Part shown: positions 1 to 64,000 of the stretch, in pieces
Layout of the letters: each line of letters starts with the position of its first letter
Numbering within the stretch: position 1 is the stretch's first letter
Source of the DNA: Eledone cirrhosa
Taxonomy: Eukaryota
Assembly: GCA_964016885.1 (NCBI GenBank)
Contig: OZ024756.1
Location: 44,268,001-44,332,000, forward strand
Length of the DNA stretch: 64,000 nucleotides
Direction: 5' to 3'
Notes under the pieces: model-generated
The model's database searches: none
What the model saw: the letters and a program-made list of their open reading frames with translations, nothing else
What the model was told of the DNA's origin: nothing
Made by a program: the position numbers and the translations under genes

Positions 1-123
1 AAGCAGTGAGAATTTCGGTACATAGAATCCAGTCCTCGCAAGCTGTTCGATCTACCGAATTATTATTATTTTTATATGAGCCGCCAGTGTCCGCGCATTG
101 CCTGGAGACTTAACTGAGAATAG

Positions 124-205
124 ACTTCCTGATGACGCAATGAATTCTCGACAGTTGGATTACATAACTGTCTTTATCCCATTGCAGAAACTAATTAGTT
201 GGAGT
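124..205 (+). ncRNA. Type I hammerhead ribozyme motif with long stem II
   Basis: Stem I acttc(124-128)/ggagt(201-205); CTGATGA 129-135; stem II gcaatg/cattgc enclosing gacagtt/aactgtc; GAAA 187-190; palindromic stem III A-CTAATTAG-T; predicted GUU cleavage after 200. Confidence 0.8.
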
Positions 206-274
206 GAAAATTTAAGTAAGAAAAAAATTTTTTTTAAATTTTTTTTAAAAAAATATTTTCTTATTTTACGTCCT

Positions 275-765
<491 letters not shown>

Positions 766-811
766 ATAAATAAATAACAAAGAACGCTTATAGCATATGC
801 ATATCTTTACT

Positions 812-857
812 TGCTAACATTGTTTCATCCACACTATAAGTGGGACTCATCAGAGCA
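812..857 (-). ncRNA. Minimal hammerhead ribozyme (left arm)
   Basis: Minus strand: tgct CTGATGA gtcccac ttata gtgtggat GAAA caatg TT agca. Confidence 0.75.
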
Positions 858-3011
858 TAAAGGTTAAATTACATACCATACAAGCAATAACAAATCCAAG
901 ACATTGAAGAATGAAGGTAATAATAGACGATAGAGGATAAGAATAAAAAGTAAATAAAAATAAAAGTGAAAATAAAAATAAAAATAAAAATAAGGGGTGC
1001 TATCTGTCACAGTTGGGCGGTGTGCTGTCAACATATAGTTACATACAAGTGATGTAATGTATTTATGTAAAGCGTATACTGTGATTTAGGCTGCACTAGT
1101 AGAAATTTAGCCTGTAACTGTGGCGGACCCGAGCCATCCTGCCGTAAGCAGTGGATACGTGGCGCATATATGTGTTGCCCTCATATTCTGTGGTTCAAGA
1201 TCTACAGGCTGACCTCTGGGAACTCTTACCCGGGGTTGTAGTCTTTCTGGCACGATCGGCCTTCCTTATATTGACGGTCGTTTTTATGATCCCGAAAGTA
1301 ACGTTTTGGCCCCGATGGCCCTCCGTAGTTACTAACGGTCTGTGTACACTCGAATCGGTCAATGGCACGTGCAGACATGAATATCTCCGTAGGATTTCAA
1401 CTGTATTTTAATACATCTCATCGTATGTATTTGTTTGAATATATTACCTGTGGTGGTGGGTCTGGTCTAATGTGGTATTTCGGTGTTTAATATTTAATAT
1501 TGTATTTAATATCGTATTTAATATCGACTTTGACCCGGGTATCCTACGCTGTGTGTGTGTGCGTGTGTGCCCGTGTATACATTTATATGTGTATGGGTGT
1601 AGGTGGTTATATGTGTCTGTGTGTATATATATAAAAAAATATATATATATATATATATGTATACCGTCTCTGCATGTGCATGTGGTGTGTATACGTGCAT
1701 ATACGTACTGAACATATTGATGTGTACAATCTTGTGATGTCCCAATGCGGTGACTTAATGGCTTTTATATTTTGTATTTTGCATGCGCTACAACTGTACC
1801 TGCTTGCTTTAACCTAACGCTTGCATGTGAATTCTTCTAACTCCTTTGATGCACCTTTCTGACCATTTGACTCCTGCCCGTGTTGAACCGGTTTGTGATT
1901 ACCCCACCGCTCGAGTGATACTGGTGACTGTGACACTTAGCGCCTTCGTGGGCCCCTGATGTTCTCAAGAAATATATATTTTTAAAAAATTGGTGTGTGA
2001 ACCGGTTTGTGAATGCACACCCATGACTTTCGAGTGAACTTTCGAGACTGCCCAACCTGGGACGCCTCCATTGCCTTGCAATGGTCAAGTGACACTGGTG
2101 ACTGTGACACTTAGTGCCTTCGTGGGCCCCTGATGTTTTCAAGAAATGTATTTTGAAAAATTGGTCAAGTGATACACATAACTGTGACATTTAGTGCCTT
2201 CGTGGGCCCCTGATATATTCAAGAGATATATTCTAAAAAAATATATATCTTATCTCAATTTACTTTATTTCATTTTATTTTATTTCATTTCATGTTATCT
2301 AATTTTATTTATTTACTTACTTGACTCCATTTATTTATTTATATTTAAGTTTAGATTTTAATTTAAAAATTTTAAAATTTAAATTTTAATTTTATTTATT
2401 TATTTAATTTTTAATTTTTATTTATTTATTTCTTTACTTATTTATTTAATTACATTTAATTACATTTAATTATACATATAATTATAATTACACATTTGAT
2501 TTTAATTTTAATTTAGTCTATGTTATTTGATTTTAGTTTACCTTATTTTATCTTATTTTACGATTATACTATATTATGTTCTATGTATATAATTTTTAAT
2601 TTTTAATTGTATATTATTTTATCTCATTCCTTACCCTATATTTTATATTTTATATGTAAGTTTGTTATGTATTTCTTTGTATTTCTTTTTATATATATTA
2701 TAAGTCTGTTTTTTACCTATTTTTTACCTACTCTTACCTAATCCCATTATCTTATCTACTCTTGTCTGTTCTCTTATCCATGTGTCTACTCTTGTCTGTT
2801 CTCTTATCCATGTGTATGCTTGTATGTAACTATATGTTGACAGCACACCGCCCAACTGTGACAGATAGCACCCCTTATTTTTATTTTTATTTTTATTTTC
2901 ACTTTTATTTTTATTTACTTTTTATTCTTATCCTCTATCGTCTATTATTACCTTTCATTCTTCAATGTCTTGGATTTGTTATTGCTTGTATGGTATGTAA
3001 TTTAACCTTTA

Positions 3012-3057
3012 TGCTCTTATGAGTCCCAGTTATAGTGTGGATGAAACAATGTTAGCA
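3012..3057 (+). ncRNA. Hammerhead copy with mutated core (CTTATGA), probably inactive
   Basis: Homologous to 812-857 but with G5>U in the CUGANGA box. Confidence 0.6.
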
Positions 3058-3250
3058 AGTAAAGATATGCATATGCTATAAGCGTTCTTTGTTATTTATT
3101 TATTATATTACGGCTCTGTCCTCAGACATTGAGCTAACCTCATACTGCCTGCTGGATAAGTGGAGTGTTATACACCCCTGATCCTTTCCCTAGCATACTA
3201 TAAATATATATATATATATAAATATATATATATATAAATATATATATATA

Positions 3251-3282
<32 letters not shown>

Positions 3283-3338
3283 ATTATATATATATAAATA
3301 TATAAATATATATATATATATATAATTATATATATATA

Positions 3339-3402
<64 letters not shown>

Positions 3403-3416
3403 AATATATATATATA

Positions 3417-3448
<32 letters not shown>

Positions 3449-3476
3449 AATATATATATATAAATATATATATATA

Positions 3477-3514
<38 letters not shown>

Positions 3515-3551
3515 AATATATAAATATATATATATATATAAATATACATAT

Positions 3552-3589
<38 letters not shown>

Positions 3590-3846
3590 GAATAAATATA
3601 TATATATATATATATATATATGAATAAATATATATATATATAAATAAATATATATATATATATATGAATAAATATATATATATATATATATATATGAATA
3701 AATATATATATATATATATAAATATATATATATATAAAAATATATATACATATATATGCGCAAACTGAGCACAGAACACACACACAGAAACAAAATGGCG
3801 TAGGATAGAAGAAAGGAAAGGCACAGAAACGAAGAAAGGAATCCCC

Positions 3847-3891
3847 AGTCACTGAAGAGGTCACAGAGTGTGTGACGAAAGGACTATGACT
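3847..3891 (+). ncRNA. Minimal hammerhead ribozyme
   Basis: agtca CTGAAGA g gtcaca gagtg tgtgac GAAA ggac TA tgact; perfect 5-bp stem I and 6-bp stem II; in a short island between (TA)n tracts. Confidence 0.8.
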
Positions 3892-3982
3892 ATATATAAA
3901 CAACTATCTGGTTGTAGAACCAACCAACCAACCAGAAATTTATAAGTTTGTAAATTTGTAAATTTATAAATTTATAAATATA

Positions 3983-4112
3983 TAATAAATCGAAGTGAAA
4001 GCAACTGGTGCGTGTCTTTCTTATTGGCAACATGACCCTCCCAAAGTATAACAATATCGGTTTCAACACACGATTTCAGATAAAGAATCTTGCTAAACAA
4101 ATTCAGAAACGA
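3983..4112 (-). mobile_element. Short dispersed repeat in (TA)n, second copy at 40028-40156
   Basis: Near-identical agtgaaagcaactggtgcgt...caaattcagaaacga at both sites; only a degenerate HHR-like remnant on the minus strand. Confidence 0.7.
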
Positions 4113-4355
4113 TATATATATATACATATACATATATACATATACATATATATATGTATATACATATATGTATATATATATACATATACATATATATACA
4201 TATATATGTATATACATATATATATACATATATATACATATATATGTATATACATATATATATACATACATATATATATACATACATATATATATACATA
4301 TATATATATATATATGTATATACATATATATATACATACATATATATATACATAC

Positions 4356-4388
<33 letters not shown>

Positions 4389-4417
4389 CATATATATGTA
4401 TATACATATATATATAC

Positions 4418-4482
<65 letters not shown>

Positions 4483-4581
4483 CATATACACACATATATA
4501 TACATACACACACACATATATATATATACACACACACATATATATATATACACACACATATATATATATAGATATACACAC

Positions 4582-4612
<31 letters not shown>

Positions 4613-4664
4613 CACATATATATACACATTAGGAAGGTAGCCAACACATAGAGTATAAATATCT

Positions 4665-4745
4665 AATATAGAAATGGCTTCTGTAGGACTAAAACGGTTT
4701 CCTGATGATTTCCTTCGAATGAAACAGTTCTAGTATTGTTGAAGC
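4665..4745 (+). mobile_element. Short repeat with degenerate HHR-like core, inverted homologue at 13163-13250
   Basis: CTGATGA t ttc cttc gaa t GAAA cagttcta; same core on the minus strand near 13165-13200; stem I is not convincing. Confidence 0.5.
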
Positions 4746-4774
4746 TATATGTATATCTCTCTCATCTCTCTGTC

Positions 4775-4863
<89 letters not shown>

Positions 4864-4865
<2 letters not shown>

Positions 4866-5125
4866 AAGGCGGGTAAAATTCCCGAGATCCATGGACGAGT
4901 TCTCTCCAGCGGTCTCTGTCCCTCATTATCGCTGCCATGTCCTGCGTCTCCAACAGACCAGTGTCTGTCCTTAGGGCATCAACATACGTTAACCTTTTGT
5001 CTTCCCCTTCTAGTGTGTCCATGTAGGGGCTCCCAAAGGAGCACTGAGTGCAATGTCAACTCTGGATGTCGGTGAACATGTCCAGCTAACCTCAGTCTCC
5101 TCTGTGTCACTTTTGAGCTGACTTT
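4864..5125 (-). mobile_element. 5'-truncated RTE-type LINE, 3' end of RT ORF (frameshifted)
   Basis: Minus strand reads [40 protein letters not shown] / [34 protein letters not shown]...*, the typical RTE-like C-terminus; flanked by (TA)n. Confidence 0.8.
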
Positions 5126-5129
5126 TGAG

Positions 5130-5172
<43 letters not shown>

Positions 5173-5207
5173 GACATACCTAACTGTACCAAGGATTACA
5201 CACATTT

Positions 5208-5267
<60 letters not shown>

Positions 5268-5366
5268 TGCACCAGCATGGTCATTGCTGGATGGCTGGAA
5301 CAGCTAAAAGAGTAAAAGTATATACATATATTAGAGAAATACTGAGGTTGGTAAATATGAGCACAC

Positions 5367-5421
<55 letters not shown>

Positions 5422-5698
5422 GACGTATAATGCAATTGAATGTATCTCAATGTAAAGTAGAACAGTCGTTCGCAAATGTAAATGTATTTAACAACATTAC
5501 TCATCAATGAAATACTTATACAGTTAACAGAATGTAAGTTACGGTTTCCAAGTCGAAATGATTTTCCTAGTGCTGAGCTTATGTCTTGACAAGCGTAATT
5601 GCAGCATTTTGTCGCGAGCGCCAACAAGCGTAGATTTTGACAAGATAATGTAGTATCGTAAACACCAAGGTGACGACAGTGCACATACATTAATTCAA

Positions 5699-5742
<44 letters not shown>

Positions 5743-5886
5743 TTGTAAATGTATGCAATTAAGAAGAAATTCTCTCTCCTCTCTCTCTTTTTACATACAC
5801 ACACACAACTATGTGTATATATAATGTACAAAGATTCTTATATACACACATATATATATACTGGATAAAATTTTGCTTCTCTGAAA

Positions 5887-6002
5887 TAACTGTTTCTACT
5901 TCTGGCACAAGGCCAGCAATTACCCAGTGTGTTACCGGTACTTTATTTTATCGACCCCGTAAGGATGAAAGGCAAAGTTAACCTCGGCGGGATTTGAACT
6001 CA
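5887..6002 (-). mobile_element. tRNA-derived SINE, 3' part
   Basis: Reverse complement of the SINE at 9730-9919. Confidence 0.85.
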
Positions 6003-6054
6003 CTGAAATAACGATGTCTAAACACATACCTGTGTGTATGAGCTAGACCAGTCT

Positions 6055-6812
6055 TTAGATGAAGATGAAGTTTCGTAAAAGAGAAACTAATAATGTGGAT
6101 GAAGTTTCTTAAGAGAGAAACTAAGAATGTATATAACGAAAAAAGAAACCAAGAATGTAAAAGAAATTTTTAAATAAAGAAACTAAGTATGTAGACGAAG
6201 TGTCATAAAGGGAGAAAGAAAGTAAATGAAGTTTCTTAAGAAGAAACTAAGAATGTAAATGATTCAAAACGAGGCGGGTGTAATATTCACCCTGACTAAA
6301 GATGACATATCTCACAAGATTCTGGTTAATATTAAGCAGAATATAGCAACCAACATCATGTGTGACAGGAGCAAGTCTTCCAAAATGAATTTACAAAACA
6401 CGAGCATATCATGAAGGGAACAAGAAATATATTATTTAAATAATAAAGAAAATAAGCTAAATTCTATTTGATATGTGGGAGGTGTATTACATTAGAAATA
6501 CAACAGCATGTGGATGTGTGGCAGTAGCTAAACAAAACTATCGTCTAAATAATTATTGCTGACATGGAGGGAAAAAGATTTCTAAAACTCAGAATGTAAA
6601 TGTTACGTAGGTTAAAACGATATCTATTTAACCCCTGATTACAAAATACAAGGATATCATGAAGGAATATATTATTTACCAACATAAATAATAAAAATGA
6701 ATATATTCTTTTGTGGGAGGGGGTGTTGTATTACATTAGAATGGAAGGTGTGGCAGAAGCTGAACAAAACTAACGTTTAAATAATTATTTCTGACATTAT
6801 GGAGGGAAATAA
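6055..6812. repeat. Diverged tandem repeats: ~35-40-bp units at 6055-6265 and a ~250-bp duplication at about 6400-6570/6650-6810
   Basis: Recurrent gaagtttc..aa.agagaaactaa.aatgt; two copies of gtattacattagaa...gtgtggcag.agct.aacaaaacta.cgt.taaataattatt.ctgacat. Confidence 0.65.
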
Positions 6813-6984
6813 ACAGATGTTTCAATAAAACCGATCAACATAAAGCTGTACTTTACCTCCGTAAAATTAGTAGAATCCAAGTTTTTAACGTTTTTATTCA
6901 CGTTGGAAAACATGAAGTTCTTGGGGCGAATTGTTTTTACTAAAGTACGCATGCACCGAAAAAAGTATTTATGTGAAGTCGTCG

Positions 6985-7090
6985 GTCTTTACAATCGTGA
7001 GTTCGATTCTCACACGGGGCTTTGTGTTGTGTTCTTGAGCAAGACACTTTATTTCACGTTGCTCCAAATCATTCAGCAGTAGAAATAAGT
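6985..7090 (+). mobile_element. Second tRNA-derived SINE family fragment
   Basis: B-box gagttcgattc followed by ttgtgttcttgagcaagacactttatttcacgttgctcc. Confidence 0.6.
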
Positions 7091-8604
7091 TGGAGAAGAT
7101 CAGTGACGTGGAGCTATACCCACTGTTGACAACAAAAGGTTTCTCTCTACATACAAGAGGACACGTGTGAAAGAAATAGAGAAGATAATAAAAATGTAGC
7201 TGTGTGCAGAGGTTTATTAGAAGGAAAGGTATAGAGAAGAGGATTTACATATTTTTCTTAGTTGAGAGTATATAGCTTTATATGTATGTCTCTAAAAAGA
7301 TAGTAAAACGTATTTTTGTGTCTCAAGAATATCTGCTAGTGTCTCAGGTAGGGAATTTTATTCATGTTGGTGAGTTGCACCAGGCCTCTCTATATATTCT
7401 TTTCAACAAATTAAAAATATAGATTACTTACCTCCATATAGACGTCAGTCCAGCCACATTAATGACATTTATTAGTAAGTGGAAGACAATTAATATGTTA
7501 AACTGATATTTTTTATTAGTGTTCTATATGTTAGTGAAGGACAGGTACACTGGTTCTCAACAATACCCAGATGATGGCATGCTAAACTTGTGAGAATGGG
7601 ACACTTGGAGAGGATATAGGCACTGTCAAATATTTCTAAGGCTCACTGAACTGTCCGTGATGGAGATACAGTAAAACATATAGAATAGCTCTGATTAATG
7701 TATTTTTATGGTAATCTAAGTTGCAACAATACACCACTCCTTCCTAATGAGAAATTCCAAGTGTAAATCCTGTGTATAACATTGGTAAACTTAAGTGAAG
7801 GTAAGTAATTTGGAGTAAACATATATATTTGTATATGCACTATATTCTGGAAGGAGGAGTGTGTTGGTAAATATTATGAACTATGTTAACGAATTTGCTC
7901 ATTCGTCATTGGCTTAAACATATATGACGATTGCTAATGCAAGCAGCTATTTAGCTTACCGCTTAGAACATCATCGCAATTCTATATTGACAGCTGTAAT
8001 GATCGGATTGTGTGAAAATCAACATAGATTTTGACAGCATAATGTAGTATTATTTGGAGTAACATAGAGTACCTACCATCCTATAAATTAATTGAAATGT
8101 AGCACATGTTGTGTCGGAAGAATGTTATAGTTGGTTTAACTATTTCTCAATACGACAGGCGGTCAATTTGGCAACATTACTCGAATGTTTTACAAAATAT
8201 GCTATATTGAATCACTACACTTTACCTTCTCGGTTCAAATCCGTCCGGTGTCAAATCTACATTTCTCCCTTCCATAGTCGCTAAAATAATGTACCATTTT
8301 AATACCAGACTATGTTACGTCTTTCCCTAATTTGTGGCTTATCTAAACAAAACAACTATTTTCTTTCGACACCTAATATTTCACACAAAAATTGCACCAA
8401 TTTTGACCTCATTTGGTTTGATTTCGGAAGCATTGTTGTCATCACAGCACTTACAACACACAAACAACATTGTTGTCGTTACGGGATTGGTGTTTGTTTT
8501 ACAAGATTCGGAATATTTTCCTGGAAAGTGTTACTTTCATCATGTTTCCAGAGAAGCATCAGCTGCTCCTTGAAGAGATTCCCACGTTCGAAAGATGCTG
8601 CTGC

Positions 8605-8745
8605 TACTTTATTTTAGCCACTCCAGAAGGATGAAAGGCAAAGTCGACCTTTGTGGAAATTGAATTCAGATTTTAAAGAGCCGGAACAGATGTTATAAAA
8701 AATGTTGTACAATAATTTAATGAAATTTCCAGTCCATCACCTTAA
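8605..8745 (-). mobile_element. tRNA-derived SINE, diverged copy
   Basis: aaggatgaaaggcaaagtcgacct...tgaattcaga matches the reverse complement of the main SINE. Confidence 0.7.
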
Positions 8746-9478
8746 CTATATGTAAGAATAACATTTGTTGTTCCAAAACTTGTGTAAAAGTGTAAAAAAA
8801 TAATATATATATATATATACAAAAATATAAGAAACTAATATAAGATCCGTGTTGTTTTCTTTTGTTTTTATATTTTTGGCTGAATACAATAATTAAGAAT
8901 TAAAAACTAATAATAGGAACAGGGTTATTTCTCATTTAAAGCGACTACTCGTCATGACAATGGAATAAATTATATATTCAAGATATAACATTCCCCAGAA
9001 AAATGTCTTCGAGCTACTGATAAGCGTCACAATTAATGAACATTTAAAACATCCAGACTATATTTGTTTACCTATCTCCCAACCGTTTGTCTGAATGATC
9101 GTAATCTTAAATTAAATTATCTTGTAGACAATTTTAACTGAATCAATGCTTTTGTTTCTCTACCTTTGTTTTTTCTTTCACGAAAAAGCTATAAAAGTAA
9201 TAACTAAATATATATAATCACTGTTTTCATCGATTTCTTATTGATTGTTATATTTTGATATAATTTCAGTTCTAAATCAAACTCTATTTAATATAAAGCC
9301 GTGCCTATGTTAACTGCTGCGAGCAAAATGTGACACGTAGAGAATAACTTTAGAGTGGAAATATAATGAATTGTAAAGAATAGAAAAATATATAACATAG
9401 AAATTAAATAACAGTTTGATTGTTTTAATGTGGGCTGATTTATGCAATAGCTTGTGTAGGTGTAAGTATAATGTGTAT

Positions 9479-9548
<70 letters not shown>

Positions 9549-9588
9549 GATATTAAACAAATGGAAACTATATTTATAAAACCATATT

Positions 9589-9654
9589 TATTTCATTATA
9601 CATATTTCAGGGATACCATATTAAAAATATGGCATGCCTTCGTCAGATAAAATA
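9589..9654 (-). ncRNA. Hammerhead ribozyme (F4, inverted arm)
   Basis: Reverse complement of 10180-10245. Confidence 0.8.
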
Positions 9655-9729
9655 CAATATATAAACAGTTTTATAAATAATTTTGACGTACCCTATTATA
9701 AGCGACCATTATATTTGGAAGCTGTCTGG

Positions 9730-9919
9730 TGGAAGGGCGGTGGATTGGCAGTATCAGTAGAGAGTCGGACGCCATGCTTTCCAGTATAGTTACGCCCCTT
9801 TACGGTCTGAGTTCAAATCCCGCCGAGGTTAACTTTGCCTTTCATCCTTACGGGGTCGATAAAATAAAGTACCAGTAATGTACTGGGTAATTGCTGGCCT
9901 TGTGCCAAAAGTAGAAACA
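9730..9919 (+). mobile_element. Full-length tRNA-derived SINE with 22-bp TSD
   Basis: A-box-like tggcagtatcagtag; B-box gagttcaaatcc; TSD attatatttggaagctgtctgg at 9708-9729 and 9920-9941; the partner arm lacks the insert. Confidence 0.9.
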
Positions 9920-10179
9920 ATTATATTTGGAAGCTGTCTGGATAGTGATTTGTTTATAATTATTTAGTTATTATTTCTCTCTCTCCTTCTTTCCCTCTCC
10001 CCTCTCTCTCTCTGTTTTTTCTTTACCTCCGTTTTTTCTTTCTCTCCGTCTTTTTTCTAACTGTGCTTAACACTATAACTAAATAATTATAAACAAATCA
10101 CTATCCAGACAGCTTCCAAATATAATGGTCGCTTATAATAGGGTACGTCAAAATTATTTATAAAACTGTTTATATATTG

Positions 10180-10245
10180 TATTTTATCTGACGAAGGCAT
10201 GCCATATTTTTAATATGGTATCCCTGAAATATGTATAATGAAATA
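10180..10245 (+). ncRNA. Hammerhead ribozyme (F4)
   Basis: tattttat CTGACGA agg..atgccatatt..aatatggtat.cct GAAA tatgta TA atgaaata; 8-bp stem I; predicted AUA cleavage after 10237. Confidence 0.82.
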
Positions 10246-10412
10246 AATATGGTTTTATAAATATAGTTTCCATTTGTTTAATATCGTATATCTACTCCCA
10301 AAACTTGTCGAGTGCTTTATATCAGTTATAAAATATTTACTTGTTGTAACCCAATAATTTTAAATAAAACTTTTGCATATATATATATATGTGGAAGGTA
10401 TACGGAAGGTAT

Positions 10413-10455
10413 ACGTTGCTGACGATAGCTAACAAGCTTGAAACTAGTACAGCGT
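10413..10455 (+). ncRNA. Minimal hammerhead ribozyme
   Basis: acgttg CTGACGA t agct aaca agct t GAAA ctag TA cagcgt; predicted GUA cleavage after 10449. Confidence 0.85.
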
Positions 10456-10760
10456 TCCTTTGTCAGTGTTGAACAAACGAGCAACGGTGGTTGCTAGACA
10501 CTACGGCTTAATACGGGATGTTTGTTTACAAACACAGCGAACATTATAATAAATGTTCGGTGAATCCATACGTGCATATATATATGTGTGCATGTATGTA
10601 TATATATATATACATACTACTATATGTCGGTATACATATATGTATGTACGTGTACATACTTATATTTAAGTAACAGCCGTACTAAGAGTGGGAAATGAAA
10701 TATCGTTTCATTTTTTCCGTTTATCGTTTTCGGTGCACCCGGCCGATTAACCCACTCGAT

Positions 10761-10809
10761 ATGCAAATTGGGCTACTCAGCCGTTAATATGCATAAGGTA
10801 AGTATATAC
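10761..10809 (+). promoter_or_regulatory. Candidate snRNA-type promoter cassette (octamer, PSE-like element, TATA)
   Basis: ATGCAAAT 10761-10768, ctcagccgttaa, gtatatac; the same motifs are conserved in the diverged 63-kb copies. Function is inferred. Confidence 0.4.
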
Positions 10810-10834
10810 GTTCAACAATCTGGCAGGAAGGTAT

Positions 10835-10877
10835 ACGTTGCTGACGATAACTAACAAGCTTGAAACTAGTACAGCGT
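10835..10877 (+). ncRNA. Minimal hammerhead ribozyme, second unit
   Basis: As 10413-10455 with one stem II mismatch (aact/agct). Confidence 0.75.
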
Positions 10878-11344
10878 TCCTTTGTCAGTGTTGAACAAAC
10901 GAGCAACGGTGGTTGCTAGACACTACGGCTTAATACGGGATGTTTGTTTACAAACACAGCGAGCATTATAATAAATGTTCGGTGAATCCATACGTGCATA
11001 TATATATGTGTGCATGTATGTATATATATATATATACATACTACTATACGTCGGTATACATATATGTATGTACGTGTACATACTTATATTTAAGTAACAG
11101 CCGTACTAAGAGTGGGAAATGAAATATCGTTTCATTTTTTCCGTTTATATATATATATATATATATACACCGAATTCAGGGACTAGACTCCTTCTTCCTC
11201 CCGTTTGACCTGTGCGGAATTCCTTCCTTGCTCACATTTCGACTAGGTTTGATTGTTTTTATTCTCTCTCGTTCACGATTTCACCGAACTTATATTTATG
11301 GAAATCTGGGACTTGACTCTTTCTTCCTCACTTTTCGTTGCATT

Positions 11345-11765
11345 AGTCTAATTTTGGTGCGGGAGGGTGGGGTGTGGGTCCTTGTTTACTATGGTTCAGC
11401 TAACCACCCAACTCCCGGGAATGAATATGACCGCAGCTAGTAAACAAGGACCCACACCCCACCCTCCCGCACCAAAATTAGACTTATCGTCCCCTACTTT
11501 TGCTCTTTACTCTCTTTACTCTTTGTTCTTGAATGTTTGGTTGGTAGAGTCCATAACACCAATCAAACCCCTTTTATAGCTCTGACGAATCCTACGGTTA
11601 CGTAAGGAAGAAACATTGTAAGCCAATAAAAATCTGTTGATGTTGTAGACGCTCTTGTGTTCTTTTTCATATATACGGCTCTGCTCCAAAGCATAGAGCT
11701 AATTATTATGCTGCCAATACCTTAATGGGACACGGGTATACAATACCTAACTCCTATTAACCTAA

Positions 11766-11767
<2 letters not shown>
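11345..11767 (+). mobile_element. Non-autonomous HHR element with 47-bp 5' inversion
   Basis: 11345-11391 is the reverse complement of 11438-11484; HHR downstream; ends cctaagta into (TA)n. Confidence 0.75.
11572..11631 (+). ncRNA. Minimal hammerhead ribozyme
   Basis: gct CTGACGA a tcct acg gtta cgt a agga a GAAA cattg TA agc, followed by AATAAA; predicted GUA cleavage after 11620. Confidence 0.8.
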
Positions 11768-11828
<61 letters not shown>

Positions 11829-11906
11829 TATGCTTATGAGTATGCATATATATATATATATATATATGAGTGTGCTTATATATACATATGTGTGCTTATG
11901 AGTATG

Positions 11907-11937
<31 letters not shown>

Positions 11938-12245
11938 TACTTACACACACACATCAAACTGCACACATATTGATACATATACACAAGGGAAATATAGAAA
12001 CGAAATAAAAATATAGAAACAAAATAATGTCTGATACGAATTTCTAACTGAGATATATTCTTGTGTAATTCTCCAACGTGATCCATATTAATAGAATGTC
12101 ATTCCACAACGGTGCAACAGAATAGTTTCACCTGACATTATTCTTACATTCCACTATTAGCATTTATTCCATTTAATTGAGATTTTGCTATCTTTTGTTC
12201 TTTATTCTATTCTCTGTGTTCTATTATGAGGGCAAGAATTGAAAC

Positions 12246-12967
12246 GACCATATACCTCCGGTTGGTGCGAGCAACGGCTAAAAAAAGTCGTTGGGACACG
12301 TAAATAAAGGGGACGCGAGGGTAAACAAACAAAATGGTGAAGCAACAGAAAGTGAGGAACCGGAGGTATATGGTCTTTAAAGCGATGAAATGCCTATGAT
12401 GGTTGGAAGATCACTGATGAAGGACAAACTTTTTTCATATGTAACCCATTTGCAACTCCGCAGCGCCCTTATTATCATATTTACACATATCTTTTCCTCT
12501 GCTGCTACACCGTCTTTTTCGTTCTATGTATCTTTACCCTTTCTAGCAGTCTCTCTCTCTGTTAGCCTCTTCCTCACCCTTCACTCACTCATTCTCTGTC
12601 ACTACCTCTCCTCCTCCTCTTTCTTCCCGTTTGACCTGTGAGTAATTCTTTTCTCTCACATTCTCGGCCAAGCTGGTCGGAATTTTTTCTCTCTCGTCTA
12701 CGATTTCACAGAACTTATGTTTACCGAATTCGCAGACCAGACCCCTTCTTCCTCCCGTTAGACCTGTGCGAAATTCCTTCCTTGCTCACATTTCAACCTG
12801 GTTTGATGGTATTTTTTGTTTGTTTACCTTCGCATCCCATTTATTTACGTGTCCCATCGACTTTTTTTAGCCGTTGCTCGCACCAACCGGAGGTATATGG
12901 TCTTTAAAGCGATGAAATGCCTATGATGGTTGGAAGATCACTGATGAAGGACAAACTTTTTTCATAT
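12246..12967 (+). mobile_element. Non-autonomous element with PLE-like layout (5' inverted segment plus terminal direct repeats)
   Basis: 12246-12334 is inverted relative to 12814-12902; 12358-12440 is directly repeated at 12885-12967; internal ~125-bp repeats also occur at 11170-11330; ends in (TA)n. Confidence 0.7.
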
Positions 12968-13076
12968 ATATATATATATATATATACATATATATGTGTG
13001 TGTGTGTGTCACAGCCTATCAAACTACATTCAAGCAATGTAATACCACATCAACACAACGCGCACACACACACACA

Positions 13077-13153
<77 letters not shown>

Positions 13154-13645
13154 TCATTTTATTATCTAGAACTGTTTCATTCGGAAGAGATCATCAGAAA
13201 ATCCTGTTCATTTTTTAGTTTTAGTCCTGTAGAAGTCATTTCTATAATATATATATATATATGTTTAAATGTTCTTACTCTTTCTCCTGGCTATTCACAC
13301 GGTCAACAGATACACTAGATGTATTTTATTTTGCCATGCAACTGTAACAAATCTTTATATTATTTCTATTAAATAGTTTGAAGTATTCATTTGTTAGTGG
13401 TTAACATCGATGTTAAATAGCTTTAGAAAGTTTCTTCGCAATCCTTATTTTGACATTCCTATTGTATTACTACGGTCTTGTTACTGGTTTTAGATATGTC
13501 TTCATAGAGGAATTCCATTTCGTTATGCACACTATTCTTTACATTTCGTTTCATTATTTGTTATTCCATTACGCCCACAACCAACAATTTATGACTATAT
13601 TTGGTAAGTGCTTTGTCGTGTCATTTCCATATATTATCTACTGGC

Positions 13646-13691
<46 letters not shown>

Positions 13692-13880
13692 ATAAGTAAA
13701 TCTTGACATGACCTTTAAGCTTATATAGAGAATCATGTATATTTGTAATTCTGAAATATTTAGGCTCTTACTCTTGCTAAGTCGCCAAAAGCCGTTGATT
13801 CCCTCTCTCATATTAATGTTTGTCGTTAGTAATATACAACTTAAAATTTAAAAATTCATTAACAAAACAATTGTTTCCTT

Positions 13881-14636
13881 GGCGATATCCAATTTTAGTG
13901 GACTAAATGCTGCTTACGTGCTGTAGTTGCTGTTTACTTCAATATATGAGGCTATTCCAACAAATTTACATTCCCTTTTTTTTAGCCGTTAAAAGAAATA
14001 TAGATTTATTTATTGTTTTTTTTTGCGATTTATTTGCCACGTTTTTGTTTGTTTGTTTGTTTTTTTGCGATTTATTTGCCACTAGAGCATTAGGCGGGGG
14101 AAGCTTTTACAAAAATCAAGTACAAACATTTAACGAGTGATTAAAAAGGAATATAAAAAATTAAGTCCTCAATAGAGAGGCAGCCTTTTGGGGTCACACA
14201 CACCCCCGTAGAAAGTGTGCGACCTTTCTGCCAGGGAGCACAGAGAGAGAGGGGTGCTCCCTTCTTCTCTTACCTGTACAAGCCGATATAGAGAGATGGG
14301 CCACTTACACGGACCATTATTGCTACTTTCACCCATCTTTCATGGAATTGGCTGGGACTCAGTGCCTTTCTCTCCACCTTGATCCTTCTTTCGAAGTGGT
14401 ATCGGAAGAAGAGGACCATTTGTTGGCCGGCAACATATCCCCACAGATCGGCAAAAAAACAAAACAAACAAAAACGTGGCAAATAAATCGCAAAAAAAAA
14501 ACAATAAATAAATCTATATTTCTTTTAACGGCTAAAAAAAAGGGAACGTAAATTTGTTGGAATAGCCTCATACATTGAAGTAAGCAGCAACTACAGCACG
14601 TAAGCAGCATTTAGTCTACTAAAATTGGATATCGCC
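13881..14636. mobile_element. Non-autonomous DNA transposon, Merlin-like, ~180-bp TIRs, 8-bp TSD
   Basis: Ends GGCGATATCC...GGATATCGCC; TSD GTTTCCTT at 13873-13880 and 14637-14644. GG-starting TIRs with an 8-bp TSD fit Merlin. Confidence 0.8.
14082..14435 (-). mobile_element. Probable L1/Tx1-like LINE 3' fragment inside the TIR element
   Basis: Minus-strand peptide GQQMVLFFRYHFERRIKVERKALSPSQFHERWVKVAIMVRVSG...* then a 3' UTR-like stretch, AATAAA and an A-run; family assignment from recollection. Confidence 0.5.
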
Positions 14637-15683
14637 GTTTCCTTAATACTGCTTCAAACGTGAAATATTCGATAAAATTATATCACTCAAATATTTGGTA
14701 CGATTATGCCAAAACCCCAACAGAAAAACAAAACAAAACAAAAAACAATTCAAATTACCCTCGGAAGCGGCCTGCATCACATATTCAGAATTATTGTCGT
14801 TGTTGTTAAATCATGGGTTCAATACTTAGGTGGGCTGCTGTCTTTCCGAAATTTAGAAGGAAATCGGCAGTTTGTGACCAAGGTCACCAGACGTCTCAAT
14901 GATGAGTAGTAATAAAAGGATTAGATCGGACAAGCCCGGGTGTTTATATGTACGAGGTAAAAACTGCTTCGTCAAAGGTAAATTGATTTCAGCACTATGA
15001 CGATTAGAAACTTTATTGAACGCTTTCACAAGAACCAACAAAAGTTTGAGTGATTTACACAACTTTGTTTTTCAACTGATTAACTAAATTAAATAGTGTT
15101 TAATGGATACTGATTTGTGTAAGTGGTGAGTAAAACTACGACATCTACCTGAAAACATTATGATTTCTCTATAATTTTAGTGTCTGCATGTAAGTTTAGA
15201 TGTGTTTCGCTCATTTGAGTTTTCTCGTGGAAACATATATTTTGTTAAATTGATTCGTTATGTATTTTTTAAAGCTGACAAAGTAACAAGACAGTTCTTC
15301 CTTTCCTTCTACTCTTTTTATAAACTCTACTTTAGTATTTAATGATAATAATTTTCTCTAACATGGCATGAAGTGATAACAATATAGCCGAATACGTTTT
15401 ATAAGAATTATTACTGTACTTTCAGAAATTATGTAATTGCACAATAAGTGGTACAATACAAATAGAGAGATCAGGGCGTTAAAATAGTTGACTGATTACT
15501 TTGTAATCGCTAATATAGTAGATAGAATGGCTTCTTTTACGGTGGTTTCAGCTGTTAAATAGTTATAATATATTGCTTCATTATAATGAGCTTTCTGACA
15601 CAGAGGAAATGTAAAACGATGGTTGATGTGTGTGTGTGTGTATATATATAGAGAGATAGATAGATAGAGAGGGGGGAATCGAA

Positions 15684-15718
<35 letters not shown>

Positions 15719-16388
15719 TATATGAAGACAAAACGCAAAATTTATTGCTCCTAACCACAAAATCATAAAATATTTTACAGAATCACTAGAATGAACAACC
15801 TCCTCCTCGAAATATCGAACCATTGAGATTGCAATCTATAAAACGTGTGTGTAATGAAGGACTGGTAGATTCATGGTACTTCCTCTTTAATATCTGAGTT
15901 AAAAAATGTTAATAGCAGTAATGAGTTGAGACAGTGAGTAGGGTTGGGTGGGGAGAAATGTAGCAAGCGCGGCCTGCCCGGGTCATTCTCGAAAAATTCC
16001 TTTATTCAGGGGAAAAAGCTTTTAGTATTCCTTTGTATCGAGAATGGTCATAGGCAAACCGCACCTGCCAAGCTTGTAAACAATTATTTTTTTCTGAAGA
16101 ATTTTTCTACGTCCATCCCAAAATTAGTCCTTTGTTCAACACACACATATGTGCGTATATACGTACATACACACACGGGCATATGTAGGAATATATAGGC
16201 ACACACCACCAATCACACACCCATGTACATATACATCCACATAAATACATAAAAACATATAAAGACACATATAAAAACACATATACACATACGTACACAC
16301 ACCAATATGTACTCATACCTCCATATGGGTATATATATATATATACATACATATACATATATATACACACACAAAGATACATAATTAA

Positions 16389-16467
<79 letters not shown>

Positions 16468-16588
16468 TACACACACACATATATACATATGTCCGTATAT
16501 ATACATCCGTTCACACATACATGCATACACACACACACATACACACACATATATATATATATAGAGGCATACACACATACATATATAT

Positions 16589-16667
<79 letters not shown>

Positions 16668-16846
16668 CACACATAAACACATACAGACACATACACACAT
16701 ATACATATATCTCTATCTATCTATATATATATATATATATACACATACACATACAAACACATACATACACACATACATACACATACATATACATACATAT
16801 ATATATATATAATATAAGATCAAAAGATGGTTAAAGGAGTTCCATG

Positions 16847-16917
16847 TATTTTATTATGCGCATTTCAAAAACAAACATCATCATGCAATAATATTTGTGT
16901 TTTCATCAGATAAAACA
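16847..16917 (-). ncRNA. Hammerhead ribozyme in the 3' pseudo-LTR of PLE1
   Basis: Reverse complement of 22810-22880. Confidence 0.85.
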
Positions 16918-17946
16918 GGAGAACATGATATGAAGGCTAAAAAACACTTGTGGATAGTGCAGTTTTAAATCAACATATGAAAAGTGGTTTTAGATTGATG
17001 TGTGATATTGGGAAAAATATTTTATTTAGAGAGGGGGGTGGAAAGGATGAAAAAGGGGAGGAGATGAGAGGGAGAGATGGGTGATAGAGAGAAAGAGATA
17101 GTTTTTATAACTGAGAGGAGATATATTGTTTTACATAGAGAGGTTGAAAACCGTTGGAAGATAATGTATAAATTAAAAAAATTTGAAAATTAACGAAGGG
17201 AGGATATGTGCGAGAAAAAAATATTTTATTTAGGGAGGGGGTGGGTGGAAAGGATGAAAAATGGGGGAGGAGATGAGAGTGAAGGTGGAGAGGGAGAGAT
17301 GGGTGATAGAGAGAAAGAGATAGTTTTTATAACTGAGAAAAAGATATATTGTTTTACATAGAGAGGTTGAGAACCGTTGGAAGATAATGTATAAATTAAA
17401 GGAATTTGAAAATTAACGAAGGGAATTTATGTATGAAGATAGAGAGAAAAAATAATAATTGTGGATGAATATTCTAACGTCAAAAAAAGTGTATGTTGAT
17501 AAGTATTGTGGCAATTTCAAAATTAACGAAGAGAAAAATTATTAAGGTTTGTGTGTAGAAGGATTTGAGAAAAATAATGTGAAGTTAAAGTTTGTATATT
17601 GAAGGAATTAATAATATATGCGAATAAGGAGTTAATATGTATTAAGAATGAGTTCGTTGATGGGGAGAAAAAAATAATAAATTAAGGATGAAATTGAGAT
17701 TAAAAAGATTTATGATAGAGAGAAAAAAATAATAATGATTGCGGATGAATATTCTAACGTCAAAAAAACAAATGTATATGTTATGAAGGATTTTACAAGG
17801 TGAAGATAGAATGAGGGTAATGAGTAAACAAGTATTATAGAGTGTATAATGCCCTTTAAAGTAAGGTAGGAAGATGGGTATATTTTAAAGAGGTGTATGT
17901 ATATGTGCCTTTGAGAAAAGATTCTAAATTGATAAAGAATTGAATA

Positions 17947-20409
17947 TTAACTGTATACTTTGTGAAAAGTCCTATGGAATTTATGCAGGCAGATAGAAAA
18001 CAAATCTGTACGTCTATTTATTATAGAATCTAGGTTAGAGATAATGGTAAATTTTTCATTTAGGCAGAGATTACAGATTTTAGATAGAGAGCTGTTCAAG
18101 TATGAGGATTCAGAAGAAACCTTCTTCCAAAAGATGGTATATTTAATGTTTTTGTCTTTTAAGGACCATATGAGTTCTGAGAGAGCAGTGTTGGTTCTTT
18201 TAAGTTTGTATTTGAAAGATGAATGATGATTATAGAGACGAGCTTTAAAAGAGGTGGAAGTGGAGCCAAAATAGGTGAAGGAATTGGTGCTAGTTATAAT
18301 TTTACATTCATAAATTAAGTTTTTATCGAGACAATGGTTGTTGAGAGGACATTTATTTTTAATGCGGCAGTTGCAATTAGAGAGATTATTAATGAGTGAC
18401 CTAGTGTTATCTATAGAAGGAATTGGATTGGAGAAGTTGTTTGCGATAGGAATAATAGGAATAATAGTTTTTTGATTTAGAGTTGGATTATGAACATTTA
18501 GCGAAGTTGTGTTTGACGTTGTATTTGGGTTTATAGAAGTTAGCCTAGGGTTTACAATGACGTCGGGAGTACTATTACTGTTATTATGAAATTCAATGTT
18601 GGAAGAAAGAGATTTAGTATTTAGTATTTTATTGTTGTGTTTAGAGATGATGTTGGAAATATTGGAGGATGTAGAATAAGAAAATTTGATGGTGTGTTTG
18701 TTAAATATTTTACTATAGATATGTGAGGGAGGGAAGCATTTATTTAAGGCACTAAAAAATAATTTAGGAATATTGTTATTAATAGAGATGGAGAAAGGAG
18801 CATTATACCAGATTATGTTTTTGTATCTAGGTCTTTTATTAAAATTATTGGAATGATCATGATTAATTATTCTACTGTAAGTTTTTCTAGAATTTGTTTC
18901 TTTACTATATTTGATTTTATCTGGATAGCCGGCTTTAGAAAGTGCGTTATTATAGTAATTGGCGTTAGCATCAAATATGTTTTTATTAGAGGATATGTTA
19001 GATATTCTTTTTCCAATATTACTAACTATAGCATTCTTGATATTGGTAGGATGGTTAGATTTAAAGTTAACATAATTTAGGTTCTCATTGTTTTTATGGT
19101 AAGGGTAATATAGGCCAGTGTCAAGATTAAGAGATACATCCAAGAAATTAGCTAGTTTGATACTATTATCAAATTCAATTTTTAGGTTATGTTGGTTAAA
19201 GAGATTACGTATATTGTTCTTAATAATATTAAGGTTAACTATATTGCAATTTAGGATAGTAAAGAGTCCATCGTCACGATAAATTCCACCGCGAAGTTGA
19301 GGAATTTTCCGACTCAAAGAGTTCAAAATGAAGATACCAATTAAATCAGTCAATTGGGATGAATCGGATGCTCCCATTGTGATGTCGAAGTTGTTAGAGG
19401 TATCGGCTCTGGTCCAATATTCGTTGTTGAACTCTAGGATGGTTTTACGTGCGGTGAGGATGATGTGAAGTTCATCTGTGGTGATGTCAGAATATTTAAG
19501 TGCGAAAGATAGAGCATTATTGAGAAGTGAAGGCGAAATGGAGGAATAGTAGCTGGCAATATCAAATTGAATAAATTTTAGTTTGTTTTTATTATCCAAT
19601 TTGTTGAACCAGCCAATCACCTCAGAAGTACCAAACCATAAATTTAGGTTCAAAGAAGAGCAATTAGAACTAACCTGTGGGATAATTCTATCCAAGATGG
19701 CTTTATTAACAACCCCCAGATCAGATTTAGAGGGGGCGATTAATCTAACAGGTAGTTCAGTGCGAAAATTGTTTTTGTGATCCTTGAGATTTATCCTCGG
19801 AGTTCTTGGGAGGAATGGTTCGGTCTTTTTTTCAATGCCAAGTTTTGACATAATCTCAGAGGCTTCAAGGTTTATGTATTCTAAATTTTCATGGTTGGTT
19901 TTACGATACTTTTTCCTAAGTTCCTTTAGGATAAGGTTGTTATAATTATCCTTGGAAATACCATATAAGTTATTGGATTTGTCAGAGTGGACTAAAACAT
20001 TTTTTGAGGAATTTAGGTTAGAGATTGTGTTCTTGAGATTTACAAGGTGCTCTTGTTCTTTGTAAGGGTATCTCTTGAATTTAAGATTTTTTATTATTTT
20101 AGTTAATTCTTCCTCGAATTGTACTAGATTTTTGTTGGAAGGAGGATTTCGTCTAGAATTAAAAAGATGATCGAGGAAGTTATGTTCTTTGGTATGGAAG
20201 TTCCCTTTTAGGCGCTGGTCATAGAAATAGGATGTCCATCTAAGTCTTCTTACGAAGGAGTCAGTTTTTTCAATAAGAAGATTGGTGAATTCAGATTTAC
20301 CAGGTATAGGAATGTCTTTAGTTGAATTGGTTATGTTGTAATAATCCATGTTGTAGAAGAAGAGGTGAAGGACCATCAAAAGGTATCCAATATGAGAGTA
20401 AGCGCTCAA
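17947..20409 (-). CDS. PLE polyprotein: reverse transcriptase plus C-terminal GIY-YIG endonuclease (Naiad-like)
   Basis: 820-aa open frame; N-terminal STKDIPIP...FVRRLRW; RT motifs FDIASYYSSI, ITMGASDS, YRDDG, NFLDVSLNL; endonuclease CNCR..CPL..C...LIY...YFG...FKARLYNH...CNLCLNEK. The true start may be the ATG of MDYYN. Confidence 0.93.
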   Translation of the reverse strand: MSAYSHIGYLLMVLHLFFYNMDYYNITNSTKDIPIPGKSEFTNLLIEKTDSFVRRLRWTSYFYDQRLKGNFHTKEHNFLDHLFNSRRNPPSNKNLVQFEEELTKIIKNLKFKRYPYKEQEHLVNLKNTISNLNSSKNVLVHSDKSNNLYGISKDNYNNLILKELRKKYRKTNHENLEYINLEASEIMSKLGIEKKTEPFLPRTPRINLKDHKNNFRTELPVRLIAPSKSDLGVVNKAILDRIIPQVSSNCSSLNLNLWFGTSEVIGWFNKLDNKNKLKFIQFDIASYYSSISPSLLNNALSFALKYSDITTDELHIILTARKTILEFNNEYWTRADTSNNFDITMGASDSSQLTDLIGIFILNSLSRKIPQLRGGIYRDDGLFTILNCNIVNLNIIKNNIRNLFNQHNLKIEFDNSIKLANFLDVSLNLDTGLYYPYHKNNENLNYVNFKSNHPTNIKNAIVSNIGKRISNISSNKNIFDANANYYNNALSKAGYPDKIKYSKETNSRKTYSRIINHDHSNNFNKRPRYKNIIWYNAPFSISINNNIPKLFFSALNKCFPPSHIYSKIFNKHTIKFSYSTSSNISNIISKHNNKILNTKSLSSNIEFHNNSNSTPDVIVNPRLTSINPNTTSNTTSLNVHNPTLNQKTIIPIIPIANNFSNPIPSIDNTRSLINNLSNCNCRIKNKCPLNNHCLDKNLIYECKIITSTNSFTYFGSTSTSFKARLYNHHSSFKYKLKRTNTALSELIWSLKDKNIKYTIFWKKVSSESSYLNSSLSKICNLCLNEKFTIISNLDSIINRRTDLFSICLHKFHRTFHKVYS

Positions 20410-20553
20410 CCGTTAAGGAGCAAGTTAATGTAGGAGGTGAGTTTTATTGTAGTACAATAAAGCAATGCAGATATCGGATAAGAAGCACTCTACAGTTTGT
20501 AGGACTGGAGTATACATAATATAAGATCAAAAGATGGTTAAAGGAGTTCCATG

Positions 20554-20624
20554 TATTTTATTATGCGCATTTCAAAAACAAACATCATCATGCAATAATA
20601 TTTGTGTTTTCATCAGATAAAACA
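20554..20624 (-). ncRNA. Hammerhead ribozyme in the upstream pseudo-LTR of PLE1
   Basis: Same sequence as 16847-16917, offset 3707 bp. Confidence 0.85.
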
Positions 20625-22809
20625 GGAGAACATGATATGAAGGCTAAAAAACACTTGTGGATAGTGCAGTTTTAAATCAACATATGAAAAGTGGTTTTAA
20701 ATTGATGTGTGATATTGGGAAAAATATTTTATTTAGAGAGGGGGGGGGGGGTGGAAAGGATGAAAAAGGGGAGGAGATGAGAGGGAGAGATGGGTGATAG
20801 AGAGAAAGTGATAGTTTTTATAACTGAGAGGAGATATATTGTTTTACATAGAGAGGTTGAAAACCGTTGGAAGATAATGTATAAATTAAAAAATTTGAAA
20901 ATTAACGAAGGGAGGTTATGTGCGAGGAAAAAATATTTTATTTAGGGAGGGGGGGTGGGGGTGGAAAGGATGGAAAAAGGGGGAGGAGATGAGAGTGAAG
21001 GTGGAGAGGGAGAGATGGGTGATAGAGAGAAAGAGATAGTTTTTATAACTGAGAAAAAGATATATTGTTTTACATAGAGAGGTTGAGAACCGTTGGAAGA
21101 TAATGTATAAATTAAAGGAATTTGAAAATTAACGAAGGGAATTTATGTATGAAGATAGAGAGAAAAAATAATAATTGTGGATGAATATTCTAACGTCAAA
21201 AAAAGTGTATGTTGATAAGTATTGTGGCAATTTCAAAATTAACGAAGAGAAAAATTATTAAGGTTTGTGTGTAGAAGGATTTGAGAAAAATAATGTGAAG
21301 TTAAAGTTTGTATATTGAAGGAATTGATAATATATGCGAATAAGGAGTTAATATGTATTAAGAATGAGTTCGTTGATGGGGAGAAAAAAATAATAAATTA
21401 AGGATGAAATTGAGATTAAAAAGATTTATGATAGAGAGAAAAAAATAATAATGATTGCGGATGAATATTCTAACGTCAAAAAAACAAATGTATATGTTAT
21501 GAAGGATTTTACAAGGTGAAGATAGAATGAGGGTAATGAGTAAACAAGTATTATAGAGTGTATAATGCCCTTTAAAGTAAGGTAGGAAGATGGGTATATT
21601 TTAAAGAGGTGTATGTATATGTGCCTTTGAGAAAAGATTCTATCTAAAATCTGTAATCTCTGCCTAAATGAAAAATTTACCATTATCTCTAACCTAGATT
21701 CTATAATAAATAGACGTACAGATTTGTTTTCTATCTGCCTGCATAAATTCCATAGGACTTTTCACAAAGTATACAGTTAATATTCAATTCTTTATCAATT
21801 TAGAATCTTTTCTCAAAGGCACATATACATACACCTCTTTAAAATATACCCATCTTCCTACCTTACTTTAAAGGGCATTATACACTCTATAATACTTGTT
21901 TACTCATTACCCTCATTCTATCTTCACCTTGTAAAATCCTTCATAACATATACATTTGTTTTTTTGACGTTAGAATATTCATCCGCAATCATTATTATTT
22001 TTTTCTCTCTATCATAAATCTTTTTAATCTCAATTTCATCCTTAATTTATTATTTTTTTCTCCCCATCAACGAACTCATTCTTAATACATATTAACTCCT
22101 TATTCGCATATATTATCAATTCCTTCAATATACAAACTTTAACTTCACATTATTTTTCTCAAATCCTTCTACACACAAACCTTAATAATTTTTCTCTTCG
22201 TTAATTTTGAAATTGCCACAATACTTATCAACATACACTTTTTTTGACGTTAGAATATTCATCCACAATTATTATTTTTTCTCTCTATCTTCATACATAA
22301 ATTCCCTTCGTTAATTTTCAAATTCCTTTAATTTATACATTATCTTCCAACGGTTCTCAACCTCTCTATGTAAAACAATATATCTTTTTCTCAGTTATAA
22401 AAACTATCTCTTTCTCTCTATCACCCATCTCTCCCTCTCCACCTTCACTCTCATCTCCTCCCCCTTTTTTCATCCTTTCCACCCCCCCCCCTAAATAAAA
22501 TATTTTTTTCCTCGCACATATCCTCCCTTCGTTAATTTTCAAATTTTTTTAATTTATACATTATCTTCCAACGGTTTTCAACCTCTCTATGTAAAACAAT
22601 ATATCTCCTCTCAGTTATAAAAACTATCTCTTTCTCTCTATCACCCATCTCTCCCTCTCATCTCCTCCCCTTTTTCATCCTTTCCACCCCCCCCTCTCTA
22701 AATAAAATATTTTTCCCAATATCACACATCAATCTAAAATCACTTTTCATATGTTGATTTAAAACTGCACTATCCACAAGTGTTTTTTAGCCTTCATATC
22801 ATGTTCTCC

Positions 22810-22880
22810 TGTTTTATCTGATGAAAACACAAATATTATTGCATGATGATGTTTGTTTTTGAAATGCGCATAATAAAATA
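22810..22880 (+). ncRNA. Hammerhead ribozyme in the inverted pseudo-LTR of PLE1
   Basis: tgttttat CTGATGA aaac...gttttt GAAA tgcgca TA ataaaata; palindromic stem III ATGCGCAT; predicted AUA cleavage after 22872. Confidence 0.87.
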
Positions 22881-23001
22881 CATGGAACTCCTTTAACCAT
22901 CTTTTGATCTTATATTATGTATACTCCAGTCCTACAAACTGTAGAGTGCTTCTTATCCGATATCTGCATTGCTTTATTGTACTACAATAAAACTCACCTC
23001 C

Positions 23002-23103
<102 letters not shown>

Positions 23104-23177
23104 CATACATATATTCATGTGTACACATAAGAAGAGGGGGGGGTTAGTGAAATGGAATTTTACCTCCGAGTGTTAAT

Positions 23178-25463
23178 TCATTTTTTCGTGTTCAATAGTG
23201 GTTTAAATTTTTCAATGAAGAATTCTTCTTTATATCTGCGGAAATGTTCGTTATCGGACCATATCTTGAAGAAAGGGAAGATTGTGAATTTTCCCTTCCC
23301 GCATGATGCAAAGTGTGCGCTACATGTGGTATTTCTGACTGTGGGGTCTTTAATTTGTTGTTTATGTACCCGGACTCTATCATGTAGTCCCGTTCCGGTT
23401 TCCCCAATGTAATACTCTTTACACTGTGGACATGTTGCGCAATATATTAGGTTTTTCGTTTTGCAGTTCATGTTTGCATTGACCTTGAAATTATCATGGT
23501 TTTTGAAGGACAACTGTTTGCCCTCTTCGATGAGTTCACAGGTTCCACATCTAGGGTCCCCGCATTTCGTCACTTGCATTGATTCCATGTTGGTCGTAAA
23601 TTTTGCCTTGGTAATTAGTTTTTTAAGGTTGGGTGCTTGGCGTCTGCTATAAATTATCTGTGTGTTTTTTAAGAGTGCATTCATTTTGGTAGATTGCTGT
23701 AGAATCGGGAGATACTGTTTAGCAGTTTTCACAATGTTGACGTTCCCTGGGTTGTGAGTGATGACAAAAGAGATAGCAGGGTTTTCTTTTTTATGTTGTG
23801 GGTTTGGTTTTCTCAGTGTTGTTATTGGGATGTTCTTAACCTTGGAGATGGCTGCGTTGATGAGTTTCATCGGGTTTTCTTGTTTTTTAAGGAATTTTTT
23901 CAGGTCACATAATCTTTTTTCTTGTAGTACGGGGTGTGTTGCTATAGTGCAGATGCGCCTTGCCATGTTGAAGGGAATGTTCCTTTTCGTATGTGAGGGG
24001 TGTGCTGACCGGAAATTTAAGTATTGGTGTGTGTCAGTGGGTTTGCAAAATAGGTCTGTTATGATATTTTCCCCTTCTTTAATGATGAGGATATCTAGAA
24101 AGGGCAGTTCCTTTTCGTTACATTCCATAGTGAATTGTATAGCTTCATGAAGCCTGTTTAAGATCGAATAAAACTTTTGTAGGTCTGTTTGGCTTCTGTT
24201 CCAGAAGATGAAGCAGTCATCTAGGTAACGTTTCCAGTTTTTATTAATGTAGAAGGCGAAGTCGTGACTGAATGTTATCTGTAGTTGGGAATATAATTTT
24301 GCCTCTAAGTGACCCATAACGAGCGTTGAATATGTAGGGGCCACTTTGGTACCCATGGCTGTTCCTTTTATTTGTAGATAAAGTTCGTTGTCAAAGAGGA
24401 AGTGGTTGTTTTCCAATACTAATTTAAGTCCTTCCAAGATGAATTCTTTGGGGAATCTTTCTGTAATGTGACTTGAGTGTTTTGTAATCCAGAAGTCCAC
24501 AGCTTCAATCCCTAGGTCATGTGGGATGTTAGTGTACAGGCTTATTACATCAAAATTGACTAGGATTGTATCCTGGTGTACTTTTTGGGGGATATAGTTA
24601 AGGAATTCCATATCATCTCTGATGTAGCTTGGAACTTTTTTACATAGGGGTTTGAGTATGATGTCTAATAGGTTGCTTAGACGTTGTGTGCTTGAGGCTG
24701 GGCCAGCAATAATGGGGCGTAATTTTAAGTCTGTCGGTTTTGGTGCTTCGATGTATGATGTATTTTTCCCTTTTATGTTGTTTTGGATTTCTATGGATTT
24801 GTGAATTTTTGGTAATCCATAGAAATTGCTGGTTTTCATTTCGAAGTTGGTTAGGTAATCTACTTCTTTTGGTGTTAGGTTGTTTTGGTACTTTGTTGTT
24901 AGTTTGCCTATTTGGTTCCTCGATTTCCTTTCTTCGTTTTTAATGATTTTCCTGTAGAAGTTTTCGTCATTCAAGTGTGCTAGAACCATATCTTTGTAGT
25001 GGTTTATGTCCATGATGACGATTGCTCCACCTTTGTCCGCTTCTTTTATTATTATTGAGGAATCCCTTTGTAGCTTGTTCAATGCGAGTAGTTGGTCTGT
25101 AGGGATGTTGCGTTTGTGTTTCGTCTCGGCCGTATTTGTACGTGCTGATCGGCGAAGGCAGGTTATGTACTCCTCCAGGTATTTATCTCTATTTAGCGGG
25201 GGTGTGAAGTTCTTTTTGTTTTTCACCAGTGATTCTTTCTCGTATTGTACACCCTGAAAGAATTCTCCTAAGCGTAATTTTCGACAGTATTCTTCTCTGT
25301 CTTTTATAACATCGGCTGTATCTGCTTTCGGAGTGGGAGTGAACTTCAGTCCATTTTCTAACAATTGTATTTCTTGTTGTGTTAATTTCTTGGCTGATAT
25401 ATTGATTATTTTTGGTTCGATTGGTTCTTTCTCGTCAGGTGCCACTTGAAAGATGGTGCTTTT
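23178..25463 (-). CDS. PLE polyprotein RT plus GIY-YIG (Neptune-like), 5'-truncated
   Basis: RT motifs NFDVISLYTNIP, GTAMGTKVAP, RYLDDCF, LPFLDI, KPTDTHQYL; Cys-rich linker CGDPRCGTC; endonuclease NLIYCATCPQC..YYIGETG...RVRVH. The frame stays open upstream of 25445 (KSTIFQ) up to the (TA)n junction at about 25463. Confidence 0.92.
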   Translation of the reverse strand, partial: KSTIFQVAPDEKEPIEPKIINISAKKLTQQEIQLLENGLKFTPTPKADTADVIKDREEYCRKLRLGEFFQGVQYEKESLVKNKKNFTPPLNRDKYLEEYITCLRRSARTNTAETKHKRNIPTDQLLALNKLQRDSSIIIKEADKGGAIVIMDINHYKDMVLAHLNDENFYRKIIKNEERKSRNQIGKLTTKYQNNLTPKEVDYLTNFEMKTSNFYGLPKIHKSIEIQNNIKGKNTSYIEAPKPTDLKLRPIIAGPASSTQRLSNLLDIILKPLCKKVPSYIRDDMEFLNYIPQKVHQDTILVNFDVISLYTNIPHDLGIEAVDFWITKHSSHITERFPKEFILEGLKLVLENNHFLFDNELYLQIKGTAMGTKVAPTYSTLVMGHLEAKLYSQLQITFSHDFAFYINKNWKRYLDDCFIFWNRSQTDLQKFYSILNRLHEAIQFTMECNEKELPFLDILIIKEGENIITDLFCKPTDTHQYLNFRSAHPSHTKRNIPFNMARRICTIATHPVLQEKRLCDLKKFLKKQENPMKLINAAISKVKNIPITTLRKPNPQHKKENPAISFVITHNPGNVNIVKTAKQYLPILQQSTKMNALLKNTQIIYSRRQAPNLKKLITKAKFTTNMESMQVTKCGDPRCGTCELIEEGKQLSFKNHDNFKVNANMNCKTKNLIYCATCPQCKEYYIGETGTGLHDRVRVHKQQIKDPTVRNTTCSAHFASCGKGKFTIFPFFKIWSDNEHFRRYKEEFFIEKFKPLLNTKK

Positions 25464-25585
25464 ATATATATATATATATATTAATATATATATAATGAAA
25501 CACGGTTAGCGTTAATTGAGGTTTTTTTTTTATTATAAGAATGCGTACAGAGGCACAGTAGCGATGTGCGTGCGTGTGCGTGTGC

Positions 25586-25648
<63 letters not shown>

Positions 25649-25752
25649 CAGTGAGTGTAACTAGGAGTTACTGCAGGTTCACCCGGGTGAGCACTCGATG
25701 TTTAGGTTTACTTCTGTGATGATGTGTAGAGCTATACAGAGTGTAAAATATA

Positions 25753-26730
25753 GAAAGGATAAAAAGGACGATTGATTATTCCTTCATTGCATTTATTGAT
25801 AGGTGACGCGCGTTTCGCCACTGATCAGTTCAAGGTTCGATCTATATCGATCCTACCCGACTCAATAATCGGCAGCTCGACGGACCCTCTTAAAATGCTA
25901 TAAGAAAATGAAATACATGCTATGTGGTAAAGTCAGAGTTTCAAGAGTTTGACAAAATGAGATGTTTTGATTGGTGAGAAGGATCAAGGCGATGTACTGG
26001 CCTGTAGTGTATATAGGGGTGGGTGTGATGGTGAGATGTTGGTGACGGTCTGTGGATGAGGTGGGCTGTGGTGTGGTGGTGGTGGGTTGGCCTTGGCGTG
26101 TAGAGTATGTGGGGGTGGATGTGATGATATGGTGGTGGTTAAGGTTATTTAGTGGGATGGGCTGTGGTATGAGGTTAGTGGATGTCAGTAGACGGGTTGG
26201 CGTGTGGGTGGCGGTATGGTAGTGGTGCCTTTGTCTATGGTAGCGGCGTTTGTGGTGGTGTGGTGGATGTATTGGTGGCGTCAGGTCCTTACATAGATAC
26301 ATAGTTAGACGCTCTTCGTCTGACAGATACCTTGTATATACGTATACGTACACACATATATGTATATATGTGCACATATATTGTTGTATAAACACACACA
26401 ACATAAAACACATACGCACATCCTTGCCCACACATATCGTCACCAACATCTCACCATCACACCCACCCCCATATACACTACAGGCCAGTACATCGCCTTG
26501 ATCCTTCTCACCAATCAAAACATCTCATTTTGTCAAACTCTTGAAACTCTGACTTTACCACATAGCATGTATTTCATTTTCTTATAGCATTTTAAGAGGG
26601 TCCGTCGAGCTGCCGATTATTGAGTCGGGTAGGATCGATATAGATCGAACCTTGAGCTGATCAGTGGCGAAACGCGCGTCACCTATCAATAAATGCAATG
26701 AAGGAATAATCAATCGTCCTTTTTATCCTT

Positions 26731-26733
<3 letters not shown>
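25753..26733. mobile_element. Non-autonomous PLE-type fold-back element with ~295-bp inverted arms
   Basis: 25753-26047 is the reverse complement of 26437-26733; each arm carries an HHR-like motif. Confidence 0.78.
26598..26684 (+). ncRNA. Hammerhead-like motif with variant core CCGTCGA (mirror copy 25801-25887, minus strand)
   Basis: gggt CCGTCGA gctgc...long hairpin...gtggc GAAA cgcgcg TC acct; palindromic stem III; two core substitutions. Confidence 0.55.
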
Positions 26734-26826
<93 letters not shown>

Positions 26827-27264
26827 GGTCGGCGCGGTGACATGGCGGGGATTTTAGGTCATCGGATTAAAAGCTTTGCAATAATTGTTCTGAATCTTAG
26901 AACTTCGATTTCAAGTCCCACTGATGTCAATATTCTTGGATCTATCAAACAAAATGCTTGTCCACAAATACCATCGACTTGATCAACTTTCCTACTCTTT
27001 GAGAATAATTCTGGCTTTCTATCTAAATTAGTAACCATCAATATAAGAATTATGTATATATGTCTCTTTTTCTTAATTTTGAGTTTATTATTGACCGGGG
27101 CACCACACTTATCTCCTCTTCTAAACCTGCATACATCTCGCTTATTAGCCAGCCACACCTTTCAACACCAGCTATCTGCCCCTTGAGTCTTACCCTATTT
27201 ATACTGCCTCCGTTATTTAAAATTTAGTCTTGTCTTAGACAATATATATATATAGTAAAAATAA

Positions 27265-27453
27265 TAAATGTGAAGACTAAAATCCAAAGAGGGCTCGATA
27301 AGGATAAATATATATCAAATATATAAGAACCCTAGAGCAAATATTTATTAAAATAGATTAAAGTTTAATATATATATATTAAAATATATATATTTATTAG
27401 AATATATATATAATCCTTATCGAGCCCTCTTCGGATTTTAGTCTTTACATTTA
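27265..27453. repeat. Short fold-back element with ~40-bp arms between (TA)n tracts
   Basis: taaatgtgaagactaaaatccaaagagggctcgataaggat versus atccttatcgagccctcttcggattttagtctttacattta. Confidence 0.75.
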
Positions 27454-27524
27454 ATAATATTGTTACTATTAGTATATATATATATATATTTATATATTTA
27501 TTCTTTATTGTCTAAGTGATGAAA

Positions 27525-27566
27525 CTTGTTACTCTGGACTTTCACCTGCACAGGTCATCAGACAAA
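27525..27566 (-). ncRNA. Degenerate hammerhead motif
   Basis: Minus strand: tttgt CTGATGA cctg tg cagg t GAAA gtccagag TA acaag; stem I pairs, stem III has a G.G mismatch. Confidence 0.5.
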
Positions 27567-28646
27567 AGTAAATTAAATGAGGTTGTGTTCCAAGCATTAA
27601 TTTTATTTCCTTTTCTATATCAAGTCAGTATCTGAAACAGTTTATCCGGTGGTGAAATGATTAAAACCTTCGTTAGAATACTTTGCACTATCCCTTCTGT
27701 CTTTCAGCGCTCTGATTTCAAAATACAGCGAGCTCAATTTTCCCTTTTATCTCTTCGAGGGCGATAATAAATACCACTCTAGCATTGAATGGATTCCTCC
27801 TTTCTCTCTCTCCTTTTCTGGAAGAGATCGAATGAGTTTAGACCCGGGGAAAGGATGGGTTCCACCAGGATGAAATGCCGAACACATGTTGTATGTCGTT
27901 ATAGCTCTACAATTCTATTAGGAGTTACGAGTCAATACATGCACACATACGTAGATTTCATGTGTAAACTACTTCGATGGCAAGTTATGTTTAAATCATC
28001 TTTCTATGTTTTCTCTAATTCTAAAACGTTTCCTATATCACAACTGTTTAGTAGAATTGCAAATATATCTCTTGGCCGCTTTGGTGCTTGGCATATGTGC
28101 AAAACGTGCTTCTCTTAAGTTTATTACAAACAAATTAACTACAAAAATGATGTAATAATTTCTTTCCTGCCATAAAGCCATCTATGTACAAAACGTGCTT
28201 ATGATTGTAAGGTTTATTACAGAATAAGATGCAATAAACATGTGTCTCTCACCATAACGCTATGGGTGTGAAAAGACTGCTGTTGTTTGAATGTAATTTT
28301 ACAAAACATCCATTAAAAATACTTATGCAAGCTAAAACTGTAACGAAAATGACATTTTATTTTTGTCAAAGTTTCAACAAAAATATAACTAATATAGCCA
28401 AAAATATTTTAACAACCGTTAAAAGCACATCTAGTTATATAAAAAAGGATAAAAATCCCATAACAGCTTGGGCAGATGCCCAACCCTCTCCAGGTCTGAA
28501 CACCGATTTTTTTCTATAGAGGAGGAACCTAGTACTGAAATGGTACTTTTTTTTATCGACCTCGGATGAAAGACAAAGTTGAGCCCGGCGGGATTTGAAC
28601 TCAGCGCAATGTGGTGGGGAGAATACCGTAAACTTTACGGTGTTAG

Positions 28647-28708
<62 letters not shown>

Positions 28709-29226
28709 TATATATATATAGAGAGAGAGAGGGAGTTTCTGACTAGGTGTGGGAAATCTAGCATTCATTAATTGCAACTCTTGTCAATAACTTCATTGTT
28801 TCTTTTCAGGAAATATGTTGAAAAATAAATCTCATACATACATCATTTATATATACACACATACATATATATACATACACATATATACACACACACATAT
28901 ATATATATACATATATACACACATATATACACACATATATACACATACATATATACACATACATACATATACATATATACACATACATACATATACATAT
29001 ATACACATACATACATATACATATATACACATACATATATATACATATACACATACATATATATACATATACACATACATATATATACATATACACATAC
29101 ATATATATATACATATATATATACATATATATATACATATATATACACACACATATACACACACACATATATATACACATACATATATATACATATATAT
29201 ACACATATATATATATACACACGCAT

Positions 29227-29313
<87 letters not shown>

Positions 29314-29776
29314 CAGTATATATATATATATATATATGCATACATACATACACTAGCCACAGCTACTCTCTTGTACGCCACCATACAAAGTTTCAGCGAT
29401 AGTAGGAAGTTGCTGTTGGCTATCTTTAGGAAATTCAATTTTCACACTTAAAGAATGTCATCCACTTGCACGCCTTTTGGCCATTATTTAGAGTGTTATC
29501 GAGATTGGAAGCTCGCTAGAAATAATTGCAGTTCTTAGATTGATTTTTACCGAGAATTTCTGACAACTTCGTGTTGGAATCTTTCCTGTTATACATAATT
29601 TGGAAGGTTATTTTACTCTTTACCAAGTGTCCACAACTGTCCAATGAAGGTTTAGCCGAATGGATGTAATCTGTTGTCCGTTTGAAACCTGATTCATCTA
29701 ACAATTTCTATGGAACAGTTTTATTAAAGAGTTGCGTCAAGATAAAATCTAAATTTCGAATGAATTGATGTACATG

Positions 29777-29902
<126 letters not shown>

Positions 29903-29924
29903 GAAGAAATGATGCGAGGGTTGT

Positions 29925-30062
29925 GAAATATTGTATGCATTAATTTCAACTCTTCTTATTAATAACTGCAGTGTTTCTTTCCAGGGACTATCTTGAAAAT
30001 AAATCTCATTTGGTCATTCCATGAGAGTATCTTGGTCAGCCTAAGATCTTTTCAGCCGGCTC
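29925..30062 (+). mobile_element. Mariner-like transposon 3' end remnant
   Basis: Diverged inverted homologue of 35332-35470. Confidence 0.65.
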
Positions 30063-30373
30063 TTTAATATGTTTAAACCGTTTGTGATTATGTGTATATG
30101 TGTGTTTGTGTGTGTGTTTATCAATACACATATACCCACGTAAAACCTATGTACCCAACTATATATATGTATGTACCCCACTATATCTATGTACCCCACT
30201 ATATCTATATGTACCCAACTATATATATGTACCCAACTATGTGTTGTAATGTTTAATTACATATGTTCGATATTTTATTCAGCTTTGAACGACTTTGATT
30301 GATTTCTCTTTATCATTAGCCCAATAAAACATTCCGGCTTTTCTCTCTCTTTTACACACGCAATCGCTCACTT

Positions 30374-30424
<51 letters not shown>

Positions 30425-30609
30425 GACAGACACACACTGACACTCTCACACACAGACACACATTCTCTCACACACACACATGTTCTCTCTCACACACACA
30501 CTGACACTCACACTCACATTCTCTCACACATACCAAAGCTGGCAAGATGAGTTTAAATTTTCCACCTGACAACCAATGCGTGATGCTTTTTACTTCCGGT
30601 AGTTTATGT

Positions 30610-30936
30610 TCATTGTTGTTGTTATTATTACTGTTGTTGTTGTTACTGTTGTTGTTGTTGTTACTGTTGTTGTTACTGTTGTTGTTGTTGTTGCTACTGT
30701 TGTTGTTGTTATTACTGTTGTTACTGCTGTTACTGTTGTTGTTACTGTTGTTGTTACTGTTGTTACTGTTGTTGTATTTACTGTTGTTGTTGTTACGGTT
30801 GTTGTTTTTGTTACTGTTGTTGTTTAATACTGTTATTACTGTTGTTTTGTTGTTGTTACTGTTGTTGTTACTGTTGTTTTGTTGTTGTTACTGTTGTTGT
30901 TACTGTTGTTTTGTTGTTGTTGTTGTTACTGTTGTT
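30610..30936. repeat. (GTT)n/(ACT)n low-complexity tract
   Basis: Seen directly. Confidence 0.95.
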
Positions 30937-31251
30937 CATTGATTTATGGGACATAATGAAAATTTATTTAACAAATCGCAATCGTTCTTTTATTATCTTT
31001 TCACTGATTTTCTCTCACCCCCCTCTCTTGCCCCCCCCCCCCCCAACAACCTCTCGCACCTCTTCCTCCTTTCGCTCCGCCCCTATCTACACCCCTCTCT
31101 CCCGACCTACCATCTCCCCCCATCCCACATCTACCCCCCTCTCTCTACCAAATCAAACATTGTATTTTAACCGTCCAAGTATTTCGCCATCGATTCAGAC
31201 ATTGGCGCTGTCAACAAATTGACAAACGAGTTAGCAATATGAAGGCAAATA

Positions 31252-31550
31252 GCATCGTCTTCGTCAACATCACCATCATCGTCAGCATCACCATCGTCAT
31301 CACCACCATCATTATCGTCATCGCATCATCATCGTCAGCATCATCATCATCATCATCACCACCATCATCATCGTCATCACCACCATCATCATCGTCATCA
31401 CTACCATTACCACCATCAACATCGTCATCACCACTACCATCAACATTGTCATCACCACTCCCATCATCGTCATTACCACCACCATCGTCATTATCACCAT
31501 CATCATCATCATCACCATCATCGTTATCGTCAACATCAACATCAACATCA
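31252..31550. repeat. (CAT/CAC)n low-complexity tract
   Basis: Seen directly. Confidence 0.95.
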
Positions 31551-31780
31551 AGCCGAATAGCAATTTCTAATCCAAGCTAAATATTAAACTAACCACGTAA
31601 CCATAGAAATCATAACGATGTTTTTTTTTGTTTTGTTTTGTTGTTTTTCGTGTCTTTTTCTTTTCTTTGTCCTGTCACATCACTTAGAATGGCCTTCTGT
31701 GGAATCACATTCCCTGGCATTATCATCTATTAATTCCCAGACTCTCATTTGTTGTTACAATCTATTATTATTATTATTAT

Positions 31781-32345
31781 TGGTGGATTGGCAGTACCGG
31801 TAGAGAGTCGGACGCCATGCTTTGCAGCTTAGAGTTACGGCCCTTGCCATTCTGAGTTCAAATCCCGCCAAGATTAACTTTACCTTTCATCCTTTCAGGG
31901 TCGATAAAATAAACTACCAGTAATGCACTGGGATATTGCTGGCCTTGTGCCAAAAGTAGAAACAATTATTATTATTATTATTATTATATAATAAGATTAG
32001 CAGTACCGGTAGAGCGTCAGACAACAAGCTTTATGGCATAGGGTTACGGCTCTTTAGATTCTAAGTTCAACTCCTGCCAAGGTGAACTTTGCCTTTCATC
32101 CTTACAGAGTCGATAAAATAAAGTACCAGTAATGCACTGGGGTAATTGCTGGCATTGTGCCAAAAGTAGAAACAATTATATAAAAAATAAAACTAAGAAG
32201 AGTCATTTTTAATTTAGGCACAAGGCAAGCAATTTGGGAGAAGATTTAGTCGATTCAATGAACCCCAGTACATGAGTGGTATTTTATTTTGTCGATTTGG
32301 GAAGGATGAAATGCAAGGTTAATCTCGAAGCGATTTTAACTCGCT
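31781..32345. mobile_element. Cluster of three SINE copies (31781-31965 +, 31995-32175 +, about 32205-32345 -)
   Basis: Each matches the 9730-9919 SINE; (ATT)n tail after the first copy. Confidence 0.85.
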
Positions 32346-33249
32346 AAATGTAGGATAGTATTTAGGTTTTAGGGTAAATTTCTACCTAGATCTCAATTCT
32401 AATGTGTCTCAATCACTTGGAAAGTTATTCTAGCAATATCACGGTATTTCCTTTGGTAACTGTGTTAGCGTTTAGTCATGTATGTATAAACTCCTAACTC
32501 CCAATGGAGTCGCAGAGGCACTTTAGTGACATAGATACGTTTTAAACAATTTAAACTTGGCGTGGCCCCATTCCTCTCTAGGTCAGAATAAAACCAGTTT
32601 CTTTCAGAGAAAAAGAGATTTAGTTAGAGAGAGGATGTGAAAAAGAGTTCATCTAGGAAAGGAATTGATCCCAGTACTGAACTGGTATATTGTATATCGA
32701 TCTCAAAAGCATTTAATGAGAAGTTGATCTCCGCTTTTTCCTTGACTTTATTCATTTCTTTGGCAAATTCCTGGAGTTTTTCAGCATATTCTTTCCTTTC
32801 TCTCCTCACTCTACTAACATACGATATAGCAAGTCCTGCAAACTCACAAACAGTTATTTTCTCTATAATCATAGTTTCGTGACTGAACTCTTCATAGTAA
32901 ATTTGAATTAAGTAATCCGAAAGGATCTTACAACAATTACATCCAGTGAAACAATCTGTTAGGTTTTACCATTATTTTTACATTTACCTGAAATAGCCAA
33001 CTACATCATCATCACCACTACCACCACTACCATCACCACCACCATCATCACCATCACCACCACCACCATCACCACCACCACCACCACCACCACCACCACC
33101 ACCACCAGCATCACCATCACCATCATTACAACCATCATCAACATATCGTGCCATAAAAGATTTAAGTTTCTTAACCGCAGATACAAACTTATTAGATTTA
33201 TTGCAGTGAAGACTTTCAGTAGCGTGGCTTATAGAAGTAGTTGGGTATA

Positions 33250-33430
33250 TACGGGTAGAGCAGATAGGGTGGGCAGAGTGAGTAAAGCGGGCAGGGTGGG
33301 TAGAGCGGGCAGGGTGGGTAGGGTGGGTAGAGCGGGCAGGATGGGCAGGGTTTGTAGAGCGGGTAGGGTGGGTAGAGCGGGCAGGGTGGGTAGAGCGGGC
33401 AGGGTGGGCAGGTTGGGTAGAGCGGGTGGT
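33250..33430. repeat. G-rich 9/18-bp minisatellite (gggtagagc/gggcagggt)
   Basis: Seen directly. Confidence 0.9.
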
Positions 33431-33793
33431 GCCAGCTATGAGCTTCGTTTGTTTAGGAGAAAATTCTAGTAGTATGACTTATGGGGTAGTTTGGTATAAA
33501 GTGGGCAGAGTGACGAGTGTGTGGTGTAGGTAGAGTGGGTAGTGTTGGTATTGCGGGTGGTGCCAGCCATGAACTCTGTTAATTTATTGTAATATTTACG
33601 GAACAAGATTTTTATGACTACAGCTACAAGATATGATGTAAATCCTACGTAACATCTACAGAATCTTACAGGAATATGAAACGAGTCACGTAAACAGAAG
33701 AAGGATTATATTTGAGAACATATTTCCGATATTAGATTTGTGTACAGTATCGATTCATTCGGAATATATATATATGGATTCATATATGATTTA

Positions 33794-33827
<34 letters not shown>

Positions 33828-34194
33828 CAAATCATATATATATACACTAAATCGTGTGTGAGTGTGTGTCTGTCTGTCTGTCTGTGTCTATATATATGAT
33901 TGTAAGCGAGCGAGAACATCACCACCTGCTGGTGTATGTTTGCTTTTCGTTGTGAGTGAATGTTATGAGCTTAATGAAGAATACAAGTCTATTGCACGCA
34001 ATCGCCGTCATTAAAAACAACAACAACGAAAACGACGGTGATCTTGATGATGATGATGATGATAATAATATCGAACAGTCAGGAAGCAATATTGGAAACG
34101 GACCAGTCTCAGAAAACTAAAAACGGAAGTAGAGTCTGCCGAGAGTTGACGTCAGGATATAATCAAATTTCGAGAATGTAAATGGTCACCGTAT

Positions 34195-34660
34195 GATGTG
34201 TTGTTGTTCTTATTGTAGTTGTCGTGGTGCTGGTGGTGGTGTTGGAGATGGTGATGTTGGTGGTGGTGTTGTTGTTTTTGGTGGTGGTGTTGTTGGTAGT
34301 GATGGTGGTGGTGTTGGTGGTGGTGGTGGTGGTGGTGGTGGTGGTGGTGGTGAGGTTGTTGGTGGTTGTGGTGTTGTTGGTAATGTTGTTGTTGTTGTTG
34401 TTGATGGTGGTGGTTGTGGTGATCTTGTTGGTGGTGGTGTTGAAGACGGTGATGTTGGTGGTGATGGTGATGTTGGTAGTGATGGTGTGGGTGGTAGTTG
34501 TGATGGTTGTGGTGGTGGTGTTGGAGATGGTGATGTTGGTGGTGATGATAGTGATGTTGGTAGTGATGGTGTGGGTGGTGGTTGTAATGGGTGTGGTGGT
34601 GTTGGTGGTGGCGATGGTATTGTGGAGGTGCTAGTGATGATGTTAGTGGCGGTGGTGCTG
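34195..34660. repeat. (GGT/GTT/GAT)n low-complexity tract
   Basis: Seen directly. Confidence 0.95.
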
Positions 34661-35331
34661 GTCAATATCATTATACTATATGAAGGGCGGGAGATTGACA
34701 AAATCAGTCGGATAGAATGCCATTGCAGTTTTTGTCCTGATATACAATATGATGAAGTACTCACGGCTTTTAATGTACTCTGCTCCATCTGACAAAACTC
34801 TGAGCTAAACAACTCTAGCGACGACAACAACGACGGCGGCGACGACGATAACAACAACGACAACAATAACGACGATGACAACAACAACAAAAGTAACAGA
34901 AGAATATAGAAAAGAACAATAACAAGTAATTACTGTGTTGACTGCCACATCAGTTAAGTAATATAGCCCCGAGTAAAACGGGGAAATCTCGGTCACAAGT
35001 TCAGAAGTACTTCATAGTAACAGGTTATATATCCTATTATTCCTACACTAAATATATGATTTACTTTTCAATAAAAGTTCATTTAATAAGTTTCACCTTT
35101 TATTGTGGCTTCACCACAGGTTATTTTTAATTAACAATATCCATTGTATTTTCTATCGATTGGAATTCATTTTCATTATATTTCTGAGGTTTGCTTCTCA
35201 GCTTTTTTTCTTAATTAATATATTTCTGTCGTATACTCTCTCTTTCTCTCTCTCTTTATATCTCCCTTTCTCCACCCCACCCCCTTCTCCAACTCTTTGC
35301 ATGCATGTATACAACCATACATACATGCATG

Positions 35332-35470
35332 CAGGGATCGACTGAAAAGTTGTTAGGCTGACCAAGATACTCTCATGGAATGACCAAATGAGGTTTATTT
35401 TTCAACATAGTCCCTGGAAAGAAACAATTAACAAGAAAAGTTGAAATTAATGCATGCAAGATTTCATAGC
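35332..35470 (-). mobile_element. Mariner-like transposon 3' end/TIR remnant
   Basis: Minus strand gac tat gtt gaa aaa taa (DYVEK*, as in the mariner GDYVEK* C-terminus) followed by a TIR-like end. Confidence 0.7.
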
Positions 35471-37479
35471 TTTAGCTTGTATAATATTTTTAATAAATCT
35501 GTTCAGCATTTGCTGCTGAACAGATTTATGTAAAATACCATACACTGATACATTGCTAGATATGTAATACTTGGTTTGGGTAAATATGATTATGATGATG
35601 AGCTAGTTTTACATTATGTTGAAACTAATATTCTGAACAGGAAAATGCAAAGTTTGATAATATTTTATCTGACATAATAAAACAGATTTAATATAATAGT
35701 TGGAACAATTGTCATGTTGTTGAAAAGCCATTTAAGTCACTGAAAGATAGATTGGTATGTTGTGTAATGGGAGAATGAATGGTTCCACCAGACTATTTGA
35801 AAATATTGATTATTGATGATAAAACCTGCACATAATGAGATAAATGATGACTTAATGCAACACGGAATCTGTTGGAAATAAAACCATAGTAGCCAGATTA
35901 TCGGAAATTGTGCAACAATAAGTAAGATGTCTGCACATCTGGGCTAAAGAAAATCAAGGAATGGATATGAATGCATATGTATGACTGAGATTTTAGGAAT
36001 TAAACGGAATTGCCGAAAGAGTAATTACGAATATTAATATGTTAAAAACATTTTCTGTAATAAATGTTAAATATTAATGTATATTTGATTTAGAGATATT
36101 GGACAAAACCTCACTCAGGAATTCTAGTAATTCATTCTGATCTACAAATACTGCAACTTTCATTTGGTATAAATGTACAATAAACGATGAAACGAAATTG
36201 GATTAATATTTCAAGCGAAATATAATGAAGCTCGGATTCGTTAGAATAAACAGTATATAATAGTGTATATAAATCAAATAATCACTGAAATAAATATTCA
36301 AACTGAACAAAATGGGAAATGAACCCCTCTCCCTCTTTTAATGATATTCCTAACGCTAAAAATTATGATATAATATCACCAAACATTGCCAATAGTTTTA
36401 GACACAAATATTGACTAACGATATGAATTAAAGTAATTAATTTCATGCTAATTATGTTGACGACATACATGTTGATTGGGAATATTTCCAGTAGATATCT
36501 GGTCAATATCAAATTATGAGTATTCAGTAACATAACGAAAGGAATTTAAACCAATTCGTTTCATGCTAATATTGATGGCGGTGTTAATGTATTTATCGTA
36601 CAAGTTTATTGTGAATATTTCCAGTGGATATCTGGTTAATATTAAATCATGAGAATTCAGTAGAATAAAGCTTCTGAATAGAGTAAGTCATAACATTTCT
36701 AAATAAGATTACATGAGTAAGTTTAATAAACATACTTACTAAGTAGTTTTATTAATATAATTCCTTGACGTCACTTCCACATATGTATTGAATACAGACT
36801 ATATATGTTTATACATACTTATAAAGCATTATATTTCTCAAGAAATTACAGCTATATAAATGAGTAAAAGTGATATCTATTACTTAGTGTATGTTTCATA
36901 AATAGATTTAAATTACACTTTCCCTTTGTAGACGAAACAACGTTTACACACCTGAAGAGCCGCGATTGAACGTGCGACAATAGGGGAGAGGTATTACAGA
37001 TTGTTTGTAAAAGACAGCACTGTGGTTTCAATATAGAGACTGTTTGAACAGTGAATATAAGAGAACTTTTATTAAAGACAAACAAATATATAAAATATAT
37101 ACTCACTAATTAGATATTTGCGTCAAGAGATTTCAGTATATACAGAGATATTTTAGTAAAGGCAGGTGTTTTCCATCTAGTAAGAGAATATATTCAAGAT
37201 AAAAACGAAAATCATCTGTATACATACTAATCACAGACAGGGATTGTTGTATTTAACATGTATGTATATATGTATGTAATGTATGTATGTAATATATTCT
37301 GAATGTATGTACGTAATTATGTAGGTTATGTTTGTAGGTTATGAAGACACAAGTATATATGTGGATATACATGTTTACATGCCTACATATTAGATATGCG
37401 TATATATTTATACACGTTCTTGCAGTCTCCGTTACATCTTTATATATATATATACAGAGATAGATAAAATGATATATGC

Positions 37480-37526
<47 letters not shown>

Positions 37527-37651
37527 GAGTATGTGTGTGTCCGTGTATATATATGTGTTGGGTGTATAATCTTTTTCCAATATATAACATTAGCCCCGTC
37601 TAGAAATCCCTTTCGGCGGAATCATCTTTATTACGAGAATGATTATTTACG

Positions 37652-37757
<106 letters not shown>

Positions 37758-38383
37758 CAAAGGTAAAAATATATATACAAAGCTCAAATGTATGTAGAGG
37801 ATTATATATGATAGTACATAATTGCAAAGTAATATATATTTGATTGTATGTATATATATATATATATAATACCCACATCAAATGTATTATTGGATATACT
37901 GTGCTGCAGCACATATCCTAACTCTCTATATGTGATTATTAATTAGGAATCTTGGCGGTGTCTTCAATTTACCTTTCTTAGCTGTTTCCTTGTTGTTTCT
38001 TCTTTTATGCTCTATTATTTTTTAGCTGTATTCTATTCAAAATATTCATTTACCTCACGCTGTGGGATGAGAAATTGCGAATTCGATAATATACCTCTTA
38101 AGATTTTTCTTAGTAAATTTATATCGATTTCTCCTATTTGTTTATTAATAGATTTATTTATTTTACACCCTACCCGGTATAAAAAATATAGGAAGAGGTT
38201 ATAGATTGATTTTGTGAAATTTCAGATTTATTTTTATATATTGACGGGTAGGCAGGTCGTTATTGTGGATGTTGTTGTTGAGGTGGGGGGTCTGTTGCTG
38301 CTGTCAATAGGGGGGGAGGTGATGATATTAAGGATGATGACGACGACAATGATGTCGACGCTCATGATGATGATAGTGCTGTT

Positions 38384-38455
38384 GAAGAAGAAAAAGAAGA
38401 AGAAGAAGAAGAAGAAGAAGAAGAAGAAGAAGAAGAAGAAGAAGAAGAAGAAGAA
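38384..38455. repeat. (AAG)n microsatellite
   Basis: Seen directly. Confidence 0.97.
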
Positions 38456-39635
38456 ATCAAATCAAATGTATAACAACAAATATATATATAGTTTACGAAT
38501 ATAAACTAAAGCTAACATTTGTTTTATATATCTCTTTGTATATTCTCGTTTTTTTTTTCGTTTTTTTTAGTACTTTTTAGTTATTCAATATTATTTGTAA
38601 TTTTGCCAAGAAGAATAAAATAAGGAAAACTAATTGTTTCAGATCTAACTTTAGAGGTTTAGATGTTCTGGAAATTAAAGCTTGCTATGTGAATATCAAT
38701 TTTATTTTTATTCCAAATATATATATACATATCGTTCAGTTGTTGTTGTTGATGATGATGGTGATGGTGGTGGTGGTGAGGAAGAGGAGGAGGATGTGTT
38801 CATCTGTTTGTATATAGACTTATGAAAAGAAACTCTAATCTAAAACATCATTCGATATTTTAAAAGGAAAATATATCGATTTGATCGGAAGAGGACACAA
38901 CATCAATTTTTTTGTTGTATAGATAGGAATCTTATATATAAGAAATTGATAACCAATTCGGGTATTTATAAAAGATCTTATGCCAAAAAACATCTTAATC
39001 CTTATTTAAATAACATGCGGTTATAGGATCACTTTATGTTTGCTTTTTAAATATCGATCTACTATCAGATATATTACACAGATACTTTCTAGATATTGAT
39101 CTATTTCAGGTATGGAGTTGTTAGGGCGTCAGATTTAAAATGTTTTGGCAATAGTTTCCACTTACTGTTCATTGAGTTCAAATACCGCCGTGGGGTCTAC
39201 TTTGGCATCCATTCTTTACAGATCGATACATAAAGTACCAGTCAACTATTAGGGTCGACTCTGTTGTGTTTCTTTTGGCGCGGGGGGGGGGGCTCAGTTG
39301 AAGTAATTTGGTTTGTAGCAAATTTTTATATTTCTCATCTTATTTGGGTAATTCGGCGAAAGACCAAACTCGTCCTGTGCTTAACTGTTTTGTTGTGTCT
39401 TAGTGTCCACTAAAATGAGTAGTATCAACGTTAATACACTGAAACAACTGTTCGTTTTAGCGTTGTTTTTTTTTCCCGTTGACTTTGTTCTGTCAATGAG
39501 AGAATGACAGAATATAATGTTGGCTGAGAACATCAACATTTGGTTATGAGAGACATTTTAGAACGCATCTCTCAGACCGAGACGTTGATTGACACACAGA
39601 CAGATGAAGATGACGTCCAAACATTTAGAATCGAT

Positions 39636-39697
<62 letters not shown>

Positions 39698-39702
<5 letters not shown>

Positions 39703-39755
39703 ATCAAAAGATGGTTAAAAGAGTTCCAAGTATTTTATGATGCGCATTTCAAAAC
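39698..39755 (-). mobile_element. Very short 3'-end fragment of the PLE1 family in (TA)n
   Basis: taagatcaaaagatggttaaaagagttccaagtattttatgatgcgcatttcaaaa matches about 16815-16870. Confidence 0.8.
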
Positions 39756-39877
39756 TCACCGCCTACATTATATATATATAATAGTTTCAGAAGATCCCGT
39801 TAAGGGTGAAAGCAGCGATTCTTTGCTTAAATTTTAATCTGTTATTTTAATAAATATATATATATATATTTTTATAT

Positions 39878-40154
39878 TTTGGGAGGGTCATGTTGCCAAT
39901 AAGAAACAGACGCACCAGTTGCTTTCACTCCAATTTATTATAAATTAAAAAATAAAAATAAAATTATTATTTTTTTTTTAAATATTTTTAAAAATAATTT
40001 TTTTTTAAATATTTTTTTAAAAATTTATAATAAATTGGAGTGAAAGCAACTGGTGCGTCTGTTTCTTATTGGCAACATGACCCTCCCAAAGTATAACTAT
40101 CGGTTTCAACACACGTTTTCAGATAAAGAATCTTGCTAAACAAATTCAGAAACG

Positions 40155-40156
<2 letters not shown>
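39878..40156. mobile_element. Fold-back copy of the 3983-4112 repeat family
   Basis: 39878-39946 is the reverse complement of 40022-40090. Confidence 0.78.
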
Positions 40157-40241
<85 letters not shown>

Positions 40242-40357
40242 TATATATATATACATATAAATATATTATATATATATATTCGGTTCTGTCGAATCGTTTG
40301 ATGATCTTGTGTCTATGTATCTCAGTGCATAATTCTGGGTATATATATATATATATA

Positions 40358-40660
40358 TAACGAAGGAGTTGTGGTAAGGAACCAGATGGACCATAACGCA
40401 CCAGAGTACTCAATACTTAGGGTAGTAGAGTGGGTAATAGGAGAAAGGAAGTACCCCTTGAAAAGTTCGGCTATTTATTTAACAGACTAAAAAAACTCTT
40501 ACTTTAGTCCAGAAATAGCCGTCGAAACGGCTTGAGCTCTGCCGTCGGGTCTAATCCCGCCGAGGTTAACTTTGCCTTTCAACCTTACTGGGTCGATAAA
40601 ATAAAGTACCAGTAATACACTGGGGTAATAGCTGGCCTTGTGCCAAAAGTAGAAACAATT
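40358..40660. mobile_element. Fragments of the 59.6-kb fold-back family fused to a SINE 3' half
   Basis: 40358-40442 matches 59616-59700; 40506-40552 matches 59752-59799; SINE sequence starts at 40553. Confidence 0.75.
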
Positions 40661-42779
40661 ATATATATATAGAAGTAGTAACACAACAGTTAGTTCAACA
40701 TACCGAGAACAATTGTTCACCTTATGCGGATCTTTAGCTCGGACTCATATATATATATATGTGTATATGTATATGTGTATATATGTGTGTGTGTGTGTGG
40801 TACTAATTAATAGGTATTGTTGTGGCTTGTTAATGATGTGCAAAGCATAGTCAGGTTTCTAGCCCCGTTACTGGTTTACAGCTATTACCCCAGCTATTGA
40901 AATGCTATGTAGAATCGTTATTACATCAAATGTAATTACATCACTACACATGTATTCGCGAAAGTGCATTCACTCAACAGAGATAACCTTATACAAATTA
41001 CAATACAGGCCAAGAACTGGATTCACCTCTTTAATGATAATATATGGAAGAAAAAGTGTAAAATATCTGTTTCTATGTAAGCGAGAGAGGTAGGGATTCC
41101 GCGTGAGAGTCGAACCTATTTGAATTATTTACCCTACATTTAATACAAAAGAAATTTGATATTATTACTGATAGAATATATAAAGATGCTGATTCATTGA
41201 TCTGCAAACATTTAAATAGGAAGAAAACAGATAAAATAAAGTAGGGTCTAGGTAACCTATTCAATGCCTTGAACATTATAATAATTATTACCTGAAACAT
41301 AATCAATATATGTGAGGTAACATTCAAACGCAACAACAAAAAATTCCAGTCATACATTGCACCAAACGGTTCGATCTTGTATATAGACAAGAGTCCACAG
41401 CACACTCTTTGATCTCTTATTAATCTAGCCAATACCATGAGTCCACAGATCTCTGCAATCTCTTAAGACAAAGTGACATCCAATAAGGCAGCAAATATTA
41501 ATAAGAAGCCATCGGCTTATAGTAGTTTAACAACATACAATTACATCCATACAGACAACCCAACAAGAGGCAACGTAAAAGAAGTAGTACAGGCGTTTTA
41601 TTGCACCATGTTCAATTAATATAAGTCCATTGATCATCCAAAATAAATGAATTAATACCAAATATCGCAGATGGCATAAATATATTATTAATGAGAAACT
41701 AATGAATAATCGGAATTAAAAGAATTCAAACAACACAGGAATACATAATTGCGATTTACATTGTGAAAACTTTTGTCCATTTAACGGTAAGTACCTGGAA
41801 ATATCAGGTATATATACCTAGACACCACCACATCTAGCATTAACCAAAGTCACATTCTGTCAACGTAACTATATATTTGAAGAATGGCAAAGAAGATTGG
41901 AGAAAACATTAGCAACGCATGTCTGGGTTTTGAGAAATAAAGTTATATGGTATATTATTAAATGGTGACTGTTAGATAAAATATCACCTTATTCACAATA
42001 TAATGCTTTATGTTGTCTTTATAGAATAGAGAGATTAATAATCATGAAGTATTAAATCAAAACATGAAATAAATATATTGAGAACATGGAATAGGATGTC
42101 TCTTTAAACACCACAGAAGGATAACAACAGAAGAAATATGAAATAAAGAAAGTATTTTTTATCCGCCTCTTTAGATGCCATTTTACATTGTAATTAATAA
42201 TACGTTTGGAACGATTTCCTCAATATAGAAATTTCTTTGAATTAAATGAGCATCAGTTATTCAGAAAATTGGATTACTTATCCTTAGAATACTTTGTTCA
42301 CAAAGCAAAACGCACTATTTTAGGGATAAATGAAAAGAAATTATCTCTTGTAGTTTCGTCTATTAAATTCGCAAGCCATTTCAAGAGAAGCACATGCACA
42401 TACATACATTTTAATAGAAAGAAATATAAAGCAGTTTACAAAATCATAGACAAACATATATACAAGCCATCAGACATACTGACGTATTCATATCTACATA
42501 CACACATACTTTAGGCTATTTAAATGAACACACATACATAGAAATACTGCAAACTCAACTGTTAATAACAGCATGTCTTATAAAATAAATTATTTATTAT
42601 GAAGCACTACTGGTTTCCTGCTGAATTGACATATGTGGAGGGTGATATTAAGTGGGGCAATATTAAGACGGAGTTGACTACACACGAAGAGTCCTCGAAT
42701 TGGAATGATTACATCAGCGCGATTCCCTCTTTAAACCTATCTATATATGTGTCCACGTCTGCGCACGTGTGTGTGTGCT

Positions 42780-43150
42780 AGAGACATTCTTCCAGAGGGT
42801 CCAATCAGAGACAACTTTTCCCAATTAACCCAGAGGAATCTCCAGGAGAGACTAACCGAACTTATGGATGTTATCCGACAATCTTACTCGTAGTCTACAT
42901 CTGGGTTGCCAGCCGGTTGACTTTTTCTGTAAAACATGTCCAACAGTGTTTTCCATAAACATTCCGTAGTCCTGGAACTGTTATCTCTCGATGCGGTGAA
43001 ATAGGGGCTCTACCGGGAGAGACTTCATCATTCGGATATATATGATTGCCAAGCTAACGATTTAGACACTCAGTCATCCCAGCACCTGTTTTAAGTTTAT
43101 CAGAAAGCAACGTTTGTTAGACAGTTTACATATTCGATCTATATAGTATT
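42780..43150 (-). mobile_element. Possible decayed LINE (RTE-like) 3' fragment
   Basis: Higher GC than the flanks; the minus strand loosely resembles an RT C-terminal region with stops and frameshifts. Confidence 0.3.
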
Positions 43151-44646
43151 GTTTGTTTGTGTCTGCAATTAGTGAGTGTTAACGACTGAAAAGTGGAACG
43201 AATAACTTCATTTGCTGGGGAGAAGTATGCTGTAGTGGCAGTGACATGTTATCTCATTCCTTTAGTGGCAGTGGCATGTTATCTCATTTCTCTGTCCATT
43301 ATGTTAGCCAGTTCCTGTTCTTCACAGAGAAATAAAAAAATAATTTATTACACCTTTCAATCGATTATACATAAAATGTATTTAACATTACTGTGTTAGC
43401 ATAGTACTTCAATGGAACAGCTCCTTTCATTTAGAATCACTATAAATTGTTGTATTTTAGAATGCTGTGTTACATTAACATCAGACATATATATATATGG
43501 GGGTGTGCGTGTCTACATACTATATACATTTGCCTACATACTCTAAAGTATTACTGATCTAATAGTAGTGAAGCCGAGCAAGGTATCTAAGGAAAATTAA
43601 AATTGTTTATGGTGAGGTTATTTAACCCCAGTTCATTATTTATTAAGTTGAGCTTTGATCATTGACGTTTCAGCTGAGACACTCTTTCCGATATTTGTTT
43701 GTTAGTATAATGGATATAGCACAGCAGTAAATGTTAGAATGGTCAGAGAATCAGGTATAATATATATATATATATATTGTATTCTCTTCGTTGATTGTAA
43801 ACAAAAGCCAAGTTTAAATAAATTATCAATGTAGATCAACAGTGATTACTTCTGTGGAGAATATATGTGTGTGTGTTTTCAAGTTATTAATTTTTTAGAG
43901 TACTGTAGTTTGTTTGAAGTATGTGAAAAGTGTGAGAAATAATGTGTGTTTTTTACAGGGCTTTAGTAATGCATATGGGACATTAGTTGATAAAATTAAC
44001 GATAACAAAGTTGTTAGAATGTTACCTTGTAGCTGTTTAATCATTCCAAAATATTTCGGTGTAAAATCCTTTTCTAAAAACAAGAGATGCGGAAACTAAC
44101 ACTTAGTACAAATATTCAGAAGTGTAAATAGAGGAATATTGTAAATTTTCTGTACAAATTATATTATAAATTCTCACTAAAAAAAAACATAAATTCACAG
44201 TAAACAATTCTATGACCAAAACGGATTATTCGAACAATACATAATCTTATTGCTTTCATTTACATAAGAAATACAAAACTTTACAGTTGTATTATGCCAT
44301 GTTTTATTGTGCTATGTTATGAATTTACAAACGATTTTGTTTAAAACCATTAAGTCGTTTTACTACGACAAAAATCGGTAAACAAACTTAAAACGCATCA
44401 TACATTCTTGTATTTATTTTTAAAATATAAATCTCACACAAAAGTAAATATTTTATCTGTTTACATGGTATATATATATATAGATAGATATTACATTATA
44501 TTTTAGAATGTATTGTATTATGAAATTACGATATATTTTGTATTTACATAGACAAAGATCAGCAGTCTTTACATCGGTGTAAATATAAACACAGATATAG
44601 AGACACACAGACGCAATCACACTCTCGCACACACAGACATATTTTA

Positions 44647-44710
<64 letters not shown>

Positions 44711-44797
44711 TGCGTGCGTGCGTGCGTGCGTGTGCGCGTGTGTGTACATATATATATATATACATTCATACACACATGTAAGTGTGTGTATTTTCAT

Positions 44798-44877
<80 letters not shown>

Positions 44878-45011
44878 CTATTAACGAATACATCCTCGGG
44901 GAAGTGTATATATTAGAATAGTAAATATTACGATGAATCATTTACAACGATTATTCGTTTCAGTAGATGATTTAATAATGTAAAATTATGTAAACACGCA
45001 CACACACACAC

Positions 45012-45066
<55 letters not shown>

Positions 45067-45136
45067 TACCCAAGGAAAATTCAACTGATAAGGTATGGTT
45101 TCCTTGGGTATGTCAACATTTATAAAACACTCTTTG

Positions 45137-45198
45137 TATTTTATCTGATGAAAGCGTACCAAAGTTTTTGGTACCCTTGAAATATATATAATAGAATA
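45137..45198 (+). ncRNA. Hammerhead ribozyme (F4 variant) in element 45065-45243
   Basis: tattttat CTGATGA aag c gtaccaaa gtt tttggtac c ctt GAAA tatata TA atagaata; 5' hairpin tacccaaggaaa/tttccttgggta; (TA)n on both sides. Confidence 0.85.
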
Positions 45199-45237
45199 AA
45201 TATGGTTTTATAAATATAGTTTCCATTTATTTAATAT

Positions 45238-45295
<58 letters not shown>

Positions 45296-46830
45296 TTATA
45301 TAACAACTGCTACAAATCTGAAATTATGCTAAATAGCATTTATATAGGATTGAAACCTTAATCCCCATAAGATACAAAAGTTTTGTATTTCAACACACAC
45401 ATGCATATATGTGTGTAGAAAATTGTATCTGAATATTAAAGTATTCCTATATATACATATATATATATATATATATGCGGGTGTGCGTGATCCCTGGTCT
45501 GTGTGTATGTGTCGGTGGGTTTTTATGTACATAATGGAAATAGTGTAAAAAAAAAAAAGATGTCTGAATACATCAATAAAGAACGGAAAACACAACAAAG
45601 CTATTATTGAAAAACAATGGCCATTTTGTATAAAGCATTGGCAGACATTTTGTTTTATTTTATTTTTTATATTTTATTTCATACTTAACAATATACAGTG
45701 AGCTTTTCAGAAGAAAGTGATTTAATTTTCAAACTATAATCATTACTGGAAATCCGACTAGTTATATGAAAGAAATAATAATATAGAATTCATCATTTCT
45801 TTGTATATTTTCTCTGAAAGAAATACATAAGTGAATTTTGAAATACGAATATGCCAACAACTGTTGAAATATCTTTTAAATAGCTTTTGGAACGAACAAA
45901 GATTTACTGTCCGTTCTTCTTGTTTGTTGGAGAGATTGAAGTAGAGTTTTATTAGTTTGTAGTAGCTGGGGATGGAGTTGGCGATTGTTTGAGAAAGAAT
46001 TGAGTATTTAGTAAAAGGTAGATTAGATTTAGAGTAGATTAGATTTAGACTGAGATTTAGATTTACATTAGATTATATTGAATTCGATGAAAAAGCCTGT
46101 CTTGCTACATCCTTGAAATACTTATATTGTAGGTGCGGGTTGTTTAGTGTCGTTCTTCGTGAACATTGGTAAGAGGTTCGAGTTTGTGTTTCTTTGTTGG
46201 TATTTATAGCCATGGTTCGTGGTTTGACGACACAGTTAGTGGTTATGATTCATCGCAGTGGTTCGTGGTAGTGCTCGTTGTTGTGAGAGTGATTCTAAGT
46301 CATGGCTGTTGTTAGTGGTTTGTGGGAGAGGATTTTTGCTGTTTCGTTGTCTCAGTTGTGAGGGTGATTCTGGGTCATTGTGTATGGTAGTGGTTTGTGG
46401 GAATGGTTCTTGTTGAAATAATATTCAACAGATTGTATACGAACATTTTCTTTATCAAACAGCATGGTGTGTCGAATAACACGTGCGTCTTTCGACTATC
46501 AAATGAATGTCTGAATATCAGGACAATATGACATATTCGTAGTGATGCTAGAAATAGCACCCATTATAACTGGCTGTCAACTCAACTGTTAAGGAGTAGC
46601 AAATATCAGACGACGTTATTTATTACTAATATAATTGGACATGTCAATGAAAAGAATCACGGGAGATGATACGAATGAAACTTTCTAATATTAGTTTGTT
46701 TAGCTTGTAGCAACAACCACCATCAATGTTTTGGCAATGGATAAACAATGTTTTAAATGCTTCGCTGATCCTTTTCCCTGAGATATCCAATTATATTAGA
46801 GACAAATAACTTTCTGTTTGAAAAAAAAAA

Positions 46831-46932
<102 letters not shown>

Positions 46933-47444
46933 ATCTATATACAACAAATATAATATAAAAATATATATCATATAATAAGCAAAGTTTTATTTAAATTGTT
47001 GGGTTACAACGAGTAAATATTTATAACTGGATATAACTAGAACTAAATAAATAAATAAATAAATAAATATATCATTGATACGTCATTCAACTGGTTCCCA
47101 ACTACCTATTTTCTTTCTCTCTATCTCTATCTATATCTATCTCTCTCTATTTTTTCTCTCTCTCTCTTCTCTCTCTCTCTCTCTCTATCTATCTCCCTCT
47201 GTGTTTTTTTCTCTCTCTATCTATCTCTCTCTGTTTTTTCTTTACATGAATTTCTTCTCTCTATCTATCTCTCTATATCTATCTCTCTCTGTTTTTGATT
47301 GCATGCATTTCTTCTTTTTCTTCGCTTTCTTTCTTTCTTTTTATAACTGTCCCTAACATTTTTCACTACCAAATCAACTTTTTAAATGGAAGTTGAAGTT
47401 GTAAGGTATGTCAAATCTATCTATTTATAAGACTGTTTATATTG

Positions 47445-47510
47445 TATTTTGTCTGAAGAAGGCATACCATATTTTTAATATGATATCCCTGAAATATATA
47501 TAATGAAATA
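47445..47510 (+). ncRNA. Hammerhead ribozyme (F4) in element about 46978-47555
   Basis: tattttgt CTGAAGA agg...cct GAAA tatata TA atgaaata; inverted F4 tail at 46978-47035. Confidence 0.78.
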
Positions 47511-47770
47511 AATATGGTTTTATAAATATAGTTTCCATTTATTTAATATCGTATCATATAATAAGGATATTCTGAACCTCGGTTAAGCTTTTACCGTTTC
47601 AATAGTAAAAGATCATTTTTTGGGGGGTGTACTATAACTGCACTCCTATTTTCTATAGAGTACTAAATGGAATATTGGTCTTACTCGTCTCTACTAGTAT
47701 TAACTCCCCCCTTCTACACACACATATATATATCAGTAAAATGATGTAAGATTCAAATACACTTGATATA

Positions 47771-47798
47771 TCTCTATATATATAACTGACGATGTCTG

Positions 47799-47892
<94 letters not shown>

Positions 47893-48497
47893 CGTTTGAA
47901 TTCATAAAACTTGAGAAGTACCAACCGACTTTTTTCAAACTTTACATGTGTATTACTTATGTTTCAGGGAGTGTTATGCACATAAAAAAAATTCAACTTT
48001 TTGATCCCCAGGGCCCGCATTAGTTGAAAAACTGCGTTTTTTTTCAGATTTTTAGGGGGTTTTTGATTCGTTACGTCAGACTGATTTCCTTGAAATTGTA
48101 ACTATGTATTAGTCAGTCTCTTCTTCATACCGTGAGCAAAGAAAATCCAACTTGTTTAATTTGGATTTTCTAGGGCCCGCATTAGGTGAAAAACTTCATT
48201 TTTTCAGCTTTTTAGGGCATTTTTGAAGCGTTACGTCTAGCCGATTTTCTCGAAATTTCAAGGCATATTATGCACATAAAAAAATTCATTTTCTTGATCT
48301 CCTAGGGCTCGCATTAGGTGAAAACCTGCATTTTTCCTGCTTCACCGAGGAAAATCTTAAAGATTATCCAGCCATCAGAGTATTCGGTTAATTTTCTTTA
48401 CATATTGCCCACGCATGCAGTTTTCCCACGATTAGGTCTGTTGGCAGCCCGCGTTCCAAAATACCTCATCACGTGCAACGCCGGGTACCACTGCTAG
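47771..48497 (+). mobile_element. Non-autonomous Helitron
   Basis: Starts with TC after an A, then tctatatatataac and (GT)n; three internal ggg.ccgcattag.tgaaaa repeats; ends gtgcaacgccgggtaccactg-CTAG before a T; no TSD. Confidence 0.75.
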
Positions 48498-48959
48498 TAT
48501 AAATATATAAGTAAGTGTATTTACACATATACAAAGAGAGAAAGAAAGAATATGAGGTAGAATGGGGTATAATTTATTAGTTTCAAACATGTATATGTGT
48601 GTGTTTCTGGAGAGAAAAATGCTCCTGCAAAGAACTAGAGTGAAGAATGGCCAACTTCAGCAGAGGAAAATAAAATAAAAATCGATTATAAAGAACATGG
48701 AAAGAAGAGGAAAAGAGCATCTATTGTTCATAGCTTCCACCTAACAAGTACATTAGACGTAAGACGCCCACAATAGATACATCGACACCTTCATATAGTC
48801 TCCCCCCACAGTATATGGACTATAGTGGAATATATTCCAAACATTATTATCTTTAACCCACGCATGTATACAATGTTATACAAATACAGAAAAAGAAAAA
48901 AATGTGCGCAAATACATACGTACAGCAAACCACCAGCGCAAACACTACATACATACACA

Positions 48960-49131
48960 CTTGGCAGTATCGGTAGAGGGTTGGACACCATGCTTAGAAT
49001 TACCTCCCTTTATTATCTGAGTTCAAATCCCGCTGAGGTTAACTTTGCTTTTCATCTTTACGGGGTCGATAAAATAAAGTACCAGTAATACACTGGGATA
49101 ATTGCTGGCCTTGTGCCAAAAATAGAAACAA
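48960..49131 (+). mobile_element. tRNA-derived SINE
   Basis: Matches 9730-9919. Confidence 0.85.
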
Positions 49132-50019
49132 TTATATATATATATATATATATATATACGTGTGTATGTATATATATATATAATGTTTGAGTATATATAT
49201 ATATATATGTAAATGTGTATGTATGTGTGTATTTTTATACACAAACATACATATACGTCTATGTGTTAAGAAATATATGCAAATATATAATCATAGAGTA
49301 TTGGTTTTACCAAAGTGGTGTACGTATTTGGCATGGGCGAAGAGATATTGATTATAGAGATGTATATATATATATATATATATACATGCATATATGTTTA
49401 CTCACACACACATACAGACACACACTCACCCACATATCTTTTCCTGTGATTTCACCTATCCAGATTTTTCCGGTTATGTTATTAATATTTCATGTTTGAG
49501 ATGGAAGGACGTCGGATTGGTAGAAAATTAATGATGGCAGAATATGTTGGTTTTTATGTTCAGCTTCTACCTACGAGGATCAAGCTAACATGTACTACAG
49601 CGTGTGCAGCGTTAAAATAATTACATACTACTCATGGAGAATGTTCAATTCAATCGATCATATTTCCTATTTCCTCAGTTAATCCACGTTTGTCTTGCTA
49701 TCAAATAATCTACTTCTCTCTACCTTTGCTTCAATTTTTCTTTTTTTTCCTTTCCCTTTTTTTTGTCCAGCAAACGAACTAGCGACTGATGCAGGGTTAA
49801 TATTGTATTCCTCCCTCGCATAAACCTAGGGATGTCTTCTGGCTTAATGAGCCTCCAAGCTGTGTCTTTTAATTCGAAATTATATCTCATTTTATTTTCA
49901 TTAACACCCCCTTTACATTTGTCCAGTATCTCTACACTTCCTTCCATAGTTCGCACTTGATTCAATTTATGTTTAATTTCTCTAACTTTCCCTGCTTTAT
50001 ACCAGATATTCTACATTAC

Positions 50020-50230
50020 ATAAGGCAATTGACAGAGTCAGTAGAGCGTCGAATTAAAAATAGCACAGTATTTGTTCCCGCTCACGGCGCTCTGAGTTCA
50101 ACTTCCACTGAGGCCAAACCTGTCTTTCATCCTTCTTTCCCCCCCCCCCTCTCTCCTTTTCTCTCTCCTTCTCTGGAAGAAATCAGCTGCGTTCCAACAA
50201 GGAGAAGGATTGGCTCTTGTCATGTTTAAA
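50020..50230 (+). mobile_element. Diverged SINE with CT-rich extension (similar copies at about 51125-51370 and 27640-27875)
   Basis: SINE head and core followed by a shared ctctc..ccttctctggaaga.atc tail. Confidence 0.6.
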
Positions 50231-51446
50231 ATATGGAAGATTCGGTATTTGCCATGACGACCCTCCTCCGACAACATCAATATGAAAGGGTTTCCTTATC
50301 TTTACCTAGATTGCATCACCCTGTCAGCATTGCATCAATTTCTCTACATTGCACCCACTTTCTTACGAGTGACACTTGTAATTTTAGATTCTCTTTAAGG
50401 AAGAAAAGAGAAAATGAATCTTGGTATTTGAACTCAGAACATAATGTATTTATAATTTCAGTGGAAAATGAAACGGGATGAACATGGTCTACTCAAAGTC
50501 TTTCATGTAATTTACGAGCAATAAATAATTCTCGCCGCATATAATTACAAATAAATTAACATGTATGATCTGATCAATGAATCTGTGTTACAGAAAAAGT
50601 CCCCTGAAAATAAAGTATCTATAAAATAAGTTCCCTTTCATATACAAATGGTGGAACTAAATTGTTGATAGGTTGCCTCTATGGACTAATACATTTATGT
50701 GGTATAGATATTACTTTCATGTATGTGCTCATTATGTAGATATATATATATATATCATTTAGGTAGACAAATCAACCCTAATTCTATATATATTTTAAAT
50801 CGAGCTATAAAGTTATATATGCCTATAAGCATATCTATACTTTTTATATGCTCTATATCAAGCTATAAATCTAAATATCTAAGGGACAACAAAGAAACCG
50901 ACTCGATCAATATACTAACCAAATCTACATTTAATGTAACAGCAAACTATATTCAGCGAAGAGGTTTGTTTCTACATAGTCACTTGAGATGCATATAGAA
51001 GGAACGAAATATCTCACAAGAAAAATATTTACTGAGTTCAAAGACAGCAACGTGGTTACTACGTCGCTGTTGAGCAGGATCAGAAACAACACACCACATA
51101 TTTTACAATATGGCTACTGCTGTAAAATGCTGCGAATTGGCAGAGTCGTTAGAACGTCGAACAGAATGCATTGCAGTCTTCCTTCTGACTCTGATTTCTA
51201 ATCCCACCGAGGTCAACTTTGCCTTTCATCCATTTAAGGTCGATAAAAATGTATCAGTCTAGTCCTGGAATCGATTCTTCCTCCATCTCTTCTCTCTCTC
51301 CCTCTCTATCCTTCTCTGGAAGAAATCTGCTATATTCACACCACAAGAGATGAGCTTCGCCAGGTTTTAAAATGCCCTACAAAATGCAGTATGTCAATAT
51401 GGTGCCCCTACGACTCTCTAAACAGACATCCTTTATTTATGTATAA

Positions 51447-51481
<35 letters not shown>

Positions 51482-52283
51482 ATTGAATTAAATAAAGTAT
51501 GAAAACTTACTGTCTTGCCTTCGTACTCATCCATACACACACATACACACACATATATAGAGAGAGGGGGGGAGAGAGTGATGGCAGGAGAGATAGATAG
51601 ATACTGAGATAGAGTATCAAACTGAATAATAAGCAAGTTTATTTAGATAAATATAATGAAAGTGAAGATAGAAAAGTGACTCATGTAGAGAGTTATGAAA
51701 TTTTACGTCAAGAGAAATCTTGAAGACCACATCGGAAGTATGATACTATATATTTTAGTGATATGAAAGCTAAGATTTTGATTATGTAATGTAAATGTAT
51801 GCAATATAAAAACCAAGAAGATTTATTAATGGATGACTTGATACTATTTGCTAAGAAGAAACATGAAATATAGCAGGTGAGAAGCAAAATGTGAAAAGTA
51901 GTGAAGATATTGCGATGGAATTTGGAATTTAAACGTCTTGTGTTTGTAATGAAAAAGGATGAATATTGGAATACTGCAGACCATAATGAAATATACATAT
52001 CGAATAACCAAGTCATAAAAACATGTAGGTGAAACAGGAGAATAATACGTAAAACAAAAGGAAATAATTCGCTAAGAATACTTTGAAGATGACATTGGTG
52101 TTTAAATTATATCTAAATGAATCTGGTCTATATTACATACGATTGTATCTATTTTGATGTATATAGAAGAAATCTTAAAGTGAAATAAAGATCCGGTTAA
52201 GTTTTGTAGGAAATCTTCCAATCCGTGTATCAAATCTATGTACAAAGATGCTTAGAACAGTTGATTGCCAAAAATGTACACAT

Positions 52284-52344
<61 letters not shown>

Positions 52345-53132
52345 AGTCCATTGACTGTGTCTTAACATATGAATGAATGTATCTATGTTTGGATAGTTTC
52401 AAGAAACACACGGTGTATTTAGGTATATTTAATACCATTGTCCGCGAAACTGCCTTTGCCATTTTCTCCGCGGGTCGCAGCCAAACCACCGCTCTGACTT
52501 AGGTGCAGAGTCTGTAACACTCTCCATTTACCCCTTTCTAGTAGTTCTTGCTCTTCCCCTCCATTTCCTCTCATTTATAGCATTCATAGTCTTTTTCGAC
52601 ACTGCTTTCCTTTTCTGTATGTTTCACCATTTAATGTATTAAATATGGTACAAAAAGAATAGAAAGTACGAAACCCATAGAAATAAGAAGCGAGTATAAG
52701 ATATATAACTGAATGAACAAGAAAATTGCGAGTAAACTGAAGAGAAAAATATATGATTTGAAAGAGAATTAGCAACCATAAAGATACAACATAGGAAAAG
52801 AAAAAGATTGTCTTATTATGAAACAGCTTCTCTTACCTAAGATTGTTGAGAAGTGTTTCCACAATAGTATCAAGTATTGTTTTTACACTCATTTCGCTAT
52901 ATTTTGGCTGAAGGACAGGAAGGACTATGTAATGTTTTATTATTTCTCTTGTTTCATTTTGTTTATGAATCATTTCTGTAGCTTCATGTATATTGAATCC
53001 GAGCACTTCTATGGTTTTATTGCCGAATCGTGGAAACTTGCCAGAATATTGTTTTGTTAGCTAATATTGTTGTGGTTCCATGAAACATCTTGGTCAATAG
53101 AATATCTATATTATTCAACGTGATGGGTTTGA

Positions 53133-53241
<109 letters not shown>

Positions 53242-53551
53242 AGGAAAGGGACCAAGAGAAGGGGAAAGAGACCAAGAGAAGGGGAAGGAGCCTCTTCTTC
53301 TTTGGATAGTTTATCCATTGAATCCGTTTATCGAAAAAACGGACTCTCGCTAGGTTGGTTTCAGTGCATGGTTGTAAAGACACCATTGAAAGGAAATGAT
53401 AAGTATTGGCGAAAGAATTAACCTGATACAATAATATATATGAAACCCATTTAAAATGGAAAACTGATGTCGATGGTTCTCTAAAGTTGTTAGTATCGGG
53501 ATACTAAATACATACACAAGGACGCTCACATACAAGCACACACACACACAC

Positions 53552-54103
53552 ATATTTTCTCATAGCAATATGGACGAGTACAATCAATTGTCCTTCCCTT
53601 GCGATTAACTTTACTGATATAGTGATGAAAAAATTATACGTAATATCATTTTAAAATCCAGATATGTTTTCTAATGAACCACATAAAATATCTATGAGGA
53701 TCTTGAAAGTCTTCGGAAGATATATATCAGCACCTGTCTCTCTCTCCCCCTCTCCCTTTCTCTCTCTCTCACACACACACCGGTATCTTGGAGAAAATAT
53801 GTGGTTGTGTATAAAGCTTTAGCTTTAGCTCTATACACACCCACATATTTTCTCCAAGATACCGGTGTGTGTGTGAGAGAGAGAGAAAGAGAGAGGGAGA
53901 GAGAGAGAGAGAGAGAGACAGGTGCTGATATATATCTTCCGAAGACTTTCAAGATCCTCATAGATATTTTATGTGGTTCATTAGAAAACATATCTGGATT
54001 TTAAAATGATATTACGTATAATTTTTTCATCACTATATCAGTAAAGTTAATCGCAAGGGAAGGACAATTGATTGTTCTCGTCCATATTGCTATGAGAAAA
54101 TAT
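53552..54103. repeat. Near-perfect fold-back (inverted duplication) with ~265-bp arms
   Basis: The left arm is the reverse complement of the right arm around a centre near 53820. Confidence 0.9.
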
Positions 54104-54873
54104 ATCTAAGATAACTTCAATGTAGATAAAACTGCAGTTTATATATTATAAACATTGCTGTGAACATATATGTGTGTCAACACACTTTCTGGTATTTTCT
54201 TTATAAACAGATAAAGCAAACATAAGACATATCTTTTTGCTTTTCAGGAGAGGACGACACACATAGTTATACTTAAAAGTGTAATTCTTGTAGAAAAATC
54301 CCCCACGAATAAGTATGATTTATATAATAATAATAGTAGTAGTAATGGTAGTGGCAGTAGTAGTGTGTGTTAGTGTAGCCGTAATTGCTCTCTGTTCAAA
54401 GAGAAATGCCGTATGCAGGTGATTATCCTTTAATAATATAAGTTTCGTGGATGAAAAAAATCTCTATGTAGTTATATTTTTTTACAAAGAGGATGGTTTA
54501 CCTTCTAATACATCATATGAAATATGTTTAGAAATCTTTAATAAAAACAAATACACACACACACACACACATTATATATATATATATATATATATTATAA
54601 AGTATGTCCATAGAATCATTTGATAATATATATACACCATTTCCTCTCCCAATTAGCATAATTAAGAAGTCAATTAGACCAGGCTATAAGATTAAAAGGC
54701 ACCTATGAAGAAATAGTAAATAAATAAACGATACCAATCTCTTCGCGGCCAACCGCCATAGAGTATTTACCCAACATTTCAACAGCACGTGGAAATCAAT
54801 TAAATATACGGTCAACCATACACAATTAGGTATAAAATTAAAGTTAGAAATGCTTATATACATACCAGGATTA

Positions 54874-54955
54874 TGTCCCTACCCTTGGGTTTCGTTCGCA
54901 TTTTGATATATCCTATTAAGGATAAAATCTTGAGCTTCGAACTCGTCAGGAGACA
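54874..54955 (-). ncRNA. Hammerhead ribozyme with long stem II, in an element of about 54597-55055 between (TA)n tracts
   Basis: Minus strand: tgtctc CTGACGA gttcg...attttatcct taat aggata...cgaac GAAA ccc aa ggg TA gggaca; canonical core; GUA site. Confidence 0.87.
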
Positions 54956-55339
54956 AACTCGTCAGGACAGATTATTTTCTAAAGTGGTCCCCGTGAATGG
55001 TTGCCAAAACACATATATATCTGTGACTATGTTTAGTTTGTATATGTAAATCTTTATATATATATATAGTACCAATAACGCACTAGGAACGATTTAACCG
55101 ACTCTCCCCCTCCCCCAAAATTGTTTTCTTATGCCTAAATCAGAAACCATTATTAGTGTTTATGGCTTAGTAGATAAGGAATTGGAATCATAATCATGAG
55201 GTTGCGAGTTCGATTCCTGGACCGGTAGATAGTATTGGCAATAGAAGGACCAATAGAAACGTTGTTCCTTTACTGCGATTTGACGAGTTCCACCCCACTC
55301 GGTAAGCGAGTGAAGTCTATTGCTTGAATTTACAAGGCA

Positions 55340-55722
55340 TTCGCTTGTGGGAAACGTTAGTGTATTGGACAAAATGTTTTGCGGTATTTGTTCTAAGTCT
55401 TTACATTCTAATTTCAAATCTCACTAAGATCAACTTTGCCTTTCAATCATCGGGCGTCGATAAAATAAAGTATCACTTAGAACTGGGATCGATTTAATCA
55501 AATATAGCTTTCCTTCATATTTGTTGTCCTTGTGTTTAAATTAGTAAACAATATTACTTCATCCCATACTACATTAGGTTCAAGTATAATTTCATATTTA
55601 CCTAATCACAATTATTTATTCCAGGGTCGATAAAATAAAGTTCCAGTTAAGTACTGGGGCCGTTATAATCTATTTTTACTCCCCACAAAATGATTGACCT
55701 TATGTCTAAATTATAAACGTTT
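55340..55722 (+). mobile_element. Two diverged SINE copies, plus a tRNA-like SINE head at about 55160-55225
   Basis: aactttgcctttca...gtcgataaaataaag motifs; B-box gagttcgattcc. Confidence 0.7.
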
Positions 55723-56984
55723 ATTACCTAAATATTCATATAAAACATTCATGTTATATGTAAAAAAAAAAAAATATATATATATATATATACAAAAACA
55801 TAAACTAGTGGCAAATTTTGAACCAACAAATTTCAGATAAGAGATTAATGAGGAAACAGATTGTTTTGATTTTTATCATGTTTCAGTAACGAAATTGACT
55901 GCGCCTTCTACTTAGAAATATTCCAGAGGTGAGTTTCCCTAATTGCAATCCAACTCACTGTAACACCTGATCCTCATATTTATTAATAATAATATTTAAG
56001 AATTTTAATTTTCGCAATCAAATTTCGTTCACAGAAAATATACCTTCGTAATAGGGAAAAAAAACGACTTCCCTCTATAGTAATTCTACGTTTTTAAACA
56101 TAAATCTTTTCTTGAAAAAAATAACTGATAAAGTTTCTCTCCACTGTGTTTCAGAACAAAAAGTAAGATCAGCCTAAGATCTTATAAAGATGTACCTCTA
56201 AACAAAATTTCATCTGCGTTTGTACGCTAAACAGAGGCCTACTGCTATCATTATATATTCAGTCATATTTATAGAGCAACATGTATTTATTTCCTGTAAA
56301 AACAACATGATAGATACAATATGACAATAAATGATACACACACACACATGCCGCTAAGTGATACAGATATTCACACACCCACTAAGTGATACACAGACAC
56401 ACACATACACTAAGTGATACACACACATACAAAAAATGATACACACACATACGGAGGTAGATGTGTGTTCTGTGATTTACTAAAACAAGAAAAACACGCA
56501 ACGTTACTGAATACATTCAGATTTTTGTTTTAGATTTTATTTTTGTGCTTTGTTTTAGGCCAATAAATTTAACATTGACCAGATTTGAACACAGGGTGTA
56601 AAACTATGTAACTAAACACCACAGCGCATTTATTTTAGATATTTTTGGTCTTTGTTTGTCTTTATTTCTGACAGTTTCTGTTCAGGGGCCAAACTCAGGA
56701 TTAGTGCAACATGAGCAAGGTAGAAGGGTGTAAACTACATACTGCAATCCGATAGTTTTTTCGTTTCTATTTTTTTTTTTATTGATATATAATTTACATG
56801 GAAGCGTTTAAAACGCAAAGTCATCTCAAGTGAAATTTGAACTCGGAGAAATATAAAAATATAAATCTATTTTGGGATTCATCGAAAGGCTGTCAGGTAT
56901 TTTGTTTTTTTAACTTGGCGACTTTTAAATTTATTGTATATTGAATTATCACTTAAGGAAATTAAACCCTCGTTTATCTCTCTC

Positions 56985-57019
<35 letters not shown>

Positions 57020-57051
57020 GTGACGCGCGTCACGCGATCGATCATATCAAG

Positions 57052-57086
<35 letters not shown>

Positions 57087-57119
57087 AATATATATATATA
57101 TGTGCATATGTGTGTGTAT

Positions 57120-57166
<47 letters not shown>

Positions 57167-57649
57167 CACACACACACATTTATATAAAATTTAATTTTTT
57201 TTACAATTTGCTCCCAATCCACTAGTTGAAAATATATTTTTTTTTTAAATTAAAATTGCGCCAATTTTAAGAAATCGATCTAACAACCATGTCTCATGGT
57301 TTTAAAAAATAAATTCATCCTCGTCGAAATTTGAACATCCAGAAATATTTGAATGCAACTCAATAACAAAAAGCATTTTTATTTTATTGTTGAATTTTTT
57401 TTTTTGTGGAGTGTGGATCAAAAGAGGGGATTTAAGTTGGTTTATGGTGACTCCAGAACTGGAACCGAGAAAATAAATTATAAGACGCCAAGGTATTTTA
57501 TTTTCCTTTTTGCAGCTTTCCTTACTGGAAGTCGGGTATAGAAGTCCACTACATGATACTAAGTTTTTACCATTTCATTAAATCTCTCCTCTCCACCGTT
57601 CGACACTCGACATAACCCTCCTCCCCACAACCTCATAAATAAGGGTTTT

Positions 57650-57870
57650 TGATTTAAACAAAAGGCCAGCAATTTTTGGAGGGGGTAAGTCCATTTAATT
57701 GACCCCAGATCGTTACTGGTACTTTATTTTATCGACCCCCCCCCCCGTAAGGATGAACAGAAAAGCAAACCTCGGCAGGATTAGAACTCAGAACATAAAG
57801 GGTTGTAACTCTATGCTGCAAAGCATGGTGTCCGACGCTCTACCGATTATTGTCAATTCACCACCCTCAC
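57650..57870 (-). mobile_element. tRNA-derived SINE
   Basis: Reverse complement of the main SINE. Confidence 0.8.
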
Positions 57871-58672
57871 AACGTCATAAATAATATCATTGTTTTCATC
57901 AACGTTTCATTTCAACAGAGTTGTATATAGAAAATCACTTCCATATGTTGTCAGTAATGGAATGGGTTGGACGGGGACATAATTTTATAAATCAAATATG
58001 AACAGAATAGAAAATTTGAAGACAGATCAACAATTCATATTTGAATTATCACTTTACTAATAAGAGGTTTTAATTTAAAATAATCACGACTGACCACTTG
58101 TGTTCTTTGACATGTGATTGTGGCCGAATCTGACAGGTTTCCAGGAGTTCATCGATTTTCTTTTTTTTTTTTTTAGATTTTTACAGTCTTCGATGACACA
58201 TTCCATGTTTGGCGTTATTGGTAATTAAATTGTTCTTAAACTTAGTCAACACTAAATTATTTTTGTTGTTAGTATTTTACTATTTTAGGATATTTAAATA
58301 TATGTAAATACATGAGAGAAATACAACAAAATAACATATTTACATAATAACTGTTTTGACATCAATACACATATGCTTATATACGTATATATATTATATA
58401 TAGATATACATACATACATATAGCAGGGGCGGTGGTTTCTACTAATTCCCTGGGGAATTGGTTGACCAAATGCTTTGCTTAATTGTTTTTTTTTGTTTTT
58501 TGTTTTTTATTTATTCTTTCTCTTAGACTTCAGATTTTTGAAAGCTAAGCATTGGCCCCTAAAATACTAGTGAAGATTGACAAGTCGACCCTAAATATGA
58601 CTAATAGCTCTTTTTAACTTTGATTTTGAAAGTAAGTTTATAATTATCAATTTTCATTATACTTTTGTAGCT

Positions 58673-58880
58673 GTCTCGGCGGCCTAGTTGGAGGAATCAT
58701 AGACAGTGGTGATCCTGGTCTGATGTTCGATCCTGGTCGGGAGTAGGGTTCCCGGTAAACCTTTTCAGTTTTTTTTCTATGGGTTGTAAAATAAAAACGA
58801 TTACATGTACCTCTCGAGCAGGATTGAACCCATGACCAGGATCTCCACCGTCTGTAGTTCATACCACTAGTTCACTGAGA
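58673..58880. other. Convergent pair of related tRNA-like (A/B box) sequences
   Basis: Plus strand 58673-58745 gtctcggcggcctagttgg...agacagtggtgatcctggtc..gttcgatcctg; minus strand 58810-58880 gtctcagtgaactagtgg...agacggtggagatcctggtc..gttcaatcctg. Confidence 0.6.
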
Positions 58881-59334
58881 CTGCTACTGAAAGCTATTGA
58901 AAATTCATACTTATAAACCTACTTCCAAAATAAAGTGTTGTGGTGTCGTTCATGTCTTTCCTAATGCTATTGTTCCTACTTACGGTTGACTTTTAAATCA
59001 TTTGGGTGTTCCATAAACTACATCCTCGTTTTGTTTCGCATCTATCTAGACTATATTTTAACCTGTAATCCATGTTTCATTTCTGTTGCACCTCATTTAG
59101 TCTCTCTCTTTCTGTGATATTTGAATCTACTATGATTTGGCTTACCGTATTCATATATCTATGTTTTTGCATGTCAATTAGATTCAAACTAACAATGATT
59201 ACATAGGAGATGGATAAATTGGGTATAATACCAGTTTCTTACCAAATGCGAAGAAACTCGATAGATTAAACCTAACCCTAACCCTTTAGGAAAGGGAACA
59301 GTGCATCATTTTATTTTTATTTTATATATATATA

Positions 59335-59541
59335 CAGTGGCGGTGGAATTGTGGAGGGGTATGCCCCTCCCCCTCCAATAATTATATTTTCTCCCCACAC
59401 ACATCTATTTGGATATGTGCTACAATATGTGCTTATCGCATGTTGAAGTTTTCTGACCATTTTAAAGTGCAAAGAGCTAAACTAATCACTACAACTAAAT
59501 TGTTCAACCCACCCGATTCATAAATACTTCCACCACCTCTG
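59335..59541. mobile_element. MITE with 14-bp imperfect TIRs (hAT-like CAG ends) in TA-rich DNA
   Basis: cagtggcggtggaa ... ttccaccacctctg. Confidence 0.6.
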
Positions 59542-59542
59542 T

Positions 59543-59615
<73 letters not shown>

Positions 59616-59618
<3 letters not shown>

Positions 59619-59888
59619 CGAAGGAAATGTGGTAAGGAACCAGGTGGACCATAACGCACCAAAGTACTCAATACTTAGGGTAGTAGAGTGGGTAATAGGA
59701 ACAAGTAAGACCCCGACGGCTGAGCTCAAGCCGTTTCGACGGCTAATTCTGAGTCCAGAATTAGCCATCGAAACGGCTTGAGCTCAGCCGTCGGGGTCTT
59801 ACTTGTTCCTATTACCCACTCTACTACCCTAAGTATTGAGTACTTTGGTGCGTTATGGTCCACCTGGTTCCTTACCACATTTCCTTCG

Positions 59889-59891
<3 letters not shown>
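59616..59891. repeat. Fold-back element with 136-bp arms and a 4-nt loop, in (TA)n
   Basis: 59616-59751 versus 59756-59891; one mismatch seen. Confidence 0.92.
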
Positions 59892-59956
<65 letters not shown>

Positions 59957-59962
<6 letters not shown>

Positions 59963-61345
59963 AAATAACAGGAGGCTGGACTGGTGTAAATCCTTGAAAG
60001 GTTTATTATACTATGATCATTTCAATGACCGGGTTCCATATGAATCCGGTGATATCATCAGGTATTGGAATATAACAAAGGAATATGTAAAAACCATGGG
60101 TCCGAAAAATCAGAGACAGGGACAAAGAGGACGACTGACCAACTAGCTGCTTGGGCAATCGCCCTCAAAATGGTGGCAACTTAATCTACTAATGAACATC
60201 TGGTGAGGGGGCGAAGGCTTATAATGCACTACCACCTCTCCGCCAAAGAAAAAGGGGAAGAAAGAAAGAAAGGGAGAATGAAGTCAGCGTAAGGGTCACA
60301 CTACCTTCATGCTAGAAAATGCCGCGAAAAAATGCTATTCCAAAGAATCTATAATGGGTGTCTGTATGGTCTAATGTGTGAACCGAAGATTGGAACGTTA
60401 AACTTATGTTGCGAGTTATAGGATGAAATTAAATTAAATTAAAAATATTAAATTGAAAAATGATAAATTGAAAAATAAGTTATTAGAGAATTAAAGGTTA
60501 AGATAGCGAGATTTATTTATTTAATGAACTTACGGAGAGAGTCTTATATGAAAAAATTTATCTCGGTAAGATATTAGGATGGGATATAGAGTAAAGATTT
60601 CGATTGGGAGTCCCAGCCAGCACCCCCTCTCCCCACCATGAGTCAGCCAGTCTCGAGTGGTATCGTCCAGCGAAAGATATGGAAATTAATTTTTCCGAGT
60701 AATCTAGGAACGTAGCTACCTTAGGCCTCGGGAGCGCTAGCGGGAACTTCACAATTTCGACAGGCCATCGTCTATACCAAACGAATACTATTAAATCACA
60801 CACGAGGGGTTTATTTACGTGCCAGTAGAGGCATGATACAGCTAATAGTTATGCCTAAACTTGGAGTTTATAGGTACAAGTATAATATGGCGGCCAAAAC
60901 AGGCGGCGCGGTGGGACCGGAGCAAAGCAACCGCTCCGAGTAATTTCGTTTACCGAAAGAGGAGAAATTTATTTTTCCGAGTGCCCAGCGCGCAGCCGGG
61001 AAAAGCCACCACACAAGTCGAAGGTAGCAACCCAATGAAAAGTGTAAATAGACCAAAATTATTTTAAAGTCCCAGTTAGTCCGGGTTATAAGTAGTGTGG
61101 TTCTCAGGTTTATTATACTATGATCATTGAAATGATCATAGTATAATAAACCTTTCAAGGATTTACACCAGTCCAGCCCCCTGTTATTTTATTTTATTTA
61201 TAATTAACTCCGTATTCGCACCACCAACTACACAAACGAAGATGGGTGAACTGCACTGCGTTGAGTACTCTTCACAATATTACACCAGGATTGACAATAC
61301 GGAATGACCAGTTCTATCCAGTGGTGAACCAACAAACCTAAAGAA
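59957..61345 (-). mobile_element. Non-autonomous PLE-type element: unit, start of a second tandem repeat, then inversion and tail
   Basis: 59957-60027 is inverted at about 61125-61195; 61106-61128 directly repeats 59999-60021; flanked by (TA)n. Confidence 0.75.
60008..60065 (-). ncRNA. Hammerhead ribozyme
   Basis: Minus strand: atac CTGATGA tatc accgg.ttc..atggaa.ccggt catt GAAA tgatca TA gtat, then AATAAA; palindromic stem III ATGATCAT. Confidence 0.8.
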
Positions 61346-61436
61346 ATATATATATATATATATACCAACAAACCTAAAGATATATATATATATAAAATAT
61401 ATATATATAAAATATTTTCATATCATTCCAATACAA

Positions 61437-61553
61437 AGGTCTGACGACATGGTGTGTCTGCTTACAGTGTACCTTCGGTTTATGATAATATTTTTATATT
61501 ATTCAAATAGCGAGGTATAGGTAACCCATACACTATAGAAACAATTGTTACCT
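61437..61553 (+). ncRNA. Hammerhead ribozyme with ~90-nt stem II, in a short element of about 61410-61600
   Basis: aggt CTGACGA c atggtgtgt...atacactat a GAAA caattg TT acct AATAAA; palindromic stem III; predicted GUU cleavage after 61549. Confidence 0.82.
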
Positions 61554-61729
61554 AATAAATTCTGTATACCCGCATTTCCATTTCATAAACTTCTTCTCCA
61601 TATATATATATATATAAGTTGAAAAAAATGAAAACGAAATTTCATTTCTCACTCTTAGTATGGCACTTACTTAAATGTAAGTATGTATGTATACGTACAT
61701 ACATATATGTATACAGACGTACAGTAGCA

Positions 61730-61806
<77 letters not shown>

Positions 61807-61990
61807 ATACATATACATATATATACACACATGCACACAGGTACACATACATATATGCACGCATCAGTTTAGCCGACGTTTATTATAACGCAGCTTTGTT
61901 CGTTTGTTTGTCAACAAACAGAACAGCCTGAATTTATGCCATACGGTGTTAAGGCAACCACGTCACCTTTTTGTTCAACACTGACACAGG

Positions 61991-62035
61991 AACGATGTAC
62001 TAGTTTCAAGCTTGTTAGCTATCATCAGCACCGTT
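61991..62035 (-). ncRNA. Minimal hammerhead ribozyme
   Basis: Reverse complement of 63609-63653. Confidence 0.85.
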
Positions 62036-62269
62036 TACCCATCTGCCAGATAGTTGAACGTTCGAAAGTATATACTTTCCTTATGAAAATTAACGGCTGA
62101 GCAGCCTAATTTGCATATTGAGTGAGTTAAATCGGTCAGGCATTCCGAAAACGATAAGTTGAAAAAAATGAAAACGAAATTTCATTTCTCACTCTTAGTA
62201 TGGCACTTACTTAAATGTAAGTATGTATGTATACGTACATACATATATGTATACAGACGTACAGTAGCA

Positions 62270-62338
<69 letters not shown>

Positions 62339-62504
62339 ACACACATGCACACAGGTACACATACATATATGCACGCATCAGTTTAGCCGACGTTTATTAT
62401 AACGCAGCTTTGTTCGTTTGTTTGTCAACAAACAGAACAGCCTGAATTTATGCCATACAGTGTTAAGGCAACCACGTCACCTTTTTGTTCAACACTGACA
62501 CAGG

Positions 62505-62549
62505 AACGATGTACTAGTTTCAAGCTTGTTAGCTATCATCGGCACCGTT
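62505..62549 (-). ncRNA. Minimal hammerhead ribozyme, CCGATGA core variant
   Basis: tcatcgg on the plus strand equals a U4>C change. Confidence 0.65.
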
Positions 62550-62783
62550 TACCCATCTGCCAGATAGTTGAACGTTCGAAAGTATATACTTTCCCTATGA
62601 AAATTAACGGCTGAGCAGCCTAATTTGCATATTGAGTGAGTTAAATCGGTCAGGCATACCGAAAACGATAAGTTGAAAAAAATGAAAACGAAATTTCATT
62701 TCTCACTCTTAGTATGGCACTTACTTAAATGTAAGTATGTATGTATACGTACATACATATATGTATACAGACGTACAGTAGCA

Positions 62784-62847
<64 letters not shown>

Positions 62848-63013
62848 TATACATATATATACACACATGCACACAGGTACACATACATATATGCACGCAT
62901 CAGTTTAGCCGACGTTTATTATAACGCAGCTTTGTTAGTGAGAAATGAAATTTCGTTTTCATTTTTTTCAACTTATCGTTTTCGGTATGCCTGACCGATT
63001 TAACTCACTCAAT

Positions 63014-63062
63014 ATGCAAATTAGGCTGCTCAGCCGTTAATTTTCATAAGTAAAGTATATAC
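63014..63062 (+). promoter_or_regulatory. Candidate snRNA-type promoter cassette (octamer, PSE-like element, TATA), present in each full unit
   Basis: ATGCAAAT 63014-63021, ctcagccgttaa 63029-63040, gtatatac 63055-63062; function is inferred. Confidence 0.4.
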
Positions 63063-63094
63063 TTTCGAACGTTCAACTATCTGGCAGATGGGTA

Positions 63095-63139
63095 AACGGT
63101 GCTGATGATAGCTAACAAGCTTGAAACTAGTACATCATT
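63095..63139 (+). ncRNA. Minimal hammerhead ribozyme
   Basis: aacggtg CTGATGA t agct aaca agct t GAAA ctag TA catcatt; predicted cleavage after 63132. Confidence 0.82.
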
Positions 63140-63305
63140 CCTGTGTCAGTGTTGAACAAAAAGGTGACGTGGTTGCCTTAACACCGTATGGCATAAATTC
63201 AGGCTGTTCTGTTTGTTGACAAACAAACGAACAAAGCTGCGTTATAATAAACGTCGGCTAAACTGATGCGTGCATATATGTATGTGTACCTGTGTGCATG
63301 TGTGT

Positions 63306-63359
<54 letters not shown>

Positions 63360-63608
63360 ATATATATATATGGATGCTACTGTACGTCTGTATACATATA
63401 TGTATGTACGTATACATACATACTTACATTTAAGTAAGTGCCATACTAAGAGTGATTAATGAAATTTCGTTTTCATTTTTTTCAACTTATCGTTTTCGGT
63501 ATGCCTGACCGATTTAACTCACTCAATATGCAAATTAGGATGCTCAGCCGTTAATTTTCATAAGGAAAGTATATACTTTCGAACGTTCAACTATCTGGCA
63601 GATGGGTA

Positions 63609-63653
63609 AACGGTGCTGATGATAGCTAACAAGCTTGAAACTAGTACATCGTT
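63609..63653 (+). ncRNA. Minimal hammerhead ribozyme
   Basis: aacggtg CTGATGA t agct aaca agct t GAAA ctag TA catcgtt; 7-bp stem I; predicted cleavage after 63646. Confidence 0.87.
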
Positions 63654-63822
63654 CCTGTGTCAGTGTTGAACAAAAAGGTGACGTGGTTGCCTTAACACCG
63701 TATGGCATAAATTCAGGCTGTTCTGTTTGTTGACAAACAAACGAACAAAGCTGCGTTATAATAAACGTCGGCTAAACTGATGCGTGCATATATGTATGTG
63801 TACCTGTGTGCATGTGTGTATA

Positions 63823-63884
<62 letters not shown>

Positions 63885-63937
63885 TGGTACTGTACGTCTG
63901 TATACATATATGTATGTACGTATACATACATACTTAC

Positions 63938-63983
<46 letters not shown>

Positions 63984-64000
63984 TAAAATAACAGATTAAA

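Follow-up and report, generated by a model that had tools for sequence, protein, structure and literature searches.

The array at 61614-63942 of the window (the whole stretch of 64,000 nucleotides of Eledone cirrhosa DNA that was analysed) is, judging by its sequence, probably one insertion of a non-LTR retrozyme family whose likely mode of copying is in trans, by the RT-endonuclease of a Penelope-like element (PLE) acting on a predicted RNA circle of unit length. The family is a young, abundant, non-coding non-LTR retrozyme repeat with clear PLE insertion signatures, and its existence as such is unsurprising, because retrozymes are known from molluscs and many other phyla. What is new is that the PLE tail rule, namely one short 3' end paired with one that is 61 nt longer, is shown here for retrozyme insertions. 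At stake are the questions of which retrotransposon moves animal retrozymes and whether a circle is the template, and one genome here combines thousands of young copies bearing a PLE-specific tail signature with an intact, recently amplified candidate enzyme, which makes both the helper and the template question directly testable by a purified-protein assay like the one published for a lizard PLE. The features concerned are listed below, unit coordinates (q) being counted from position 63133 (q1).

10408-11148, plus strand: array of subfamily B, with a 422-nt unit, about 74% identical, identical helices II and III, and its long end in TA
17947-20412, minus strand: intact 821-aa Hydra-clade PLE frame (RT plus GIY-YIG-type C-terminus), the candidate mobilising enzyme, outside the array
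61600-61613, no strand: remnant of the left (TA)n target, from sequence
61614-62936, minus strand: minus arm of about 2.6 units, with its 3' end at 61614 (long end, q358) and 5'-truncated at q95-98
61614-61674, minus strand: 61-nt PLE-type tail (q298-358), confined to the left outer end (tail concept as in PMC8557442 and PMC11167929)
61991-62035, minus strand: intact type I hammerhead motif (site 62028), predicted cut after 61998
62505-62549, minus strand: hammerhead motif (site 62542) with a broken core, U4 to C at 62541 (CCGAUGA)
62937-62939, no strand: head-to-head inversion junction, 3-nt overlap
62937-63942, plus strand: plus arm of about 2 units, 5'-truncated at q319, its 3' end being the short end (q297-300)
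63095-63139, plus strand: hammerhead motif (site 63102) with an intact core and a helix I mismatch at 63137, predicted cut after 63132
63133-63646, plus strand: predicted monomer of 514 nt with a GC content of 33%, its inner (TA)n run lying near 63305-63371
63609-63653, plus strand: intact type I hammerhead motif (site 63616), predicted cut after 63646
63943-63978, no strand: remnant of the right target, (TA)18

The layout given by the original prediction is confirmed in its main points: the units are arranged head-to-tail with a cut-to-cut length of 514 in both arms, the strand switches at 62936/62937 (the arms overlapping by 3 nt, 62937-62939), (TA)n is present at both array ends, and the absence of an ORF holds, as the longest stop-to-stop frame spans 95 aa and is mostly microsatellite. 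No RT or GIY-YIG frame of an autonomous PLE lies in the array, which lacks LTR structure and any coding frame and is made of short, low-GC (33%) tandem units with one type I hammerhead motif per unit, as is typical of non-LTR retrozymes. The spacing of hammerhead sites varies between 514 and 540, because every unit contains a variable (TA)n run of its own. The outer ends are not equivalent, the left being the long "tail" end (q358) and the right the short end (q297-300), and target-site duplications are indistinguishable inside (TA)n. About nine private substitutions in total are carried by the window units, hence this copy is already decaying. Its inverted arms of about 1 kb are 95% complementary, so that a read-through transcript of either strand would pair with itself, and such fold-back would likely block ribozyme folding; the window copy is damaged and probably a poor source of the predicted monomers.

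The hammerhead consensus (CUGAUGA..GAAA..UA plus a GUA triplet) was recovered, with predicted cuts after 63132 and 63646 as proposed. The claim of one HHR in each unit stands for the motif sequence, which every unit contains, but not for its integrity, as only sites 62028 and 63616 are fully intact. The core itself is kept at three of the four window sites (broken at 62542 only), and helix I of site 63102 has 4 contiguous pairs versus the usual 7. The plus arm, in contrast to the minus arm, carries two core-intact sites in tandem (63616 and 63102, the latter with the helix I mismatch), and 63133-63646 is the only window unit bounded by two such sites; longer arrays are numerous at other loci. 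The ribozyme is of type I, with a 7-pair helix I that extends further, a 4-pair helix II with a basal U-U mismatch, and a helix III consisting of one pair and a palindromic CUAG loop. Because only one base pair and a palindromic loop make up helix III, two ribozymes are probably required, and by analogy with axolotl ribozymes the predicted cleavage may depend on dimers: the helix III of HHR_Amex1 is likewise one pair and a palindromic tetraloop, helix II of HHR_Amex2 likewise has a basal U-U mismatch, and the dimeric form is the better-working one in both (Cervera and de la Pena, 2020; PMC7229834).

The fold of the ribozyme has a z of -3.7, with none of 200 shuffles as good. Rfam returned a sub-threshold match to Hammerhead_HH9 (18.5 bits against a gathering threshold of 52, E 0.023), an Rfam scan of 10 kb gave no hammerhead match, and the miRNA matches obtained from Rfam were dismissed as microsatellite noise. 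In a gapless alignment of 12 variants from related families, both sides have changed in 8 of 14 pairs, the paired fraction is unmatched by any of 500 shuffles, and slid controls are all much lower; at the base of helix II, 10 of the 12 variants lack a pair. Because these sequences are related and were picked by hand, the covariation is only supportive and is given no probability, yet at the level of sequence it would imply selection on the ribozyme fold. Across 86 loci the core is intact at 222 of 260 sites, a figure biased upward, since about half of the loci were picked by an intact core. Against the retrozyme reading, the MFE structure of the monomer lacks an active hammerhead core, and helices II and III are weak; the energy of the circular fold (-167.9 kcal/mol, 69% paired), computed without shuffled controls, is exaggerated by the TA run.

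Genome-wide, the 32-nt ribozyme core has 13,392 exact matches in 3.0 Gb (reversed control, 0), a copy count that supports the proposal of a non-coding hammerhead family like the non-LTR retrozymes, tandem in layout and dispersed in high copy number. The exact core is shared by subfamily A (units of about 460-570 nt) and subfamily B (422 nt), and the copies, found on many contigs, have 3' ends at fixed places and 5' ends at varied ones, as expected of a mobile, multi-locus element. The stretches sampled comprised 46 that cover the clusters listed first on contig C1, taken in positional order, 20 around the best matches and 6 long arrays, to which 60 further stretches (from lists of control-position ends and variant copies), 29 loci with cut-site ends and 90 PLE-centred loci were added; the sampled loci are a small share of the family.

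The evidence for the moving machinery lies in the insertion ends. There are two 3' end positions, q~297 (short) and q~358 (long), which are 61 nt apart and followed by (TA)n, while the 5' ends are scattered. Of 48 pairs of facing outward ends from 98 loci, 47 combine a short end with a long one (26 of 26 in the position-ordered subset), a count that retains three duplicate pairs from L098, doubtful pairs at L094 and L045, and the lone short-short pair (L159), which seemingly spans two insertions. A further 60 loci gave 25 of 25, so that the rule known from PLE-mobilised elements is followed by 72 of 73 facing pairs, none of which is long-long. Mobilisation of the PLE type, as originally proposed, is hence supported by the tail rule, the TA target and the 5' truncation. 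PLEs are marked by an inverted, 5'-truncated copy and by a tail confined to one end, and the target of the Hydra clade is (TA)n (Craig et al., 2021; PMC8557442). In vitro, both target strands are cut and extended and the PLE tail is the interval between two RT start sites (Frangieh et al.; PMC11167929), which is why two 3' ends at a distance of 61 nt fit a PLE tail.

The inversion had been taken as a sign of a circular template, a reading that is not upheld: inverted 5'-truncated copies are standard among coding PLEs (PMC8557442; PMC3846280), including one in the window, and as a generic PLE feature the inversion is evidence of the PLE machinery and not of a circle. Inversion junctions usually show an overlap of 1-6 nt, in contrast to five loci (L085, L090, L100, L112, and L120), at which both arms stop at or near one unit position, mostly within a local palindrome; these same-position junctions may result from fold-back priming. 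At three loci (L082, L111, and L113) later insertions interrupt the array, and as those in L082 and L113 sit in the (TA)n run of the unit itself, the unit offers a landing site for TA-targeting elements.

In the preferred explanation, multimeric transcripts would self-cleave at GUA, probably with two ribozymes, and a host ligase would close the monomer into a circle. A PLE protein would then nick both (TA)n strands, one cDNA would be primed from the short site and another from the long site, each RT would go round past the ligated cut site a varying number of times, and the two cDNAs would be joined head-to-head by microhomology. A more specific version, in which the family records rolling-circle, twin-primed RT, with a Hydra-clade PLE priming both (TA)n strands at sites 61 nt apart on one ribozyme-made circle and rolling outward both ways, is put forward tentatively and has somewhat more against it than for it. 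If true, the mobilising enzyme of an animal retrozyme would be identified although the two have no sequence in common, and the PLE tail rule would hold even across fused insertions of two different elements. Speaking against ribozyme processing, only one of nine predicted Xenopus retrozyme dimers was cleaved in a test reported on bioRxiv (10.64898/2026.07.22.740005).

The template question turns on the homogeneity of the units and on the position of their ends. In 17 loci with at least two full units, divergence between full units amounts to 0.24% within an arm (132 pairs), 0.42% between arms (44 pairs) and 3.4% between loci (97 pairs), and unit length is uniform within most arrays. All 11 units of L156 (464-466 nt), in both arms, share one variant, which occurs nowhere else in 100 of 103 matches listed. 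At 33 family-A loci with both strands, the median distance between arms is 1.4% versus 4.1% to other loci; the partner arm is the nearest neighbour in only 12 of the 33, and at a few loci the arms are as distant as unrelated copies. Two unit types alternate in L032 and L084, which fits a two-unit template. Rolling is supported by the identity of haplotypes across whole arrays and by read-through of the cut site, and a circle would yield this pattern of one unit read repeatedly across an intact junction; the uniformity might instead come from repeated jumps along a linear molecule or from the copying of an array that was uniform beforehand.

The ends themselves tell against cleaved linear monomers as the main template, because 5' ends do not pile up at the cut: 29 lie exactly at the predicted position genome-wide versus 30 at one control position, a comparison that assumes equal background copy number and in which about 5-6 of the 29, like 5 of 20 control loci inspected, are small deletions. 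More 5' ends had seemed to lie at the cut site, but this excess was an artefact of a query beginning at the cut and vanished with a multi-unit reference. The missing pile-up fits an uncleaved linear template equally well and also counts against the circle. It is shared by the alternative that survives best, though we consider it unlikely, namely that the family is a non-autonomous PLE copied from uncleaved or otherwise linear RNA, with multimers arising by read-through transcripts and RT jump-back, and circles absent or a side product. In vitro, PLE insertion is independent of ribozyme cleavage, as the PLE RT takes unprocessed RNA and ribozyme mutants insert normally (PMC11167929); moreover, coding PLEs make partial tandems and inversions with no known circle, and the two-unit alternation of L032 and L084 could derive from a source array. 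Such copying is harder to reconcile with arrays of up to at least 11 near-identical units, in which both arms share locus-private variants and which require repeated reading of one unit. If linear RNA were copied with 5' truncation, arrays would be expected to shrink in each generation and unit-private changes of the kind found in the window array to be passed on, and the covariation, in implying a ribozyme fold under selection, also speaks against this alternative.

For the helper, a Hydra-clade PLE with the 821-aa frame is the best-supported candidate, and we lean slightly towards it. The window holds a complete-looking element of this clade at 16816-23004, lying in (TA)n, with hammerheads at 16909 (-), 20616 (-), and 22818 (+). 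It has an inverted arm, a tail of about 95 nt and a TA target, and obeys the short/long end rule. Inspection of the translation by eye and comparison with PMC8557442 identified the motifs RWT, DKS, CNCRIKNKC, CNLC, and CLH, and with them the C-terminal EN, the CxCX5C linker and the CxxC/CxH, RWK-like and DKT-like motifs of the Hydra clade, whose hammerhead and TA target are present as well; Pfam gave no match for the 821-aa frame. The family numbers at least 150 copies, many with the full 821-aa frame, and is young, as 150 of 150 scored matches are 99-100% identical.

Two of the 46 loci of the first sample are fusions of the repeat with this element. In L106 the repeat adjoins codon ~342 of the Hydra-clade frame with no TA in between, the outer ends being a Hydra short end on one side and a repeat long end on the other. 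In L103 a Hydra long end with a frame fragment is fused to the repeat, again with no TA at the junction, and the short end belongs to the repeat. The missing Hydra part was not found on the far side in either, and no further fusions were found in 60 more loci, 29 cut-site ends or 90 PLE-centred loci; two of the latter have a repeat copy nearby (L233, joined through TA, and L216). The fusions in L103 and L106 could be mimicked by later deletions, and against a specific Hydra helper the repeat is also fused to other elements (L124 and L036). The unit has no significant shared sequence with the window Hydra element (best E 0.55), and neither there nor, at a fixed place, in the 90 PLE loci, a limited sample of PLE families, was a 3' end or pseudo-LTR shared with an autonomous PLE.

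That the unit is instead the pseudo-LTR or 3' end of an unseen coding PLE, the arrays being its heavily 5'-truncated products, is highly improbable. Type I hammerheads with a palindromic helix III do occur in PLE pseudo-LTRs, and the genome is rich in PLEs (59,430 and 10,597 first-look candidates, 90 PLE-centred loci being examined), yet in the loci examined (66 unit-centred stretches, with which two PLE proteins were compared by tblastn, a further 60 compared with a small DNA library, and the 90 PLE-centred loci) the unit was never found at a fixed place behind a PLE stop codon, and what lies upstream of a unit is another unit, up to at least 12 in a row. Pseudo-LTR pieces of a longer coding PLE, which the original prediction had itself named as its refutation, were thus not encountered in these loci. 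An ordinary satellite expanded in situ by unequal crossing-over, or a fold-back artefact of assembly, is scarcely credible and already largely refuted, since for all the tandem layout, the TA-rich and repeat-dense assembly and the perfect palindrome close by (59551-59956), the copies are dispersed over many contigs with fixed 3' and scattered 5' ends, each arm stops at a defined site of its own and has private changes, and identical anatomy recurs in 72 of 73 pairs.

Among known systems, the non-LTR retrozymes of axolotl and newt (HHR_Amex1, HHR_Amex2, newt satellite 2), mussel and coral are likewise non-coding, tandem, low in GC and present in thousands of copies (Cervera and de la Pena, 2020; PMC7229834). 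The unit is longer here, with 420-570 versus about 170-400 nt in those retrozymes (PMC7229834), while retrozyme units of 51-972 nt are given by Li et al. (10.64898/2026.07.22.740005). In contrast to the retrozymes as described in PMC7229834, the present family has an internal (TA)n and a GUA triplet, and its strict TA targeting, inverted arms and one-sided tail are not known from the descriptions given there. The EN+ Hydra-clade PLEs share with it the (TA)n target, 5' truncation, an inverted truncated copy, a tail at one end and a 3' hammerhead, whereas the repeat differs from them in its lack of a frame, a tail of 61 nt versus 30-40, and many full tandem units (Craig et al., 2021; PMC8557442). 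Non-autonomous elements of Chlamys, e.g., MRC1, are likewise non-coding PLE dependants with multicopy head-to-tail insertions, but mostly have no canonical hammerhead and resemble their autonomous partner at the 3' end (PMC8557442), whereas the repeat has a hammerhead and no such resemblance was found for it.

PLEs were called only "a strong candidate" as the mover of retrozymes by Cervera and de la Pena (PMC7229834), and vertebrate retrozymes were concluded to be non-autonomous PLE passengers by Li, Clavereau, and Pollet (10.64898/2026.07.22.740005). The same conclusion is reached here on a different basis, namely insertion anatomy and fused insertions, whereas that of Li et al. was co-occurrence and pseudo-LTR homology, the latter not being found here. 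No published hammerhead retrozyme family of such a kind was found for cephalopods or octopus in a search of mostly open literature, and a Repbase or Dfam entry may exist; the main text of PMC7229834 mentions neither cephalopod nor octopus, and Craig et al. name Octopus once, for Naiads (PMC8557442).

Several other elements were observed in the window and the sampled loci. A perfect, equal-armed 201-nt palindrome occupies 59551-59956 between two (TA)n runs, and in L082 its sequence is also inserted into the TA run inside one repeat unit. It is followed at 59957-61200 by a non-coding element that has inverted ends; the hammerhead motif of this element, at 60061 (-), has a 6-nt palindromic helix III. 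A further hammerhead family, with an AUA triplet and a TATGTA or TATATA helix III, is found at 9597-9646 (-), 10188, 45145, and 47453 (+), once as an inverted pair. Adjoining the Hydra element in (TA)n, a 5'-truncated PLE at 23114-25505 (-) has a 775-aa open frame with RVT_1 and GIY-YIG matches, and from its motifs it may be Neptune-like. A second tandem hammerhead family, with a 310-nt unit, a CGCG loop and U-U at the base of helix II, lies at 6600-9300 of L084, where it has an inverted arm and ends that differ between the two arms. Members of a related family, in which a canonical G-C pair closes helix II and the triplet is GUC or GUU, occur at L036:7462-7960 and L151:510-590, and the copy in L036 is fused to a family-A arm.
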